Positions 1-64,000 are shown, numbered from the stretch's first letter. The stretch is DNA of 64,000 nucleotides from Verrucomicrobiota bacterium (GCA_038748025.1 JBCDJI010000014.1:3539-67538), one strand, 5' to 3'. Made by a program: numbers and translations. The notes: generated by a model from the letters alone, not told the origin.

Positions 1-1079
1 GATCCGTGATTCCTCCGATATACCAGACTTCCACTTTCGAGTACGGGAATGCAGGTGGGTTTGATTATACCCGCTCCGGTAATCCCAATTTCCGGAATCT
101 GGATGCGGTGGTGGCTGCCGCTGAAGGGGCTGAGTTCTGCACGTCTTTCGGTTCCGGGGTTTCGGCGATTACGGCAGTAGTCTCAACGTTGAAATCCGGG
201 GATGTGGTGTTGGCTGAAGAAAATATTTACGGCTGTACCTACCGCCTGTTTGAACAGGTCTTTAAAAAATTTGGAGTAGCGGTCCAATATGTGGATTTTT
301 CGAACGAGGACGGTATCACTGCCATAACCAGCATCAAACCGAAGCTGATCTGGATTGAATCACCTACGAATCCACTGCTTAAGGTGCTGGATATTACTCG
401 TATTTCGAAACTGGCCAAGGCGATGGAGGCCGACGTGCTAGTGGATAATACCTTTGCGTCCAGCTATCTGCAGCAACCGCTGGAACTGGGGGCCACGCTG
501 TCGCTTTTGAGCACCACCAAATATACCAACGGGCATTCAGATGCGATGGGTGGTGCGGTGTGCACCAATTCTGAGGAGTGGCAGGAGAAGATGATTTTTG
601 CGCAGAAGGCGTTGGGTTTGCAGCCTTCGCCCTTCGGTGCCTGGCTGACCGTTCGCGGAGCCAAAACTCAGCAGATCCGAATGGAACGGCACAGTCGTAA
701 TGCTTTGCGTGTGGCCGAGTTTCTGGAATCACAGACGCGGGTGAACTGGGTGCGTTATCCTTTTTTAAAGTCCCATCCCCAATACAAACTGGCGAAAAAG
801 CAGATGAAGGGTGGCAGTGGCATTATCACGATGGAACTCCACTGTTCGAAGGAATCGGCATTGGAGTTCTGCAAGGAGCTGACACTGTTTGCCATGGCGG
901 AGAGTTTGGGGGGTATTGAATCGCTGATCTGCCACCCTGCCACTATGACCCATGCCTCAGTGCCGGAGCATGTGCGGCAGGCTGTCGGCATCAGCGATTC
1001 ATTGGTGCGCCTGTCGGTGGGTATTGAAAATGAAGGTGATTTGGTGACAGATCTGGGGCAGGCATTGGAAGTCTTCTAA
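1..1079 (+). CDS. Cys/Met-metabolism PLP-dependent enzyme (cystathionine gamma-synthase/beta-lyase family); 5' end probably cut by window edge
   Basis: The reading frame of ORF 6..1079 has no in-frame stop between position 3 and 6 (window-edge codon tcc). It has an N-terminal PIYQTSTFEY motif, a PLP-lysine motif STTKYTNGHSDAMGG, and a family-typical C-terminus LVRLSVGIE. Confidence 0.85.
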   Translation, partial: SVIPPIYQTSTFEYGNAGGFDYTRSGNPNFRNLDAVVAAAEGAEFCTSFGSGVSAITAVVSTLKSGDVVLAEENIYGCTYRLFEQVFKKFGVAVQYVDFSNEDGITAITSIKPKLIWIESPTNPLLKVLDITRISKLAKAMEADVLVDNTFASSYLQQPLELGATLSLLSTTKYTNGHSDAMGGAVCTNSEEWQEKMIFAQKALGLQPSPFGAWLTVRGAKTQQIRMERHSRNALRVAEFLESQTRVNWVRYPFLKSHPQYKLAKKQMKGGSGIITMELHCSKESALEFCKELTLFAMAESLGGIESLICHPATMTHASVPEHVRQAVGISDSLVRLSVGIENEGDLVTDLGQALEVF

Positions 1080-1081
1080 GG

Positions 1082-2560
1082 GTGGCCGTGAGGAATTTGC
1101 TGATAGAGCCGTTGTGGGAGGCACGGGATCTTGGTAAACCGATTGCGGACTCGCCACACGCGGTATCCGTATGTCTGCCGTTGTGGGAGCATGTCGTTAG
1201 ATACGAAGAGAATGATCCAGCAATTGTCAAGGCGATGTGGTGTGGTTATCCACGGTTTGTGATGCATCCGCAGTTGAAGCAGCTGCACGATCGGTTACTC
1301 GTCGATTACGGGCAGTCTGGTGGATGCTGTTTATCCTTTTGTGATCTTTCAGCGGCTCGGCGATGTCTGGATTTTCTTAAGGGCGAAGGCCGGGTGGTTG
1401 ACGTTGATCAAGGTTCTTTGGCGGCCTGTTTCTTTCCAGAGCAGCATTTTGAACTCGCTTGCCAGTATCGTCGACATACTGGAGAGATTGTCAGTTCGCG
1501 CCAGGCCGATGCATTTCTAAAGAATCAGCTGGTAAAACGCGCTGAGGAAGCAGAGCTTTCGATTCGACAGCGCTTGGCAGACTGGAACGGCCAGGAGGTG
1601 GCAGATGTATTCCTCTATGGCAACGGCATGGCGGCGCATTATCACCTGCATCGTGCCATTCAGACCGGTCTGGGTGGTGGGAATTCAATTCAGTTCGGAT
1701 TTCCGTATGTGGACATTCTCAAGGTGCAGCAGAAATTTCCACCCGGTGTAGACTTTATCTGGGATAACGGTCCTGCCGGATTCCAGCAGCTGAAGCAGCG
1801 ACTGGAGCAGGGCCATGTCATGGCCGTATATGCGGAATTGCCGAACAACCCGCTACTTTCGATGCCGGATTGCATTCAGCTGAAGGAACTGTGCCAAAAA
1901 TATCAGGTGCCGCTACTGGTGGATGATACGGTCGGCAGCTATGCCAATGTGGATTCCTTCCGCATTGCAGACGTGACCTATTCCAGTCTAACCAAATATT
2001 TCAATGGCGCTTGTGATGCCATGGGCGGCACGGTAATCGTTAACGGGAACTCACCATTCCGGGATCGGATCCACGCGGCATTACGGGATGCCGGCGGCGA
2101 CGGATTGTATGGCGAAGATGCAGTTGTGTTGGAAGCGAACAGTCAGGACTATCCGGAGCGGATGGCACAGATGAATCAGACGACTGAATCTCTGGCGGAC
2201 TTCTTGCAGCAGCATCCCAAGGTGGCACGGGTCCATTATCCGAAGCTGCAGGACAATGCATGCTATGAAGCCATACGCAAGGAAGGGGGCGGTTATGGTG
2301 GATTACTTTCCATTGAACTGTTAAATCCGGAAACGAATGCGCCTGCCTTTTATGATAAGCTGCGTCTGAACAAAGGGCCGACCCTGGGAACCAATTTTTC
2401 ACTGGCGTGCCCCTATACGCTGCTGGCGCACTACGATGAGCTGGAATGGGCGGAATCCTGTGGGGTCAGTCGCTGGCTGATCCGGATTTCGATCGGCCTG
2501 GAGCCGGAAAGCGAAATTATTTCCCGCTTCACGGAGGCGTTGGATGGACTGCCGTCATGA
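1082..2560 (+). CDS. Second PLP-dependent enzyme of the Cys/Met-metabolism family, with a ~130-aa N-terminal extension
   Basis: This 492-aa ORF begins 3 nt after the upstream stop. Its PLP-lysine motif SSLTKYFNGACDAMGG and C-terminal LIRISIGLE parallel gene 1. Confidence 0.7.
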   Translation: MAVRNLLIEPLWEARDLGKPIADSPHAVSVCLPLWEHVVRYEENDPAIVKAMWCGYPRFVMHPQLKQLHDRLLVDYGQSGGCCLSFCDLSAARRCLDFLKGEGRVVDVDQGSLAACFFPEQHFELACQYRRHTGEIVSSRQADAFLKNQLVKRAEEAELSIRQRLADWNGQEVADVFLYGNGMAAHYHLHRAIQTGLGGGNSIQFGFPYVDILKVQQKFPPGVDFIWDNGPAGFQQLKQRLEQGHVMAVYAELPNNPLLSMPDCIQLKELCQKYQVPLLVDDTVGSYANVDSFRIADVTYSSLTKYFNGACDAMGGTVIVNGNSPFRDRIHAALRDAGGDGLYGEDAVVLEANSQDYPERMAQMNQTTESLADFLQQHPKVARVHYPKLQDNACYEAIRKEGGGYGGLLSIELLNPETNAPAFYDKLRLNKGPTLGTNFSLACPYTLLAHYDELEWAESCGVSRWLIRISIGLEPESEIISRFTEALDGLPS

Positions 2561-2964
2561 GTGAGAATGCATTGTTTGTCTACGGTTCACTTCTCTCGAT
2601 GGAGGTCTTAGAGATGGTCATCGGACGGGTGGCTGAATCGCAAGCGGCGGAGCTGAAAGGATATGCCTGTTATTATGTTGAGGGGGCGACATTTCCCGCG
2701 ATCGTAACAGAGCGTGGTGCCAAGACCCCGGGGAAAATTCTCAATGATCTGACCGCGGCTGAGATAGCGACTTTGGATCGGTATGAAGACACCTTTTATC
2801 AGCGGACTTTAGTTGAGGTTCAATCCGGGGGGGAATCAATCCTTGTCATGGCCTATGTGGTTCCAGATACATATCGATATGTCCTGTCTGCTAAATCATG
2901 GACCTGGGAAGACTTTGAGCAATACCATCTGGCGGATTACATAGCTCGGATGCGCGGTGTCTAG
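2557..2964 (+). CDS. Gamma-glutamylcyclotransferase-like (AIG2/GGACT family) protein
   Basis: The ATG at 2557 overlaps the upstream TGA (ATGA coupling). The pattern LFVYGSL...GY..Y......FPAIV...PGKIL...LDRYEDTFYQR matches the AIG2-like family. Confidence 0.6.
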   Translation: MSENALFVYGSLLSMEVLEMVIGRVAESQAAELKGYACYYVEGATFPAIVTERGAKTPGKILNDLTAAEIATLDRYEDTFYQRTLVEVQSGGESILVMAYVVPDTYRYVLSAKSWTWEDFEQYHLADYIARMRGV

Positions 2965-3416
2965 AGTGATTCGAGCAGTGTGGGAACCATTTCGATATTC
3001 AGTTCCGGATACATTTTTTGTACCAGCTCCATATTGGAGCTGCCTTCTACACTGAGTGGTTTCCGGGTCTGGTTGTCAGCCAGCCATTGGTTGCCATATT
3101 TATCCCAGTAATGCACAACAACGTGTGATCCGATGTCTCCCTTCTCATCGCTCCAATTGAAAAAAATCATACTGGAGAGCAGCCCGGCCTCAAAATAAAG
3201 CTGACGTTGCAGCTCCTGAGCATAGGGGAAGCAGTGATGCAGTTTTCCCTTTCCACTGACGGACTCGGAGCTGGCAATACGATAGTGTTTAGGCAGATAA
3301 CGGTGGTCGGCCTCTGCATTTACGATAGCGCCCGTAATGACTAAGGTCGTTAAAAGGAGCATGGGGAGAAATGCCCTGAAAAGCTCCTGGGGAGACAGAA
3401 TAGTTACGCTTTTCAT
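2961..3416 (-). CDS. Hypothetical secreted protein with a Cys...His...Asp arrangement
   Basis: 151-aa ORF with an N-terminal hydrophobic signal-like segment (LPMLLLTTLVITGAIVNA). It carries HHCFPYAQEL, then GSHVVVHYWD, then WLADN. Confidence 0.45.
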   Translation of the reverse strand: MKSVTILSPQELFRAFLPMLLLTTLVITGAIVNAEADHRYLPKHYRIASSESVSGKGKLHHCFPYAQELQRQLYFEAGLLSSMIFFNWSDEKGDIGSHVVVHYWDKYGNQWLADNQTRKPLSVEGSSNMELVQKMYPELNIEMVPTLLESL

Positions 3417-3496
3417 ATAAAAATTATAATATTAACTAAGCAGATTTCAACGCTGCTTTCTTTCTGAATATAAAGCAGGATAAATGCCGGATCGGT

Positions 3497-4189
3497 TTAG
3501 AATTTGAACCAGCGGTCCAGCAGGTCAAATAGCGTATCTTTGCAGGAGGCTTGATGATACTCGGCTCCGGAAAGAATATCTTTCGGCTGCGAAATGTAAG
3601 GGCCACTCCAATCCGGTAGCCGAGTATCATTTATAAGCTCTTTGATCACGGAATGGCTGATTTCAATATGAAACTGTAGTCCAATACACTTTTCGATGGC
3701 AAAGCCCTGATTAATGCAGCCTTCTGTGCTGCCGAGCAGGGTGGCCCCATCGGGGAGTTCAAAGGTATCACCATGCCAGTGAAATACGGGAAGCTGATCC
3801 GGAAAAGCGCTGAGAACGGGATTTTGCGAAGCAGCATCGGTGCGTGATAGTGGCAGCCAGCCGAGTTCCTGATGAGGATTCGGGAAAACGTGTTTACCGA
3901 GTGCGGCTGCGATCAGTTGTGCGCCCAGACAAATTCCCAGAACCGGGATATCAGCAGCTATGGCTTGTCGGATGTAGACTTTTTCAGCAGCCAGCCAGGG
4001 ATGTGCTTGCTCGTCATCCACATTCATCGGACCACCCATAATGATGAGGTGTTCGGGTAGTGATGTTGGAGCTTGTGGAATCTGATACCAGTGATGCTCG
4101 GCTATATCGCAACCTGCAGCCGTCGCCCAGTCCCGGATCATGGCAGGACCTTCGTAGGGAACATGTTTCAGCACGAGAATATTGGGCAT
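3497..4189 (-). CDS. Class I glutamine amidotransferase-like protein
   Basis: The nucleophile elbow PVLGICLGAQL and the FHWHGDTF motif are typical of GATase1 (GuaA-like) domains. The protein is 230 aa. Confidence 0.8.
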   Translation of the reverse strand: MPNILVLKHVPYEGPAMIRDWATAAGCDIAEHHWYQIPQAPTSLPEHLIIMGGPMNVDDEQAHPWLAAEKVYIRQAIAADIPVLGICLGAQLIAAALGKHVFPNPHQELGWLPLSRTDAASQNPVLSAFPDQLPVFHWHGDTFELPDGATLLGSTEGCINQGFAIEKCIGLQFHIEISHSVIKELINDTRLPDWSGPYISQPKDILSGAEYHQASCKDTLFDLLDRWFKF

Positions 4190-4254
4190 ACCTCTTGAAT
4201 AAGCATCTCAAGATTACTTTTCAATAGAAAGATGTGAGTCTATATTTTTGTCAG

Positions 4255-5640
4255 ATGGAATTGAAGCTTTACAACACATGGAGTCGGAAAAGTGAGCCAG
4301 TTTATGCCTCGGATCATGAGCAGCTGCGCTTTTACTGTTGCGGGCCAACCGTTTACGGGCCAGCGCATATTGGTAATTTTCGGACCTTCATTATGCAGGA
4401 CCTGCTCCGCAGGGTAGTGGAAGGCATCGGAATCCCGACGCGACATATTCGTAATATTACCGATGTGGATGATAAAACCATTCGTGGGTCCCAGGCAGAA
4501 GAAAGAACACTGGGGGAATTCACCTCACACTGGAGGCAGGTGTTCGAACGGGATTGTGAGTCATTAAATCTCTTACCTCCGCATGTCGCGCCTTCCGCGG
4601 TGGAGCATATTCCTGAGCAGATTGAGATGATCAAAGGCCTGATTTCCAGAAACCTGGCTTACATCAGTGATGAAGGATCCGTGTATTTCCGGATATCGGC
4701 ATTCGAAAACTATGGCAGATTGGCCGGGCTGAATCCGGATGAGCTCAAAACTAACGCCGATCAGCGCCTCAACGATGCGGATGAATATGAGAAAGAAGGG
4801 GTCAACGATTTCGCGCTGTGGAAAGCCTGGAAGCCGGAAGATGGTGAAAACCAATGGGACAGTCCCTGGGGGCCAGGCCGTCCGGGGTGGCATATCGAAT
4901 GCAGTGCCATGAGTTGTAAGTATCTGGGTCACTCGTTCGACCTTCATTCCGGTGGAGTAGATCTCATCTTCCCGCACCATGAAAACGAGATCGCTCAGAG
5001 TGAAGGCTACAGTGGTGAGAAGTTTGTCCGTCACTGGTTCCATGTCGCCCATCTGCGGATTGAAGGTGACAAGATGAGCAAGTCATTAGGGAATCTATAC
5101 ACTTTGAAAGATATTGAGGGCTGGGGCTTTACCGGACAGGAACTGCGTTACGTGCTGTTATCCGGACATTATCGGCAGCCTTTGAACTTTACCAGGGACT
5201 CTTTAAGCGCCGCGAAGTCAGGACTCAATCGGATCACAAAGGTAGCCTCGGCTATCGGGGTTAAAGCAGCGACGCATGATTATAAATATGGACGGTTTGC
5301 GCCGGTGATGGAAGCGCTCTGTGACGATCTCAATACGGCCAAGGCATTAGGAGCATTGTTTACCGTGGTGGGTGAAATAGAGCAGGAACTCAAGGTGGGG
5401 CAGGCGGTAGATGCTACTGGATTGGCGGGTATTCTGGATGTCTTTGGATTTAAATTTTCGGATGAGCCTGAAGCGGACATATTGGCTCCTGCGGGCGTGC
5501 TGGTATTGGCGGAGGAACGTCTGCAGGCGCGCATGGATAAAAACTGGGTCCGCTCCGATGAATTGCGCGATGAAATCGCGGATCAAGGATGGATCATCAA
5601 GGATTCCAAAGCAGGTTTTGAACTGGAACCTGTCAAGTGA
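4255..5640 (+). CDS. cysS: Cysteine--tRNA ligase
   Basis: HIGN (HIGH-type) and KMSKSLGN motifs, with class I CysS architecture. The start is taken at MELKLYNTWSRK; the ORF stays open back to 4234. Confidence 0.95.
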   Translation: MELKLYNTWSRKSEPVYASDHEQLRFYCCGPTVYGPAHIGNFRTFIMQDLLRRVVEGIGIPTRHIRNITDVDDKTIRGSQAEERTLGEFTSHWRQVFERDCESLNLLPPHVAPSAVEHIPEQIEMIKGLISRNLAYISDEGSVYFRISAFENYGRLAGLNPDELKTNADQRLNDADEYEKEGVNDFALWKAWKPEDGENQWDSPWGPGRPGWHIECSAMSCKYLGHSFDLHSGGVDLIFPHHENEIAQSEGYSGEKFVRHWFHVAHLRIEGDKMSKSLGNLYTLKDIEGWGFTGQELRYVLLSGHYRQPLNFTRDSLSAAKSGLNRITKVASAIGVKAATHDYKYGRFAPVMEALCDDLNTAKALGALFTVVGEIEQELKVGQAVDATGLAGILDVFGFKFSDEPEADILAPAGVLVLAEERLQARMDKNWVRSDELRDEIADQGWIIKDSKAGFELEPVK

Positions 5641-5679
5641 ACACTCCGTGTCAGGACACGTCCTTTCAAAGGATTTTGT

Positions 5680-5934
5680 ATGATTGCTAAAGCGTTCATG
5701 CTGCTGATTCGCGGATACCAGCTGGTACTCTCACCTGTGATTACCGCGTTGTCGGGTGGGGCCGGCTGCTGCCGTTTCAGTCCGACCTGTTCGGAGTATG
5801 CGATTCAGGCCCTGCAACAACACGGAGCGATACGTGGTAGCTGGCTAGCGGTTCGGCGTATCCTGCGTTGCCATCCCTGGGGAGGAGCCGGCTTAGATCC
5901 GGTTCCGGCTCCAGAGCATTCCCATGATCATTGA
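5680..5934 (+). CDS. yidD: Membrane protein insertion efficiency factor YidD
   Basis: 84 aa. [11 protein letters not shown]...[19 protein letters not shown] is the YidD signature. Confidence 0.9.
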
Positions 5935-6400
5935 GCAGGATGAGCACTTCATGCGGCGGGCTATTGAGCTGGCTGCTGCGGTCGACCCGAAACAGACCGA
6001 TCCCAATCCGCGGGTGGGATGTGTGATCGTTCTGGATGGTGAAATTATTGCGGAAGGTGCTCATCAGCAAGATGGGGGGCCACATGCCGAGGTCGCAGCA
6101 TTCCATGCTTTAGGAGAACGTAAGGTAGTAAGTGCAACCTTGTATGTGACACTGGAGCCCTGCTCGACTCCCGGTCGCACAGGTGCCTGCACGGATGTGA
6201 TTATACGCTCGGGCATGATTCAACGGGTTGTTTTTGGGGATCTGGATCCAAACCCGGCACATCGTGGTCATGCAGAAGAAGTCTTAGCTGCTGCGGGGAT
6301 CGAAGTTGAAAGTAACTGTTTGCAGAAACTGTGTTCAGATCTAAATCCTGAGTTTTATCGCCGCATGCAAAATATAGACTCACGTATCAAGCCTGCTTAA
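5924..6400 (+). CDS. Riboflavin-type pyrimidine deaminase domain protein (CMP/dCMP deaminase fold, RibD N-terminal-like, no reductase domain)
   Basis: Zinc motifs HAEVAAF and [14 protein letters not shown]. The protein is only 158 aa. It overlaps yidD by 11 nt. Confidence 0.75.
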
Positions 6401-9002
6401 GCAGATTTTCTGAAGACAAGTTTCCCATACGCCTGTTGATCCATTCAAAGCCGTAAACAGCAACAGTCATACTCAACAACATAACACCCGCTGTCATTAA
6501 AAACTGATATTGCGCATTCGGGTGAACGGGAACCAGTGCCCACCACAGGCTGGTGCTCCACATCGTCAGACACATCAGGCCGGCACAGATCAAATGTGAT
6601 TTCAGGTCCTCCGCATGAATCTTTTGGGGAGAACCCGCCAGGTATCCGGCAATTCCCGAGAGAAACATCAGCAGATACATCGGGTTGAACAGGGAAGCAA
6701 TCCCCTCGCCAAAAGGTGAATCGGCACAGCCACACAGGCAGACGCCTTCAAAGACAACCGGGCGCCAACCGGCCAGGATGATCCAGCCGGCCAACATACC
6801 TGCGGTGCACCAGACATAACAGAGCCCACAGCCGAGGCGGTATCGCGACAGACTGAAACTGTTCCGTAACAGTAACCAGATCATGACACCGGTGATACTT
6901 AAAACCGTAATCGCTCCCTGCCAGCCGAAACTGCCGGCATATGCAAAGAGGATAGCGGATACGATCATCCCGGAACTGATCCAGACATACGAGTATCTGG
7001 AACCTTGCTGTTTCGTCTGTTTGCGCTGCAAAGGCAATACCCCGTTTAGCGAGGTATGCGCATTTTTTAGCGCGCGACCGGAAACGGTGGTACTGCTTGC
7101 CAGCATCAGGAGTGCGGCCCAGACCGGGTTCAAAATACCGGTAGCCGCCAGGGTGATACCGATCGCGTTGTAACTGGCGGCAAACACTAAATTACTGCGC
7201 AGGGTATGGATGGTCTTGTTGGAGAGCTGTAATGCAGTGAGCAGCGGGCTGATGTTTTCAGTACGGATCACTGCCTGCGCCGTCTGGGAGGCGATGTCAC
7301 AGCTGCCTGCAATGGCGATGCTGGCGTGAGCGGCATCCAGTGCCGGGGCGTCATTGGTGCCATCGCCGATGAACAAGACGTGGTTTCCTTTGTTTTGCAA
7401 CTCCACTATTTTTGAGCGTTTTTTTGAAGGTGTCAGGCCTGCCTCAAAGTCAATTCCCGCTGGAATGAGAGCTGCCAGAGGTGCATGTTGATCGCCCGAG
7501 AGCAGTTGAACCTGGTAGCCGGCTTTTTGTAACGTTCGGATCGTTGCTACTGAATCTGCCCGCAGTTGTTCGGTAAAATGTGCCACGCCAGCCAGCTGGT
7601 TGTTGATTTTTACGTAAACGGCCCGCTCTCCTGGTAGACAGTCCGGGGATTGTGCACAATTTTTCAGGGTCTGCTTATCTTTGGCAGTGAGGAGTCTTTC
7701 ATTGCCAATACGGAGGGTATTGTGATCATTCAAAATCCCTGAAAGCCCGACTCCGGGAATGGCGGAACAGTGCAGGGCTCGCTTGCCGGTCTGCCAGCTC
7801 TGGAACAGGCGGGCAATCGGGTGCCTGGATTCCAGTTGGATGGCAGCGATGGCAGCTTTCAGGTCGCTTTCAGAAAACCCTGGAAAGGTATAAAATTCCT
7901 TAAGTCTTGGCTCGATTTCACTCAGAGTGCCGGTCTTGTCAAAAATGATGGTATCCACCCGATGCAGCCGTTCCATGAAATCACTTTGCCGGGTGGTAAT
8001 ACCGGCCTGATAGAGACGATTGACCGAGCTCCAGACAGCCAAGGGGGTCGCTAAGCCCAAGGCACAGGGGCAGGCCACCACGATCACCGCCAGGGCATGA
8101 AACAATGCCGTTTGCCATTCCGCCTGGAACCACCACCAGCCAAAGGTTACCAGAGCAATGGCTACTACAGCAGGGAAAAAGACACGAGCCACCTGCTCTG
8201 CCTGTAACTGGATACGCGATTGCTGCAGCCGGGATTGCTGTAGAGTCTGGAGCAAGGTATCTAATTCACGCTGGTTGCCCGCAGTGGTTGCTTGGACCAT
8301 CAACTCGCCATCCAGGTTATCGCTGCCTGCAAGAACGCGATCGCCCTGAGTGCGAGAGACGGCAAAGGGTTCACCGGTTAGCGGGGTCTCCTGCACCAAC
8401 CCGGTTCCCGACAGAATATGACCATCTACCGGAATGCCTTCCCCGGGTTTTATCAGGATTTCCTGTCCGGGTTGGATCGAATCACTGGCAACATACGTTC
8501 CATCGGCCAGACGAGCCTGTGCGTACCGCGAATGAACAGAGGTAATGGCCTGGAGGGCTTTATTCTTCTGGACCTTGGTCAAGGTTTGACCGAGCGAGTA
8601 AATAGCAACCAGGATAGCAACAACTTCATAATAAATATCTCCGGTTCGGGTGATAGAGGAATGCAAAGACGCACCAAAGGCTCCGGTAACACCTAAGAGA
8701 AATAAAGCTTCCATTCCCGGGCGGGCAGAGCGCACCTGGCGGTAAGCGATTTTAAGCATGCGAGTTCCCGCCAGCAGAAAAACCAGCAGAACGGCTGCGG
8801 CCAGTAAGGTATGTAAAATGATATAAGCCCAACCGGTCGGTGGAGAAAAGTTAACCCCTAGCCCGAAGATCATGGTCAGTCCGGATATGGCAAGTGCAAT
8901 GCCCAGCCTCAACCAGTAAAAGGCGTCAAATGGGCCGGTGGTGTCGCTAGTGGCGGGGTCAAGCGATTCAGGAGGCGAAGAGCAGCAACAGCAGGAACTC
9001 AC
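6387..9002 (-). CDS. Heavy-metal P1B-type ATPase (CcoI/FixI-like by context) with a CCCC N-terminus and a 224-aa polytopic C-terminal extension
   Basis: TGEP actuator motif (PLTGEPFAV), CPC in a TM helix (VVACPCALGLATP), DKTGTLS phosphorylation site and GDGTNDAPAL hinge. It sits directly downstream of ccoN/ccoO. Confidence 0.85.
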   Translation of the reverse strand: MSSCCCCSSPPESLDPATSDTTGPFDAFYWLRLGIALAISGLTMIFGLGVNFSPPTGWAYIILHTLLAAAVLLVFLLAGTRMLKIAYRQVRSARPGMEALFLLGVTGAFGASLHSSITRTGDIYYEVVAILVAIYSLGQTLTKVQKNKALQAITSVHSRYAQARLADGTYVASDSIQPGQEILIKPGEGIPVDGHILSGTGLVQETPLTGEPFAVSRTQGDRVLAGSDNLDGELMVQATTAGNQRELDTLLQTLQQSRLQQSRIQLQAEQVARVFFPAVVAIALVTFGWWWFQAEWQTALFHALAVIVVACPCALGLATPLAVWSSVNRLYQAGITTRQSDFMERLHRVDTIIFDKTGTLSEIEPRLKEFYTFPGFSESDLKAAIAAIQLESRHPIARLFQSWQTGKRALHCSAIPGVGLSGILNDHNTLRIGNERLLTAKDKQTLKNCAQSPDCLPGERAVYVKINNQLAGVAHFTEQLRADSVATIRTLQKAGYQVQLLSGDQHAPLAALIPAGIDFEAGLTPSKKRSKIVELQNKGNHVLFIGDGTNDAPALDAAHASIAIAGSCDIASQTAQAVIRTENISPLLTALQLSNKTIHTLRSNLVFAASYNAIGITLAATGILNPVWAALLMLASSTTVSGRALKNAHTSLNGVLPLQRKQTKQQGSRYSYVWISSGMIVSAILFAYAGSFGWQGAITVLSITGVMIWLLLRNSFSLSRYRLGCGLCYVWCTAGMLAGWIILAGWRPVVFEGVCLCGCADSPFGEGIASLFNPMYLLMFLSGIAGYLAGSPQKIHAEDLKSHLICAGLMCLTMWSTSLWWALVPVHPNAQYQFLMTAGVMLLSMTVAVYGFEWINRRMGNLSSENLLKQA

Positions 9003-9017
9003 GATAAGAAACCACTT

Positions 9018-9278
9018 TTATTGAAAAACGCCCAGTCGCTCGAGCGGGGTGCTCATGGATTTCCAGTCGAATTCACCTGCCAGCGTCAGTAAATACAGCG
9101 CTGCACCGATGAGCATGAAGATATAAAAATGACGTAAATACCATGGCACTTGCTTATAAAGCTCTCTGGGGTCCGGTAGTTCGCGCACGATGGCCTCGTG
9201 CACTGCGCGCACGTTCATGTCCTCGCCGCGATTGATCTTTTGAGTGTCTGGATGATGAGGTTGTGGTTTTGAATTCAT
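9018..9278 (-). CDS. Small single-TM membrane protein in the cco operon (CcoQ-like position; no heme motif)
   Basis: 86-aa ORF whose ATG overlaps the ccoO stop (ATGA). It has one hydrophobic helix (FYIFMLIGAALYLLTLAG) and no CXXCH. Confidence 0.4.
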   Translation of the reverse strand: MNSKPQPHHPDTQKINRGEDMNVRAVHEAIVRELPDPRELYKQVPWYLRHFYIFMLIGAALYLLTLAGEFDWKSMSTPLERLGVFQ

Positions 9279-9907
9279 GACGGGTCTGCAGTTTCAAGCG
9301 GGGTGTTGCTTTTCTTTAATGATTTCAGGTACTCGACCAAAGCCAGCACTTCCCGGGTAGGAATCACTTCGTAGCCTGCTTCCGGCGCATATTTTCCGGT
9401 CAGATTCAAGGCCTGTGGATGCGGTTCATCTCCGATTTTTTGTTTTTTAAACAAAAAAGGATAAGGAGCCATGATCGAACCTTCGGATGTGATTTGCGGA
9501 TGGTAGAGATGCAAAAGGTGCCAGTCTTCGCTGGGCTGCCGAACGCCGATGTTGCTCAAGTCCGGTCCGGTTCGCATCGTTCCCAGCAGCGCGACTTTGT
9601 CGTTGAGATAATCCTCCGGCATGGTGCGACGCTGGCCCCAGCCCATTTTCTGGTCTCCACCGGCATATTCCGGTCGCACCTGCTGGCTGTGACAATACAT
9701 GCAACCCTGAGACACGTAGACTTCACGTCCCAGATCGATGATGTCGGCAGCCGGAGTCGGTCCGATGCCGGCAGTTGCTTCATCGCGCACTTCATTCAGT
9801 GCCCCGAGATTCAGGATCGGAAGAATAACCAGGCCTGCCCAAGATGAACCGATGGTGGCAATAAAACCGATCCAGACCCATAGATATTTTTTGTGACTGC
9901 TGTTCAT
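9275..9907 (-). CDS. ccoO: cbb3-type cytochrome c oxidase subunit II (monoheme)
   Basis: Single heme-c site CMYCHSQQVRP after an N-terminal TM anchor. The start is taken at MNSSHKKYLWVW, just downstream of the ccoN stop; the ORF stays open to 9979. Confidence 0.85.
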   Translation of the reverse strand: MNSSHKKYLWVWIGFIATIGSSWAGLVILPILNLGALNEVRDEATAGIGPTPAADIIDLGREVYVSQGCMYCHSQQVRPEYAGGDQKMGWGQRRTMPEDYLNDKVALLGTMRTGPDLSNIGVRQPSEDWHLLHLYHPQITSEGSIMAPYPFLFKKQKIGDEPHPQALNLTGKYAPEAGYEVIPTREVLALVEYLKSLKKSNTPLETADPS

Positions 9908-9909
9908 TT

Positions 9910-11400
9910 CTAGGTGGAAACGGTTTCCGTATGACGTGGTTGAGCCAGTAAGGTGGGTCGACCACCTTTCGGCGACCACCCCATCAGTAAGAGCGTAAAC
10001 GACAATACAAATGCCAGATGTGCCAGGGTGAGTATGCCGCCCGAAACACTGCGCGCTTGCAGATAGGGGATCGTAATCTGCATGATTTCCATGAAACCCT
10101 TTTCCGCTTTATTCATCTCCCACCCTTGAATCCATCCTCCGATGGAAAGGCTGAAGGTCATTAGTGAGATACCCAGCACACACAGCCAGAAATGGGATTT
10201 GATCAGAAACGCGGATGGCCATTCGCGATTCCAGAGTCGCGGCATGATGTAATAGATTGCACCAAATAACATCATGGTGACAAAGGCATACATTCCGAGG
10301 TGAGCGTGCCCGACGGTGTAATGCGTGAAGTGAGTGATCTGATTCAGAGGTCGTATTGCTGCAGTAGAGCCTTGGATACTGACCAGCGTGTAGCTCATTG
10401 CTGCAAAGACGACAAACCTCAGGGTAGGGCTCCAGCGCACCGCGTCAAAGCTGCCCCGCATTGTCATGTGATGGTTGATGGCCACGGTAATGACTGGAAC
10501 CAGCATCATGACGCTGGCGGCAATACTGGCACTGATCAACCATGCGGGAAAGGGACCGCCGATCAAATGATGCATCCCGTTCCATGCATAGAAAAATGCC
10601 AGGGACCAGAAACCAACCATAGACAGGTAGTAACTGTGGATCGGTTTTCCGATGACTTTTGGAATCAGATAATAGGCAGCGGCCAGACACACCGGGGTAA
10701 ACCAGAGTCCCAAAGCGTTGTGGGCAAACCACCAGTTGATGGGAGGCATGGCAGGCGCCTGAACCGGGAACCAGACGAGCAGAATCGTTGCGGTCGCGTA
10801 CAGCCAGGGAAACCAGCAAAAGGCAGCTAGCACATACCACTGGGAAATGTAAACATGACCCGGTTGCCGGTGGTTCATCATGCGAATGATCTCAAACATG
10901 AAAATTGCAAATGAAATCAGCAGGAAAGGGGTCGCGTAGTAGGGGAATTCCAGCCATTCGATTGACGTGCTGTCACCTCGCAGGATACCGGCAGTGCCGA
11001 CGAGGATTCCAATATTCCAGGAGATGGCTCCAATCCAGAGCAGAGGTCCCTGCCGGAGTTCGACTCGGGTCAATCGCGACATCAACCAGAGCCCGACACC
11101 CAGACAAGCTGTCGAAACCCAGCCATATGCCATTGTATTGAGATGTGCTGGCCGGACCCGGCCAAACGTCAACCAGTCACTGCCGCCTAAAAATTCCGGC
11201 ATGTGCAGTTTCATGGAAGCTGCAATGGCCAGAGCCGATCCCATGAGTAACCAGAACAAGGAAGTGGCAAAAAGCAGTGAAACGACTTTTTTGCACGACA
11301 AGTCGACCAGTTGCCGTTCTACCAGGTTTTTTGCATGATCTGATTCACCAATTTTTTGAGCGCGACTGGTGGTGATAGGTTGCGCTATCGACACACTCAT
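9910..11400 (-). CDS. ccoN: cbb3-type cytochrome c oxidase subunit I
   Basis: 496-aa polytopic heme-copper oxidase-like protein with His-rich helices (HFTHYTVGHAHLGMY, NGMHHLIGGP). It lies between ccoS and ccoO. Confidence 0.9.
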   Translation of the reverse strand: MSVSIAQPITTSRAQKIGESDHAKNLVERQLVDLSCKKVVSLLFATSLFWLLMGSALAIAASMKLHMPEFLGGSDWLTFGRVRPAHLNTMAYGWVSTACLGVGLWLMSRLTRVELRQGPLLWIGAISWNIGILVGTAGILRGDSTSIEWLEFPYYATPFLLISFAIFMFEIIRMMNHRQPGHVYISQWYVLAAFCWFPWLYATATILLVWFPVQAPAMPPINWWFAHNALGLWFTPVCLAAAYYLIPKVIGKPIHSYYLSMVGFWSLAFFYAWNGMHHLIGGPFPAWLISASIAASVMMLVPVITVAINHHMTMRGSFDAVRWSPTLRFVVFAAMSYTLVSIQGSTAAIRPLNQITHFTHYTVGHAHLGMYAFVTMMLFGAIYYIMPRLWNREWPSAFLIKSHFWLCVLGISLMTFSLSIGGWIQGWEMNKAEKGFMEIMQITIPYLQARSVSGGILTLAHLAFVLSFTLLLMGWSPKGGRPTLLAQPRHTETVST

Positions 11401-11582
11401 GATTCAGATCTGGGAAATTTGTCAGTGGGTTCGCCAATGGGCTCAGACGGATCAAAAATCGAAGCCGCACTTTCCTCGGGGTGTTTGAACTGCCCGCTTT
11501 CAGCCGCCCACCAGAAGGAGATGACCGCCGACAGCGTAATTCCTACAAGCACAATCAAAACCAGAGCTCCTGCTAATATCAT
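11397..11582 (-). CDS. ccoS: cbb3 oxidase maturation protein CcoS/FixS
   Basis: 61 aa with a single TM followed by SGQF (WWAAESGQFKHPE), which is the CcoS signature. It overlaps the ccoN start by 4 nt. Confidence 0.8.
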   Translation of the reverse strand: MILAGALVLIVLVGITLSAVISFWWAAESGQFKHPEESAASIFDPSEPIGEPTDKFPRSES

Positions 11583-11730
11583 ACTCGAAACGTAATCTGC
11601 TTTGTCGCAGGAGCAAATGACCAGGATAAACTATAAGTAAGATAAGTAGATGGCCCTGAACCACTAATACTATGTTGCATCGTGCTGTTTACCCGATATT
11701 CTGAAAATATATTGTTACCTTGTAAAAACG

Positions 11731-12102
11731 ATGTCACAGCGCAACACCAGGCAAAAAAAAGCGATTCAGCAAGTGATCGCCCAGGCTGAGCACCCGTTGA
11801 CTGCTCATGAAATCGGAGCGAGAGCAAATGCCAGTGTTCCGGGAATTGGAATTGCCACCATATACCGCGCGTTAAAGCGGCTCCAGCAAGAGCAAGCTGT
11901 CACAGTAGTGGAGCTTTCCGGAAAATCACCGCGCTATGAATCAACTCAGAAAGGGCATCATCATCATTTTGTGTGTTCTGGTTGCGGGCAGGTTTACGAC
12001 CTGCAGGGCTGTTCAGGAAATGTGGAAGCACTTGCTCCCAAAGGTTTTAAGGTTGAAAAACATGAGATTACCTTGTTTGGCCTGTGCCAGGAATGTGCCT
12101 AG
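11731..12102 (+). CDS. Fur-family transcriptional regulator
   Basis: 123 aa. It has a winged-helix N-terminus (IATIYRALKRL), then HHHFVCSGCG...CQEC metal-site motifs. Confidence 0.85.
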   Translation: MSQRNTRQKKAIQQVIAQAEHPLTAHEIGARANASVPGIGIATIYRALKRLQQEQAVTVVELSGKSPRYESTQKGHHHHFVCSGCGQVYDLQGCSGNVEALAPKGFKVEKHEITLFGLCQECA

Positions 12103-12160
12103 GAAGCGTTTGAAAATCTCTCGGACGGCCCTAAGTGGAAATCTACACTTTACGTGTTTT

Positions 12161-12184
12161 CAAATGAGAATAGACTATCATTTG
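12161..12184. promoter_or_regulatory. Candidate Fur-family operator (7-bp inverted repeat CAAATGA-N10-TCATTTG)
   Basis: An AT-rich inverted repeat read directly from the sequence. It lies 13 nt upstream of the MerC-like start and just downstream of the Fur-family gene. Confidence 0.3.
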
Positions 12185-12196
12185 GAAACTTCATGA

Positions 12197-12676
12197 ATGA
12201 ACCGTATTTTACATTTACATAATCACTCCGGCGGCTGGCTGGATTCGCTAGCCATAGGCATGTCGCTGGTTTGTGCAGTGCATTGTCTGATCACACCGGC
12301 TTTGCTGGTCTTGATGCCCATTCTAGCAACAACGTTCTGGGTTCATCAGGATTTTCATCTCTGGATGTTGTTCCTGGTCTTGCCGGTAACAGGGGTGGCA
12401 TTTTTTCTGGGCTGTCGCAAGCATAAGGATCGAATTGTCCTGTTTTTGGGTGGCATGGGGCTAACCTTGCTCGTTGGCGTGGCGATCTATGAATCGTTTA
12501 TTCACGCAGGGTTCAATGCAACAGGCCATGAAACTTGTGCGCATTGCCTGGGGAATGAAACGAGCAAGGTTCTAAATACTGCCATCATGACAAATGTCCT
12601 GGGAGGAGCTTTTCTACTTAGCGGGCACGCGCGGAATTTTATGCTTTGCCGAAGACTGCGCTGCCACCACGAGTAA
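12197..12676 (+). CDS. MerC-domain-like membrane protein
   Basis: 159 aa with four hydrophobic helices. The first helix carries CAVHC (SLVCAVHCLITPALLVLMPIL), and the C-terminus is Cys/His-rich (CAHC, CRRLRCHH). Confidence 0.55.
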   Translation: MNRILHLHNHSGGWLDSLAIGMSLVCAVHCLITPALLVLMPILATTFWVHQDFHLWMLFLVLPVTGVAFFLGCRKHKDRIVLFLGGMGLTLLVGVAIYESFIHAGFNATGHETCAHCLGNETSKVLNTAIMTNVLGGAFLLSGHARNFMLCRRLRCHHE

Positions 12677-12835
12677 TTTCGACCCTATTCGGGTCGGGAA
12701 TTGGTTCCCTAAAGCCGGAACGATAAGAATTATGTGCTTAAACGGCACACTTAATTCAGCTGCAGGTTTTTGAGCTGACGGAATCCTCCGGGTAATTCGA
12801 GTTGAATGAGGCTATACAGCAGATAGACTTCAACG

Positions 12836-13240
12836 ATGAGCAAGACACTCGAAGAGGGATTGGATCTGGATTTAGATTTCAAAAAACTGGCGAAAGTAGC
12901 AGGCACAGGCCATGACATGCTGCCGGTGGTGGTACAGCATGCGGAAAACAAAGAGGTGCTGGTTTTGGCATATACCAATGAAGCAGCATTCAGACACACA
13001 CGGCAGACGGGTATAGCCACCTTTTGGAGTTCTTCCCGGAACGAGCTCTGGGTTAAGGGCCAGACTTCTGGTGATACACTGCGTGTAAAAGAGGTCCGGG
13101 TGAACTGTGAACAGAACTCCCTGCTTTATCTGGTCACTCCTGAAAAAGGTGGGGTGTGTCATACGAAAGATGCGGAGGGAAATACGCGTGAAACGTGTTA
13201 TTACCGATCGCTGATCGGTGAAGAGTTGAAATTTCTGTAG
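12836..13240 (+). CDS. hisI: Phosphoribosyl-AMP cyclohydrolase
   Basis: LLPVVVQH...VLVLAYTNEAAF..T...G.ATFWSSSRNELWVKGQTSGD...V.E.RVNCEQNSLLYLV is the HisI signature. Confidence 0.9.
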   Translation: MSKTLEEGLDLDLDFKKLAKVAGTGHDMLPVVVQHAENKEVLVLAYTNEAAFRHTRQTGIATFWSSSRNELWVKGQTSGDTLRVKEVRVNCEQNSLLYLVTPEKGGVCHTKDAEGNTRETCYYRSLIGEELKFL

Positions 13241-13251
13241 GATAAGATTCC

Positions 13252-13267
13252 TCCCGCGAATGCGGGA
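13252..13267. terminator. Short GC hairpin between convergent genes (weak bidirectional terminator candidate)
   Basis: TCCCGC-GAAT-GCGGGA lies between the hisI stop and the stop of the minus-strand membrane gene. There is no clear U-tract. Confidence 0.3.
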
Positions 13268-13277
13268 TAATCTCGCC

Positions 13278-13799
13278 CTACATTTTTTCCGGGAGATCCG
13301 GCGGGTAATCCCAGTTTGGGTTTTTCCATGCAATGTGGGTGTAAGCGATGATGGCGATCATGCCCCAACTCAAGCCAATCACGACTCCGATATCGACCAT
13401 GCCACGCCAGGGGTGAGGCATCAGCCGGACGCCAATGATGAGTAAGATGATTCCCAAAGTAACCAGGTAGGTAATGATCTTCCTCTTGCGGGTGGCATGG
13501 AAAAAACCCATGCAGAACAGGGGCGCAAAGATGAATTGCGCCCCTGTGCAACGGATAAGCAGGGTGCGGGCGCGGGAGACAACTCGCGGGGAAAACTGCT
13601 GCTGGAACGCCCGGTAGCCTTCGGAATAAGCCATGAAGATCACAATCAGCACAAAAGTAATCCAATGTGCCGGACTCCAGGAACTTTCAAAGGCATGGAG
13701 AGATTCCAGACCAAGCCGCCAACAGGCCTGGCTTAAAATGAGAACCACACCGAGCACACCCCATACCGCAGCGATTTTGTTTTTGAGCGGAGCCTCCAT
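13278..13799 (-). CDS. Hypothetical polytopic membrane protein
   Basis: The ORF is open to 13886. The start is taken at MEAPLKNK to avoid overlapping the divergent gene. It has several hydrophobic helices. Confidence 0.5.
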   Translation of the reverse strand: MEAPLKNKIAAVWGVLGVVLILSQACWRLGLESLHAFESSWSPAHWITFVLIVIFMAYSEGYRAFQQQFSPRVVSRARTLLIRCTGAQFIFAPLFCMGFFHATRKRKIITYLVTLGIILLIIGVRLMPHPWRGMVDIGVVIGLSWGMIAIIAYTHIAWKNPNWDYPPDLPEKM

Positions 13800-13853
13800 G
13801 CGAGATGGTAATTTATATCGTAACAGTAGCTTGGCTACTGCAAAGTAGCGGAG

Positions 13854-14312
13854 ATGGAAACAAAAACAGAACACTATTCCAGCCAAGTGGATACATGGCT
13901 GGTCGCATTGATAGCCTGCATTTTACTGGGGGTTCTGATCCTGGCAGCCTTTATATCATGGAAGAGCGGAGATTATCGTGCTGTGGTTTTTGTGCTGGTC
14001 TGTGAATTAGTCACTGCCGGGATGATGGCATTGATTGCATACCCGTTACAATATCAGCTCAGCCCGGACAAGATGTTAGTCCGATCAGGAGTGATGCGCA
14101 CCGAGGTGCCGGTTCATAAAATTACCGGAATTCAAAAAACCCGGAATCCGTTCAGCGCTCCTGCATGGTCACTGGACCGGCTGAAAATTGATTACGACAA
14201 TAAGGGCTACCCGGCTTATGTCATAGTCTCGCCCACAGACCAGGAACGCTTCATAAAACAGCTGAAATCCTTTCACCATTCATCTTCTGCGGAAATAGAT
14301 CTTTCTAAATAA
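13854..14312 (+). CDS. Membrane-anchored bacterial PH-domain-like protein
   Basis: Two N-terminal TM helices, then a soluble domain (VHKITGIQKTRNPFSAPAWSLDRLKIDY) that resembles bacterial PH (bPH) domains. Confidence 0.5.
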   Translation: METKTEHYSSQVDTWLVALIACILLGVLILAAFISWKSGDYRAVVFVLVCELVTAGMMALIAYPLQYQLSPDKMLVRSGVMRTEVPVHKITGIQKTRNPFSAPAWSLDRLKIDYDNKGYPAYVIVSPTDQERFIKQLKSFHHSSSAEIDLSK

Positions 14313-14516
14313 AAATAATGCAGCAGATATTATATTTAATGTTAGGAAAATGGTTTTATGCCTCTCTACTCCGGGAGTTTTGCAGGCACCATACGTTCAG
14401 TGCGGATATCTCGAACTAACATTTTTTTACGTCAAATAGCCCGGTAGAATATTTTAAAGACCAGCGCGTGACAGACGGTTTACTATTGCCATGACAGTAT
14501 CATTCAATACTCTTAT

Positions 14517-17500
14517 GTGATGAAAATTGCGTTTGAAACCGGATCGAAAAATTCATATTTTTTCAGCAGCGTGAAACGTTTCCATTCCGCTGAATCCGCG
14601 CCCGATGCAATACGGTTGAATGGCCTGGCTGTCAGTCTGCCGCTGCTGGTCTGTGTGCTGGTAACATCCATCGGCCAGGCAGCCCCACCGATCGGGGAGA
14701 TCATTTCCCTGCAAAGCGTCGACGAGAACCTGTTTGTCAACGTGGATCCCTCCAGCGGAGACCGGCTGGAAGCCAATTTTACGGAGGACACCGACACTGC
14801 GCAGCATTTTCTGGTGGAAGATGCTGGCAGTGGTAATATCCGGTTGTTTTCAAGATCCACCCAGGCCTATGTGGTGGCAGGTGCCACCGGTCAGAACCGG
14901 CTCTTTGCCAACGGCACCCAGTCTGATCCGCTGGCGGTATTCCAGTGGACGGATGTGACCAGCAATATCGTGCGCCTGACCAATGTGACACTGGGCAACG
15001 ATGTCAACCACAACGGTAACCAGGACGCCTTGCGTGCGTCTTCAACCGGAACCGGAGCCAACTATCAGTGGATCTGGGAGACCAAGAGCGTGAATGTGCC
15101 CCGCATCGCCAACACATCATTCTCCGACTTTGATACCCCGCTTTACACCATTGATGCTGTAGCCGAGTTCGGGGCAGACAACACGGGGGCTACGGATGCC
15201 TCGGCGGAAATTCAGGCTGCCATTGATGCAGCCTTCGACGCCCACGGTGGAATAGTCTATCTTCCGTCTGGCAATTACCTGCTGCAGAGTTCCATTGTCA
15301 TCAGAAAGTCTGTGACGTTGCGTGGAGACTGGAAAAGGCCAACGGATAGCAACAAGACCGTAGCGGGTACGGTACTTTATATCGATCACGGTGCCGGCAC
15401 GGGTTCACTAGGAACCGATATTTCCGCGATAGAGATTGCAACTGATGCAGGTATTCGCGACCTGTCCATCTACCATCCCGGTCAGACATTGTCCAATCCC
15501 AGCGCTCCGACGGAATATCCCTACACCCTGGAAGGAATAGACACGACCAGTGGCGTCCGGAACGTGACGCTGGTCAATTCCTACCGTGGTATTCGCTATG
15601 GCAATGGGTCTGCTGCTAAATTTGCTACAGTAAACAACGTTTTTGGATCACCCATTCATCGCGGGCTTGAAGTGGACAATGTTTCGGCGGCGACACGGGC
15701 CCAAAATGTTCGTTTCGCTCCCGAGTACTGGACGCAGTCCGGACTGGGTAGTGTAAATCGCAACAAAGTCGTTACTGCCATGCGAGCTTCCAATGGCGCG
15801 GCATTCAATGTTGGAAACGGGCCTGGAGGAGATATCTACGTCGGGTTGACGGCTGACGGCTATGATATCGCTTTGCGAACTTTTAGCGGCGGCGGAGCCT
15901 CACGCTTTTTTGATATGACTTTTGTTAACTGCCGGGTCGGATTCGATTTATCGACCAGCAGTGGTCGACCGCTTCTCTTCACCGCGGGATATGTGCAGGC
16001 TGAGGAGACTGCCGTTCGTCTCTACAATACCTTCAAGAATGCCTCGTTCAGCAATCTCACATTCCTGAGTGATGATGTAGTGGTGCAGCACGACACCGGC
16101 AGTGTCAATTTCACCAAATGCACTTTCCAGGACTGGGGCAGCGGCTACGCCATCGAGTCCAGCAACGGATTCCTGATTACTGCCGGATGTACCTTCGTGC
16201 CGTCCGGTTCCCATATTAATCTGCAGAGTGGCGTCGACCGGGTTTCCATTTTTGGCAACACGCCCAACGGATCGGGACTGGATATCCTCAACAACTCGTC
16301 TGCGGCGGCTGACCAAATCGTGATTGATACCACCTCACCCCACCTGTTTGCTGAGCTGGATTCGTTGACTTATCCGTTCCTCAAACATGACCGGCTCCCT
16401 ACGCCACCGGCAGGGACGGATTATGTCTTCAACGTGATGGATTACGGTGCCATGGGCGATGCGATTACGGATGATACCGCTGCGATCCAGGCTGCCCTGG
16501 ATGCAGCCGGTGCACTCGCCAGTGCCTCGGCGGGCTGCATCGTGCATCTGCCGCCCGGAGCCTACCGAATTGACGGGCGCTTGAACGTGCCATCCTTTAT
16601 TGAGTTCAGAGGCATTCACGACACCGTCTTTAGTAAGGATTCGCGGTCGATACTGGCCGGTTTCGCAGACCAGAATGATCCCAGCCAGCCGGCGATGGTG
16701 ACACTAGCGGCCGACTCGGGAATCAGCGGTATTACATTTTACCGGCCGGATCAGAAATGGGACTCATCACAAGGCATGATGACCTTGATTCCCTATCCCT
16801 ACGCGGTGCGAGGCACAGATCGGAACTGGGCTTACAATATTGTTTTTTCCAATACTTATGACTCTTTGGATTTCAAGTCAGGCGGCGGTCACCACCTCGA
16901 CTTTATCTACACATTTGGTCTCAATCGAACTGTTGACCTCGGTGCCGACGGAGCACCCACTATTTTGGAAAACTTTCAAGGGAAACTGGATTCTTGGAAG
17001 CATGCCAGAAATTATACGCTTCCGGCATTTGTGGCCGCCGGATGGAGGGATGGAGCACCCAACAATAAGCAGGACGGGGGCTTAGCGCCCATCGGTATTG
17101 GTCCAGCTGCTTTTGGGAGTGGGGTATTCCGTTACATGGGGCACTTCATCAACGCCACTGGTGATGACCTGTACCAAATTTTTGGCTCTCCAACTCTCAA
17201 TATCTATATCGGTGGCGGCGAGCACGAGCGGGCCGGAACGCCGAATACTGTTGGGATCAAGATAGATTCAAGTGATCCGGGTATCTTAGACCTGGAAGTC
17301 ATCGGATGTTCCTGGAATCTTAGTGGTATCGGTGTTTCTGAAGGGGTCACAGGTGATGGAGACCGCTTGAACTTCATCAACAATAAAGCAGCTGCAGACG
17401 CCAGCTTGACCCACAGTATCAGTGGTGGTGGTCGTATCGTGGCACAAACCGACTGGCGTGGCGGCAGCACGTATCAAAGCAACTTTAAGCTCGACGGTGA

Positions 17501-18470
17501 CATCGTCGGCATTATCGAGGGCAGTGAGTTTACTTCGTCGCACAGCATATTCATACAGGCGCTTGGTAACAGCCAGGCCAAAGTCTGCGGATCACTGTTC
17601 GATAAGAATCCCGCGGTTGACGACTGGATTTTTGACCCGGCCGATGAGTCGCAGATCTATTTTGTGGGCAATGCACCGGACATTATTGTCGGAGTGACCG
17701 GAAACGGAGGTGCACTGGGTAATATCGATTCAACCGCACCTGCGGCTCCCACCGGGCTGATCACAACTGCCGCTGAAGGCTCCGTGATTCTCGACTGGGC
17801 TGACAACTCAGAGAGTGACCTGGCGCTCTACGGTGTGTCCCGCTCGACAACTCCCGGTGGCCCGTATAAAAATATACAGGATGTTGTCGCCAGCAAGTTT
17901 ACCGATTATGATGTCACGGACGGAACGACCTACTACTACGCCATTACCGCTATCGATAACTCTGCCAACGAGTCCGTTCCCAGCACAGAATCTTCTGCGC
18001 AACCGGATATACTTACGCTGATTCTCTTCGACGATTTCGAAAGCGGTTTCGGAAACTGGACCGATGGCGGTGCCGACTGCATACTCGACACTTCAGGTGG
18101 ATTCGTAAACGGCTCGTCGGGTGTATTAAACCTGCAGGACGACACCAGTTCATCCGTCGCGACAACCGGCGATCTGGCGCTGAGCACCTATTTTGAAATC
18201 TTCGTCGAATTTGATTACGAGATCGTCAGTATGGAGGCTAGCGAGCGCTTTGCGCTGGATATTTCAACGGACGGAGGAGTCACCTATCTGACCGAGCGTG
18301 TCTGGATCAATAATGTTGATTTTGTCAGTGACGCAGGGGTTTACAACAATGAGAGTGTGCTCATTACCGGTGTTCCATTAACCGACCAGACCCGGATCCG
18401 CTTCCGCTGTAATGCAGGTAACAATGGCGATGACGTCTATATTGATGATATCCGTATTTTGGCAAGATAA
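14517..18470 (+). CDS. Large secreted multidomain glycan-active protein: beta-trefoil-like N-domain, two tandem right-handed beta-helix domains (GH55-like), FN3, C-terminal jelly-roll-like domain
   Basis: Two pectate-lyase-3-type entry motifs (FGADNTGATDASAEIQAAIDAA; DYGAMGDAITDDTAAIQAALDAA). FN3-like segment (APTGL...WADNSESDLALYGV...TDGTTYYYAITAIDNSANES). Signal peptide LAVSLPLLVCVLVTSIGQAAP. An in-frame TTG at 14616 is an alternative start. Confidence 0.6.
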   Translation: MMKIAFETGSKNSYFFSSVKRFHSAESAPDAIRLNGLAVSLPLLVCVLVTSIGQAAPPIGEIISLQSVDENLFVNVDPSSGDRLEANFTEDTDTAQHFLVEDAGSGNIRLFSRSTQAYVVAGATGQNRLFANGTQSDPLAVFQWTDVTSNIVRLTNVTLGNDVNHNGNQDALRASSTGTGANYQWIWETKSVNVPRIANTSFSDFDTPLYTIDAVAEFGADNTGATDASAEIQAAIDAAFDAHGGIVYLPSGNYLLQSSIVIRKSVTLRGDWKRPTDSNKTVAGTVLYIDHGAGTGSLGTDISAIEIATDAGIRDLSIYHPGQTLSNPSAPTEYPYTLEGIDTTSGVRNVTLVNSYRGIRYGNGSAAKFATVNNVFGSPIHRGLEVDNVSAATRAQNVRFAPEYWTQSGLGSVNRNKVVTAMRASNGAAFNVGNGPGGDIYVGLTADGYDIALRTFSGGGASRFFDMTFVNCRVGFDLSTSSGRPLLFTAGYVQAEETAVRLYNTFKNASFSNLTFLSDDVVVQHDTGSVNFTKCTFQDWGSGYAIESSNGFLITAGCTFVPSGSHINLQSGVDRVSIFGNTPNGSGLDILNNSSAAADQIVIDTTSPHLFAELDSLTYPFLKHDRLPTPPAGTDYVFNVMDYGAMGDAITDDTAAIQAALDAAGALASASAGCIVHLPPGAYRIDGRLNVPSFIEFRGIHDTVFSKDSRSILAGFADQNDPSQPAMVTLAADSGISGITFYRPDQKWDSSQGMMTLIPYPYAVRGTDRNWAYNIVFSNTYDSLDFKSGGGHHLDFIYTFGLNRTVDLGADGAPTILENFQGKLDSWKHARNYTLPAFVAAGWRDGAPNNKQDGGLAPIGIGPAAFGSGVFRYMGHFINATGDDLYQIFGSPTLNIYIGGGEHERAGTPNTVGIKIDSSDPGILDLEVIGCSWNLSGIGVSEGVTGDGDRLNFINNKAAADASLTHSISGGGRIVAQTDWRGGSTYQSNFKLDGDIVGIIEGSEFTSSHSIFIQALGNSQAKVCGSLFDKNPAVDDWIFDPADESQIYFVGNAPDIIVGVTGNGGALGNIDSTAPAAPTGLITTAAEGSVILDWADNSESDLALYGVSRSTTPGGPYKNIQDVVASKFTDYDVTDGTTYYYAITAIDNSANESVPSTESSAQPDILTLILFDDFESGFGNWTDGGADCILDTSGGFVNGSSGVLNLQDDTSSSVATTGDLALSTYFEIFVEFDYEIVSMEASERFALDISTDGGVTYLTERVWINNVDFVSDAGVYNNESVLITGVPLTDQTRIRFRCNAGNNGDDVYIDDIRILAR

Positions 18471-18620
18471 GTATTGACATTGATCCGATTTGTATCTTAA
18501 CATGGTAGGTATCGAAAGACAGGCTAGCCTAATTTGTTTTGATAAGTATTCTTTAAAACGCACTAAATTAGTTTACTAAACGGTATTTTCTCACCACTCA
18601 CCCTTAGCCAGGATAAAATC

Positions 18621-20696
18621 ATGAAAACCACCCTAACTGTAGTCCTATTGTCATCTCTATCCATCATCCATTCACTATCCGCATTGACGGTTACCAATCA
18701 GGCCAATGGCCAGGTAAAGAATGGTATTACCTTCAACAATATATCCGTTTCAAAATCCGATACCGTGGTCATTGCCGTTGCTTCATCCAAGAACAACAGT
18801 GTCTCGATCGATTTTTCCAGTAATTCCGGTGCTGCCTTTGAAACGATCTCCACAGCATCTGACAATCCGGTCTCCGTCACTTACGTTGCATATGCCGCGA
18901 TGCATCAGACTGGAAGCTTTAACTTCACGGTTATTCCAAGCAGCAATGCGGGGGGTCAGACCCGGGCTTCCCTCTTCGTCTTGAGCCCGACCTTTGGGTA
19001 CCGGGTTTTTCCCATAACCGATACCAAAACCGTTTTTTCGGCTGCGGCAAATCCTTCCGGGACATTTGATCTCGCCTATACCATCAATGAATCGGGTCTT
19101 TCTGAATCCGTCTTCATCGAGGCTGCCTCATCCAGCACGAAAACGGTCAATCCAGCGTCAGGCAACGCAATCAACACCTCGGTTAGTATCAGCAAACGGA
19201 AAATCGGATCCGTTGAAGCTACCGATCCAACCAGCCGGGTGAGCGCATGGACGTTCAACACGAACAGTTCCAACGCCGGCAGTGCCATGGGAGTTTTGTT
19301 TTCAGAAGCCTATCCTGCTCTGGATCTCGAAAACGATCTCATTCTCGGTCAATTTGACCTTAAGCCGGATATGGATGATGTCCATTCGGCGGCAGCCTTT
19401 GCGTGTATGCTTGAACATCCGATTCTTTATGAAGCCAATTACTTCATCTACTCAGGTGCATATGGCGTGCAAAACGGAGATTTTATCACAGAAGCAAAGA
19501 GTCTGGGCCTTTATAATACTCTCTTTGGCAGCAGCAATTGGGATGAGGTCAAAGATGAGAATGGTCCGGTAGCCGACTATAACGACGTCGTGCGTGGTGC
19601 ATCGACCCGGGTGGCGAATACGCTTAATGCAGGCGGAAAAGTATGGGTCATCGAAGGTGGACAGTCAGACTTTACTCTCGATTGGGTCAACGAGCTCGAC
19701 AGCTTCCACAGCCTTGATCCAGCACTGGTCAAATATGGTGTTTTTGTCATACAACACAGTTGGTTTAACGAAAAGCAGTCTGGAAACACCAGTAACACCA
19801 GTGAAGTTCTTGATGCTCTCCGGCCTCTCGTGACTTACGTTGAAGTGGACGACGGAAATTTCCTGCCCGGCGTTACTTTCAATCCGAATATTTTTGATCG
19901 CGGTATTCAGACGCCTTGTTTCAATACCAATTATATCATTCCTGATTCCTCAGCGACGGAAGGAGGAATACCTGATCCTGATCAGGAAGACTATCTGGGT
20001 TTTGCCAAAGGTGAAACGGGATACCCCGCCAATATCAATGCCCGTGCTGCAGAAATCTGGACCAAGGCGGATGAAGTGGCGGATACCTGGACCGAGACTC
20101 CTTCCTACTCTCCCATAGACGATGGTGGAGTGGATTTCTCCGATTGTATTATGGCCTGGTTTATTGTGAATGATATTGGAGATGTAACCAGCGCCCAGGC
20201 ATTCTGGGATAAGTATGTTACCAACAACCCGCAGTTGCCTTTTCCCGACTGGGAAACACCAGCCAGTATACCTGGCACCATAGAAGCAGAAAACTATGAC
20301 TATGGTGGATCAGGCGTCGCTTACTCCGACTTTGATGGAGGCAACAACGGAACTTTGGACTACCGTGAATCCGATGACGTCGATAGCGAAGGCTCGACAG
20401 TTGGATGGACACGAGGTGGTGAATGGCTCGAATACACCGTTGATACAACGGCGGGCAATTACACGATTTCAGCGCGTGTGGCATCAGCTGTCTCACAGAA
20501 TGGACGCAAGCTTAGAGTCAAACTGGACGGTGTTACATTGGCGACACTCAATGTGCCTAACGGAGGCACGGGCAGTTGGACGAACTTTACCACCATTTCT
20601 GTATCTGGAGTGAGTATCCCTGCAACGACCGGTGGTGTCATCCGCCTGGAGTTTGTTAAAGGAAAATTCGATCTCGATTCGGTGACGATCAACTAA
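18621..20696 (+). CDS. Secreted protein with a C-terminal CBM6/35-like carbohydrate-binding module; N-terminal ~540 aa of unknown function
   Basis: Signal peptide MKTTLTVVLLSSLSIIHSLSA. The C-terminal IEAENYDYGGSGVAYSD...GWTRGGEWLEYTV...AGNYTISARVAS pattern is typical of CBM6. Confidence 0.6.
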   Translation: MKTTLTVVLLSSLSIIHSLSALTVTNQANGQVKNGITFNNISVSKSDTVVIAVASSKNNSVSIDFSSNSGAAFETISTASDNPVSVTYVAYAAMHQTGSFNFTVIPSSNAGGQTRASLFVLSPTFGYRVFPITDTKTVFSAAANPSGTFDLAYTINESGLSESVFIEAASSSTKTVNPASGNAINTSVSISKRKIGSVEATDPTSRVSAWTFNTNSSNAGSAMGVLFSEAYPALDLENDLILGQFDLKPDMDDVHSAAAFACMLEHPILYEANYFIYSGAYGVQNGDFITEAKSLGLYNTLFGSSNWDEVKDENGPVADYNDVVRGASTRVANTLNAGGKVWVIEGGQSDFTLDWVNELDSFHSLDPALVKYGVFVIQHSWFNEKQSGNTSNTSEVLDALRPLVTYVEVDDGNFLPGVTFNPNIFDRGIQTPCFNTNYIIPDSSATEGGIPDPDQEDYLGFAKGETGYPANINARAAEIWTKADEVADTWTETPSYSPIDDGGVDFSDCIMAWFIVNDIGDVTSAQAFWDKYVTNNPQLPFPDWETPASIPGTIEAENYDYGGSGVAYSDFDGGNNGTLDYRESDDVDSEGSTVGWTRGGEWLEYTVDTTAGNYTISARVASAVSQNGRKLRVKLDGVTLATLNVPNGGTGSWTNFTTISVSGVSIPATTGGVIRLEFVKGKFDLDSVTIN

Positions 20697-20731
20697 GAAG
20701 AAAATCACACCAACCTGGTTTTTACTGATTC

Positions 20732-20764
20732 AAGCCACGACCGCATTTCGGTCGTGGCTTTTCA
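20732..20764 (+). terminator. Rho-independent terminator
   Basis: An 11-bp GC-rich stem AAGCCACGACC / GGTCGTGGCTT with a 7-nt loop, followed by TTTTC. It lies 36 nt after the CBM6 gene stop. Confidence 0.7.
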
Positions 20765-21081
20765 GAATATTAGAGCATTTTTAGCTTAATGGGACGCATG
20801 GAAAGAATAGCGTATGACCAGAAGTCTCCGGACATTCTTTATCCCGACACACTGCGCAGTCGGGACAACGTTTTCTCATCCTACCTTTCCCCGTGTAGGA
20901 TGCAACTGTCGGACTTCTTGCCATTGTTATAGTGAGAATGATGGCAAATCAGTTAGGACACACTTTCGCCAGCGTAGTGAAACTAGTTACTCTGCGTTTA
21001 ACCAGACAGTCTTCTGTGGCCATGCAGATAGAGCGGATGAAGGAATATGCCAACCTGTTGTCAGACCCTGTCTTACGGGAG

Positions 21082-21786
21082 CTACCGGTAGACGATTCTG
21101 GTAATCCTGAGATCCAGTGATTGACCCAGTAGCTGAGCCAGGTTTCGTTGCATGCGCAGGCTGGCAGTGGCGGAGGGATTGATCGACTGGCAGTAGGCGA
21201 TGCCGCGTTTTTTATCCACGTAGGTCAGACGCACCTGCTGGGCATTTTCGACGCCAACCAGATCCTGCCAGGTATGCTGCAAGTGGCTCGGATTGGACTG
21301 GCTGCGGTGGTTGACCTTGCTCAGGACACTTTGGATCCAGCGTTTGCGTGTGGTGGTGGCGCGGCTTTCGTGGTTGAGCTGCACGGGATCATCTTTGAGT
21401 GCTTTACTGTAAATTTCGCGCTCGTTAGAAGAGAGGCTGCGTCCTTCGTTTTTTAAAGTGGTTTCCTCCACTTTTGCCAGTGCTTGCATGTGGGAGAGCA
21501 GACGATCATAAATGATGTTTTCCAGATGGTTACGCATCAGGTCGGCCGCCCGATCTGGTGTTATCTTTTTGAATAAGTCGGATTGACGCAGCGCCTGCTC
21601 TTCTGCTTTAAAAATGCGCAGATAGTCAGTTTTCAGAACCTGCATGTAGGGGCGACCGCGTGTGCCGCCGATGAAGCAGTAAATACCTTCTTTTTCAATG
21701 ACTTCACGTTTAGCACGCGACTTGTGCTGACGCTGAAGTTTCAGGCGCCGGTAGGTCGACCATTCTTTCTTTTTGTCCTGATTCAC
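21082..21786 (-). CDS. DUF721/DciA-like protein with a long basic N-terminal extension
   Basis: The C-terminal ~60 aa (WQDLVGVENAQQVRLTYVDKKRGIAYCQSINPSATASLRMQRNLAQLLGQSL) fit the DUF721 pattern. The N-terminus is Lys/Arg-rich. Confidence 0.45.
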   Translation of the reverse strand: MNQDKKKEWSTYRRLKLQRQHKSRAKREVIEKEGIYCFIGGTRGRPYMQVLKTDYLRIFKAEEQALRQSDLFKKITPDRAADLMRNHLENIIYDRLLSHMQALAKVEETTLKNEGRSLSSNEREIYSKALKDDPVQLNHESRATTTRKRWIQSVLSKVNHRSQSNPSHLQHTWQDLVGVENAQQVRLTYVDKKRGIAYCQSINPSATASLRMQRNLAQLLGQSLDLRITRIVYR

Positions 21787-21923
21787 AAATCAATTTATGC
21801 CGGTATGCGGTATGGATTAAAGACTAAATCGAAAGTTTGCCCGTAGTGAAATTTAGATATCTGAATCAGGGGATAATTTCTATGGTTGGCCTGATGCCGC
21901 AATCTGGCATGCTCATGGTTGGT

Positions 21924-23042
21924 ATGCCGGAGTCGATCCACATCTCAGGTCAGAAGATCATCCCACAGGCGGATATCATCCGGAATATTTATGTTCATGT
22001 GCCATTTTGCACCCATATCTGTCCGTATTGTTCTTTCTACAAGACACGTAATCTAACTCATTCGATGGCTCCTTTTCTCCCGGCACTGGAAAGGGAGGTT
22101 GAGGCCATCCGGGAATATCTGCCGGTATTACCTGAAACGATATTTTTCGGAGGTGGAACGCCAACAGCATTAAGTGTCTCACAGCTCACTGAGATGGGCC
22201 GTTTCTGGCCATGGAAAGAAGTGATGGAATTCACAATGGAGGCTAACCCGATGACGGTTTCCAGTCGCAAGGCGGAGACATTACAGGAGCTGGGTGTCAA
22301 CAGGATCAGTCTGGGTGTTCAGGCTTTTGATGAAACGTCGCTGCAGTTGCTGGGACGCACACATCGGGCACCGGATGTCGTCAAAACGTTCCGGCGGCTG
22401 CGTCAGTATGGATTTAACAATATTAATATTGATCTGATGTTCGCATTGCCGGGACAGTCGATGCAGACTTGGCAAAGCAGCTTACAGCAGGCACTCGAAC
22501 TGGAGCCGGACCATATTTCACTATACGAACTGACCTACGAAGAGGATACCGAGTTTCTGGAAAAACTGCAGGCTGGTCTGCTTCAAGAGGAATCTACGGG
22601 TCAGGAAATGCACGAATGGGCGATTGAGTTATTACATTCAAACGAGTTCGTGAACTATGAAGTATCGAATTTTGCCAGAACCGGCAAGGAAGCCCGCCAC
22701 AATCTGGCCTGTTGGGCTGGTGAGGATTATATTGGTCTCGGGCCAAGCGCCTGTTCAACCGTGGGCCGGCACCGGTGGAAAACCGTTGCCGATATTCACC
22801 GTTACGGGAATAACCCATTGGAACGCGAATGGGAAATCATGGATGAGTCAACCAGGCGCCAGGAAAAAATAATGTTAGGATTACGGACTAATCGCGGTAT
22901 CCCTGGTGAGTGGATTCAGGATCGCGAGCAGCTGGTTGAAAATCTGGAGCAAGACCGTTTTCTGCGGCGGGATCAGGACCGTATTGTTCTGACTTCACGT
23001 GGACTCCTGGTTGCAGATTCCATTACAGAAGAGCTGCTGTGA
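21924..23042 (+). CDS. hemW: Radical SAM heme chaperone HemW (HemN-like, oxygen-independent coproporphyrinogen oxidase family)
   Basis: YVHVPFCTHICPYCSF radical-SAM cluster motif and a GGGTP motif. The ORF is open from 21837; an internal Met was chosen to give a family-typical N-terminal length, so the start is uncertain. Confidence 0.85.
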   Translation: MPESIHISGQKIIPQADIIRNIYVHVPFCTHICPYCSFYKTRNLTHSMAPFLPALEREVEAIREYLPVLPETIFFGGGTPTALSVSQLTEMGRFWPWKEVMEFTMEANPMTVSSRKAETLQELGVNRISLGVQAFDETSLQLLGRTHRAPDVVKTFRRLRQYGFNNINIDLMFALPGQSMQTWQSSLQQALELEPDHISLYELTYEEDTEFLEKLQAGLLQEESTGQEMHEWAIELLHSNEFVNYEVSNFARTGKEARHNLACWAGEDYIGLGPSACSTVGRHRWKTVADIHRYGNNPLEREWEIMDESTRRQEKIMLGLRTNRGIPGEWIQDREQLVENLEQDRFLRRDQDRIVLTSRGLLVADSITEELL

Positions 23043-24133
23043 AGCCTTTTACTGTGATGGCCCCGGGTCGTGCTGAAGTGCTGGGGAATCATACCGACTA
23101 TAATGAGGGGTTGGTGCTGTCAATTGCGATCAGTGTCAGAACAACTGTTTGTGGCAAACCAGCCGAGCGCCATACGCTTAGATTGACTTCTGAGAAGATG
23201 CAGGATGGGTGGACGGGGGACCTGGGAAATTTGATACCGTTGCAGGAACCGGAACCCACCTGGCCCAATTACGTGATTGGTGTTGCGCAGGCCCTGAAGG
23301 AACGGAATATCGTATTCAAAGGGGGAGATCTGATGATTTCTTCAAATATTCCGGTTGGGACCGGACTCAGTAGCAGCGCAGCATTGGAGATGGCCTCCGG
23401 GCTGGCTTTTCAGCAGTTAGGTGAATTTGAGCTTAATACGATAGAACTGGCCAGGGCCGGACAGTATGCGGAACACCATTTTGCCGGGGTTCAATGCGGG
23501 CTGTTGGATCAGATTTCTGTGCTGGCAGGTAAATCCGGTCACCTGACATTTATCGATTGCCAATCCCTTGAAATCCGGCATTTGCCTTTACCTAGAGGCT
23601 GGGTATTTGTCATCGTTGATTCAGGAGTAAATCACGCTATGAGCAGTGGAAAGTATAATAAACGCCGCAAAGCTTGTGAGGCAGCAGCTCATGCACTGAA
23701 AATAGCCTCACTGCGGCAAGTAACGCCCGGAGAATTGGAAGTGAAAAAGGATCAACTTGACGGGACTTCTTTTAAATGTGCCATGCATCCGGTAGGAGAG
23801 ACAGCTCGCGTGGCACATGCGGTAAGCGCTCTGGCTGCCGGAAATATCAATGTACTGGGAAAGTTGATGTTTGAATCGCATCAGAGTTCGATCCAATACT
23901 TTGAGAACAGTTGTGCAGAGCTGGACTTTCTGGTTGCTCAGGCTGCCCGGCACGATGCCTGTATTGGTGCCCGCTTAAGCGGAGGTGGATTTGGTGGAGC
24001 AACCATTAATCTGGTTAAGGAAAACCAGGCTGCCCGGTTCGTGAAAGACATGCAAAATGCTTATAAAGTAAAATATGGTTCTAAGCCATGGACTTTAATC
24101 ACACCAGCCTGTAACGGGGCGCATACGGTTTAG
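23039..24133 (+). CDS. galK: Galactokinase
   Basis: APGRAEVLGNHTDYNEG and the GHMP motif PVGTGLSSSAALE. The GTG start overlaps the hemW stop. Confidence 0.9.
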   Translation: MKPFTVMAPGRAEVLGNHTDYNEGLVLSIAISVRTTVCGKPAERHTLRLTSEKMQDGWTGDLGNLIPLQEPEPTWPNYVIGVAQALKERNIVFKGGDLMISSNIPVGTGLSSSAALEMASGLAFQQLGEFELNTIELARAGQYAEHHFAGVQCGLLDQISVLAGKSGHLTFIDCQSLEIRHLPLPRGWVFVIVDSGVNHAMSSGKYNKRRKACEAAAHALKIASLRQVTPGELEVKKDQLDGTSFKCAMHPVGETARVAHAVSALAAGNINVLGKLMFESHQSSIQYFENSCAELDFLVAQAARHDACIGARLSGGGFGGATINLVKENQAARFVKDMQNAYKVKYGSKPWTLITPACNGAHTV

Positions 24134-24143
24134 AAATGAATTT

Positions 24144-24195
24144 CAAACTAGGGACGGAGGTACGTTGAATTCAACGTACCTCCGTCCCTAGTTTG
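24144..24195. repeat. 52-nt perfect palindrome (hairpin element, copy 1) between convergent galK and folE2
   Basis: CAAACTAGGGACGGAGGTACGTTGAATTCAACGTACCTCCGTCCCTAGTTTG. The outer 18-nt arm AAACTAGGGACGGAGGTA recurs at 27846. Confidence 0.85.
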
Positions 24196-24197
24196 AT

Positions 24198-25007
24198 TTA
24201 ACGCAAATCGTTTTCAATCACGGCAAAGGCGCTGTGATTATGGATGCTTTCCACGTTTTCCGCTTCCACCCGATACCAGGTAATATCGGGGTGGTCGTTA
24301 CAGCGCAGGGCAATATTGCGCACCAAGTCCTCGACAAATACCGGATTATCGAAGGCTTTCTCGGTCACGTACTTTTCGTCTTCGCGTTTCAACAAAGAAT
24401 ACAATTCACAACTCGCAGATTCCTCTACGATCTGAACCACGTCTTCGATCCAGACAGTCTTGTCAAAACGCACAGCGAGTTCGACATAACCGCGCTGATT
24501 GTGGGCACCACGAGCGCTAATCGATTTACTACAGGGACACAGGGTAGTAACGGGAACATTGACAGAGAGAATGAAGTCGGTGGTGCTATCGGTGACACTG
24601 GCATCGAATTTGGCGGCATAATCCAGTAGACCGCTGGCTCCGGTGATCGGGGCCTTTTTTTCCATAAAGTAGGGGAAATCCAGCTCAATATGTGCGGTGC
24701 GCGCTTCCAGGCGGTCCTGAAGTTCTTTGAGAATAGTCGGGATGTTCTCCACATGGATCAGACGACCATGGGAATTGAGCACCTCCACAAAACGGCTCAT
24801 ATGCGTTCCTTTAAAATGCTGAGGTAAATCGACACTTAGTGAAAGCATGGCAACCGTGTCCTGACGGAGATGAGCCTTGTCCATGATTTCAATAGGATGA
24901 CGGAGACCGCGGACACCAACTTTATCGATCTTTAGCTGCCTGTCATCCGGCTTGCTCTGGGTATCGTCCAAGGTCTGGTCTGCTTGAGTATGGGTAAGGT
25001 CTGACAT
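24198..25007 (-). CDS. folE2: GTP cyclohydrolase I type 2 (FolE2/MptA family)
   Basis: 269 aa. Motifs DLPQHFKGTHMSRFVE and TTLCPCSK...GAHNQRG are typical of FolE2. Confidence 0.85.
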   Translation of the reverse strand: MSDLTHTQADQTLDDTQSKPDDRQLKIDKVGVRGLRHPIEIMDKAHLRQDTVAMLSLSVDLPQHFKGTHMSRFVEVLNSHGRLIHVENIPTILKELQDRLEARTAHIELDFPYFMEKKAPITGASGLLDYAAKFDASVTDSTTDFILSVNVPVTTLCPCSKSISARGAHNQRGYVELAVRFDKTVWIEDVVQIVEESASCELYSLLKREDEKYVTEKAFDNPVFVEDLVRNIALRCNDHPDITWYRVEAENVESIHNHSAFAVIENDLR

Positions 25008-25116
25008 ATTTTAGGAATAGAACCATATCGGCATCACCATAGAGTGCAATTCCGCCTGGAATTATATTTACCGAGTGGTTTTGAATCCGGGCGGTAGTGT
25101 ATAAGTGCTGGAGCTT

Positions 25117-25401
25117 TCAGGAAGACGCGGTGTCTTTTTGTTTATCACTGTCGACAACTTCAGTATTATGGGCTTGAGTTTCCGGAAGCGGGTTGGCTGT
25201 TTTTCTGGCTTCCTCTTCATCGGCAGCACGCTGGATTTCACGTTCCAGTTCATCTTTGGCTTTACGGAATTCACCCAGGCTTTTTCCTAGCGCACGGGCC
25301 AGACCCGGCAGCTTACTGGCTCCGAACAGCAGGAGTACCACCAGGAAAATGATGATGAGTTCTGGTCCTTGCGGGAGGCCAAAAGCAAATAAAATTGTCA
25401 T
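25117..25401 (-). CDS. tatA: Twin-arginine translocase subunit TatA/E
   Basis: FGLPQGPELIIIFLVVLLLFGASKLPGLARALGKSLGEFRKA is the TatA signature. Confidence 0.9.
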   Translation of the reverse strand: MTILFAFGLPQGPELIIIFLVVLLLFGASKLPGLARALGKSLGEFRKAKDELEREIQRAADEEEARKTANPLPETQAHNTEVVDSDKQKDTASS

Positions 25402-25453
25402 ATCTTTATAATAAGTGTTTGGAAGCTGGGGCGCAAAGGCTTAATTTAATAAA

Positions 25454-25870
25454 ATGAAGCAAAGCCTTGTGCCTGTGAGCTTGTGTGCGGCACTTTCAGC
25501 AGTGCTCATTTCCTGTGGAGGCGGGCCTTCGGTGGAATTGAATGATCCGGTATTTCCAACCGAAGCTTCCACGGCTTTACTGATGGATGAAGTGCTGGCA
25601 ACAGTCATTGAAATTCAGGATCAGAGCGTTTCGCGCGATGAAAACGGGGTTATTCTGGCAGAAACGCTGATCAGGAACAAAACCAGTGCTCCGGTGAGTC
25701 TGATGGTTCGCTGCCTGTTTAAAGACCAATTGGGAGTGACCAAAGAGGTTTCTCCCTGGAAAAAGATCGAAATTACGTCTCAAGGGCGCCAAATCTACGT
25801 GGCTCCAAGTCTGAATCGTTATTCTGAGCGGTTCATTGTGCAAATCCGGCTTTCGAATGGCAATGAATAA
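25454..25870 (+). CDS. Lipoprotein, YcfL/DUF1425-like
   Basis: Lipobox LISCGG. The body pattern (ILAETLIRNKTSAPVSLMVRCLFKDQLGV) resembles DUF1425. Confidence 0.45.
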   Translation: MKQSLVPVSLCAALSAVLISCGGGPSVELNDPVFPTEASTALLMDEVLATVIEIQDQSVSRDENGVILAETLIRNKTSAPVSLMVRCLFKDQLGVTKEVSPWKKIEITSQGRQIYVAPSLNRYSERFIVQIRLSNGNE

Positions 25871-26085
25871 GTACTTGTCAGAATGAATAGACGTCTCTAC
25901 GTTTTCAAACCGTTTAAGAATTTCGCGGATGCGGGATGGCGGATCATATGAAACACAAACCCTGAGCTGTCAGGTGAATAACAGCACACTATAAGTAAGT
26001 TCGCATTTTAGGTGGTTGGCTCTGCTCGAGCACTTCTGAATTGTACAAGTCTGGAGATTCCACCGATTTACGTTCTATTTTCGTT

Positions 26086-27759
26086 ATGAAAGATATGGAA
26101 GCCCTATTAAATGCCTCTCTTCAGAATTATAAAGAGGGCAGCATTGTAACCGGAAGCATCCTGGAAAAGCGTTCCAAAGAAATCGTGATTGATATTGGGT
26201 ACAAATCGGAAGGTATAGTTGACATCGACGAATTTGAAGATCCGGATGCGCTCGAAGCCGGTCAGGATGTCGAGGTTCTGCTTGAGAAACTTGAAAATGA
26301 CGACGGTATGGTCGTTCTCTCTCGCCAGAAGGCGGCGCAGAAACAGAACTGGGAGAAAGTGGTTCAGATTTTTAATGAAGGGCAGCGCCTCAAGGGTCGT
26401 GTCCGTAAAGTGGTTAAAGGCGGCCTGATGATCAACATCGGTGTGGAAGCCTTCATGCCGGCGTCCCAGGTGGATATCATGCCGCCGAAGAACCTTAAGG
26501 AATTTGAAGACCAGATGATCGAGTGCAAGATCGTCAAAGTAAACGAAGAGCGCAAAAATGTGGTGGTTTCCCGTCGCGAAATCATCGAAGAAGAACGTGC
26601 TGAGAAACGTGCTGAGCTGCTTGCTACCATCGAAAAAGGTGCGGTCGTTACAGGTTTGATCAAAAACATCACCGATTTTGGTGCCTTCATTGACCTGAAC
26701 GGTTTGGATGGGCTACTGCATATCACTGATATCAGCTGGGGTCGGATCAATCATCCGTCCGAACAGCTTACCGTCGGTCAGGAAGTGGAAGTCATGGTGC
26801 TCGATATCGATCGCGAAAAAGAGCGTGTTTCACTGGGTTTGAAGCAGCGTTTTGACAATCCATGGGAAAAGATTGCCGAGAAATATCCGGTGGATGCCAA
26901 AGTATCCGGCAAGATCACCAGTCTGGTGCCTTATGGGGCTTTTGTAGAGCTGGAAACTGGTATCGAGGGTTTGATTCATGTTTCTGAGATTTCTTGGACC
27001 AAGCGCATTGCGCGTCCTTCAGATGTGCTCGAAACCGGTCAGGAAATCGAGGCAGTGGTTACTGATATCAACTTGGAGGATCAGAAGATCTCTCTGAGCA
27101 TGCGCCAGCTGGAAGCTAACCCCTGGGATACCATCCAAGAACGGTATCCGCTCAATGCACAGGTCAAAGGTGTGGTGCGCAACTTGACCGCTTATGGTGC
27201 CTTTGTAGAACTGGAGGAAGGTATTGATGGGATGATTCACGTTTCCGATCTGTCCTGGACGCGCAAAGTGAACCACCCGTCCGAGGTGCTGAAGAAGGGC
27301 GATGAGATTGAAGCCCAGGTTTTGGGGATCGATAAGCAGAACCAGCGCATCAGTCTTGGTATTAAACAGCTTTCCACGGATCCATGGGAAGAGATTGACA
27401 GCCATTACAAGGTTGGTGATCTGGTTAAAGGTGAAGTCACTAAAATTGCCAGTTTCGGTGCCTTCATCCAGCTTGCAGATGAGATTGACGGATTAGTTCA
27501 CATCTCACAGATCAGCGAAGAACGTGTTAATAAAGTGAAGGATGTTCTCAAGTCCGGTGACGCAGTGGAAGCGCGCGTTATCAAAGTGGACAAGGTGGAG
27601 CGTCGCATCGGGTTGTCCATCAAGGCAGCCAATTATAGCGAAGCGGACCTTAAGAAGGAACAGAAAGCCTACGAAAATCTGCGTAGTGGTGACATGTTAG
27701 GATCCATGGGTGATGCCTTCGCTGTAGCAGAGGAGGAATTCCGCCCCGGCGAGAAATAA
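26086..27759 (+). CDS. rpsA: 30S ribosomal protein S1
   Basis: Six S1-domain repeats (G.V...I..FGAF..L..G.dGLlHiSe). The start is taken at the ATG at 26086; the ORF is open from 26041. Confidence 0.95.
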   Translation: MKDMEALLNASLQNYKEGSIVTGSILEKRSKEIVIDIGYKSEGIVDIDEFEDPDALEAGQDVEVLLEKLENDDGMVVLSRQKAAQKQNWEKVVQIFNEGQRLKGRVRKVVKGGLMINIGVEAFMPASQVDIMPPKNLKEFEDQMIECKIVKVNEERKNVVVSRREIIEEERAEKRAELLATIEKGAVVTGLIKNITDFGAFIDLNGLDGLLHITDISWGRINHPSEQLTVGQEVEVMVLDIDREKERVSLGLKQRFDNPWEKIAEKYPVDAKVSGKITSLVPYGAFVELETGIEGLIHVSEISWTKRIARPSDVLETGQEIEAVVTDINLEDQKISLSMRQLEANPWDTIQERYPLNAQVKGVVRNLTAYGAFVELEEGIDGMIHVSDLSWTRKVNHPSEVLKKGDEIEAQVLGIDKQNQRISLGIKQLSTDPWEEIDSHYKVGDLVKGEVTKIASFGAFIQLADEIDGLVHISQISEERVNKVKDVLKSGDAVEARVIKVDKVERRIGLSIKAANYSEADLKKEQKAYENLRSGDMLGSMGDAFAVAEEEFRPGEK

Positions 27760-27793
27760 GCCGAACGGGTCCTCTACCAGTTTAAGTATTAGC

Positions 27794-27833
27794 AATCCCG
27801 ATGCAGGTAACTACCTGCATCGGGATTCTTTTA
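27794..27833 (+). terminator. Rho-independent terminator of rpsA
   Basis: Long stem AATCCCGATGCAGGTA / TACCTGCATCGGGATT followed by CTTTTAT. Confidence 0.75.
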
Positions 27834-27844
27834 TACATCAATCT

Positions 27845-27902
27845 AAAACTAGGGACGGAGGTAAGTCTGGTATTTTCCAGACTTACCTCCGTCCCTAGTT
27901 TT
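27845..27902. repeat. Hairpin element, copy 2 (26-bp arms, 6-nt loop), sharing its outer arm with 24144..24195
   Basis: AAAACTAGGGACGGAGGTAAGTCTGG-TATTTT-CCAGACTTACCTCCGTCCCTAGTTTT. Confidence 0.85.
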
Positions 27903-27956
27903 TCACATAAATTTCATATTTATTCGGGCAGTGGCTTACGCTAGGTTTGCTGCTGC

Positions 27957-29120
27957 ATGACACCACAAGAGCAATTAGATCAATTATGTGCGGGAGTAAG
28001 TCAAGTCCATTCCCAGGAAGAACTGCTGGCGAAGCTGAAGCTGGACAGACCGCTCAGGATTAAATTTGGGGTCGATCCGACGTCGTCCGATATCCACCTT
28101 GGTCATACGGTGCCGCTGCTCAAGCTGAGACAGTTTCAGGATTTGGGACACACCGCTATATTGATTATCGGAGATTTTACTGCTCGTATCGGAGATCCGA
28201 CGGGAAAAAACTCAACTCGCCCGATGTTGTCGATGGAAGATATTACACATAATGCTAAGACCTATGAAGATCAGGCATTCACCGTGCTGGACCGATCTAA
28301 AACCGAGATCGTCTGGAATGGGAACTGGTTTGATAAGATGACTCTGATGGATACGATGAAGCTTTTGGCACGTAAGACGGTGGCACAGACGTTACAGCGT
28401 CGCGACTTCAAAGAGCGGATGGCAGCCGGCCAGGACGTAATGATGCACGAATTACAGTATCCGATATTGCAGGGATGGGATTCAGTGATGGTTAAAGCGG
28501 ATGTTGAGTTAGGGGGGAGTGATCAACTCTTTAATCTGCTCACTGGTAGAGATCTCCAGCAGCAGGAAGGGCAAAAGGCGCAAGTCGTGATGACGATGCC
28601 GATTCTGGAAGGAACCGACGGCGTGGAGAAAATGAGCAAGTCCCTGGACAACTACATTGGCGTCCGGGAGGCACCGGCTGAAATGCTTGGTAAAGTCATG
28701 AGCATCAGCGATGAGTTGATGGGGGTTTGGTATCCGCTGCTGGTTGGAACTCCATTGGATAATGCATCACATCCGATGGATGCGAAAAAGGCACTGGCCT
28801 GTAAGATTGTAACACGCTTCCACGATGCTGTTGCTGCAGAAAACGCACTGGCGCAGTTCGAATTAAAATTCTCCAAGAAGAGTCTGGATGATACGGAACT
28901 GGAGGAATTTCAGGTGTCCGAGAATCCTATCTGGATTGGAAAACTGCTACAGGAATCCGGTGCGGTGAAAAGCGGTGGTGATGCTCGTCGTCTGGTACAG
29001 CAGGGAGGTGTCAAAGTGAACGGGAATAAATATACAGATCCTAAAGGTAACATCGACATTGCAGACGGTATGATTCTGCAGGCGGGTAAGAAGTTCTTCC
29101 GCAAGTTAAAAAGCGGATAG
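27957..29120 (+). CDS. tyrS: Tyrosine--tRNA ligase
   Basis: HLGH and KMSKS motifs and a C-terminal S4 domain (GDARRLVQQGGVKVNG). Confidence 0.93.
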   Translation: MTPQEQLDQLCAGVSQVHSQEELLAKLKLDRPLRIKFGVDPTSSDIHLGHTVPLLKLRQFQDLGHTAILIIGDFTARIGDPTGKNSTRPMLSMEDITHNAKTYEDQAFTVLDRSKTEIVWNGNWFDKMTLMDTMKLLARKTVAQTLQRRDFKERMAAGQDVMMHELQYPILQGWDSVMVKADVELGGSDQLFNLLTGRDLQQQEGQKAQVVMTMPILEGTDGVEKMSKSLDNYIGVREAPAEMLGKVMSISDELMGVWYPLLVGTPLDNASHPMDAKKALACKIVTRFHDAVAAENALAQFELKFSKKSLDDTELEEFQVSENPIWIGKLLQESGAVKSGGDARRLVQQGGVKVNGNKYTDPKGNIDIADGMILQAGKKFFRKLKSG

Positions 29121-29189
29121 TCTGAGAGGCGGGCACTGTCTAACAGATAGGATAATCTTAATTTGCTAACGCTATCGTGAATTTTTGTC

Positions 29190-29380
29190 TCATTCTTTCC
29201 CGACACCCGCCACAGGTGGCGTGGTCGGGAACCAAACAGCGAAAATGAGTAGAGAAGTATCGGGCTGACAGCCCTCGATGTTTATCGGGGTTTCGTCGCT
29301 ATACTCCTCAAGATTTGAACCTGCGACCCCTTCACCCCCTCCCGATACCCCCTGCGGGTGATCGGGAACCAAACTGCAGG
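29190..29380 (-). repeat. Rearranged partial tRNA-Pro copies with GC-rich hairpins (tRNA-derived repeat or pseudo-tRNA region)
   Basis: The 28-nt block 29312..29339 is identical to 29411..29438 in the tRNA. The 12-nt block 29260..29271 is identical to 29399..29410. ACCAAAC occurs at 29231, 29368 and 29452. Hairpins lie at 29198..29230 and 29340..29367. Confidence 0.7.
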
Positions 29381-29398
29381 TTTCTCAGAAAGGGAGAA

Positions 29399-29472
<74 letters not shown>

Positions 29473-29557
29473 ATTCTTCCTTTCTGATTTATATGCAGGC
29501 CCAGTATCCGGCCAGAAATAAACCATACGAGATTGCATGGTTCACTCAATCCCAATC

Positions 29558-31132
29558 TTATTCCAATTCCTTATTTGTCTTGGAATTAACGATCTTGAAG
29601 TCCTCAATATATAAGTTGTGATCGGTCTTAAAGGTAAAACGTGCTGCAAAGCGGCGCTCCAGATCAACCAGTAGCTGTTCATCGTAGCTGCGGAGGCGCT
29701 CCATTACGGTTGGATTGATGAAGAGAGTGATCTCGTGGATATCCTGGTGTTTAGCCAGCACCCGCTGGATTTCCCGCTGAAGTTCGGCACTCATCGTTTC
29801 TGCTGACTTGGTAACTCCCTTACCACGACAAGCGGGGCACTCTTCATAGATGGCCCTGCTGATACTTTCCTGAACCCGTTGCCGTGTCATTTCCAGAATA
29901 CCCAGCGATGAGATTGGCAGTACATGAGTTTTCGCTTTGTCCCGTTTCAGGCACTGTTTGAAGTGTTTGACTACAGCGTGCTGGTCGCGTTTGTGTTTCA
30001 TGTCGATGAAATCGACAATGATCAGTCCTCCCATATTTCGCAGACGGAACTGGCGTGCAATTTCCTCTGCTGCTTCCAAGTTGGTGTTGAGAATGGTGTT
30101 TTCCGTATCATTGCCGCCCTTATTACGTCCGGTATTGATATCAATGGCCACCAGAGCCTCGGTCTCATCAATCACCAGATAAGCGCCTGATTTCAGCCAG
30201 ACCATTCGGCGGAAGGCAGAATCGATCTGTTTGTTGATTTGGAACTTATCAAAGATGGGAACCGGATCCTGGTACCAGTGAATTTTCTTCTCAGCCCGTT
30301 TGGAGATGATGCGGACCTGTTCTTTAATGGCATTGGCCGTATTTTCGTCATCCACGGCAACCTGTCCAACATCATCAGTAAGAAAGTCGCGCACGGTGCG
30401 TTCAACCAGATTGGGTTCTTCCAGCAGCAGAGAGGGTGCCGGACCTTTTTTAATGGCAGTATCAATTTTGCGCCAGCGTTCCAGCAGGATGGCCAGATCA
30501 CGCACGAAATAGCGCGCCTTGAGTCCAACCCCTGCCGTACGAAGTATCACTCCCATACCTTCAGGCACATCCAGATCATAAAGAATCTGGCGTAGGCGGT
30601 CGCGCTCAGCCGGGTCTTCGATCTTGCGGGAAATACCAAACTGATCGGTATAGGGCATGAGCACCAGATAACGTCCGGCCATCGATATATTGGTGGTAAT
30701 ACGGGCCCCTTTGGTGCCAATGGGTCCTTTGGTGACTTGCACGATAATGTCTGATCCCGGTGGATAGAGGTTGGGTATATCTTTATGGCTTAGCCGTTTC
30801 TTTTTCTTTTTGTTTTTACTTCCACCACGGTCAATTCGTTCTACACCGGAGTCCAGTGCTGCCGGCATAGCATCCCAGTAATGCAGAAACGCGTTTTTCT
30901 CGACCCCAATATCAACAAACAGAGCTTTAAGTGCCGGCTCGTTGTTGTTGATACGTCCTTTGTAGAGGTTACCTGAGATACTGCGATCACTGGGACGTTC
31001 GATGGAGAATTCCTCTAAAACGTTATTTTCCAGCAAAGCAACTCGTGTTTCCAGCGGATCCACATTAATGATGAGTTCTTTGGTGGACTGAGATCCACCG
31101 GTGAGCAGTTGTTTCATTTTCTTTAAAATCAT
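29558..31132 (-). CDS. rng: Ribonuclease E/G family protein (RNase G-like)
   Basis: N-terminal S1 domain (GNLYKGRINNNEPALKALFVDIG) and a catalytic core (LVAIDINTG, GLIIVDFIDM). The size is RNase G-like. Confidence 0.88.
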   Translation of the reverse strand: MILKKMKQLLTGGSQSTKELIINVDPLETRVALLENNVLEEFSIERPSDRSISGNLYKGRINNNEPALKALFVDIGVEKNAFLHYWDAMPAALDSGVERIDRGGSKNKKKKKRLSHKDIPNLYPPGSDIIVQVTKGPIGTKGARITTNISMAGRYLVLMPYTDQFGISRKIEDPAERDRLRQILYDLDVPEGMGVILRTAGVGLKARYFVRDLAILLERWRKIDTAIKKGPAPSLLLEEPNLVERTVRDFLTDDVGQVAVDDENTANAIKEQVRIISKRAEKKIHWYQDPVPIFDKFQINKQIDSAFRRMVWLKSGAYLVIDETEALVAIDINTGRNKGGNDTENTILNTNLEAAEEIARQFRLRNMGGLIIVDFIDMKHKRDQHAVVKHFKQCLKRDKAKTHVLPISSLGILEMTRQRVQESISRAIYEECPACRGKGVTKSAETMSAELQREIQRVLAKHQDIHEITLFINPTVMERLRSYDEQLLVDLERRFAARFTFKTDHNLYIEDFKIVNSKTNKELE

Positions 31133-32289
31133 CTTCCAAACATCCTTTCTTGTTCATAATCCTTCCGGTGGATCCAGACACTCTGGACCACCCCCAACCC
31201 GGCCATACATGCGACCAGAAAAGTTCCTCCGTAACTGATAAAAGGGAGCGGAATCCCCGTTACCGGAACAACACCAATGGTCATCCCGACATTCACAAAA
31301 AAGTGCGTGAACAGCAGACCACACATACCCGTTGCCAGCAGAACACCGCTAAGCTCTCTAGCACGACTGGCGATGCTCATGACGCCCCACAGCAGAAGTC
31401 CCTGTGCTAGGATGACCAGACTGCCACCTGTAAATCCATATTCTTCAGCGATGACCGGAAAAATGTAGTCATTGTGGGAGGTGTTACGAGGGAGGAAACC
31501 GTAGATATTCTGATCTCCCTTTTTGTAGCCTTTACCTTTCAATCCACCGGAGCCCACTGCAATCAGCGACTGTCGCACCGCCCAGCCTGCTCCTTGCGGA
31601 TCATATTCCGGATCAAAGAAGGCTTTGATCCGGGTATTGGGTCGCGAGCCGATGCCGGGAATCTCCTGATCCATTTTGTGGACGTAGGTGTAAAGAAACA
31701 TCAGCAGCACGAGACCTGCCATGACAGGCAGTATGAGGTAGCGCTTCCGGATGCCACCTGTCAACATCATCAGGAAAGCAACGGGTCCGAAAACCGCTGC
31801 AGAACCCAGGTCGTTCTGCAGCTTAATCAGCACCATGGGAATCAGGGTGAGCACGCCGATGATAAGTATGGGCCAAATCTTTTTAATGTAAGGTTGGAGG
31901 TAGAGCATGAGCGCCGCCATGCCGCAAATAAAAGCGATTTTACAGGGTTCTACCGGCTGGATCATCGTTACACCAATATTGATCCAGCTCTTAGAGTTAT
32001 TGATTTCAATTCCAAAAAACAGAACATAGATCAAAACCAGAATCGAGCCTGCGTAGATGGGAAAACCCAGCTTTACCAGCCATTTGTAATCAATCAGTGA
32101 TACGGTAAAGAAGACCGGCAGGCCAATCCACAGCCACATGAGTTGTCGTCCAGGTGCATTGACCAGATCCGGTGCTTCTTCGGTATAAACAGCACTTTCG
32201 ATAAAATGTGTCCCAGCCAGTGCCATGATCACCATCAGGACAAATAAGGGCCAGTGTAGCGCAAAGAGTTTTTGGATCAGGATAGCCAT
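31129..32289 (-). CDS. rodA: Rod shape-determining protein RodA (SEDS family)
   Basis: FtsW/RodA/SpoVE-type polytopic protein (NDYIFPVIAEEYGF, TGIPLPFISYGGT). It follows PBP2 in the mre operon. Confidence 0.9.
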   Translation of the reverse strand: MAILIQKLFALHWPLFVLMVIMALAGTHFIESAVYTEEAPDLVNAPGRQLMWLWIGLPVFFTVSLIDYKWLVKLGFPIYAGSILVLIYVLFFGIEINNSKSWINIGVTMIQPVEPCKIAFICGMAALMLYLQPYIKKIWPILIIGVLTLIPMVLIKLQNDLGSAAVFGPVAFLMMLTGGIRKRYLILPVMAGLVLLMFLYTYVHKMDQEIPGIGSRPNTRIKAFFDPEYDPQGAGWAVRQSLIAVGSGGLKGKGYKKGDQNIYGFLPRNTSHNDYIFPVIAEEYGFTGGSLVILAQGLLLWGVMSIASRARELSGVLLATGMCGLLFTHFFVNVGMTIGVVPVTGIPLPFISYGGTFLVACMAGLGVVQSVWIHRKDYEQERMFGR

Positions 32290-32301
32290 TTGCTGTCTGT
32301 A

Positions 32302-34428
32302 TTAACGGTTGAACAGGCGCTGCCAAAAAGAACGTCTGCGTTGTGGCTCTTCCTGCTGCCCTGCCGGAAGCTCTGGGTAGAGTTCTTCAAGTGGCTGAAT
32401 CTGGTCTTCGGTGTTAACGGCCTGGACGCCTCTGAAATGACCTACCGCAGGGGAGAGATAAACAAGGTCAATGCTGGAGCCTTTTTCCAGTTTGGCGATC
32501 TTTTCAAAAATTTCCTTAACGACAGGTCCCGTGTCGCGGCCGCCGCTGGTGCCTCCCTCAATGATGACAGTGATGGCGTATTTTGGATTATCATAGGGCG
32601 CATATCCATTAAACAGAGCTCTATTATCAGTGACACGTCGACCATTGACAATAGACCATGCCTGGGCAGTTCCGGTTTTGCCCGCAACAGCATAATTGCG
32701 AGCGTTGGCACGTCCTCCGGTCCCACCGGTAACCACGGCACGTAATCCCTGTTGAACCGCTTGGAGATGCTCCGGTTTGATATCAAGGGTTCCATTGAGT
32801 CGTATCGGGTATTCTTCTATCATTTCAGTTCCGGTTTCATCAAAACCTTTTACAGCTCGTATCAGCCGCGGCAGGTAGATTTTACCTCCGTTTGCTATGG
32901 CACCCATCATGGTGGTGAGCTGCACCGCGCTGACCTGAGTAAAGCCCTGCCCGATGGCGGTATTCATGGTATGTCCATCACTCCATCGTTCTCGCCACGT
33001 GCGCGGGAACTTGAAATCAGGATCTTTTTCTTTCTGGCTTCTCCAATAGGCAAAACGCCGGTCTTCCTGGGCATTCATCCATTCCGGGCCGGCGACAATT
33101 CCTTTGCTTTCTCCTTTGACGAGTGCCTGACCGTCACCATCGACCAGCAAGTGCTGATTGAATCCAAGCTGTTTGGCGGTATTGACGATAGACTTTATAC
33201 CGGTGCGGACGGCCAGTTGGTAATAGAAGGTGTTAGTAGACCACTGCAGTGCAGTATGCATGTTGATACTGCCTCTGCCGGGTTCATACCAGTCATTCCA
33301 CCAGCGACCGGCTCCATAAATCGCCCCGGGGGAATTGATAAACGTTTGCGGTGTAAAGTTTGCTTCGGGGTTGCTGAGTGCTGCAAGTGTGATGAGGGTT
33401 TTGAATGTGGATGCCGGATTATACGCGGAGATGGCTCTGTGATGCAGTGGTCCAGTGGGATCTTCGCTAAGTTGTTTCAATGAGGCGGAGTCAATACTTG
33501 GAATAAAAATATTCGGATCATAATTAGGAACCGAAACCATTGCCAGAATGTCACCGCTCCAGATGTCTGTAATCACACATGTGCCGCGGCCAACACCGTT
33601 GTTACGCATCGCCTGCTCAGCAATATGCTGAAAATGCGCGTCGATGGAAGTATAGACGGAACTACCGATGGTTGGAATTTCAACAGCCTCTACACCGAGA
33701 ATATAGCCCACGTTGTTTTTCTTGAGCACTTTTCTGCCCGGCTTCCCTTGCAAAACAGCATCAAATGTTTTTTCGATGCCCTCTTTACCGATAGATTCAA
33801 TGAAGACACCTTTCTTTTGCTCTTCTACCGCACCTACGTAACCCAGTATATGCGGTGCTAATGCTCCGAAGGTATAGTAGCGCACAGGCCGGGCCGTTTC
33901 CTGGATGCCCGGTATGTTCATGCTGTGTTCCGAGAAGCGGGAAAGCGTTGAAAAGTCCAGGTCATTCGCCAACTGGAATGGAATATTCGGCTTCTGGTCA
34001 TAGTGACGCAGCAAGTCTTTGTTAGAATAGTCGACCGGTAAGGCCAATGTCTTAAAAATATCTCCCGTGCTCTGTTCGAGAATTTCAGGAACATTTGCCA
34101 GCTGGCGCCCTTTATAAGTCGTCTTGGGCAGTTTGCCTTGCTGGTTTCGGGCGTAATGCCCGACCATTTCGCGCAAATAAACGTCAATGTCCAGGCTGGC
34201 CCGGTTTTCTGCCAGGCCGATACCATTGCGGTCATAAATACCTCCGCGGGCAGGTGACAGTAACACGGAAACAGTGGTCTGACTTTTGAGGCTCTCGGTA
34301 TATTTGTCACCTTCGCGCAGCTGTACGTAGAATAGCTTGCTGACTAAAATTATGACGGCTGCAAAGATGGCGATATTGATGACACCAATACGCAAGCCTA
34401 GATCGATCTGCTGATTGGAGATGATCAT
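32302..34428 (-). CDS. mrdA: Penicillin-binding protein 2
   Basis: Transpeptidase motifs STFK and KTGTA. It sits in the mreBCD-mrdA-rodA context and has a ~70-aa acidic/basic C-terminal tail. Confidence 0.9.
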   Translation of the reverse strand: MIISNQQIDLGLRIGVINIAIFAAVIILVSKLFYVQLREGDKYTESLKSQTTVSVLLSPARGGIYDRNGIGLAENRASLDIDVYLREMVGHYARNQQGKLPKTTYKGRQLANVPEILEQSTGDIFKTLALPVDYSNKDLLRHYDQKPNIPFQLANDLDFSTLSRFSEHSMNIPGIQETARPVRYYTFGALAPHILGYVGAVEEQKKGVFIESIGKEGIEKTFDAVLQGKPGRKVLKKNNVGYILGVEAVEIPTIGSSVYTSIDAHFQHIAEQAMRNNGVGRGTCVITDIWSGDILAMVSVPNYDPNIFIPSIDSASLKQLSEDPTGPLHHRAISAYNPASTFKTLITLAALSNPEANFTPQTFINSPGAIYGAGRWWNDWYEPGRGSINMHTALQWSTNTFYYQLAVRTGIKSIVNTAKQLGFNQHLLVDGDGQALVKGESKGIVAGPEWMNAQEDRRFAYWRSQKEKDPDFKFPRTWRERWSDGHTMNTAIGQGFTQVSAVQLTTMMGAIANGGKIYLPRLIRAVKGFDETGTEMIEEYPIRLNGTLDIKPEHLQAVQQGLRAVVTGGTGGRANARNYAVAGKTGTAQAWSIVNGRRVTDNRALFNGYAPYDNPKYAITVIIEGGTSGGRDTGPVVKEIFEKIAKLEKGSSIDLVYLSPAVGHFRGVQAVNTEDQIQPLEELYPELPAGQQEEPQRRRSFWQRLFNR

Positions 34429-34949
34429 CCGAACGAATACCCTCCTGATGACCTGGCTTTTCCAGGTTTGGAACGTTGACTGACAGTATCAAAAACAAAA
34501 AACATGATTGGGCTCAATACCGCATTGACTGCTGCTAAAGTAAGCAATGCAAAGCTAAGATCCAAATCCCATGACCAAAAACCGTGGTAAAGCAGGTAGA
34601 AAATCCGGTCCATAGCATTATAAAAAAATGAGGTAGTGAAACCGACAATGAGGGTAACCAGAATGCCAGCGTCTTGCAGCCACGGCTTCTGGCTGGCAAC
34701 AATAAAGATGGTACAGGCCCAAAGCAACGGCCCGAAACCGAAATAGTGTAATAATAATAAATCGTGAACAACACCTCCGATCAGAATAAACAAAGCCAGC
34801 GGCAGACCTCCGCTGCGCAAAGCCGCATATGCCAGCAGGATCGGAGTCATGCCGATAAGCCACTTCTGGTAGCCAAAGATGCCCGGCATAAACGGCTGCA
34901 TAAAAGCCATTACGAGATAAGTAAGTGTAAGTAGTCCTGCAGCCCGCAT
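34425..34949 (-). CDS. mreD: Rod shape-determining protein MreD
   Basis: 174-aa polytopic membrane protein lying between mreC and mrdA. Confidence 0.75.
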   Translation of the reverse strand: MRAAGLLTLTYLVMAFMQPFMPGIFGYQKWLIGMTPILLAYAALRSGGLPLALFILIGGVVHDLLLLHYFGFGPLLWACTIFIVASQKPWLQDAGILVTLIVGFTTSFFYNAMDRIFYLLYHGFWSWDLDLSFALLTLAAVNAVLSPIMFFVFDTVSQRSKPGKARSSGGYSFG

Positions 34950-35779
34950 TACTTGACTCCCGTGACAATGAATAATTCTTCAAGATTGTTCAGGTCTGCC
35001 GTAGGTTGAACTTTCCCATCACGGAACAGACCAAAATTCCTCTCAGCGCTTAGAGGGGGGGCTTGGCTGATGGTACCAATGAGCAGATTGGCTGGAAACG
35101 TGCCGCCAAGTCCGGTGGTGAATAAACGCTCACCGACAGCAAATGGAGTATTGCGGTCTACGAAATTAATTCTGCAAAACGGGTTGCCACCGTTAATAGA
35201 AGTGGCACCCTGCACAATCCCGCGCGCACGTGAATTTTCGGTGACTACAGATACCTTGCAGTTTTCATCCACCAGCAGAATAACCCGAGTGGTGTAGGGT
35301 CCGACAGTTCCGGTTTTTCCGACAACTCCGCGGGGGCTGACGACAGGCTGGTCAGAGGCAATATCCGGATGGTCACGAAATCCACGGTTTACAATAACAG
35401 CATTCCACCAGTTGGAAGGATCTCTTTCAATGACACGACATGCCAGTAATTCATAAGGCTTGCTCTGTTTGAATCCCAGCATTTCCTTAAGGCGGGCGTT
35501 TTCGATTTGAACGGCATTCAACTGGGAATACTGGGTCATCAGTCTTGCGTTGTTTTGCCGTAACAATGCATTTTCTGACTGAAGTTGCTCCAGTGTCTTC
35601 ACATCTCCTACCACCTCTCCAGTGGTTTCTTTCACCCATCCGACCGACCGCCAGATAGGGGAAAAAACGTTCATGGAAATCTGCTGGATATCATCTTTAT
35701 ACTGGGCCGGTAAAAAGTAACCTACTATGGCAATCAGTAAGACGATTACCCCGCAAATAAAATAAGCAGGTCGAAACAT
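34949..35779 (-). CDS. mreC: Rod shape-determining protein MreC
   Basis: N-terminal TM, then a coiled coil (LEQLQSENALLRQNNARL), then a beta-barrel region (SPRGVVGKTG, GLGGTFPANLLIG). Confidence 0.88.
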   Translation of the reverse strand: MFRPAYFICGVIVLLIAIVGYFLPAQYKDDIQQISMNVFSPIWRSVGWVKETTGEVVGDVKTLEQLQSENALLRQNNARLMTQYSQLNAVQIENARLKEMLGFKQSKPYELLACRVIERDPSNWWNAVIVNRGFRDHPDIASDQPVVSPRGVVGKTGTVGPYTTRVILLVDENCKVSVVTENSRARGIVQGATSINGGNPFCRINFVDRNTPFAVGERLFTTGLGGTFPANLLIGTISQAPPLSAERNFGLFRDGKVQPTADLNNLEELFIVTGVK

Positions 35780-35806
35780 GCACTTTTCCGTGTTGTGGCC
35801 GGAAAA

Positions 35807-36871
<1,065 letters not shown>

Positions 36872-37012
36872 TCATTAGTGTTTAGTGCCAGAGGCATAAA
36901 GCGTCAATCTTTATCCCTTTTGAGCCTTTATTTTAGCCATTTGGCAAAGAATTCATGGAAAAATAAGGTTCCAGGAGGAAATATGCGTAGTTTGTGCCTA
37001 TACTAATTTAAT

Positions 37013-37582
37013 ATGAAATTAGATATCATGGTGCTCGAGGGTGTAGTGCTGCTGCCAAAATCTGTGGTGCCACTCAACATCTTTGAGCCCAGATACCGCA
37101 AGATGCTCCATGACAGCCTGGAAGGAGGGCGGACCTTTGCACTGGGAAACCTGATCGATCAGCGACCAGCCCGCTACATTGGTGTCGGGTTGATCCAATC
37201 TTCACTCCAGCATAAGGACGGGACGTATCAGTTGATTCTGGAGGGGGTGGACCGTTATCGGATTGAGCGTATTCTTGCCACAGATCCTGTGCTCAGGGGT
37301 GAGTGTGAGAAAGTAGAAACGCAACCTCGAAACAGTGAAGACCAAGCTATGCGTGCAAACGTTAAAAAAATTGTCCATACGATCATTGAGAATTACCCGC
37401 AAGTTGCCGAAAGTCTGTCAGAGATATTTGATGACGAACTTGATGATAGTGATTTTTGTGATCTGACGGGCGGGATATTAGTTGGTGATTCGCGGGTAAA
37501 GCAGAAATTATTAGAGACCGAGTCCGTTGAAAAACGCTTGACCCTGTTGCACAATTTTCTGGATACTGCACGGCTTACTTGA
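37013..37582 (+). CDS. LON N-terminal substrate-binding domain protein
   Basis: LPLNIFEPRYRKM, with Lon N-domain length and pattern. Confidence 0.75.
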   Translation: MKLDIMVLEGVVLLPKSVVPLNIFEPRYRKMLHDSLEGGRTFALGNLIDQRPARYIGVGLIQSSLQHKDGTYQLILEGVDRYRIERILATDPVLRGECEKVETQPRNSEDQAMRANVKKIVHTIIENYPQVAESLSEIFDDELDDSDFCDLTGGILVGDSRVKQKLLETESVEKRLTLLHNFLDTARLT

Positions 37583-37621
37583 TTGCATCACGCTGTCTGT
37601 CTGCACAAATTCAACATTGAT

Positions 37622-38326
37622 ATGCCTAAAATTAAGCACTCTGTCATCAAAAAGCCCTGCATCTCTGTCGGAACGATCTCTACCCCTGCCGAACTTGCAT
37701 ATCTTACCGGTCGCAAAGGAGAATCGGATATCGTGGAAGTTCGGGTAGACCGTCTTCGTTCAGCGGGTATGAAAGTAAGTCAGATCAAGGATCTGCTGCG
37801 AAAACGCCAACAACCGACTCTGCTTACCTTGCGGACTATGGTAGAAGGTGGCAGCTATCAGTGGAAATCTACAGAGCGGATGTTGGTTTTCGAAGAGTTA
37901 ATTCCCTTTTGTGACGCTGTAGATTTTGAAATCAAAAACATGAAGTATATCAGGCCGCTGCTTCAGTTGGCTCGTGATACCAACAAACGGGTAGTCTTAT
38001 CTGCACATTCACTGGAGCGGAAACTGACCAAAGGAAAAGCGGAACGTCTGGTAGAGAATTTCAGAGCCTATCGGGTGGATATTTACAAGATGGCCAGCCT
38101 CGCCCGGAGCCGCGAAGATCTGATGGTGCTGGTTGGAGTGCTGATTAATTACCCCCAATTAAGATTGGGAATCATGGCTACCGGACCTATGGCACAGATA
38201 TCACGCATGGTGCTGCCTGCGTTGGGGTCTAAACTGGTTTACGGTTATATCGATGAACCGGCAGCACCCGGGCAACCCTCTATCGGTGAGATTAAAGCTG
38301 CGTTATCCACTTTCGGAGTGCTATGA
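37622..38326 (+). CDS. aroD: 3-dehydroquinate dehydratase, type I
   Basis: DIVEVRVDRL, SAHSL and YKMASLA (Schiff-base Lys context). The start is taken at MPKIKHSV; the ORF is open from 37583. Confidence 0.75.
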   Translation: MPKIKHSVIKKPCISVGTISTPAELAYLTGRKGESDIVEVRVDRLRSAGMKVSQIKDLLRKRQQPTLLTLRTMVEGGSYQWKSTERMLVFEELIPFCDAVDFEIKNMKYIRPLLQLARDTNKRVVLSAHSLERKLTKGKAERLVENFRAYRVDIYKMASLARSREDLMVLVGVLINYPQLRLGIMATGPMAQISRMVLPALGSKLVYGYIDEPAAPGQPSIGEIKAALSTFGVL

Positions 38327-38338
38327 GCTGTTCACGGA

Positions 38339-38848
38339 CTATTTGGATTTCTTTTTCTTAAAAGACTTACGTTTAAGCGCTTTTTTGAGTTGTTTCCACT
38401 CTTCGGGCTTTACGATGTAACCGACACAGTTCCTGGAGCCGCAGCGACACGGGTGGTCTTCAAAGTGTTCCAGGTCATATCCGTAGTTGTAGCTAAGTTC
38501 TTCACCTTTTTTAATCTTTCGAACAGATTCAATCCAGATACGTCCATCTTCGTCCGAGGCTTCGCAGTTGGGGTCACAGGAGTGATTGATCAGGCGGGCT
38601 GGATTCCATTCCACATTACCGTCGATATCGTGATCTTCATCAATTTCGAAAATATACACCGCACCATCATCGGATTTATTACTTTTCTTTAATTGCTTGT
38701 CAGCACGCCGGTAGGATTCTTCTTTCGAAATTTTTTCTCCAACGTATTCGATGATACGCTGCCCTTTTTTGAGGTCTTTGGTGGCGAAGAGGCCTGAACC
38801 GTGAATTTCTGATTCACAGGCGATCCACAATACTTTTGGTGTCGTCAT
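38339..38848 (-). CDS. SET-domain protein-lysine N-methyltransferase with a lysine-rich C-terminal tail
   Basis: GSGLFATKDLKKGQRIIEYVGE, RLINHSCDPNC, EELSYNYG, the post-SET cysteines CRCGSRNC, and the tail KKALKRKSFKKKKSK. Confidence 0.9.
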   Translation of the reverse strand: MTTPKVLWIACESEIHGSGLFATKDLKKGQRIIEYVGEKISKEESYRRADKQLKKSNKSDDGAVYIFEIDEDHDIDGNVEWNPARLINHSCDPNCEASDEDGRIWIESVRKIKKGEELSYNYGYDLEHFEDHPCRCGSRNCVGYIVKPEEWKQLKKALKRKSFKKKKSK

Positions 38849-38909
38849 AAATATGAAGACATAAAATGCCTTTTGAGCTGAGAGGCATCAAATAAAAATT
38901 GTTCGGCTG

Positions 38910-39965
38910 TTAAAAGGAGTAAGTAGCTCCAGAACGAAAAGTCACACTTTCCTGGTAGTTGTCATTGAAGACAACGTATTCGAGGCCGGTGAAGATTGCC
39001 CACTTTTGACATGGTATGAAATTGGCATCAAGAGAAACCTTGCCCCAGTGATTATCATCCGAGTTGATACCGGCCGGAGCCACGGTATTGAAGTTTTCAT
39101 GCACAATCTGATTCATCTGGTAGGCGACGGTCAGATCCAGCCAGTCAGTTGCGAACCAAGTCCCTGAAGTTTTCCAGAGAAACGTGCCTGAACTCTGATT
39201 AAAATCGTTGGTTACACCAGCTTGGCCTACAGGATCCCAGGTAGCATCCACGTAGACGTAAGACAGCGTTGATGCCAGTCCGAAGTCATCCCAGTTTTTG
39301 ACGGCACCTAAAAATACAGATGTGGAAACCGTATCAATGTCGAAATCTGCATTTGCAGCCCCGGAGGTTCTTTGATCAAGATCGCTTAAGGAGTAGGAGA
39401 GTGTGGTTCCGGCAAAGAGCCAGTCATTGAGCTGTTTGGATAGATACCAGGAAAGCTGAATCGTGTCGGTATCTGTGAGAATACGTCCTGTCGGAAGGTC
39501 ATCTGCGGTGCCATTGAAATTAGAGTAGGTGATCATCATCCCGGCAATGAAGTCGTAAATCGTCAGGAAATCAAAACCGACGTTGACATCATGCTGATCA
39601 CTATCCAAGCCGAATGCGCGCCGATCATTGGCGGTGCTGTAGCTGTAATCTGCAAAAACAGCAGGACTGTGAAACCATGAATTATCTTTGAGTGCTGCTT
39701 CAGGCGTATTGTACTCGGTTGATGAAGAGCTGGCACTGATGCGTTGATCCTGCGACATCGCTGCACGATCAGAAATTTTTGTTGAAGAGGTAGTAGATAC
39801 ATTGTTCGGATTTATAGGTGTGTTACCGCTAACGGCTCCGGAGTCACGTTTATCATCATCGGATTCGTTGCTCGGGGGGCTGGGACTGGGTGTAGGAAAA
39901 GCACCGGCAGGTGTCAGTAAACACGCCAGTAAGCAAACAACAAAAATATGACCCATTACTCTCAC
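38910..39965 (-). CDS. Putative outer-membrane beta-barrel protein (autotransporter-barrel-like) with a Ser/Pro-rich N-terminal region
   Basis: Signal peptide, alternating amphipathic beta-strand pattern, and a terminal aromatic residue (...RSGATYSF). It is a paralogue of 44328..45442. Confidence 0.55.
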   Translation of the reverse strand: MRVMGHIFVVCLLACLLTPAGAFPTPSPSPPSNESDDDKRDSGAVSGNTPINPNNVSTTSSTKISDRAAMSQDQRISASSSSTEYNTPEAALKDNSWFHSPAVFADYSYSTANDRRAFGLDSDQHDVNVGFDFLTIYDFIAGMMITYSNFNGTADDLPTGRILTDTDTIQLSWYLSKQLNDWLFAGTTLSYSLSDLDQRTSGAANADFDIDTVSTSVFLGAVKNWDDFGLASTLSYVYVDATWDPVGQAGVTNDFNQSSGTFLWKTSGTWFATDWLDLTVAYQMNQIVHENFNTVAPAGINSDDNHWGKVSLDANFIPCQKWAIFTGLEYVVFNDNYQESVTFRSGATYSF

Positions 39966-40067
39966 GCATGATTTGTTATCTTCTTAAAGCCTGCGTAGCA
40001 AGCCTAATATATCAGTAAATGGGTTAAGAGCCGTTGACCAATATCTATAATTAGGTATGAAGAATCT

Positions 40068-42446
40068 ATGTCGTTGGAATCCAAGTTCTTGCCGCTGGTC
40101 TTTTGCACCATGCTGGCACTACTTGCCTGGGGCTTGAGCAGCACCTCGGCGGTTCAGGTTTTTGAGGCAAAAGCGGTGGACCTGATGCAGCGCCTGGAAT
40201 ATCGGGTGAAGGGACCGCATGTTTCAGATGAGATTGTGATCATAGCCATTGATGATCGCTCGGTGGATCCGGAAAGTTCGTTGTTTTCCGATGTATGGGG
40301 CAAGGGAGGATGGGCGAATCGTGAGAACTGGGTATTCCATCTGCAGTTTCAAAAAGACTTCTTTGTGCCAAGAGTCATTGCGTTTGATATTTTGTTTGTG
40401 GCATCCAAGTTCAGGCCGCTTTCAGCTCGGGGAGAAGAGCTGGCCAGACAGTTTCAAATGAGATCGGCTAGCTTACCGAAACAAAAACTGTATGAAGTCG
40501 AGAGCTTCGGGAATGATGCTATGGCGAACTTATTTTGGGATATGGCGGATGAACGCATGTCCGGAAGTAAGGCTCCACGACCAATACTTTCTCTGGTCTT
40601 TCCGGAAGATGCAGTAACCCGTAAGAGATTGAAAGACAACTGGGATTGGGAGACAATGAACCGTTTTGCTTTTCCTGCAGGGGTGGTCATCTCACCTGAG
40701 AAAATTCTAAAATATGACTCGATCCAACTGCCGGTAGAACAGCTTTTGACAGCACCGGTCGGATTAGGGGCAATTAATACTCCTCGCGACCCTGGAGGGC
40801 TGGTGAGACGGGTGCCGTTGGTGTATCAGCTGGATTCGTCGGAAGGGAAACATGTCATGATTCCTTCATTATCCTTGATTTCATTTTTAGCCTATTTGGA
40901 TATTGAAATTCAGGACCTGAAACCACTGGGAGAAGGAGTACCGGCGATGCGTATCGAGCCGGGCCGAGAGTTTGTGCTAAATACCGGGGAGCAGCAATTT
41001 CGGGTACCCTTGGATGAAAAAGGAAAGCTGATGCTTCGGTTTCGTGCCCGATATCGGGATATGGATAAAGTGGGCTTTGCGGATATCACGGAGCGCGGAT
41101 TAATATTTGATGAGCATAGTGGTGCAACCATGGTGGAGCAGGCCCAAGCGGAAACTGAAATACGTCAATTCGTCACGGATCGGTTGGCCTTTATTGCGGT
41201 AGGTTATACCGGAGGAGCAGATATCGGAAGTTTCCCGCTGGAAGAAAATATACCCAATGTGATGGCACATGCGATGGCGGTTCAGAATCTATTGCAAAGC
41301 GATGGCATGATGCCTCCCAGCACGGAAAAGCGGGGTATCTCCTGCCTGTTAGTGGCCGGTATATTCTGGTTGATCTGGGAATGGTTACGGGCACGTGGCA
41401 AAAGTTATCTGCCAGTTCCATTTTTATTACTCATTTTATTGATTCCGGCATCCTGTTTTATGCTGTTTGTTCTGCATTCCTACATTATTGAATTTTTGGT
41501 TCCGACCAGTGTTGCCCTAATACTAACTACACTTCAGACGACCCACAGCTACGCTCTGGAGGCAAAACGGCGCAACGAATTAAAGAAGTATTTCTCTGCC
41601 GCGGTATCTCCGGATGTGCTGCAGATTATCGAAGAAAATCAGGGTAAAATCTCACTGGAAGGGGCACGAATGGAAGCAACGATCCTATTCTCTGATGTAG
41701 CTGGTTTTACGACCATCTCTGAGAGATTAGAGCCACAGGAACTGGCTAAGCTGCTGAATCGTTATCTGACACCGATGACCGATGTAATCCTGTCTACCGA
41801 CGGCTTTGTCGACAAGTACGAAGGAGATGCGATTATGGCAGAGTGGGGAGTTCCCATGGCAGATCCTGAACATGCCCGCAAAGCGTGCAAGGCGGCATTA
41901 ATGCAATTGCAGGCATTAGATATTCTGAATGCTCAGATTGAACAGGAAGCGGGAATCAGCCTGGCAGTCCGTATGGGTATCAATAGTGGTCAGGTTTCTG
42001 CCGGTAATATGGGTTCTGAAAAGCGAATTCAATACACCGTTATGGGAGATGCGGTAAATCTTGCAGCCAGACTGGAACCTGCAAATAAGGAATATGGATC
42101 GCGCATCATCATAGGAGAAAAGACGTATGCGGCACTTTCGGAAGGTGAATTTGCAACCCGACTGCTGGATAAAATTGTGGTTAAAGGAAAGACCAAGCCG
42201 ATTGATATCTATGAATTGATTTATCCAATCTCGCAGCATGGCCCCTGGGTGCAGGATTACGAAGCAGGACTACGTGCGATGTGGACATTGGACTGGGATC
42301 AAGCAGAAGCCTGTTTTAAATCCAGTCTGGAGGCACATCCACGTGATCTGGCTGCCAGGAACATGTTGCAACGGCTGCAAGTGTTGCGTGCCGACCCTCC
42401 GGCAAAGGGTTGGAACGGGGCATATATCAGAGCGTCCAAGGCTTGA
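40068..42446 (+). CDS. CHASE2 sensor-domain class III adenylate/guanylate cyclase (Lys in the KYEGD position suggests adenylate)
   Basis: N-terminal TM, a ~380-aa periplasmic region, then three TM helices. Cyclase motifs ATILFSDVAGFTTISE, DKYEGDAIMAEWG and GDAVNLAARLE. C-terminal TPR-like tail. Confidence 0.88.
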   Translation: MSLESKFLPLVFCTMLALLAWGLSSTSAVQVFEAKAVDLMQRLEYRVKGPHVSDEIVIIAIDDRSVDPESSLFSDVWGKGGWANRENWVFHLQFQKDFFVPRVIAFDILFVASKFRPLSARGEELARQFQMRSASLPKQKLYEVESFGNDAMANLFWDMADERMSGSKAPRPILSLVFPEDAVTRKRLKDNWDWETMNRFAFPAGVVISPEKILKYDSIQLPVEQLLTAPVGLGAINTPRDPGGLVRRVPLVYQLDSSEGKHVMIPSLSLISFLAYLDIEIQDLKPLGEGVPAMRIEPGREFVLNTGEQQFRVPLDEKGKLMLRFRARYRDMDKVGFADITERGLIFDEHSGATMVEQAQAETEIRQFVTDRLAFIAVGYTGGADIGSFPLEENIPNVMAHAMAVQNLLQSDGMMPPSTEKRGISCLLVAGIFWLIWEWLRARGKSYLPVPFLLLILLIPASCFMLFVLHSYIIEFLVPTSVALILTTLQTTHSYALEAKRRNELKKYFSAAVSPDVLQIIEENQGKISLEGARMEATILFSDVAGFTTISERLEPQELAKLLNRYLTPMTDVILSTDGFVDKYEGDAIMAEWGVPMADPEHARKACKAALMQLQALDILNAQIEQEAGISLAVRMGINSGQVSAGNMGSEKRIQYTVMGDAVNLAARLEPANKEYGSRIIIGEKTYAALSEGEFATRLLDKIVVKGKTKPIDIYELIYPISQHGPWVQDYEAGLRAMWTLDWDQAEACFKSSLEAHPRDLAARNMLQRLQVLRADPPAKGWNGAYIRASKA

Positions 42447-42502
42447 TTGGATGTTTCTTTGCATTTGATCCATGCTGATGGCAACGCTAGTATATAAGAA
42501 AT

Positions 42503-43471
42503 ATGAAAAAGTTATATAGTCCAGCTCTACTGCTGTTTCTTTCCCTCTCAGTAACTGCTCAAGAATTCTCGGTAGTTGATGGTTCCGGAGAAATTGGCAA
42601 GAGTCCTAAAGAGTATGTTCCAGCCAAACTTTCCCAGGTTTATCCTCTGGGATGGTGGGCGCGGACTCAGCAGAACCCGCTTAAAGTGGAGTTCAACCCG
42701 CAAAATATTTTCCGATTGCTTCCCCGCAGTGAAGTCCAGGTATCCGGAACTGGAGCTGCAAATAGTAAATTTCGGCGTATCATCAAGCTCAACGCGGGTC
42801 AAGTAGATCTGGAATTGAAAAATCTGCAGGGGAGCCGGGTAGAAGTGGAAACCCCTACTGCGATTTGCGGGGCTGTCGGCACGGCATTTACCGTCAACGC
42901 GGATCATGGACATTTTGCTATCCGGGAGGGTACGATCTTTGCAAATGCCAAAAAGGATTCAGGGTTTAAGGCGGAGCGGGTCAGTGGTGAATTCACGCTT
43001 GCTCCAGGCCCTGAAAATGCTTATTCCAAGATTAACGTGGCAGGAACTTTTTCAGTGAATGGTGCTAAAGTTTCCAATGGAAAAGTGCACGCTACATTAG
43101 CCAAGGCTCGCGGAGGAGAAGGGCAGGCCGCGTTACAACTGCACTCAGGCTCGTTAGGTGGCGTCAGCAGTGGCAGCTACTTGATGAACAAGGGAACATT
43201 AGAACCGGTGACGGATGCTGCGCTAAAGCAGACTCACAGCGAGTATCTGCAGGCAACAAAGTCGGAAGGGGAACTGAACCTGCAGAAGGAGGGGTTACTC
43301 ATGCGTCAACAAGTCGTGCCGGACAAACTGGAGCAGGATCTTCGAGCTGCAGCGAAGCGGGCTACGGAACTGCGCAAACAACTGTTCCTGCGTCGGGTGA
43401 TTCGTGATACAGCAAAGGAAAATGCGCGTGAAACCTTACGCCAGCAAAATCAACGTTCCTTGCGTCCCTGA
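42503..43471 (+). CDS. Secreted FecR-domain protein with a charged coiled-coil-like C-terminus
   Basis: Signal peptide MKKLYSPALLLFLSLSVTAQE and the FecR core VETPTAICGAVGTAFTV. Confidence 0.7.
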   Translation: MKKLYSPALLLFLSLSVTAQEFSVVDGSGEIGKSPKEYVPAKLSQVYPLGWWARTQQNPLKVEFNPQNIFRLLPRSEVQVSGTGAANSKFRRIIKLNAGQVDLELKNLQGSRVEVETPTAICGAVGTAFTVNADHGHFAIREGTIFANAKKDSGFKAERVSGEFTLAPGPENAYSKINVAGTFSVNGAKVSNGKVHATLAKARGGEGQAALQLHSGSLGGVSSGSYLMNKGTLEPVTDAALKQTHSEYLQATKSEGELNLQKEGLLMRQQVVPDKLEQDLRAAAKRATELRKQLFLRRVIRDTAKENARETLRQQNQRSLRP

Positions 43472-43507
43472 AGCAGCTTTTTCATTTCTTTTGCAGTGTT
43501 AGTTTTT

Positions 43508-44314
43508 ATGGTGGCCCAGAATAACTATTACAGGCCGCTGGTTTTGCTGGTATTACTAGCATTCACAAACGGACTCAACGGGACAGAATTGGAAGCGCAG
43601 TGCGTTACTGACCGGGCGGATTATTTCTCATTTGTGAACTGGGACTACCGGCACCGCAATGATCTCATTGGATGGAAGCATTCTACCCGGCTTATCCAGG
43701 CATCTCTAAAAGACTGGGGGTATTCTATGCAAGTGAGCCGGGCGGAAAATTCAAGTGTCGATGGCTTACAACAATTTCAGCAAAAGATTCTTTCACGCTC
43801 CTCATCCGGGCTGAAGCTGATCTATCTGGCAAGTCATCAGACACCATCCGGTCAGATTGAATTTCCTAATCAGACTAAAGCGTTTTGGTCGGAAGCTTTC
43901 GTGAATCATGGAATGCTGGCTGGTGATCCCAGTATATTGATACTGGATGTCTGCCATGCAGGGGTTATCCCGCAAGTCAGTATGAATGAAGGAATACCAT
44001 TTGATTATCTGCTGGCGGCATCTGCAGCAAACGAGGAAACGTACGAATTGCGTATGTTTGCCCGCCGACCAGTGGATTTCAGGCGCAGGTATCCGGCAGC
44101 AGTTGAATGGATGAAAGATCAACTCGGTTCCGAGTGGGAGGGTCAGGTAAGTTTTACCGGATTTTTCTGGGTGCGCCAGTTCTTGCAGTGGCCTCAACCT
44201 CCCCGATCTTCAGCCGAATGGAGAGAGTTTCTGCGCGGGATGGAACAGGAGGCTTCCTCGTTTACCAGCGAGCGGTCGCGTTATCTTTCGTCTACCTTGA
44301 AAGTGTGGGAATAG
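43508..44314 (+). CDS. Secreted caspase-fold (peptidase C14-like) protein
   Basis: Signal peptide. His context LKLIYLASHQTPSG (His codon 43835..43837). Cys context SILILDVCHAG (Cys codon 43952..43954), resembling the metacaspase D-x-C-H-S-G motif. This is followed by LLAASAANEETYE. An alternative GTG start lies at 43496. Confidence 0.5.
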   Translation: MVAQNNYYRPLVLLVLLAFTNGLNGTELEAQCVTDRADYFSFVNWDYRHRNDLIGWKHSTRLIQASLKDWGYSMQVSRAENSSVDGLQQFQQKILSRSSSGLKLIYLASHQTPSGQIEFPNQTKAFWSEAFVNHGMLAGDPSILILDVCHAGVIPQVSMNEGIPFDYLLAASAANEETYELRMFARRPVDFRRRYPAAVEWMKDQLGSEWEGQVSFTGFFWVRQFLQWPQPPRSSAEWREFLRGMEQEASSFTSERSRYLSSTLKVWE

Positions 44315-44327
44315 TGCATGGGAGGGC

Positions 44328-45442
44328 TTAGAAATGGCAGCTAAGTCCCAAGGTTCCGGTAATAGTCTCTTTGTAATTCCGGTTAAACAAGTCGTAATCC
44401 ACTCCGCCATAAATATTAAATGACTGACTTAGGATCCAGTTAATATCCAGACCAATAGTGCTCCAGTTATGGTCATGCTCGCCATTACTGGTACCCAGCG
44501 GCAGATAGTTATTGGTGTGAGCTACCTGCGTCAGCTGATGCGACAGCGAAAAATCTAACGTATCCGTCAGGAAATGGGTGCTCGCCACCAACCAGGTAAA
44601 GGTTCCGGTGCTACGCGCAAAAGAGGATGGTGCGGGAGGTGCTCCGGAATTGTCATTGGTTTTCCAGTAGCTTTCTGAATACACATAGGAGACAGTGGTC
44701 GAAACGGCATAAGTGTCAAAGGTATGGCTGAATCCAATAAACGTGGACGGTGAGAGCGTAAGGATATCTGTATCGGTTTCAGTAATTACTCCGGCAGTGG
44801 GAACTGCTAAACCAGCTTTGCTGGAGCTCGCTTTTGATATTGGCACTCCCTGCGGTAAAGGTGACACCGGCAAAAAAGTATTCGTTGATGGGACGGGCGA
44901 TGTAGATGGTGCCAAAGTGGGATTCAGTTTCTATATCCGTAATACCGCCTAATGCACCAGCTCCCAGATCATCAATTCTTCCATCGTTAAAAGTGGGAGA
45001 GTACATCAATCCTACAATGAATGCTGACTTGGTTTCAAAGTCGAACCCGGCTTGTACGGCGAATTGGTCGCTATCCATTCCAAACCGACGTCTGTCGTTG
45101 CTGGTCGTGTAAGAGGATTCCTGCAAAGACGACCGGATTCCGAAACCACTCAGATGCCAGATAAGTGCCTGTTGAGGATGCATGCACCAAACCCGAACTG
45201 CCTGCAGAGCGGCGAATTGGGGCGCTCATTCTCATGATTACCCGATCCTGAGACTGATCATTGGCCTGGCCGGGGGTAAAGCCAGGAGCACTTGGACTCT
45301 GGGTATTTGCCACGACTTTATCCTCAGTGATAGAAGAAGTCTGCTGCTGGGCGGGAAAAGCGTGAATAGTGTGTGCTGCAATTAAGTTAAAAAAAGTAAA
45401 AAGAATTGCATATATTTGCAAGTAAGTCACTTTCATAAACAA
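44328..45442 (-). pseudogene. Beta-barrel paralogue of 38910..39965, split over three reading frames
   Basis: Three overlapping minus-strand ORFs (45071..45442, 44779..45183, 44328..44915) align end to end with the intact paralogue (WFRNPVVFA / YTTSNDRRRFGMDSDQ / ...GLSCHF). Frame changes lie near 45121 and 44835. Confidence 0.65.
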
Positions 45443-45517
45443 TATGATACAAACGTACCTGCTAGATTAAATCAAATTTAGTCATGGCTATTTTCGTAAT
45501 TTTATTGCTAAGAGTTT

Positions 45518-46827
45518 ATGAGTGAGGCAGTGACTGTAATAGGGGCTGGCTTGGCGGGTTCCGAGGCGGCCTGGCAGGCTGCCGAGGCTGGTTGTGAGGT
45601 CGTCTTATACGAGATGCGCCCGAATAAGATGACACCAGCACATCGTTCTGCTTACTTCGGAGAATTGGTATGCAGTAATTCGTTTGGCTCGAAACTCCCT
45701 GATCGGGCAACGGGAATGCTTAAGGCGGAGATGGAAGCCTTAGGTTCCATTGTGGTAAAAATAGCGGAGGCTCATTCAGTGCCTGCCGGAGGTGCTCTGG
45801 CGGTAGATCGGGAAGGCTACGGTAATGCACTCACCCGCGTAATTGAGGAACACCCTAAGATTGAAGTAAGATATGCTGAAGCAGAAAGGCTTCCGGATAC
45901 AGGGATTGTTGTCGTCGCCAGTGGTCCGCTTACCAGTGAGAAACTGGCTGGTGAGATTCAGAAACTGACCGGAGAGGACTATCTGTATTTTTTTGATGCG
46001 TTATCACCGATTGTGGAAGCGGATAGTATCAATATGGATATCTGTTTTAGAGCATCAAGACATGGTGAGTCAGATGGCGCAGGTGACTATCTGAACTGTC
46101 CTATGGACCGGAATGAGTATCTGGCTTTTGTAGCGGCGCTGCAGGATGCTGAGCGTATTGAGCTCAAAGACTTTGAAAAGTCAGAGGATCTATTTTTTGA
46201 AGGTTGTCTGCCGATAGAGGTGATAGCGGAGCGCGGCGAAAAAGCTTTAGCCTACGGACCGATGCGACCTGTCGGTTTGGATGACCCCAGGACTGGGCGC
46301 TGGCCTTATGCAGTAGTGCAACTGCGACAAGACAATGCAGCCGGAAGTCTCTACAATCTGGTTGGGTTTCAGACCAATATCAAATGGGGTGAGCAGGAGC
46401 GTATACTACGGATGATACCCGGATTAAAAGATGCTGATTTTGTAAGGTTCGGACAGATGCATCGTAATACGTTTATCAATGCTCCAAGACTCTTGATGCC
46501 AACTATGGAAATGAAACAGCGCACAGGGCTTTTCTTTGCCGGGCAGATTGTTGGAGTAGAGGGCTATATGGGAAATGCGGCTTCCGGCTTATTGGCTGGA
46601 AAAAATGCTGCCGCACGGGTGAGAGGTGAAACGCTGCTTGAGTTGCCCCGGGAAACCATGCTGGGAGCACTAGCCTGGTATGTTAGCCACGCGGAAGTTG
46701 GACATTTCCAGCCCATGAAAGCTAATTTTGGGATCATGCCTTCATTGAATCCTCATGTCCGAAACAAACGTGCACGTTATCAGGCATACGTTCAGAGAGG
46801 CCAGGAGTTCTTAAAGTGCCATGTTTA

Positions 46828-46846
<19 letters not shown>
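45518..46846 (+). CDS. trmFO: Methylenetetrahydrofolate--tRNA-(uracil-5-)-methyltransferase TrmFO
   Basis: VIGAGLAGSEAAWQAA FAD motif with Gid/TrmFO-wide similarity. The last 19 nt overlap the antisense tRNA. Confidence 0.93.
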
Positions 46847-46899
<53 letters not shown>

Positions 46900-46956
46900 G
46901 AAAGGTCGGGATCATAATAACGCCTGAGGATCAGGAAAAGATCAAAATGACTCTTT

Positions 46957-47994
46957 TCACTGAATTTTTTTCAGTTTCTGCTCCAGATCACGTATTCGCT
47001 GGTAGAGTTCAGGCAGGCGCATCGTAAGTGCTTCGATTTTCATCGACTCTCTGATGGGTTTAGCCGGTCCACCCCGGTATACGCCTTTTTCAGGAATGTC
47101 TTTGGTAACGGCTGTCCAGGCGGTTAAGGTAACCTGATCCCCAACATTGACATGACCCACCACTGCAGACTGTCCGGCCATGGTAACATAGGCTCCCAGA
47201 TGGGAACTGCCGGAGATACCGCATTGGGCTACAATAATGGCTCTCGGTCCGATGGATACGTTATGAGCGACCATGACCAGATTATCTATCTTGGTGCCTT
47301 CTTTAATCCAGGTCTTACCGAAGCGACCGCGGTCGATAGTGCTGTTTGCTCCGATCTCTACATTATCATCAATTTGCACATACCCGACTTGAGGAATCTT
47401 TTGGTGTTCACCATGCTTAAACTCATATCCGAATCCACAAGAACCAATGACGACTCCGGATTGCAGGATCACATGAGAGCCGATACGGCTCCGTTCCCGA
47501 ATTGTAACGTTAGGATGAATCAGAGCATGAGATCCGATTACACTATCTTCACCCACAAAACATCCTGGAGCAAGATAGGTTGCATTGCCAATGCTGACTC
47601 CGGACTCAATCACACAACCTGCACCGATAAAGCAGTTGTCGGCAATGTTGGCTTTTGCGGATACAACGGCCGTGTTGTCAATACCTGCAGACCATGGCTT
47701 CTCAGCCGGAATGAAGTGTTCTACCAGCATACCGAATGCTGATGAAGGATCTTTAACTTGGATTGTTGCTCCCTTAAAGTCGCCGACCGCTACATCCTCA
47801 GCAACCAAAATCGCTCCAGCATTAGACTGACTGGCCTGCTTCTCATATTTTGGATGAGCTAAAAACGAAATTTCATTCGGATCAGCATTAGCGAGATCAT
47901 TGACCCCGGAGACACTGATTAGTGGATCGCCCGATAAGGTGCCCTGCACTCTTGATGCCACTTCCGCCAGTGTCAGCACGTTTTCTGAATTCAT
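46957..47994 (-). CDS. lpxD: UDP-3-O-acylglucosamine N-acyltransferase
   Basis: Left-handed beta-helix hexapeptide repeats and an LpxD N-terminal domain, in the lpxD-skp-bamA context. Confidence 0.93.
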   Translation of the reverse strand: MNSENVLTLAEVASRVQGTLSGDPLISVSGVNDLANADPNEISFLAHPKYEKQASQSNAGAILVAEDVAVGDFKGATIQVKDPSSAFGMLVEHFIPAEKPWSAGIDNTAVVSAKANIADNCFIGAGCVIESGVSIGNATYLAPGCFVGEDSVIGSHALIHPNVTIRERSRIGSHVILQSGVVIGSCGFGYEFKHGEHQKIPQVGYVQIDDNVEIGANSTIDRGRFGKTWIKEGTKIDNLVMVAHNVSIGPRAIIVAQCGISGSSHLGAYVTMAGQSAVVGHVNVGDQVTLTAWTAVTKDIPEKGVYRGGPAKPIRESMKIEALTMRLPELYQRIRDLEQKLKKIQ

Positions 47995-48053
47995 GCGAAA
48001 CAGTGAGAAACGGCTAGCGGCTGCCCAAGAGGAATGATGGTCCCTCTCAGGAG

Positions 48054-48623
48054 TTATTGAGCATTGAGCTTCTCAATCAGTTCATCGGTCAAATCCGTCA
48101 AACCTTCGGTATAGATGACTGTAGAGGTGCCATTCAGAGTCAAACCGGATTTATCCAGCACGATGGAATATTTCCCCTTTGCAAAGGAATTAACTTCAGC
48201 TTGGATTTCTTCGAGGATCTTATCACGCATACGTTTGGACTGATCCTGAAAAAGTTTCTGTGTGGTCTGGTCAAATTCACGGATTTCACGCTCGCGCTGA
48301 CGGGCTTCATTGACTTTTTCTTCCAGCGCTTTGTTCTTTTCACTGCGCGCATCTTCGCTTAACGAGGGATCCTGTGCCGCATCGCGCAGTCCTTTGATTT
48401 GCTCCACCAGTTTGCGGTAGTCTTCCATTCGTTCATCGCGCTCTTTTTTATAGCCGTTCATCTGCTCTTTCAGATTAGCATCGGCTTCCTGAGTCTTTTT
48501 GTAGTCTTTGAAGATTTTTTGCATTTCAACCACGGCGATCTTGAGTTCAGCACGTGCTTGGGCAGGGTGAAATAAGGCGACAGCCGTAATGGCCACCATA
48601 GAAATGGTAAGTAAATGTTTCAT
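48054..48623 (-). CDS. skp: Periplasmic chaperone OmpH/Skp
   Basis: Signal peptide plus a long charged coiled-coil body. It lies between bamA and lpxD. Confidence 0.85.
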   Translation of the reverse strand: MKHLLTISMVAITAVALFHPAQARAELKIAVVEMQKIFKDYKKTQEADANLKEQMNGYKKERDERMEDYRKLVEQIKGLRDAAQDPSLSEDARSEKNKALEEKVNEARQREREIREFDQTTQKLFQDQSKRMRDKILEEIQAEVNSFAKGKYSIVLDKSGLTLNGTSTVIYTEGLTDLTDELIEKLNAQ

Positions 48624-48665
48624 AAGTAATGCTCCTGTGTAACGGATATTCAGGATTGGACAACC

Positions 48666-51068
48666 CTAAAATTGGTATCCCACGTCAAAGTGAAATTCCA
48701 TGTCACCAACATTGTTATTTTCATCTACTACAATTGGGAATCCTAAGTCGAAACGCAGTGGCCCGATGGGAAGATTCATGCGCAGGCCAATACCGGTTCC
48801 TACATTGAGATCGTCAACGGAATAATCAAAAACGTCTTCATTATTGAATCCGGCATCCATGAAAATAGCCCCTCGCACACGATCCATGATGGGAAAGGTA
48901 ATTTCAGCGTTGGTATAGGCGATGGTGCGACCACCAATAGGTTCGCCTCCAACTTGAGGACCGATTTCACGGAAGTCAAAACCACGCACGCTTCGAGCCC
49001 CTCCAACGAAAAAACGGTCAAAGAGTGGAACCCGATTGGTATCGCCAAATGCATCTGCTACGCCCGTAACACCTCTTAGACTGAAGATCAAGTCCCAGGG
49101 AAGCTCCCACCATTTCTGCGCTTCCAGTTCCAATTTCCATATATCCGTATCCAGCCCCAGCGGTCCACCAGCACCCTCCGCTGCAAATTCAATTTTTTCA
49201 CCGCTGCGGGTCAGGAAGAAACTGTCACGCGAGTCATACGTGAGAGTTCCACGCACCGAACTCTTGGTTCGACCTCCTTCTTCCAGCAGAATGGGGGCTG
49301 GGGCAGTATTATTGACGTCAAAAATGTCGATGTTCTCGATCTGATACTTCAAACCCACACGCCAGAACTGGTTAAGTGCTTTACCTACACGTACGGCAGC
49401 ACCTAGACGGCGCTGATCATATTCATCACTGATAAAGTCGGCTTCGTTGTAGAAGAGATCGAACCCGAAGGAAAGCTGACGATCGAGGAACCAGGGCTCA
49501 GTCCAACTGATGAGGGCGTCGCGACGTTTTAAGCCGTACTGGACACGGGCACGGAATTTCTGCCCTCCTCCGGTGAAGGTCGGCCAGTTGGCCCAGTCGA
49601 AGTTACCTTGAGTAACTTCAGCGAAACCAAGAATGCTGTCCACCGTGCTGAAACCAGCTCCAAAGGTGACTGATCCGGTGCGCTGTTCTTCAACGGTAAC
49701 GACCAAGTCTTTGCGATTAGGCACCGAAGTGTCACGCGCACTGGTATCTACCTTGGAAAAGTAACCCAGATTTTCGAGTCGGCGCTTACTGGCATCTACA
49801 CGGACGGAGTCATAGACCTCACCAGGAGCGACCGCCAGCTCACGGCGTAAAACCTTGTCCTTGGTACGGTTGTTGCCCTGGATGACAATTTTCTCCACAT
49901 AAGACTGGGGCCCTTCCTGCAGCTCGTAGAGGATGTCCATTTTGCCACTTTCAATGTTGGGCTGACGTATGGGTCGAACTTCAGTATCAATGTAGCCGTT
50001 TTCACCGTAAAGATTCTTAATTCCCTGAACATCCGCTTCCAGCCCCTGCGGTGAGAAGACGGAAGTTTCGTCCATTACCAGACGATCCATGACCTGTTCC
50101 CGGGTATACAAGGTATTCCCTTTGACACTGATCTGGCCGATGGAATACTGGATGCCTTCGAAGACTTCGATATTAATGTCGATCACATCCTCTTCCGGAT
50201 ATTCCTGTGTTATGTCTTTGACTGCAAAATCGATGTAACCGTTGCTGTAGTAGAAATCACGCAGTTTCTTCAGGTCAGCATCGAAGTCTTCCTGTTTGTA
50301 AATTCCGGATTTATTCAGGAAGGAGAAGAGGTTTTTCTTTCGGGTTTTGAATCCGTTGCGTAATTCTTTGTCCTCAAAAGTATTATTGCCGGTGAAAGTC
50401 ACATTGCGCACAAAAGCCCGGCTGCCCTCGCGTACGGTAAAGGTAACTACGGCGCGCCCGACTTGCTCGTTGACATCAATCTTGTATTCAACTTGAGATT
50501 CGAAAAATCCTTTATCATAAAGGTAAGTTTTAACTTCACGGGCATCATCAGCGACCTGCTGTTCACTTAGTGGGTCACCGGCGCGGCTTTTGATTTTTTT
50601 GCGGATCGTCTTTTCTTTGATCTTATTGGCACCTGTAACAACGATTTGCTTGATGACAGGCTTCGGCTGTACGATGACCACAACCTTCACACCGTCAGCC
50701 AGTGGTTCATCGTAAATACGCAAGTTAACAAACAGCCCTGTGGCATATAAGTTACGCACATCTTCCTGAACTGCAGCTAGCGAATAAGGCTGGCCGATGG
50801 TCGTGCGCATATTGGAGAGTATCAGGCTGCGGTCGACAGACTTGGCTCCGGCAAACTCAATTTCAATATCTTTAACTATGGGACCGCGGAGGTCAGAGTT
50901 TTCATCACTAGCCGAGGGTGGCTGAACCAGTGTCCGGGGACCGGTATCAACTTCCTGTGCATGAAGAGACCATAACGTACCGGAAAGTGCCAATCCTGTC
51001 ATCAGGATCAGCACCTGCGATATTGCCTTCATTAAGTCTTCTGCTCTCATGTAACCGGAAGCGATCAT
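48666..51068 (-). CDS. bamA: Outer membrane protein assembly factor BamA
   Basis: POTRA repeats followed by an Omp85 barrel that ends ...FHFDVGYQF. Alternative starts at 51050 or 51032 give a cleaner signal peptide. Confidence 0.93.
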   Translation of the reverse strand: MIASGYMRAEDLMKAISQVLILMTGLALSGTLWSLHAQEVDTGPRTLVQPPSASDENSDLRGPIVKDIEIEFAGAKSVDRSLILSNMRTTIGQPYSLAAVQEDVRNLYATGLFVNLRIYDEPLADGVKVVVIVQPKPVIKQIVVTGANKIKEKTIRKKIKSRAGDPLSEQQVADDAREVKTYLYDKGFFESQVEYKIDVNEQVGRAVVTFTVREGSRAFVRNVTFTGNNTFEDKELRNGFKTRKKNLFSFLNKSGIYKQEDFDADLKKLRDFYYSNGYIDFAVKDITQEYPEEDVIDINIEVFEGIQYSIGQISVKGNTLYTREQVMDRLVMDETSVFSPQGLEADVQGIKNLYGENGYIDTEVRPIRQPNIESGKMDILYELQEGPQSYVEKIVIQGNNRTKDKVLRRELAVAPGEVYDSVRVDASKRRLENLGYFSKVDTSARDTSVPNRKDLVVTVEEQRTGSVTFGAGFSTVDSILGFAEVTQGNFDWANWPTFTGGGQKFRARVQYGLKRRDALISWTEPWFLDRQLSFGFDLFYNEADFISDEYDQRRLGAAVRVGKALNQFWRVGLKYQIENIDIFDVNNTAPAPILLEEGGRTKSSVRGTLTYDSRDSFFLTRSGEKIEFAAEGAGGPLGLDTDIWKLELEAQKWWELPWDLIFSLRGVTGVADAFGDTNRVPLFDRFFVGGARSVRGFDFREIGPQVGGEPIGGRTIAYTNAEITFPIMDRVRGAIFMDAGFNNEDVFDYSVDDLNVGTGIGLRMNLPIGPLRFDLGFPIVVDENNNVGDMEFHFDVGYQF

Positions 51069-51226
51069 TTCGTTTGGAAATGAAAATATTAAAATAACTA
51101 CTACTTATTACAGTAATTTAAGTTAAAACTACCGTATGAACGATGCGGAAATGCATCGGGTACGTCAAGGTTTTAGAGTAAAAGAATTTAAGTACGACGC
51201 TTTTGCGAAGAGGAAGGGTTTCAGCA

Positions 51227-51694
51227 CTACTTGGCTTCGGCGCCTGCGGTTTCAAGAATAACCTTGAATGCGGCAGTCACATCCATTCCAAGGTTGACTT
51301 TTACAGTGGTTTCACCGACCTCTTTCAGCGGACGATTCAACTGGATTTTCTTACGATCCAGTTTGTGCCCCAAAGTAGCCAGACGATCGGCAATATCCTG
51401 TGAGGTTACGGACCCGAAAAGTTTGCCGGAACCTTCCGCGGACTCCATCTGAAAAGTGATCGTTACCTCCTTTAAGGCTGTGGCCAGCGTTTCAGCTTGT
51501 TGTAATTCCTCCGCCTCACGTTCTGCGCGACGTTTCTGAAGAGCTTCGATTTCTTTTTTGCTCGCGGCCGTCGCCTGCGTAGCGATGTTGTTGGGTATTA
51601 AATAGTTCCGCGCATAACCTGCTTTTACTTTAACAATGTCGGCTTCAGCGCCAAGACCGTGGACTGGCTGTTTTAAGATTACTTCAATGGACAT
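51227..51694 (-). CDS. rplI: 50S ribosomal protein L9
   Basis: MSIEVILKQPVHGLGAEADIVKVKAGYARNYLIP. An AGGAGA Shine-Dalgarno sequence lies 6 nt upstream of the ATG at 51694. Confidence 0.93.
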   Translation of the reverse strand: MSIEVILKQPVHGLGAEADIVKVKAGYARNYLIPNNIATQATAASKKEIEALQKRRAEREAEELQQAETLATALKEVTITFQMESAEGSGKLFGSVTSQDIADRLATLGHKLDRKKIQLNRPLKEVGETTVKVNLGMDVTAAFKVILETAGAEAK

Positions 51695-51726
51695 AATATT
51701 CTCCTGATACAAGTAGATTTGTTTGA

Positions 51727-52194
51727 TTAAAAGGGAATTTCATCATCAGCATCTGCATCCGAAAAATCATCGGCCGGGCTGTATGAGGACTGAGAGGGGG
51801 GCACGTCGGTAGATTCCGGCGAACGAGAGGTAGTGGCGCGACTGGATCCGCCGCTGCCAGATCCACCACTGCCTAAAAACTGGACACGTTCAGCACGAAT
51901 ACGCAAGCGACTGCGTTTTTCGCCCTGCGGGCTTTCCCATTGGTCGAGTTGCAGACGGCCTTCAATGAAAACCTGTCTGCCTTTGGAGAGATATTGTTTG
52001 CAGGTTTCAGCTTGCCGGCCCCAGACGACGACATCGACATAGCATACTTCCTCCTTGTCGCCGCCATCCTGAGTACGGTAAGTCATGTTCATCGCAAGAC
52101 CGAAGTCTCCCACAGCAGTGCCTTTGGGGGTGTGCCGGACTTCAGGATCACGGGTCAGGTTGCCGATTAACATTACTTTGTTCAATGAGGCCAT
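51727..52194 (-). CDS. ssb: Single-stranded DNA-binding protein
   Basis: OB-fold N-terminus (LNKVMLIGNLTRDPEVR), a Gly/Ser-rich linker and an acidic tip DDEIPF. Confidence 0.95.
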   Translation of the reverse strand: MASLNKVMLIGNLTRDPEVRHTPKGTAVGDFGLAMNMTYRTQDGGDKEEVCYVDVVVWGRQAETCKQYLSKGRQVFIEGRLQLDQWESPQGEKRSRLRIRAERVQFLGSGGSGSGGSSRATTSRSPESTDVPPSQSSYSPADDFSDADADDEIPF

Positions 52195-52249
52195 ATCTGT
52201 GTCTTAGTAAGGGTTTTATTGGTCAGTGCTGCCCAATGAGCCGGAGCAG

Positions 52250-52561
52250 CTAAGCGGCCGCTTCCTGGGGGGCCTTTTTAGGCTTGAGATAAAACTGGCG
52301 GTAAATGCGGGCGTCGTGTTCGAAGCTGGCTTCCAGCTTGATCAGATGAGAGCTGTCCAACTCAAATCCGACAGCCAGGTAATATCCTGCAGATTGCTTG
52401 CCGGCCACACGCTCAAACTTGCGGTGATCCATCTTGCGGGTGCTTTTGACGGATCCGTCGAGTTTTTCGATGGCAGCTTTCAGCACACTGGTCATTTCTT
52501 CAATGCCTTCTTCCTTACCGTCTATGTTCAGGATGTAGGTTGCTTCGTAGTAGTTTTTCAT
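52250..52561 (-). CDS. rpsF: 30S ribosomal protein S6
   Basis: MKNYYEATYIL...GYYLAVGFE is the S6 pattern. Confidence 0.9.
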   Translation of the reverse strand: MKNYYEATYILNIDGKEEGIEEMTSVLKAAIEKLDGSVKSTRKMDHRKFERVAGKQSAGYYLAVGFELDSSHLIKLEASFEHDARIYRQFYLKPKKAPQEAAA

Positions 52562-53139
52562 TTCTTTATATTCAATTCATTCATCGCAATATCGAGCCCT
52601 GCCCGGCAGGCGGTGCGGATACCATCTGCTGCCCGTTTCATGGCATCTGCAATGATTTTTTCTTCTTCTCTGTCAAATTTTCCTAAAACATGCCTTTTCA
52701 GGGCATCCGGATGTCCCGGTGTTCCAACTCCACCCCGTAAGCGGGCGTAGTCCTGTGTTCCCAGCTGGGTTTCAATGGACTTCAACCCGTTATGTCCACC
52801 AGCGGATCCTCCCGGTCTCAGCCTCAGCTGTCCAAGCTCCAGGTGAACGTCATCCACGACCACCAGTAGCTGTTCCGGCCCGATTCGGAACCAGTTTAGG
52901 CTCTGCTTTAAGGCATCGCCAGACAAATTCATGTAGGTCCGGGGCTTTACCAGCCAAGACCCACTCGCTAACCGGCACGTTTCAGCTTGTGCAAAGCGTG
53001 CCTTTTTCCATGTCACACCATCCTGTTTTGCAAGCAGGTCCAGGACCTCGTAACCGAAATTGTGCCTGGTTCCCCGGTAGGTTTTACCAGGATTCCCCAA
53101 TCCCGCAATCAACGGGAAGCGCTGGGGAATTTCATCCAT
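52558..53139 (-). CDS. pth: Peptidyl-tRNA hydrolase
   Basis: LIAGLGNPGKTYRGTRHNFG and GLKSIE motifs. Confidence 0.93.
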   Translation of the reverse strand: MDEIPQRFPLIAGLGNPGKTYRGTRHNFGYEVLDLLAKQDGVTWKKARFAQAETCRLASGSWLVKPRTYMNLSGDALKQSLNWFRIGPEQLLVVVDDVHLELGQLRLRPGGSAGGHNGLKSIETQLGTQDYARLRGGVGTPGHPDALKRHVLGKFDREEEKIIADAMKRAADGIRTACRAGLDIAMNELNIKK

Positions 53140-53150
53140 GTGTCAGGTCA

Positions 53151-53807
53151 CTAATCAGCAGGTGCTGCTTCTTCTTTCTTCTCACCAATAATTTCCGGCT
53201 CCCCTGCAGTTGCTTCCGTGTCCTCAGTAACATCCTCCTTAACCCGCGGAGGATGAACCATAAATACCGGAAGTTCACCGTCGTTCAGTGCAGTAACACC
53301 TTGAGGCAGATCCAACTCATTTACATGGATTGCCTGTTCCAGCTCCAGGCTGGAAACATCCACGGAAATATGAGCAGGCAGGTCGTTCGGCAGACATTCG
53401 ACGTGCAATTCACGAATGCAGTGATCCAGAATACCACCCCCGTTTTTGACACCTGTGGCCGTGCCTTCTTCATGGATGGGAACGTTTGCCTGAATGGTCT
53501 GATCCTGACGGACCTCGTGGAAGTCAATGTGTAAAACGGTATCCTTGATCGGATGGTGCTGAATTTCCTGGATCAGCGCCAGATGAGATTTGGTGCTATC
53601 CCCATCTATGCTCAGATTGACCAGCACATTATCAGATTCGGCCTCGTGAATTGCGTCTATGAATGCTACCGTATCCAGCTCAAGCGATGCAGGTTCGCCT
53701 GCGCCATAGAGAACCGCTGGAACTTTACCAGCGGCACGCAGTTTTCTGACTCCTCCACGGCCCGCTTTCTCACGACGACTGGCAGTTAAATTAATACGTT
53801 CTGACAT
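53151..53807 (-). CDS. 50S ribosomal protein L25 / general stress protein Ctc
   Basis: RREKAGRGGVRKLRAAGKVPAVLYG N-domain plus a Ctc C-domain and an acidic tail. Confidence 0.9.
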   Translation of the reverse strand: MSERINLTASRREKAGRGGVRKLRAAGKVPAVLYGAGEPASLELDTVAFIDAIHEAESDNVLVNLSIDGDSTKSHLALIQEIQHHPIKDTVLHIDFHEVRQDQTIQANVPIHEEGTATGVKNGGGILDHCIRELHVECLPNDLPAHISVDVSSLELEQAIHVNELDLPQGVTALNDGELPVFMVHPPRVKEDVTEDTEATAGEPEIIGEKKEEAAPAD

Positions 53808-53991
53808 GTTTCAATCCTTTTTAAATGCTTCTCTGATTCTGGATTCATCTTCAGAAAAAGAGCGTAGAATAAAGCAGGCAATCAGCTCAAAGGTCAATCC
53901 TTTTATTGCCGAAATCGGCTGGGAATTTTTCAGTGGACGTTTAAGCGTCCAGGAATAGTCTCACTTGGTGCAAAATTATCCTGTGTTTGGA

Positions 53992-54201
53992 ATGTTCAGA
54001 GCAGTATGCCTGATGGCTGCCGTATGGTTATTTTCTGCGTGCAGCAGTTCGGACAGTGGAAGTGCCAGAAGCTCTGATTCCAGTAATGCGGCAAGCATTG
54101 GGGTTGGCGGAAACGATGGTTGGTGGGTAGATGCTCCGCTGAATTCTGCTTCCAGTCAGATTGCTGTGGAAGAAGCTACTGCATCAGCAGAAGCGCAATA
54201 A
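53992..54201 (+). CDS. Small hypothetical lipoprotein
   Basis: MFRAVCLMAAVWLFSAC lipobox followed by a Ser-rich low-complexity region. There is no homology signal. Confidence 0.35.
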   Translation: MFRAVCLMAAVWLFSACSSSDSGSARSSDSSNAASIGVGGNDGWWVDAPLNSASSQIAVEEATASAEAQ

Positions 54202-54218
54202 AGATTAACGGTTTCAGA

Positions 54219-54677
54219 TTATTCTTTCTGGTTCGAGTCCAGCAGAATGGTTACCGGGCCGTCATTGTGTATCAGCACTTCCATGTAAGCTCCGAACCGA
54301 CCTGTTTTAATCGGACCGGTGTAAGCATCACGAAGTGTCTGAACAAAGAAATGATACAGCGGCTCGGCAGTTTCCGGTGCTGCTGCCCGGTGGTAGGAGG
54401 GCCTGGTGCCTTTTTTAGTGGATGCATGCAGCGTGAACTGGCTGACAATCAGTAAATCACCCTGAATCTCAATAACGGACTTCTGGCCAGTTGATTGTGC
54501 TGCTTCGTCTTCAAACAATCGCAGCTTCAGAATTTTTTTAGCCAGCCAGTCTGCATCGGTCTCTGCACTCCCGTGATTGATGCCTAAAAACACCACCAGT
54601 CCTGGGCCAATGCATCCTGCGGCCTCTCCTTCGATAGTGACGGATGCGTTGCACACGCGCTGGATGAACGCTCTCAC
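54219..54677 (-). CDS. dtd: D-aminoacyl-tRNA deacylase
   Basis: MRAFIQRV... and SQFTLHA...KG.RPS motifs. Confidence 0.9.
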   Translation of the reverse strand: MRAFIQRVCNASVTIEGEAAGCIGPGLVVFLGINHGSAETDADWLAKKILKLRLFEDEAAQSTGQKSVIEIQGDLLIVSQFTLHASTKKGTRPSYHRAAAPETAEPLYHFFVQTLRDAYTGPIKTGRFGAYMEVLIHNDGPVTILLDSNQKE

Positions 54678-54679
54678 AA

Positions 54680-55633
54680 TCAGGTGAGTTGAATGCCGAT
54701 GTAGGACATGTATCCGAAATAACCAAGCACCAGTAATGCACCTTCCAGTCGACTGATTTTGTAATTTGTCAGCATAATGGGAACCAAAGCCATGCTGAAG
54801 AGCAACAGAATGGAGATATCAATCAAAGTAATACCTTCATTCACAATGGGTCTTACGAGTGAGGCACTGCCCAGGATAGCTCCCAGATTAAAGATATTGG
54901 AACCTATCAGATTTCCTACCATGAGGTCGCTCTGTCTTTTGACAGCGGCAACGATGCTGGTAGCCAGCTCCGGTAAACTCGTTCCGATGGCAACCATGGT
55001 TAATCCGATCAGCACCTCGGGAGCTCCCAACAGGGTAGCGATATTGACTGCTGAGGTAACCATGAGATCCGCTCCCAGAATCAGAATCCCCAGACCGCCG
55101 ACAAGCAGTGTAACGTCAACAGCCCAGTGGCGGCCCAGATTAGGAGCCACGGATTCCACCTCTTCCTGGGTAGCTGTTTCGCCTGATCTGCGGGCGGTAA
55201 TAACGGAATAGATGATGTAAGCTATTAATCCCGTAAACAGCAGTGCACCTTCGATCCGGCCAATAATATCGCCCCACATAAAAATCCCAAATAGAAAGGT
55301 CAGTGCCAGCATAACTGGAATCTCACGACGGACAATCTGTCGGTTGACTCCCAGTGGCAGGATCATGGCCGCGACGCCGAGAATCAGTCCGGTATTGGCG
55401 ATATTAGACCCGATCACATTACCTAAGCAAATGCCGCCATTACCTTTCCAGGCAGCTTTCAGTCCAACTACCAGCTCAGGACTGCTGGTGCTGAAGGCCA
55501 GCACCGTCAAGCCGACAATCAGCGGTGGAATACCAGCACGCAGGGAGACGGCCGTAGCGCCACGGACGAGTGCTTCAGCACCAAAAAAAAGCAGCAGAAA
55601 CCCCGCAACCAGTAATGAAAGATCACTGACCAT
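54680..55633 (-). CDS. Ca2+/Na+ antiporter (CaCA family, YrbG-like)
   Basis: Two alpha-repeats (FSTSSPELVV / GTSLPELATS and GNVIGSNIAN / GNLIGSNIFN) in a polytopic protein. Confidence 0.85.
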   Translation of the reverse strand: MVSDLSLLVAGFLLLFFGAEALVRGATAVSLRAGIPPLIVGLTVLAFSTSSPELVVGLKAAWKGNGGICLGNVIGSNIANTGLILGVAAMILPLGVNRQIVRREIPVMLALTFLFGIFMWGDIIGRIEGALLFTGLIAYIIYSVITARRSGETATQEEVESVAPNLGRHWAVDVTLLVGGLGILILGADLMVTSAVNIATLLGAPEVLIGLTMVAIGTSLPELATSIVAAVKRQSDLMVGNLIGSNIFNLGAILGSASLVRPIVNEGITLIDISILLLFSMALVPIMLTNYKISRLEGALLVLGYFGYMSYIGIQLT

Positions 55634-55642
55634 CTCGAGAAG

Positions 55643-56110
55643 CTAGATGGCATCATAGAGTGGCGCAAGGTCAGGATCGGTCTTAGCGGTTATTAAAAAA
55701 CTGGCATCCATATTGACAGCCTTCTCAAGATAATGATGAGCGCGATCGAGCGACCCGAGCTGTGCTTCATAGCAGCCGAGATTATAATAGTAAGTAGCTT
55801 CCTGCTTGAGGCAGTCTGGACCTTTGAGCAAGCACGCTTTGGCTTCCTCGGTGCGCTGCAGTTCGTGCAAACAGAAAGCGCGATCCAGCCAGGGCATGGG
55901 ATTGTCGGGAGAGACTTGGCAAAGATGAGTGGAAATTTCCAGCGCCTGCTCGTAGTGTCCTCCGCGGATCTGAATGGTGGATTCAAGTTGCAGGATACCC
56001 GGGTGCCCGAGACGCTCTACCGGCAGGCAATGCAGTTCCTCCACAGCTTCCTCGAACATTCCCAATTCCAGATATCCTAAGGCTGCGGTGATATGTCGTT
56101 CTTCTTTCAT
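55643..56110 (-). CDS. Tetratricopeptide-repeat protein
   Basis: 155 aa with repeated A..Y...G.Y..A......A TPR-like helices. Confidence 0.65.
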   Translation of the reverse strand: MKEERHITAALGYLELGMFEEAVEELHCLPVERLGHPGILQLESTIQIRGGHYEQALEISTHLCQVSPDNPMPWLDRAFCLHELQRTEEAKACLLKGPDCLKQEATYYYNLGCYEAQLGSLDRAHHYLEKAVNMDASFLITAKTDPDLAPLYDAI

Positions 56111-56212
56111 GCGACCATATTCTTATTACCTACCATAAGCATAATCCCGGCCAAATTCGAATAATTGTATTTTGGATTGACGAAAAACCGAATCTTATGA
56201 ATATCTTTTGTT

Positions 56213-56407
56213 ATGAATCGTCAGCAAATTGTCGGTTGCTTCACGGCTCTGCAGGGAGCTGGCTCTATCGGAACCTTTACGTATTTGGATGGTGTCCGTT
56301 TGTTGGACGGACCTGTGTTTACGGCCATTATCTGGTTGATGATCGTGCTTGGACTCATCATGCTGTTGGCGGGATTGGGTTACGCGGCGGCATCCGATGA
56401 ATCCTAG
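56213..56407 (+). CDS. Small hypothetical membrane protein
   Basis: 64-aa ORF with one clear hydrophobic helix (FTAIIWLMIVLGLIMLLAGLG). No other support. Confidence 0.3.
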   Translation: MNRQQIVGCFTALQGAGSIGTFTYLDGVRLLDGPVFTAIIWLMIVLGLIMLLAGLGYAAASDES

Positions 56408-56419
56408 TCTGAGCTTTAA

Positions 56420-56608
56420 TTACTGGCCTCTAAGCAGATTTGCTAATTTCAGTGCGACCACATTCAGTCTCAACGTCTTACGTACACGGTTCTCAAAATA
56501 CTCCTGGTTCCGCAGCTGGGCGCCCTGGGCAGCTGGAATCGGATATTTAACTTCCCTCGGTGGTGATCTTCGGCTTCTTTTTTTGGATGAACGTATTTTG
56601 TTAATCAT
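56420..56608 (-). CDS. Small basic hypothetical protein
   Basis: 62-aa ORF with a Lys/Arg-rich N-terminus (KIRSSKKRSRRSPPRE). The overlapping plus-strand ORF looks non-protein-like (Trp/Ser-rich). Confidence 0.25.
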   Translation of the reverse strand: MINKIRSSKKRSRRSPPREVKYPIPAAQGAQLRNQEYFENRVRKTLRLNVVALKLANLLRGQ

Positions 56609-56669
56609 GTTAAATAAGACGTGAATTCATCAGGAAAGATTCATTTCTGGCAGCAGGTTATTATTTTTT

Positions 56670-57155
56670 ATGTCTCAAGAAACCGTCAGTGTGCTGTTTG
56701 TTTGTATGGGTAATATCTGCCGTTCTCCGGCAGCAGAGGGCGTGTTTCGCTCTTTGGCAAAAGAAGCTGGTCTGCAGCATCGGATCCGGATGGATTCTGC
56801 CGGAACAATTGGATACCATGCCGGACAGTTGGCGGATTCCCGCATGCGGCTGTCGGCCGAAAAGCGCGGCTATGTATTGTCCAGCCGGGCCCGTCAGATT
56901 ATGCCTGCTGATCTGGACGAGTTTGATCTGATCTTGACTATGGATGAAGAGAACCATCAGCATGTGCTGATACTGGCGGACAGCCAGGCGCAGCGCGACC
57001 GGGTGAAACCGTTTTGTGACTTTTGTGCCGATCACAACAACCGCTCAGTCCCGGATCCATATTATGGGGGGGCAGACGGTTTTGAAACGGTGCTGGATCT
57101 GTTGGAAGACGGTTGCCGGGGTGTGCTGGCCGAGGCGGAAATGCGGCTGAGATGA
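56670..57155 (+). CDS. Low-molecular-weight protein-tyrosine phosphatase family protein
   Basis: P-loop VLFVCMGNICRSPAAEG and a DP motif (VPDPYYG). Confidence 0.9.
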   Translation: MSQETVSVLFVCMGNICRSPAAEGVFRSLAKEAGLQHRIRMDSAGTIGYHAGQLADSRMRLSAEKRGYVLSSRARQIMPADLDEFDLILTMDEENHQHVLILADSQAQRDRVKPFCDFCADHNNRSVPDPYYGGADGFETVLDLLEDGCRGVLAEAEMRLR

Positions 57156-58021
57156 ATGAACTTGCCATTGCGGACGCGATTGCCCGGGCAACGGGCCGGC
57201 CATGCTTGATTGAAAGCTGGCAGGCGGTCGGGGGTGGGTGTATCAATGACACATTTCGGGTGACCGGGTCGGACCATTCATATTTTGTAAAAATCAATCG
57301 GGCCTCCTGTTATGAGATGTTCACTGCCGAAGCGGAAGCGCTGGAAGCGTTGGCTAACGCGCAGGCAGTTCAGGTTCCTCGCCCGGTTTGTCATGGCAAT
57401 GAGGGTTCTCACGCTTTTCTTGTTTTGGAATATCTATCGTTGCGTCCGATGAACACGGCAGCCCAAGGGCTGCTAGGGAAACAGCTTGCCCGGCTGCATC
57501 GTACAACGGGCGATCACTTTGGATGGCAGCGCGACAATACCATTGGCTCAACTCCGCAGCAGAACACTCCTATGGAAGACTGGCCGCGGTTTTATGCTGA
57601 GCGGCGCTTAAGGTTTCAGTTGGACCTGGCAGCTGAGCACGGATTAAGGATTCCAGTGGCTGCTGCATTGTGCGATTCCATTGACGCGTTCTTTACGTGT
57701 TATCAACCGGAGCCATCTTTACTGCATGGGGATCTGTGGGGTGGAAATGCTGCCATGAATGATGATGGCAATCCGATAGTCTTCGATCCCGCCTGTTACT
57801 ATGGTGACCGGGAAAGCGATGTCGCTTTCACCGAATTGTTTGGTGGATTTGGCCCAGAGTTTTATCGCGCTTATGAGTCTGAGTGGCCATTAGACAGCGG
57901 ATATCAGCAGCGTAAGGATCTTTACAATCTCTACCATGTGCTGAATCACTATAACCTGTTTGGTGGTGGCTATGGGACTCAGGCGCTGGAGATGCTGAAC
58001 CGATTGCTTTTAAGAATCTAA
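57152..58021 (+). CDS. Fructosamine/ketosamine-3-kinase family protein
   Basis: LLHGDLWGGN catalytic motif and a DPACYYGDRE motif. The ATG overlaps the upstream TGA (ATGA). Confidence 0.85.
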   Translation: MNELAIADAIARATGRPCLIESWQAVGGGCINDTFRVTGSDHSYFVKINRASCYEMFTAEAEALEALANAQAVQVPRPVCHGNEGSHAFLVLEYLSLRPMNTAAQGLLGKQLARLHRTTGDHFGWQRDNTIGSTPQQNTPMEDWPRFYAERRLRFQLDLAAEHGLRIPVAAALCDSIDAFFTCYQPEPSLLHGDLWGGNAAMNDDGNPIVFDPACYYGDRESDVAFTELFGGFGPEFYRAYESEWPLDSGYQQRKDLYNLYHVLNHYNLFGGGYGTQALEMLNRLLLRI

Positions 58022-58174
58022 AAAACGCGGGCAGATCGCTTGAACGTCGTTGAAAATACTGGTGGTAAGTCAGTTTGATGATGTTACCGTATTCATTCCG
58101 CTCAGGAGTGCATACTAGAGCGGGAAGTTGCTGGCCAAGAGGTGCATAGGTAGCTTGGTATAGTTGGATTATGC

Positions 58175-58204
58175 TTGACTTCGCTTAAAATGTAATTGTA
58201 TCAT
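58175..58204 (+). promoter_or_regulatory. Candidate sigma70-type promoter (TTGACT-N18-TATCAT)
   Basis: Read directly from the sequence, 26 nt upstream of the PEP-CTERM gene start. It assumes E. coli-like consensus applies in this lineage. Confidence 0.25.
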
Positions 58205-58229
58205 TCTTAACAAGACAGAAGTAACAGCC

Positions 58230-59012
58230 ATGATTATTAAAATAATATCTAAACTATTCATTATCTACGCTTTAGCAGCTGGCATGGCAAATGCGCAAGT
58301 CATTGTCAGCTTTACGAACGGTGGTGACAATGATTTTGTATCCTCAGGTACTGCGGCTACCATCACGCAGTCTTTCACAAGTGTGAATCCCGTTACTTTC
58401 GTGACTCAAAATACTCTAGCATCCACTCCGGTCGGGACAGTATCCGGATCTTTCAGTTATCCCTTATCCGGAGGATCGTTTGATATAACTATTGGTGCAG
58501 TGACGACCAGTTTTACCAACAATGGTCAGGAAGGTTGGTTATCAGGCGGTGTTCCTGATGTAACTACAACTAATGCCCAATGGGGCCTGGATAATTCCGG
58601 CGGTGGTGGTTTGGGCGTCAATACTACCAACTATGCGGTTCACCGTGAAGATGCCCTTTTATTTGAAATCAGCAACCTGAGCATTGATTCCGGCTACCAA
58701 CTGGTTCTCCTTGGCTATTCACATAATAATACTGCGAATCGAACTTCTGAAGTTTATTACACCAGCAGTGGTAACCCCAGTTTGGGAACCCTGATTGGCA
58801 CGGCAAGCGGAGCAAGTGCCACTACTTCCTTTTCTCAAGTTTTGGCTAACGGGGACAGTTTTGGATTTTCGAGCACCTCAGGTAATGGAAATTTGTATCT
58901 GGCATCACTCACATTTGATGTTGTTGCCATCCCGGAGCCATCTAGCTTTAGCCTCCTAATAGGTGGTTTGGCAGCATTATGGTTACTACGCCGCCGTCTT
59001 TCTAAATATTGA
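58230..59012 (+). CDS. PEP-CTERM sorting-domain secreted protein
   Basis: Signal peptide (IIYALAAGMANAQ). The C-terminal IPEPSSFSLLIGGLAALWLLRRR gives PEP, then a TM, then a basic cluster. Confidence 0.85.
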   Translation: MIIKIISKLFIIYALAAGMANAQVIVSFTNGGDNDFVSSGTAATITQSFTSVNPVTFVTQNTLASTPVGTVSGSFSYPLSGGSFDITIGAVTTSFTNNGQEGWLSGGVPDVTTTNAQWGLDNSGGGGLGVNTTNYAVHREDALLFEISNLSIDSGYQLVLLGYSHNNTANRTSEVYYTSSGNPSLGTLIGTASGASATTSFSQVLANGDSFGFSSTSGNGNLYLASLTFDVVAIPEPSSFSLLIGGLAALWLLRRRLSKY

Positions 59013-59301
59013 GCACACCAGGGCGCTTAAGTGCTTAGCGGGTTTGAATATAACGCTTCTTCCATTTACAGATGGTATTTTTGTCGATGGTGTGACTCTT
59101 TCGTTATAGCACCAACAATATTTCAGCAGTTTCGACCTGCTTGGAGTTAAATTCAGTTCCAATAGACTTGATCAAGAACCATGGGCTCCCCCATACGATA
59201 GAATATTTGCCGGGGTTAACATTTACATTGTACTAAACTTGCAAAAACAGCCTGATCTGTGGTCCGACGGTTTAAAATAGCATACAATCGCACTTCTATA
59301 C

Positions 59302-60693
59302 TTAGTCTTCTCCCCGTGAAGCTCCCGTCTTGATGTAATCTTCCGGGAGTTCGGCCTGCCAGGCTTTTATTTTCGCCGTCAATTCCGACAGTAATTCCGG
59401 CTTTTCCTCAGCCAGGTTGTCTTTTTCAGCGGGATCTTTTGAGAGGTTATAAAGCTGAGGTCCGTCACTTTTCTTTCGCACGGGAAAATGTAACTTCCAA
59501 TCACCATAGAGCATGCTGGGTGTGCTGTTTCTGGCGCTGGCTTTCCAAAATAAAGGGCTTTTCCGCTCACGGACTGCTCCCAACCATATATCTGAAATAT
59601 CTTCACCATCGAGGTCATCCGGGATGTCGTGAATCCCTGCTATCGCAGCTAGTGTGGGAACCCAGTCAATGAATGAAGTGGCACTTTGATCATTTACGTG
59701 GCCAGCCTGGATTTTGCCCGGCCAGCGGATAATCATGGGAACTCGGGTTCCCCCTTCCAGTTGACTGTGTTTGCCGCCCCGATAGATGCCAGCGTAGCCG
59801 AGCATGTTATTGGAATATTTCCGATGCCCCTGTGCCAGGATGACTGGAGCAGGTCCGTGATCACTGGAGAATACAACAATGGTATTTTCACGCAGACCCA
59901 GTTCATCCAGTGCAGCCAGCACATGGCCGACGTTAATATCAATGGAGTAAACATCACCCAGATATTGATGCATGGACAGATCCAAATCTCCTCCAATTTC
60001 TATGCATTCATCAAATTTGTGCTGCATGGTCTCTGAAAAGTCGGAACGGTTGACTTGAACGCTGGAGAACTCTGCATCAAGCGGTTTTACCACATTAACC
60101 GGGAAATGAGTGCTGTGGCCCCAGATATTGATGTAAAAAGGCTGGTCTTTGTGTTCCTTGATAAATTCGATGGCTGCCCTGAAAAGTCCTGCGTCCCGGC
60201 CCTCAGGATCCTGTTTTGTTCCACCAATGACATGGACACGATCAATTCCGTAAATGCCGTCCTGGGCTTCGGATCGGGGACCGATATGCCATTTTCCGAA
60301 ATGTCCGGTGGCATATCCCCTTTTTTTGAGGAGACTGGTGATGGTCTCCCGGCCCTGAAAACCAAAGTCAGCAGCATACTTTTGATAGCGGGCCGGATGA
60401 ATACCGGTCATCAGGCCGGTGCGGCTCGGATTACAGGTAACTCCGGTCACATAGTGTTGCATGAACATCGCACCTTCGCTGGCCAGCTGATCCAGATGAG
60501 GGGTTCTGGCATACGGGTGCCCATAACAGCCAAGATCTCCGTATCCGAGATCATCAGCAAAGATCAAAACAATATTGGGAGCCTTCTCCTGTTCAGCTAA
60601 CAAGCTTACCGATACTGTCAAATAGAGCGGGAAAGCAAGAGCCAGTGCCAGATACCTGAAAATTGCTCTCATAGAAGGCGTGACGAGAATCAT
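59302..60693 (-). CDS. Sulfatase (formylglycine-dependent, arylsulfatase A family)
   Basis: IVLIFADDLGYGD and the C-x-P-x-R site TCNPSRTGLMTG. An alternative start at 60672 gives a cleaner signal peptide. Confidence 0.9.
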   Translation of the reverse strand: MILVTPSMRAIFRYLALALAFPLYLTVSVSLLAEQEKAPNIVLIFADDLGYGDLGCYGHPYARTPHLDQLASEGAMFMQHYVTGVTCNPSRTGLMTGIHPARYQKYAADFGFQGRETITSLLKKRGYATGHFGKWHIGPRSEAQDGIYGIDRVHVIGGTKQDPEGRDAGLFRAAIEFIKEHKDQPFYINIWGHSTHFPVNVVKPLDAEFSSVQVNRSDFSETMQHKFDECIEIGGDLDLSMHQYLGDVYSIDINVGHVLAALDELGLRENTIVVFSSDHGPAPVILAQGHRKYSNNMLGYAGIYRGGKHSQLEGGTRVPMIIRWPGKIQAGHVNDQSATSFIDWVPTLAAIAGIHDIPDDLDGEDISDIWLGAVRERKSPLFWKASARNSTPSMLYGDWKLHFPVRKKSDGPQLYNLSKDPAEKDNLAEEKPELLSELTAKIKAWQAELPEDYIKTGASRGED

Positions 60694-61085
60694 TTCTATC
60701 CTATCGGCGATTTGATCATTCCAAGTAACTTAGGTTCTAGGTTCCCATGAAGTAAGCAGCGTTAGCAAGCATTGCCTTCTATGCAACGAATACTGCTGCT
60801 ACAGATAAGACGTTCAAGCATATTCCTCCAAGCGAAAGCTTTTTTAGATTGGTTCCGATTATCACCGGATCAGGCACATCTTGCTTACAGGCCAGGATAT
60901 GAGATCCATAAAATCCCCGACTTTAAAAAAGCCCGGACTCATTCACTGTGAATCGCAACCACAACAGCGGTGGCTTTTTTATTGTTATCCTTGCACGCAT
61001 CCCACAATACCTCTATCCACTGAACATAAACCAGTCCAGCTGTTCCGTAAAATCTGTTGCAAACAACCTAGATCGTAGGTCTGAA

Positions 61086-61798
61086 TCAGACTTTGAGACT
61101 TCTTCTACGGCGTAATGCTATGATAAGTATGGACCCGATCGAGAGTAGTGAAAATGTGGTTGGTTCAGGCACTACATCCAGCTCAATAAATGTAAGCCGT
61201 GCAGCATTATTGTTCGGATTGACGATCGCTAAGACATCACCATCACTTAAAACAAAATTTGCCGTATCCGGAGCTGCGTTTGATCCACCTGCAATAAACT
61301 GTCCGGAACCAGGGGCATCGTTGTGATATAAATTTACGGTACGACCATTGTTGGCATCTTCAAAAAATCGTGTCAACTGAAGCGCTGAGGCCCCGTGTAA
61401 CTACTCAAATCGAAAGTCAGAATGATTGCTTCACCAACGGAAAGTCCACCGTTTGTTCCGCCGCTGATGCCGATACCGCTTACATTACCGGAAAAGCCAT
61501 CAGCTTCACCGCCCGTAAAGGTGTTAGGATCGAAAGCCCCACCTCCGAGTGCGTTATCGGCATTAAGACCAGTGTAAGTGATTGAAATGGTTCCAAAGTT
61601 ACCCGGCGAGGACAGATTTCCCGTCGGATTATTTCCAATTTGAAATGTAGCAGTTGGTGCTACTGCTGTCGATGTCAGTGTAAACTCCTGAACTGATCCA
61701 TTCGCAGCACCTCCCGCACCTGCAAAATCGAGCACAATTTGAGCCTGTGCCGTGACTGCAGCCACTAATGTGACAAGTATTGGTGTTATGACTTTCAT
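61086..61798 (-). pseudogene. PEP-CTERM protein paralogue interrupted by a frameshift
   Basis: The N-terminal ORF 61373..61798 has a signal peptide and ends ...GPQRFS-TGA. The C-terminal ORF 61086..61376, in another frame, ends VVPEPTTFSLLSIGSILIIALRRRR. Combined, the length and end motifs parallel 58230..59012. Confidence 0.65.
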
Positions 61799-62028
61799 GC
61801 CTTATACTGAACTACGGTGCCAGCCGGTCAATAGATTTCAGTTAATGCTCTTAAGTAAAAACAGTCCCTTTACTTCATCGCAACGTTGTTGATACAAGCA
61901 CATTCCCAGTCAAATTGAAAGGGTGGTTACCAAGCTGGGAGCACATTTTTCTGATGTGAATCGTCGACTCACGCAGGCAGCCATCAACGTCGGATCGGAG
62001 CAGGATGCGATGGACGTTGAACCACCTG

Positions 62029-63609
62029 TCAGTTTGCATCTCGGTTAACAGGCTCGTCGAGGACTTTATTCAGCGGGAAATCTGAAGCCTGGTCACCACC
62101 GCGGGAGCGGAGTCGGTAAGGATTGAACCCGCCGGCAGGTTGGTTCAAGGGAATATGCAGTCCTTCATCCATGCCTTCAGCCATCATCCGGTAGAGAACT
62201 TTTTCCATTTTCCTGGCGATCTCAGGGTGTTTGTCAATCAGGTTGACGGTTTCACCGGGGTCATTCTTGATATCATAGAGTTCATCCGTGTCCCAGAGTC
62301 CGTAGTAGGTAATGTATTTCCATTGGTCTCCGCGCAAACAAAAGACCGTCGGACTCTGGGGAAAATTCTTTTCCCAGTAATACAAGTAAAGAAAATAGTC
62401 CCGCCATGCGATCTGCTTACCCTGTGCCAGACCAATGAAGCTTTGACCATCCATGTGTTCAGGTGTCTGGATTCCAGCTGCCTCTAAAATCGTCGGTCCG
62501 ATATCAATGTTGGCAACTACTTCTTCCACTACGGTCCCGCCAGCAAATAAATCGGGACATTGCATGACCATGGGAACACGGATGGAAGTTTCGTAAGCTA
62601 CCCGTTTATCAATAAGTCCATGCTCGCCGAACATAAAACCGTTGTCGCCCATGTAAATGATCAGTGTTTCCTCAAGTATGCCCATGGCCTCGAGCTGATC
62701 CATCACCCGGCCGATGGATTCGTCTACGGCCAGAAAGGCTTCACAGTAGCGTTTATAATAACGTTCGACATTCAGGTCAGAATGATAGGGGAAATCCACT
62801 CCGTGCCAGCTGTTGCGCTGGTCACGCAACCAGCGTGGTTTGGTGCGGTCATGCTCCACCTCTTGCTGGCTGGCAGGAGGAGCCCAGGGCGCATCGGTGT
62901 AGGCACCCTCATGCCGTTCTGCCGGGGTAAAATTGGCATGCACGGCCTTATGGGAAAGATACATGAAGAATGGCTGCTTGTCCGGGTCCAGGGTCTCCAT
63001 CCATTCAATGGCATAATCCGTCATTTCATCGGTGATGTAGCCTTTCTGCTTCACGCGTCGGCCATCTACATTGATGGTATAATCCGGGCGCGGCGGCAGA
63101 TAGTGCCCCTGTCCCTTGAAGCTGACCCATTTATCAAAACCGGGTCGGGGATCATCACTGCCTCCGCCCATGTGCCACTTTCCGAAATAACCCGTAGTAT
63201 AGCCTGCTTGCTGCAGCCACTCGGGGAAGTAGCGCGTTCCTTTGGGAACCGCTCGATTATTGTCAATAACGCGGTGCTTGTGGGTGTAAAGTCCGGTCAG
63301 GATGGAGGCACGACTGGGTGAGCAAAGCGATGTCGTTACCATGGCGTTTTTCAGGTAGACTCCATTAGCAGCCATGGAATCCAGATGAGGTGTTTTCAGA
63401 AAAGGGTGTCCCAGAAAGCCCATGGCATCATAGCGGTGGTCATCCGTCAGTATGAAAACCACATGACGCGGTTTGAGATGATCAATGCGATCAACCACCA
63501 CTTGATCTGCAGCGGGTTGGATTTCTGAGGATGTGGACGTGTCAGAAGTGCAGCTAACGATGACTAATCCAGACAGGATAAAAAATGAGATTCGCGTCAG
63601 GACATACAT
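62029..63609 (-). CDS. Sulfatase (formylglycine-dependent)
   Basis: VVFILTDDHRYD and the C-x-P-x-R site SLCSPSRASILTG, with a signal/lipobox-like N-terminus (VIVSCTS). Confidence 0.9.
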   Translation of the reverse strand: MYVLTRISFFILSGLVIVSCTSDTSTSSEIQPAADQVVVDRIDHLKPRHVVFILTDDHRYDAMGFLGHPFLKTPHLDSMAANGVYLKNAMVTTSLCSPSRASILTGLYTHKHRVIDNNRAVPKGTRYFPEWLQQAGYTTGYFGKWHMGGGSDDPRPGFDKWVSFKGQGHYLPPRPDYTINVDGRRVKQKGYITDEMTDYAIEWMETLDPDKQPFFMYLSHKAVHANFTPAERHEGAYTDAPWAPPASQQEVEHDRTKPRWLRDQRNSWHGVDFPYHSDLNVERYYKRYCEAFLAVDESIGRVMDQLEAMGILEETLIIYMGDNGFMFGEHGLIDKRVAYETSIRVPMVMQCPDLFAGGTVVEEVVANIDIGPTILEAAGIQTPEHMDGQSFIGLAQGKQIAWRDYFLYLYYWEKNFPQSPTVFCLRGDQWKYITYYGLWDTDELYDIKNDPGETVNLIDKHPEIARKMEKVLYRMMAEGMDEGLHIPLNQPAGGFNPYRLRSRGGDQASDFPLNKVLDEPVNRDAN

Positions 63610-63676
63610 AGAACGTTACCATTACCAGTGATACAGCTCAAAGGAAAGAGCAACCTTGGCCCTGGAGTGGAATTTA

Positions 63677-64000
63677 TTATCCAAGCACCCGCTTGTAATT
63701 TTCGACCGTTTCCCCTGCGAACGGCTTGGCCATCCGGACAAGCTTGGCGCGGTCACTTTCGGAGAGCACCTGCAGGTTCTTCAAAACATTCACATTGTGC
63801 TCAAGCTGGCTTAGTTTTTCACAACCACTGCATAGTGATGATACCGGAAGTGCGTAGACATACTGATGAAGGTTGGCCAGGGTAATTTCTGTTTCTTCGA
63901 TCAGGTGGGGGATATCCTGACTCTGGATGCTCTTCGGGGTGGTATCAATCCGGTTCCCCAGCATACTGCCACCCGCCATGGTCTTCATGGCAATGACTCC
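63677..64000 (-). CDS. Aldo/keto reductase-like oxidoreductase, C-terminal part (gene continues past window end)
   Basis: The frame is open to the window edge. The C-terminal pattern (YALPVSSLCSGCEKLSQLEHNVNVLKN...LSESDRAKL) resembles AKR C-termini. Confidence 0.5.
   Translation of the reverse strand, partial: GVIAMKTMAGGSMLGNRIDTTPKSIQSQDIPHLIEETEITLANLHQYVYALPVSSLCSGCEKLSQLEHNVNVLKNLQVLSESDRAKLVRMAKPFAGETVENYKRVLG

Follow-up and report, generated by a model that had tools for sequence, protein, structure and literature searches.

A verrucomicrobial P1B-1 copper pump fused to an unnamed six-helix membrane domain with cysteine and methionine ladders, a candidate inward Cu(I) conduit

To our knowledge, few bacterial copper importers are known: CcoA/CalT, the CopD/YcnJ candidates and mechanosensitive channels. 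CopD, YcnJ and PcoD are polytopic inner-membrane proteins with a proposed role in copper import for cuproenzymes, and CopD has eight helices with differing, His-based motifs. The inward passage of copper across the bacterial inner membrane is poorly understood, and it is an open question why copper for the periplasm-facing sites of an oxidase first crosses the cytoplasm. CcoA is reported to import copper that CcoI re-exports (PMC8475189, PMC7558416), so that it precedes CcoI in the maturation of the oxidase (PMC4725013, PMC7558416). PMC4725013 describes MxxxM motifs as essential in both CcoA and Ctr1 and states that bacterial Ctr homologs are not known. The CcoI of R. capsulatus has two N-terminal metal sites, a glutaredoxin-like CxxC site and a CopZ-like site (PMC8475189).

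We analyzed a 64,000-nucleotide stretch of DNA from a Verrucomicrobiota bacterium (GCA_038748025.1), called the window, which encodes a copper pump with an additional membrane domain at its C-terminus (Table 1). The gene lies on the minus strand, starts with a GTG codon (read as M) and stops at 6387-6389. Its single unbroken frame of 871 residues comprises the pump core (residues ~25-645), a linker of ~25 residues and the tail helices (669-863). The frame continues past the pump core, and positions 6387-7061 are exactly residues 648-871 plus the stop codon. An AF2 model of the full-length fused protein has a pLDDT of 84.2 and a pTM of 0.73.

Table 1. Features of the fused pump gene and the adjoining oxidase genes, in window coordinates
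Feature	Position	Strand	Basis or remark
Whole gene, 871-aa P1B-1 Cu+-ATPase with six-helix Cys/Met tail	6387..9002	-	ORF and translation
Cys motif MSSCCCCSS, residues 1-9, likely cytoplasmic Cu(I) site replacing HMA	8976..9002	-	sequence, alignment, AF2
P1B-1 ATPase core, residues ~25-645, 8 TM helices plus A, P and N domains	7068..8930	-	TIGR01525, TIGR01511, Pfam, Foldseek
CPC transmembrane metal site, C311-P312-C313	8064..8072	-	invariant in alignment A2
DKTGT phosphorylation motif, residues 355-359	7926..7940	-	invariant in alignment A2
Basic cytoplasmic linker from pump helix M6 to tail, residues 646-668	6999..7067	-	AF2 coil, pLDDT ~61-63; sequence ...LQRKQTKQQGSRY
Six-helix tail, unnamed family	6414..6998	-	two AF2 models; helices 669-689, 694-713, 720-743, 774-790, 797-821, 830-863
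Cys ladder, tail helix 3, C725-x2-C728-x3-C732-x3-M736, cytoplasmic half	6795..6830	-	specific to the window's clade
C755-L-C757-G-C759, loop between tail helices 3 and 4, predicted periplasmic	6726..6740	-	relatives, charge counts
M775-x3-M779, tail helix 4	6666..6680	-	each in 34/34 relatives
C806-x3-M810-x3-M814, tail helix 5	6561..6587	-	M810 and M814 each in 34/34; C806 position Cys in 21/34
M841-x3-M845, tail helix 6	6468..6482	-	M841 in 33/34, M845 in 34/34
86-aa single-helix ORF (orf86) between ccoO-like gene and pump	9018..9278	-	no family match; same place in L010, L042
ccoO-like mono-heme subunit	9275..9979	-	Pfam FixO 2.4e-23; TIGR00781 70.3 bits (cut-off 200.65)
Divergent ccoN-like catalytic subunit	9910..11400	-	Pfam COX1 1.1e-74; TIGR00780 221.7 bits (cut-off 583)
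ccoS-like small ORF	11397..11582	-	FixS 21.3 bits (cut-off 23.1); TIGR00847 23.9 (cut-off 28.35), both just below

The fusion of the pump with a second membrane domain is real and conserved. Across positions 6300-9100, a contig from a second sequencing run differs by 8 substitutions and 0 indels. The fused frame is open in 45 of 48 confirmed genome loci and in 38 of 45 metagenome loci, a profile search of 41 related genomes found 12 complete fused frames, and in all about 100 related loci from many species carry the fusion. The genome loci were collected with degenerate DNA patterns that gave 63 matches, 15 of them by chance (e.g. in Nocardia, Aeromonas and Rhodovulum). These patterns require GW...C-L-C-G-C, and the conservation of Cys, Gly and Trp in pattern-found loci is therefore by construction; the conservation figures for the tail are drawn from 34 non-redundant relatives found by similarity, not by motif. 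A missed stop codon or frameshift, which the initial sequence-only reading had named as a possible source of the extension, is ruled out as its cause. The chance that an assembly or sequencing error merged two genes is practically nil: a run of six A close to the junction was the only thing found in favor of this account, which is refuted by the indel-free second assembly and by the same open frame in about 100 loci from many species.

By family score, ligands and modeled fold, the core is classed as a P1B-1 (Cu+) pump. It scores 422.8 bits against TIGR01525 (cut-off 346.25) and 403.1 bits against TIGR01511 (cut-off 397), and Pfam assigns it E1-E2_ATPase and Hydrolase domains. With Foldseek, the model matches LpCopA (4bbj) at E 5.9e-37 and TMt 0.72, and across 4bbj and 3rfu the values are E ~1e-34 to 1e-37 and TMt 0.72-0.74; the eight-helix CopA fold is also obtained from hydropathy and AF2. 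The core is complete, with LTGEP, CPC, DKTGT and GDGTNDAP (residues 546-553) all in the translation, and ends at ...ASSTTVSGRALKN. In alignment A2 (41 fused proteins), the TGE and DKTGT motifs do not vary, and every sequence has the residues of the transmembrane Cu+ site: C311, P312 and C313 (CPC in M4), Y611 and N612 (YN in M5), and M633 and S637 (M-x2-SS in M6). At least 90% also have S636. The Pro of the YN(x)4P motif is replaced by Thr in the window's pump, which is the sole P1B ATPase found in its genome.

The protein begins with MSSCCCCSS and has no N-terminal HMA domain, both as first read from the sequence. The HMA family (PF00403, GMxCxxC) is absent by Pfam from the window's protein, from all 50 fused proteins scanned (0/50) and from the whole genome. 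The Cys pair C4 and C5 is conserved in at least 90% of the 41 fused proteins (consensus MSACC), within a segment (residues 1-24) that is disordered in the AF2 model. This Cys motif is likely a cytoplasmic Cu(I) site that takes the place of the HMA domain. Such a protein would represent a new P1B architecture, in which a C-terminal membrane metal-binding domain replaces the soluble N-terminal HMA domains.

The fused pump resembles CcoI/FixI in being a Cu+-type P1B pump encoded with ccoN-, ccoO- and ccoS-like genes, and it probably supplies copper to an oxidase and does not only detoxify. It differs from CcoI/FixI in that it has only the short Cys motif, without glutaredoxin-like or HMA/CopZ-like N-terminal sites, adds the six-helix C-terminal domain and pairs with a divergent oxidase (221 bits versus a cut-off of 583). 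Judged by sequence identity and score, the fused pump is no ortholog of the classical CcoI/FixI: it is only ~27% identical to the ATPase (C33:44469-46280) in the canonical ccoNO-ccoG cluster of G002, a genome of the same genus, while its true orthologs share 39-53% identity and form their own score tier. The earlier description of a CcoI-like pump with a second membrane domain holds for the fusion and for its place in a cbb3-like operon, but not for orthology.

We now turn to the tail. Hydropathy and two AF2 models agree on six hydrophobic helices, and three Cys clusters are present: RLGCGLCYVWC (C725, C728 and C732), EGVCLCGCADSPFGEG (C755, C757 and C759) and HLICAGLMC (C806 and C811). Searches with the extension alone returned no known Pfam, NCBIfam, PDB-sequence or fold match: there were 0 Pfam and NCBIfam families at E up to 0.1, the tail profile reached at best E 0.18 against PDB sequences, and Foldseek against solved folds also gave a best E of 0.18, with none at or below 0.001. 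A wide VIA-align comparison peaked at Z 6.4, which is the noise level for helical bundles, and the ESM Atlas yielded unnamed clusters at 0.91 and a best named cluster at 0.82, neither of them usable. When 19 relatives were compared with Pfam, no family was assigned to the tail; the sole match was between P0009 and TauE (E 0.027, 14.6 bits, well under the cut-off of 32.6). By these searches, the tail is not related to CcoG, CcoH, DsbD_2 or TauE, which the initial reading had thought it might replace: it matches neither TIGR02745 (CcoG, a 4Fe-4S ferredoxin-like cupric reductase) nor PF05751 (CcoH/FixH), nor the DsbD_2 and TauE models. The TRASH/YHS domains of Rhizobiales pumps, a lead based on C-x-C-x-C, are unrelated to the tail. 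Outside subscription journals, we found no description of the domain in the literature on P1B subfamilies, extra helices and fusions or on copper import for amine oxidases. We tentatively regard the tail as a new, previously unnamed six-helix membrane domain that may handle Cu(I) via sulfur ligands, a copper-binding role suggested by its residue pattern.

Potential ligands recur along the helices of the tail and in one of its loops. Relatives keep seven to eight Met as i/i+4 pairs on four helices, including M736, which is conserved in 34/34. The loop cluster is C-x-C-x-C in 30 of 34 relatives, the other 4 have two to three Cys arranged otherwise, and at least two Cys occur in every one (34/34). 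In relatives, the Cys/Met rungs of helices 3, 5 and 6 continue as far as the cytoplasmic end: the helix-6 rung after M845 is Met in 30/34 (Val in the window), and the next is Cys in 20/34. The position of C728 is Met in 26/34 relatives, and those carry the equivalents of M849 and C853 on helix 6 instead. In the window's clade, the two lowest helix-6 rungs are missing, and C725, C728 and C732 are present on helix 3. The helix-3 Cys in place of the lost helix-6 rungs look like compensation, which fits a path through the membrane. Drawn from sequence spacing and helix limits, a thioether/thiolate ladder across the membrane is a possible arrangement.

The topology of the tail was predicted from the positive-inside rule. 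Loop 2-3, loop 4-5 and the C-terminus are rich in Lys and Arg (1.58, 1.03 and 1.73 per sequence), whereas loops 1-2 and 5-6 are poor in them (0.11 and 0.24), which places the Cys loop between helices 3 and 4 outside, in the periplasm. Model confidence in this loop is low (pLDDT ~55-70 in the two AF2 models).

The tail domain also exists alone, as proteins of ~210-240 aa at 7 loci with no pump nearby. A word-indexed search with a single tail returned none of these stand-alone forms, which were found by exhaustive phmmer. At 6/7 loci, the end of a copper amine oxidase gene overlaps with the stand-alone gene, and at 5/7 an APC-type (amine) permease gene comes after it; locus L024 has no oxidase nearby. 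The complete copper amine oxidases at these loci begin directly at N2, lack a signal peptide and would therefore be cytoplasmic cuproenzymes that need imported copper. Consequently, the stand-alone copies favor inward copper conduction. The amine oxidase-linked copies come from a few related Opitutaceae-like lineages, comprise 4 distinct sequences in one clade and count as one evolutionary observation. On well-supported branches, the label fused or alone switches at least 4 times; of the rows labeled alone, P0008 and P0021 are fragments of fused proteins.

In the window, the gene order is ccoS-like, ccoN-like, ccoO-like, orf86 and pump, and all three oxidase-operon genes score under the equivalog cut-offs. 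Across 41 genomes of the order, which are kin and hence non-independent, 15 have both the fused pump and the divergent oxidase, 1 has only the pump, 1 has only the oxidase and 24 have neither. This co-occurrence is only suggestive of the trait that marks CcoI/FixI, a requirement for cbb3 oxidase activity and not for copper tolerance. The two sets of genes adjoin in G000, G002, G004 and G006; the majority of fused genes (Chthoniobacterales) adjoin no oxidase gene. Canonical ccoNO-ccoG-fixI clusters occur as separate clusters, and G002 encodes a canonical ccoN-ccoG-P1B cluster in addition to the divergent oxidase and its fused pump, which argues against the initial idea that the tail is a simple stand-in for CcoG or CcoH. 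In G010, the divergent oxidase accompanies a tail-less pump ortholog (677-aa frame) and a search for a tail gene came up empty, so at least one lineage can do without the tail. The window's genome, which is 94.7% complete, encodes one Sco protein; we found no CcoG or ccoP over the family cut-offs, no FixH/CcoH (PF05751), no PCuAC, no HMA/CopZ and no CopD (PF05425).

Our preferred reading is that the tail is an inward Cu(I) conduit or relay that feeds the pump. We hold it with somewhat less than even confidence, and we infer its copper binding, direction of flow and hand-over to the pump. The tail would take periplasmic copper inward via the Cys loop and the Met/Cys ladder, and would pass it to the pump's cytoplasmic entry, the site of the conserved N-terminal Cys pair. 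The pump would then re-export chaperone-ready Cu(I) to load the divergent cbb3-like oxidase encoded next to it, with the genome's only Sco protein as the probable intermediary. Import and export, which Rhodobacter divides between CcoA and CcoI, would be combined in one polypeptide. Against this, an importer joined to an exporter looks futile, the fused pump must also detoxify because it is the genome's only copper pump, the tail is dispensable in the G010 lineage and most fused genes adjoin no oxidase. In contrast, an acceptor on the exit side, the hand-off first proposed from the sequence, would capture released Cu(I) on outer-leaflet Met/Cys sites beside the periplasmic exit and pass it to Sco or laterally into CuB of the ccoN-like subunit, like a built-in analog of SenC or Cox11. 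We consider this doubtful, although topology and helix position put the Cys loop and most of the invariant Met in the outer leaflet or close to it, PCuAC, CcoG and CcoH are missing from the genome, and the pump co-occurs tightly with the divergent oxidase. Moreover, SenC engineered onto the C-terminus of CcoI, likewise a periplasm-facing copper module on a pump C-terminus, is functional in vivo (Andrei et al. 2021, PMC8475189); that fusion is artificial, and where the tail is a polytopic Met/Cys bundle, SenC is a periplasmic domain of thioredoxin fold carried on one helix. An exit-side acceptor makes little sense for stand-alone copies tied to a signal-peptide-less copper amine oxidase and a permease, it would have no need of the conserved rungs that helices 3, 5 and 6 carry at their cytoplasmic ends, and a Sco protein is present anyway.

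The tail could also be a regulatory or structural appendage, either sensing periplasmic or membrane copper and gating the pump, or forming a support bundle like M7-M10 of P2-type ATPases, with metal sites that only tune it. Its C-terminal position is that of the extra helices of P2-type pumps, alignments of the full-length model to P2/P3 pumps span 850-1000 columns (TMq ~0.5), the tail-less G010 ortholog indicates that the pump can exist without it, and CcoI has N-terminal metal sites with a partly regulatory role (PMC8475189). We consider such an appendage unlikely: the domain is conserved alone at 7 loci with no pump nearby, its invariant residues are potential metal ligands on helix faces and not packing residues, and the fused and alone states interchange repeatedly. 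Still less probable is a non-copper role, in which the tail would handle another soft metal (for example Ag, Hg or Cd) or serve in thiol-redox relay, for instance as a reductase of Cu(II) or of disulfides. A group of Cys in an outward-facing loop might be redox-active, Cys/Met sites bind Ag(I) and Hg(II) too, and CcoG, missing here, is a cupric reductase (PMC8475189); however, the P1B-1 pump with its Cu+ signature and the copper amine oxidase, the two types of partner of the domain, both belong to the copper proteins, and there was no mer-type or thioredoxin-type family match.

As an inward Cu(I) conduit, the tail would have the same role as CcoA/CalT and, like it, has MxxxM-type membrane motifs. 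CcoA, an MFS protein, has 12 helices and carries MxxxM and HxxxM in TM7/TM8; the tail differs in its six helices, its Cys-cluster loop and its far larger number of conserved Met, and the searches run gave no MFS match and no homology. The likeness to Ctr1 is one of principle: Ctr1 is a small membrane protein with MxxxM rings along its Cu(I) path and Cys/His at the cytoplasmic end. However, Ctr1 has three helices and is a trimer, while the six-helix bundle of the tail could hold its ladder inside a single subunit, and the tail has no Pfam or fold match to the Ctr family (no Foldseek hit at or below 0.001; best VIA Z 6.4). CopD (PF05425) matches neither the tail nor any protein of the genome.

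The tail belongs to a compact family that has gone unannotated and whose ligand signature is unusually clear, and it bears on how copper passes inward across the bacterial inner membrane. It probably gives bacteria a new means of moving copper. More speculatively, and with clear reservations, it may be a new bacterial Cu(I) permease family that, when fused, serves as an import-export relay metallating the oxidase without a cytosolic chaperone and, when alone, feeds cytoplasmic copper amine oxidases. The family would then be a prokaryotic counterpart, in principle, of Ctr1, and the fused protein would be CcoA and CcoI in one chain. Its two natural settings, welded to an exporter and alone beside a cytoplasmic cuproenzyme, make the import-then-export route directly testable. 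The locus also draws attention to a divergent cbb3-like oxidase that has a dedicated pump.

Tail profile A1 was positive in 3/401 genomes of a phylum-wide sample, where only 7 first-look candidates were scored per genome and the count may be an underestimate, and 2/201 genomes of the Opitutales-order sample were tail-positive. Among the 41 related genomes, a single-protein query detected 6, and the profile recovered 12 complete tail-bearing frames from the same 41.

The fused pump's C-terminal extension is genuine, and no joining error between two genes accounts for it. Assembly of a second public run gave a contig that spans positions 6300-9100 with 8 substitutions and no indels (the two runs come from one study, and the window possibly derives from the first), and the same fusion recurs in many loci. 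All eight substitutions lie within the ATPase core (7489-8972). The span 6387-7061, singled out by the sequence-only reading, corresponds exactly to residues 648-871 plus the stop codon, and every motif quoted in that reading is present in the translated frame. By hydropathy, the core has eight helices and the tail (residues 669-863) six. We are highly confident that a Cu+ pump is here truly fused to a new membrane domain, that the fusion is conserved, and that the residues the domain keeps are ligands for soft metals. This confirms the observation of the sequence-only reading; its interpretation finds support in part.

The core is a heavy-metal P-type ATPase (Pfam and NCBIfam, residues ~79-645), scoring above cut-off against TIGR01525 (422.8 bits) and the copper subfamily TIGR01511 (403.1 bits). 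In A2, an alignment of 41 full-length fused proteins, the CPC motif, the Cu+ site residues Y611/N612 and M633/S637, and DKTGT are invariant, and at least 90% of the sequences have C4 and C5 (consensus MSACC). The HMA domain is indeed absent, both from the window's protein and from all 50 fused proteins scanned. A full-length AlphaFold2 model (pLDDT 84.2, pTM 0.73), with residues 1-24 disordered and tail helices near 90, matched LpCopA (4bbj; E 5.9e-37, TMt 0.72) over the ~660-residue core only.

Taken alone, the extension matches no known domain. The last 230 residues (P0002) found no family in Pfam or NCBIfam at E <= 0.1, and a tail profile found no match among PDB sequences. AlphaFold2, using a 17-sequence alignment, returned a confident six-helix bundle (pLDDT 83.9, pTM 0.79), with low confidence restricted to the helix 3-4 loop. 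Foldseek found nothing in the PDB (best E 0.18), and an independent structure search peaked at Z 6.4, as is to be expected between unrelated helical bundles. Stand-alone members that have a source name are all called 'hypothetical protein', and we found no published description of the domain in open-access full text. As far as our searches reach, the pump family is known, and the fusion architecture and tail domain family are undescribed in the open-access literature covered.

We then quantified conservation on 34 similarity-retrieved sequences, non-redundant at 90%, leaving out the loci found by DNA patterns because those patterns themselves required the Cys motif. M736, M775, M779, M810, M814 and M845 (fused pump numbering), together with G739 and W740, are each conserved in 34/34 relatives, and M841 in 33/34. 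Position 849, the next on helix 6, is Met in 30 of the 34; position 728 is Met in 26, and positions 806 and 853 are Cys in 21 and 20, respectively. The tail's Met residues form i/i+4 pairs on helices 4, 5 and 6, so that each pair faces the same way, with one further Met on helix 3; placed on the AlphaFold2 helices, the series begins at the outer end of helix 4 and reaches past the middle of helix 6. The helix 3-4 loop reads C-x-C-x-C in 30/34 relatives, and because the remaining four read CSSCC, HSCCH, HCACC or SCC, at least two loop Cys are present in all 34. The window's clade (bootstrap/aLRT 100/99) lacks the two lowest helix-6 rungs (Val849, Glu853) and instead has C725-x2-C728-x3-C732-x3-M736 on helix 3, starting from its cytoplasmic end; we infer that these Cys may represent the ladder's lower half, moved to another helix. 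Loci L127-L133, from families f2 and f4 of the window's order, vary in the loop motif (CVCDC, CSSCC, HSCCH, HCACC, SCC) but keep all Met pairs, so the Cys cluster is plastic and the Met ladder constant.

The M6 helix of P1B ATPases ends in the cytoplasm, and tail helix 1 therefore starts inside. Across 62 domain sequences, loop 2-3, loop 4-5 and the C-terminal stub average 1.58, 1.03 and 1.73 Lys plus Arg per sequence, against 0.11 and 0.24 for loops 1-2 and 5-6. By these counts, loop 5-6 and the loop with the Cys cluster (3-4) are predicted to face the periplasm. The charge pattern is the same in stand-alone forms.

An exhaustive phmmer search with the tail against 1.84 billion representatives gave 20 matches at E <= 1e-3, comprising ~870-890-residue proteins with the tail at their C-terminus and ~180-240-residue proteins of the tail alone. 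Two of the stand-alone proteins (P0011, P0009) have Cys-rich N-termini resembling the pump's MSACC start, which suggests that a cytoplasmic Cys motif travels together with the domain. In species-representative genomes, a degenerate DNA pattern built on the conserved GW...CLCGC motif hit 63 places; the domain HMM confirmed 48, of which 45 continue the frame of a P1B core and 3 stand alone. A slightly longer pattern gave 45 metagenome loci, all confirmed; 38 are fused and 4 are complete stand-alone copies, while contig ends truncate the other 3. The C-terminal fusion thus recurs in 45 genome and 38 metagenome loci. Almost all confirmed loci are labelled Verrucomicrobiota (mainly Chthoniobacterales, Terrimicrobiaceae, Methylacidiphilales and Opitutae), and one MAG labelled Blastochloridaceae carries the same operon as the window. 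One metagenome contig has two overlapping, identical fused genes of 870 aa in opposite orientation (L114, L123), which looks like a palindromic assembly artefact and not biology.

Among the 41 genomes of the window's order, separating orthologs from other P1B ATPases by score and identity tiers, we found fused-pump orthologs in 16, at 39-53% identity, with complete frames of ~870-1014 aa in 12 genomes and fragments in 3 more. Seven orthologs missed by the single-sequence tail query all carry the domain by profile (E 2e-33 to 7e-50). In G010 (96% complete), the ortholog stops right after M6 as a 677-aa frame (G010:C117:20589-22532, L134); a tail gene was looked for in this genome and none was detected, and the divergent oxidase is present. 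This tail-less ortholog shows that the pump is able to work without the tail.

The pump is the last gene of an operon that runs ccoS-like, ccoN-like, ccoO-like, a short one-helix ORF and pump. None of the three oxidase-related genes reaches its equivalog cut-off (23.9 bits against 28.35 for the ccoS-like gene), and the enzyme is a divergent, C-family-like oxidase. The short ORF could encode a CcoQ-like or other small subunit.

Features of the operon and its flanks in the window (domain positions in pump residues)
Feature	Position	Strand	Remarks
Fused pump	6387..9002	-	single ORF, 871 aa, GTG start
E1-E2_ATPase	residues 170-330		Pfam/NCBIfam
HAD hydrolase domain	residues 349-558		Pfam/NCBIfam
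86-aa ORF	9018-9278	-	one hydrophobic helix; no family match; same position in loci L010 and L042
ccoO-like	9275-9979	-	70.3 bits; equivalog cut-off 200.65
ccoN-like	9910-11400	-	221.7 bits; equivalog cut-off 583
Fur-family regulator	11731-12102	+	123 aa; divergent from ccoS-like gene; relatives at L002 2190-2558 and L042 8396-8764
YidD	5680-5934	+	84 aa; overlaps deaminase ORF
Cytidine/deoxycytidylate-type deaminase	5924-6400	+	158 aa; overlaps YidD ORF

Sixteen genomes of the order carry the divergent ccoN-like gene (220-266 bits). Pump ortholog and divergent oxidase are found together in 15 of the 41 genomes, the pump only in one (G018), the oxidase only in one (G024, 88% complete) and neither in 24, an association and not a set of independent events because the genomes are kin. 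In four genomes of one family (G000, G002, G004, G006) the two genes are neighbours; in G007 and G038 they are separated by 7-8 kb, and the other genomes have them at separate places. Canonical ccoN (>620 bits) occurs in nine genomes, with fragments in G036, and CcoG above cut-off in ten; canonical ccoN adjoins canonical CcoG and a distinct P1B ATPase that shares ~26-27% identity with the window's core (e.g. G002 contig C33). The proposal that the tail stands in for CcoG/CcoH does not hold genome-wide: G002, from the window's genus, has both the canonical and the divergent systems. The tail is part of a second system running in parallel, which seems to be the only one in the window's genome (94.7% complete, 29 contigs). 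The fused pump is the only P1B ATPase found there, FixH/CcoH was not found, and neither CcoG (best 18.9 bits) nor CcoP was detected above cut-off. We likewise found no HMA domain anywhere in this genome, and no CopD, PCuAC or copper amine oxidase; it has three haem-copper oxidase subunit I genes and one Sco/SenC gene adjoining a DUF420 gene.

In six of the seven stand-alone loci (L014, L055, L087, L088, L101, L107), the tail gene directly follows a co-directional copper amine oxidase gene, whose end it overlaps. An APC-type permease gene follows in 5/7 loci (the L088 sequence is too short to tell), and an aldehyde dehydrogenase gene is near in L087 and L101. In the complete 641-aa L101 oxidase, the AGAO-like N2 domain starts at residue 9, and the L087 oxidase is equally hydrophilic from its likely start; neither has room for a signal peptide. 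Judged from its genes, this is an amine-catabolic operon with a predicted cytoplasmic cuproenzyme, for which the simplest role of a Cys/Met-lined membrane protein would be copper import. The amine-oxidase-linked loci comprise four distinct sequences in one well-supported clade and thus count as one evolutionary observation. The L101 oxidase (2898-4820, minus strand) ends in a short His/Cys-rich tail (...HGCHG...), possibly a site that faces the membrane protein and picks up copper.

We tentatively favour a reading in which the tail is a Cu(I) conduit or relay, carrying copper inward for re-export by the pump. The Cys loop would capture periplasmic copper, which would travel down the Met/Cys ladder and reach the pump near its N-terminal Cys pair, on the cytoplasmic side, and the pump would re-export it for oxidase assembly via Sco. 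Such a relay would make sense in a genome without an HMA chaperone. It would mirror the Rhodobacter chain CcoA -> CopZ -> CcoI -> SenC described in PMC8475189 and PMC7558416, and its Met pairs the MxxxM use in CcoA and Ctr1 (PMC4725013).

The main rival, which we consider somewhat less likely, places at the pump's exit the hand-off module for cbb3 maturation that the sequence-only reading had suggested. It is supported by the predicted outward position of the Cys loop and by an engineered CcoI-SenC fusion that is functional (PMC8475189); however, the stand-alone copies beside a cytoplasmic oxidase and the ladder rungs on the cytoplasmic side weaken it. That the tail instead regulates or supports the pump is improbable, and a role unconnected with copper more improbable still.

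Neighbouring genes vary. Most Chthoniobacterales fused loci have unrelated neighbours, while ResB/CcsA cytochrome c assembly genes recur (L053, L061 and the stand-alone L024), and L053 also has a cobW neighbour. An OprB-family porin gene lies directly downstream on the same strand in 15/84 loci with enough downstream sequence (e.g. L018 8192-9622); these loci probably come from one related subclade, and the porin may be an outer-membrane partner for copper traffic. Unlike in the window, the Fur-family regulator gene directly follows the pump gene in a same-genus locus, and it is therefore still operon-linked despite rearrangement. The window's YidD and deaminase ORFs correspond to a single 229-aa ORF in two relatives (L002 2571-3257, L042 8777-9463); either the two are fused in the relatives, or the window's reading frame differs.
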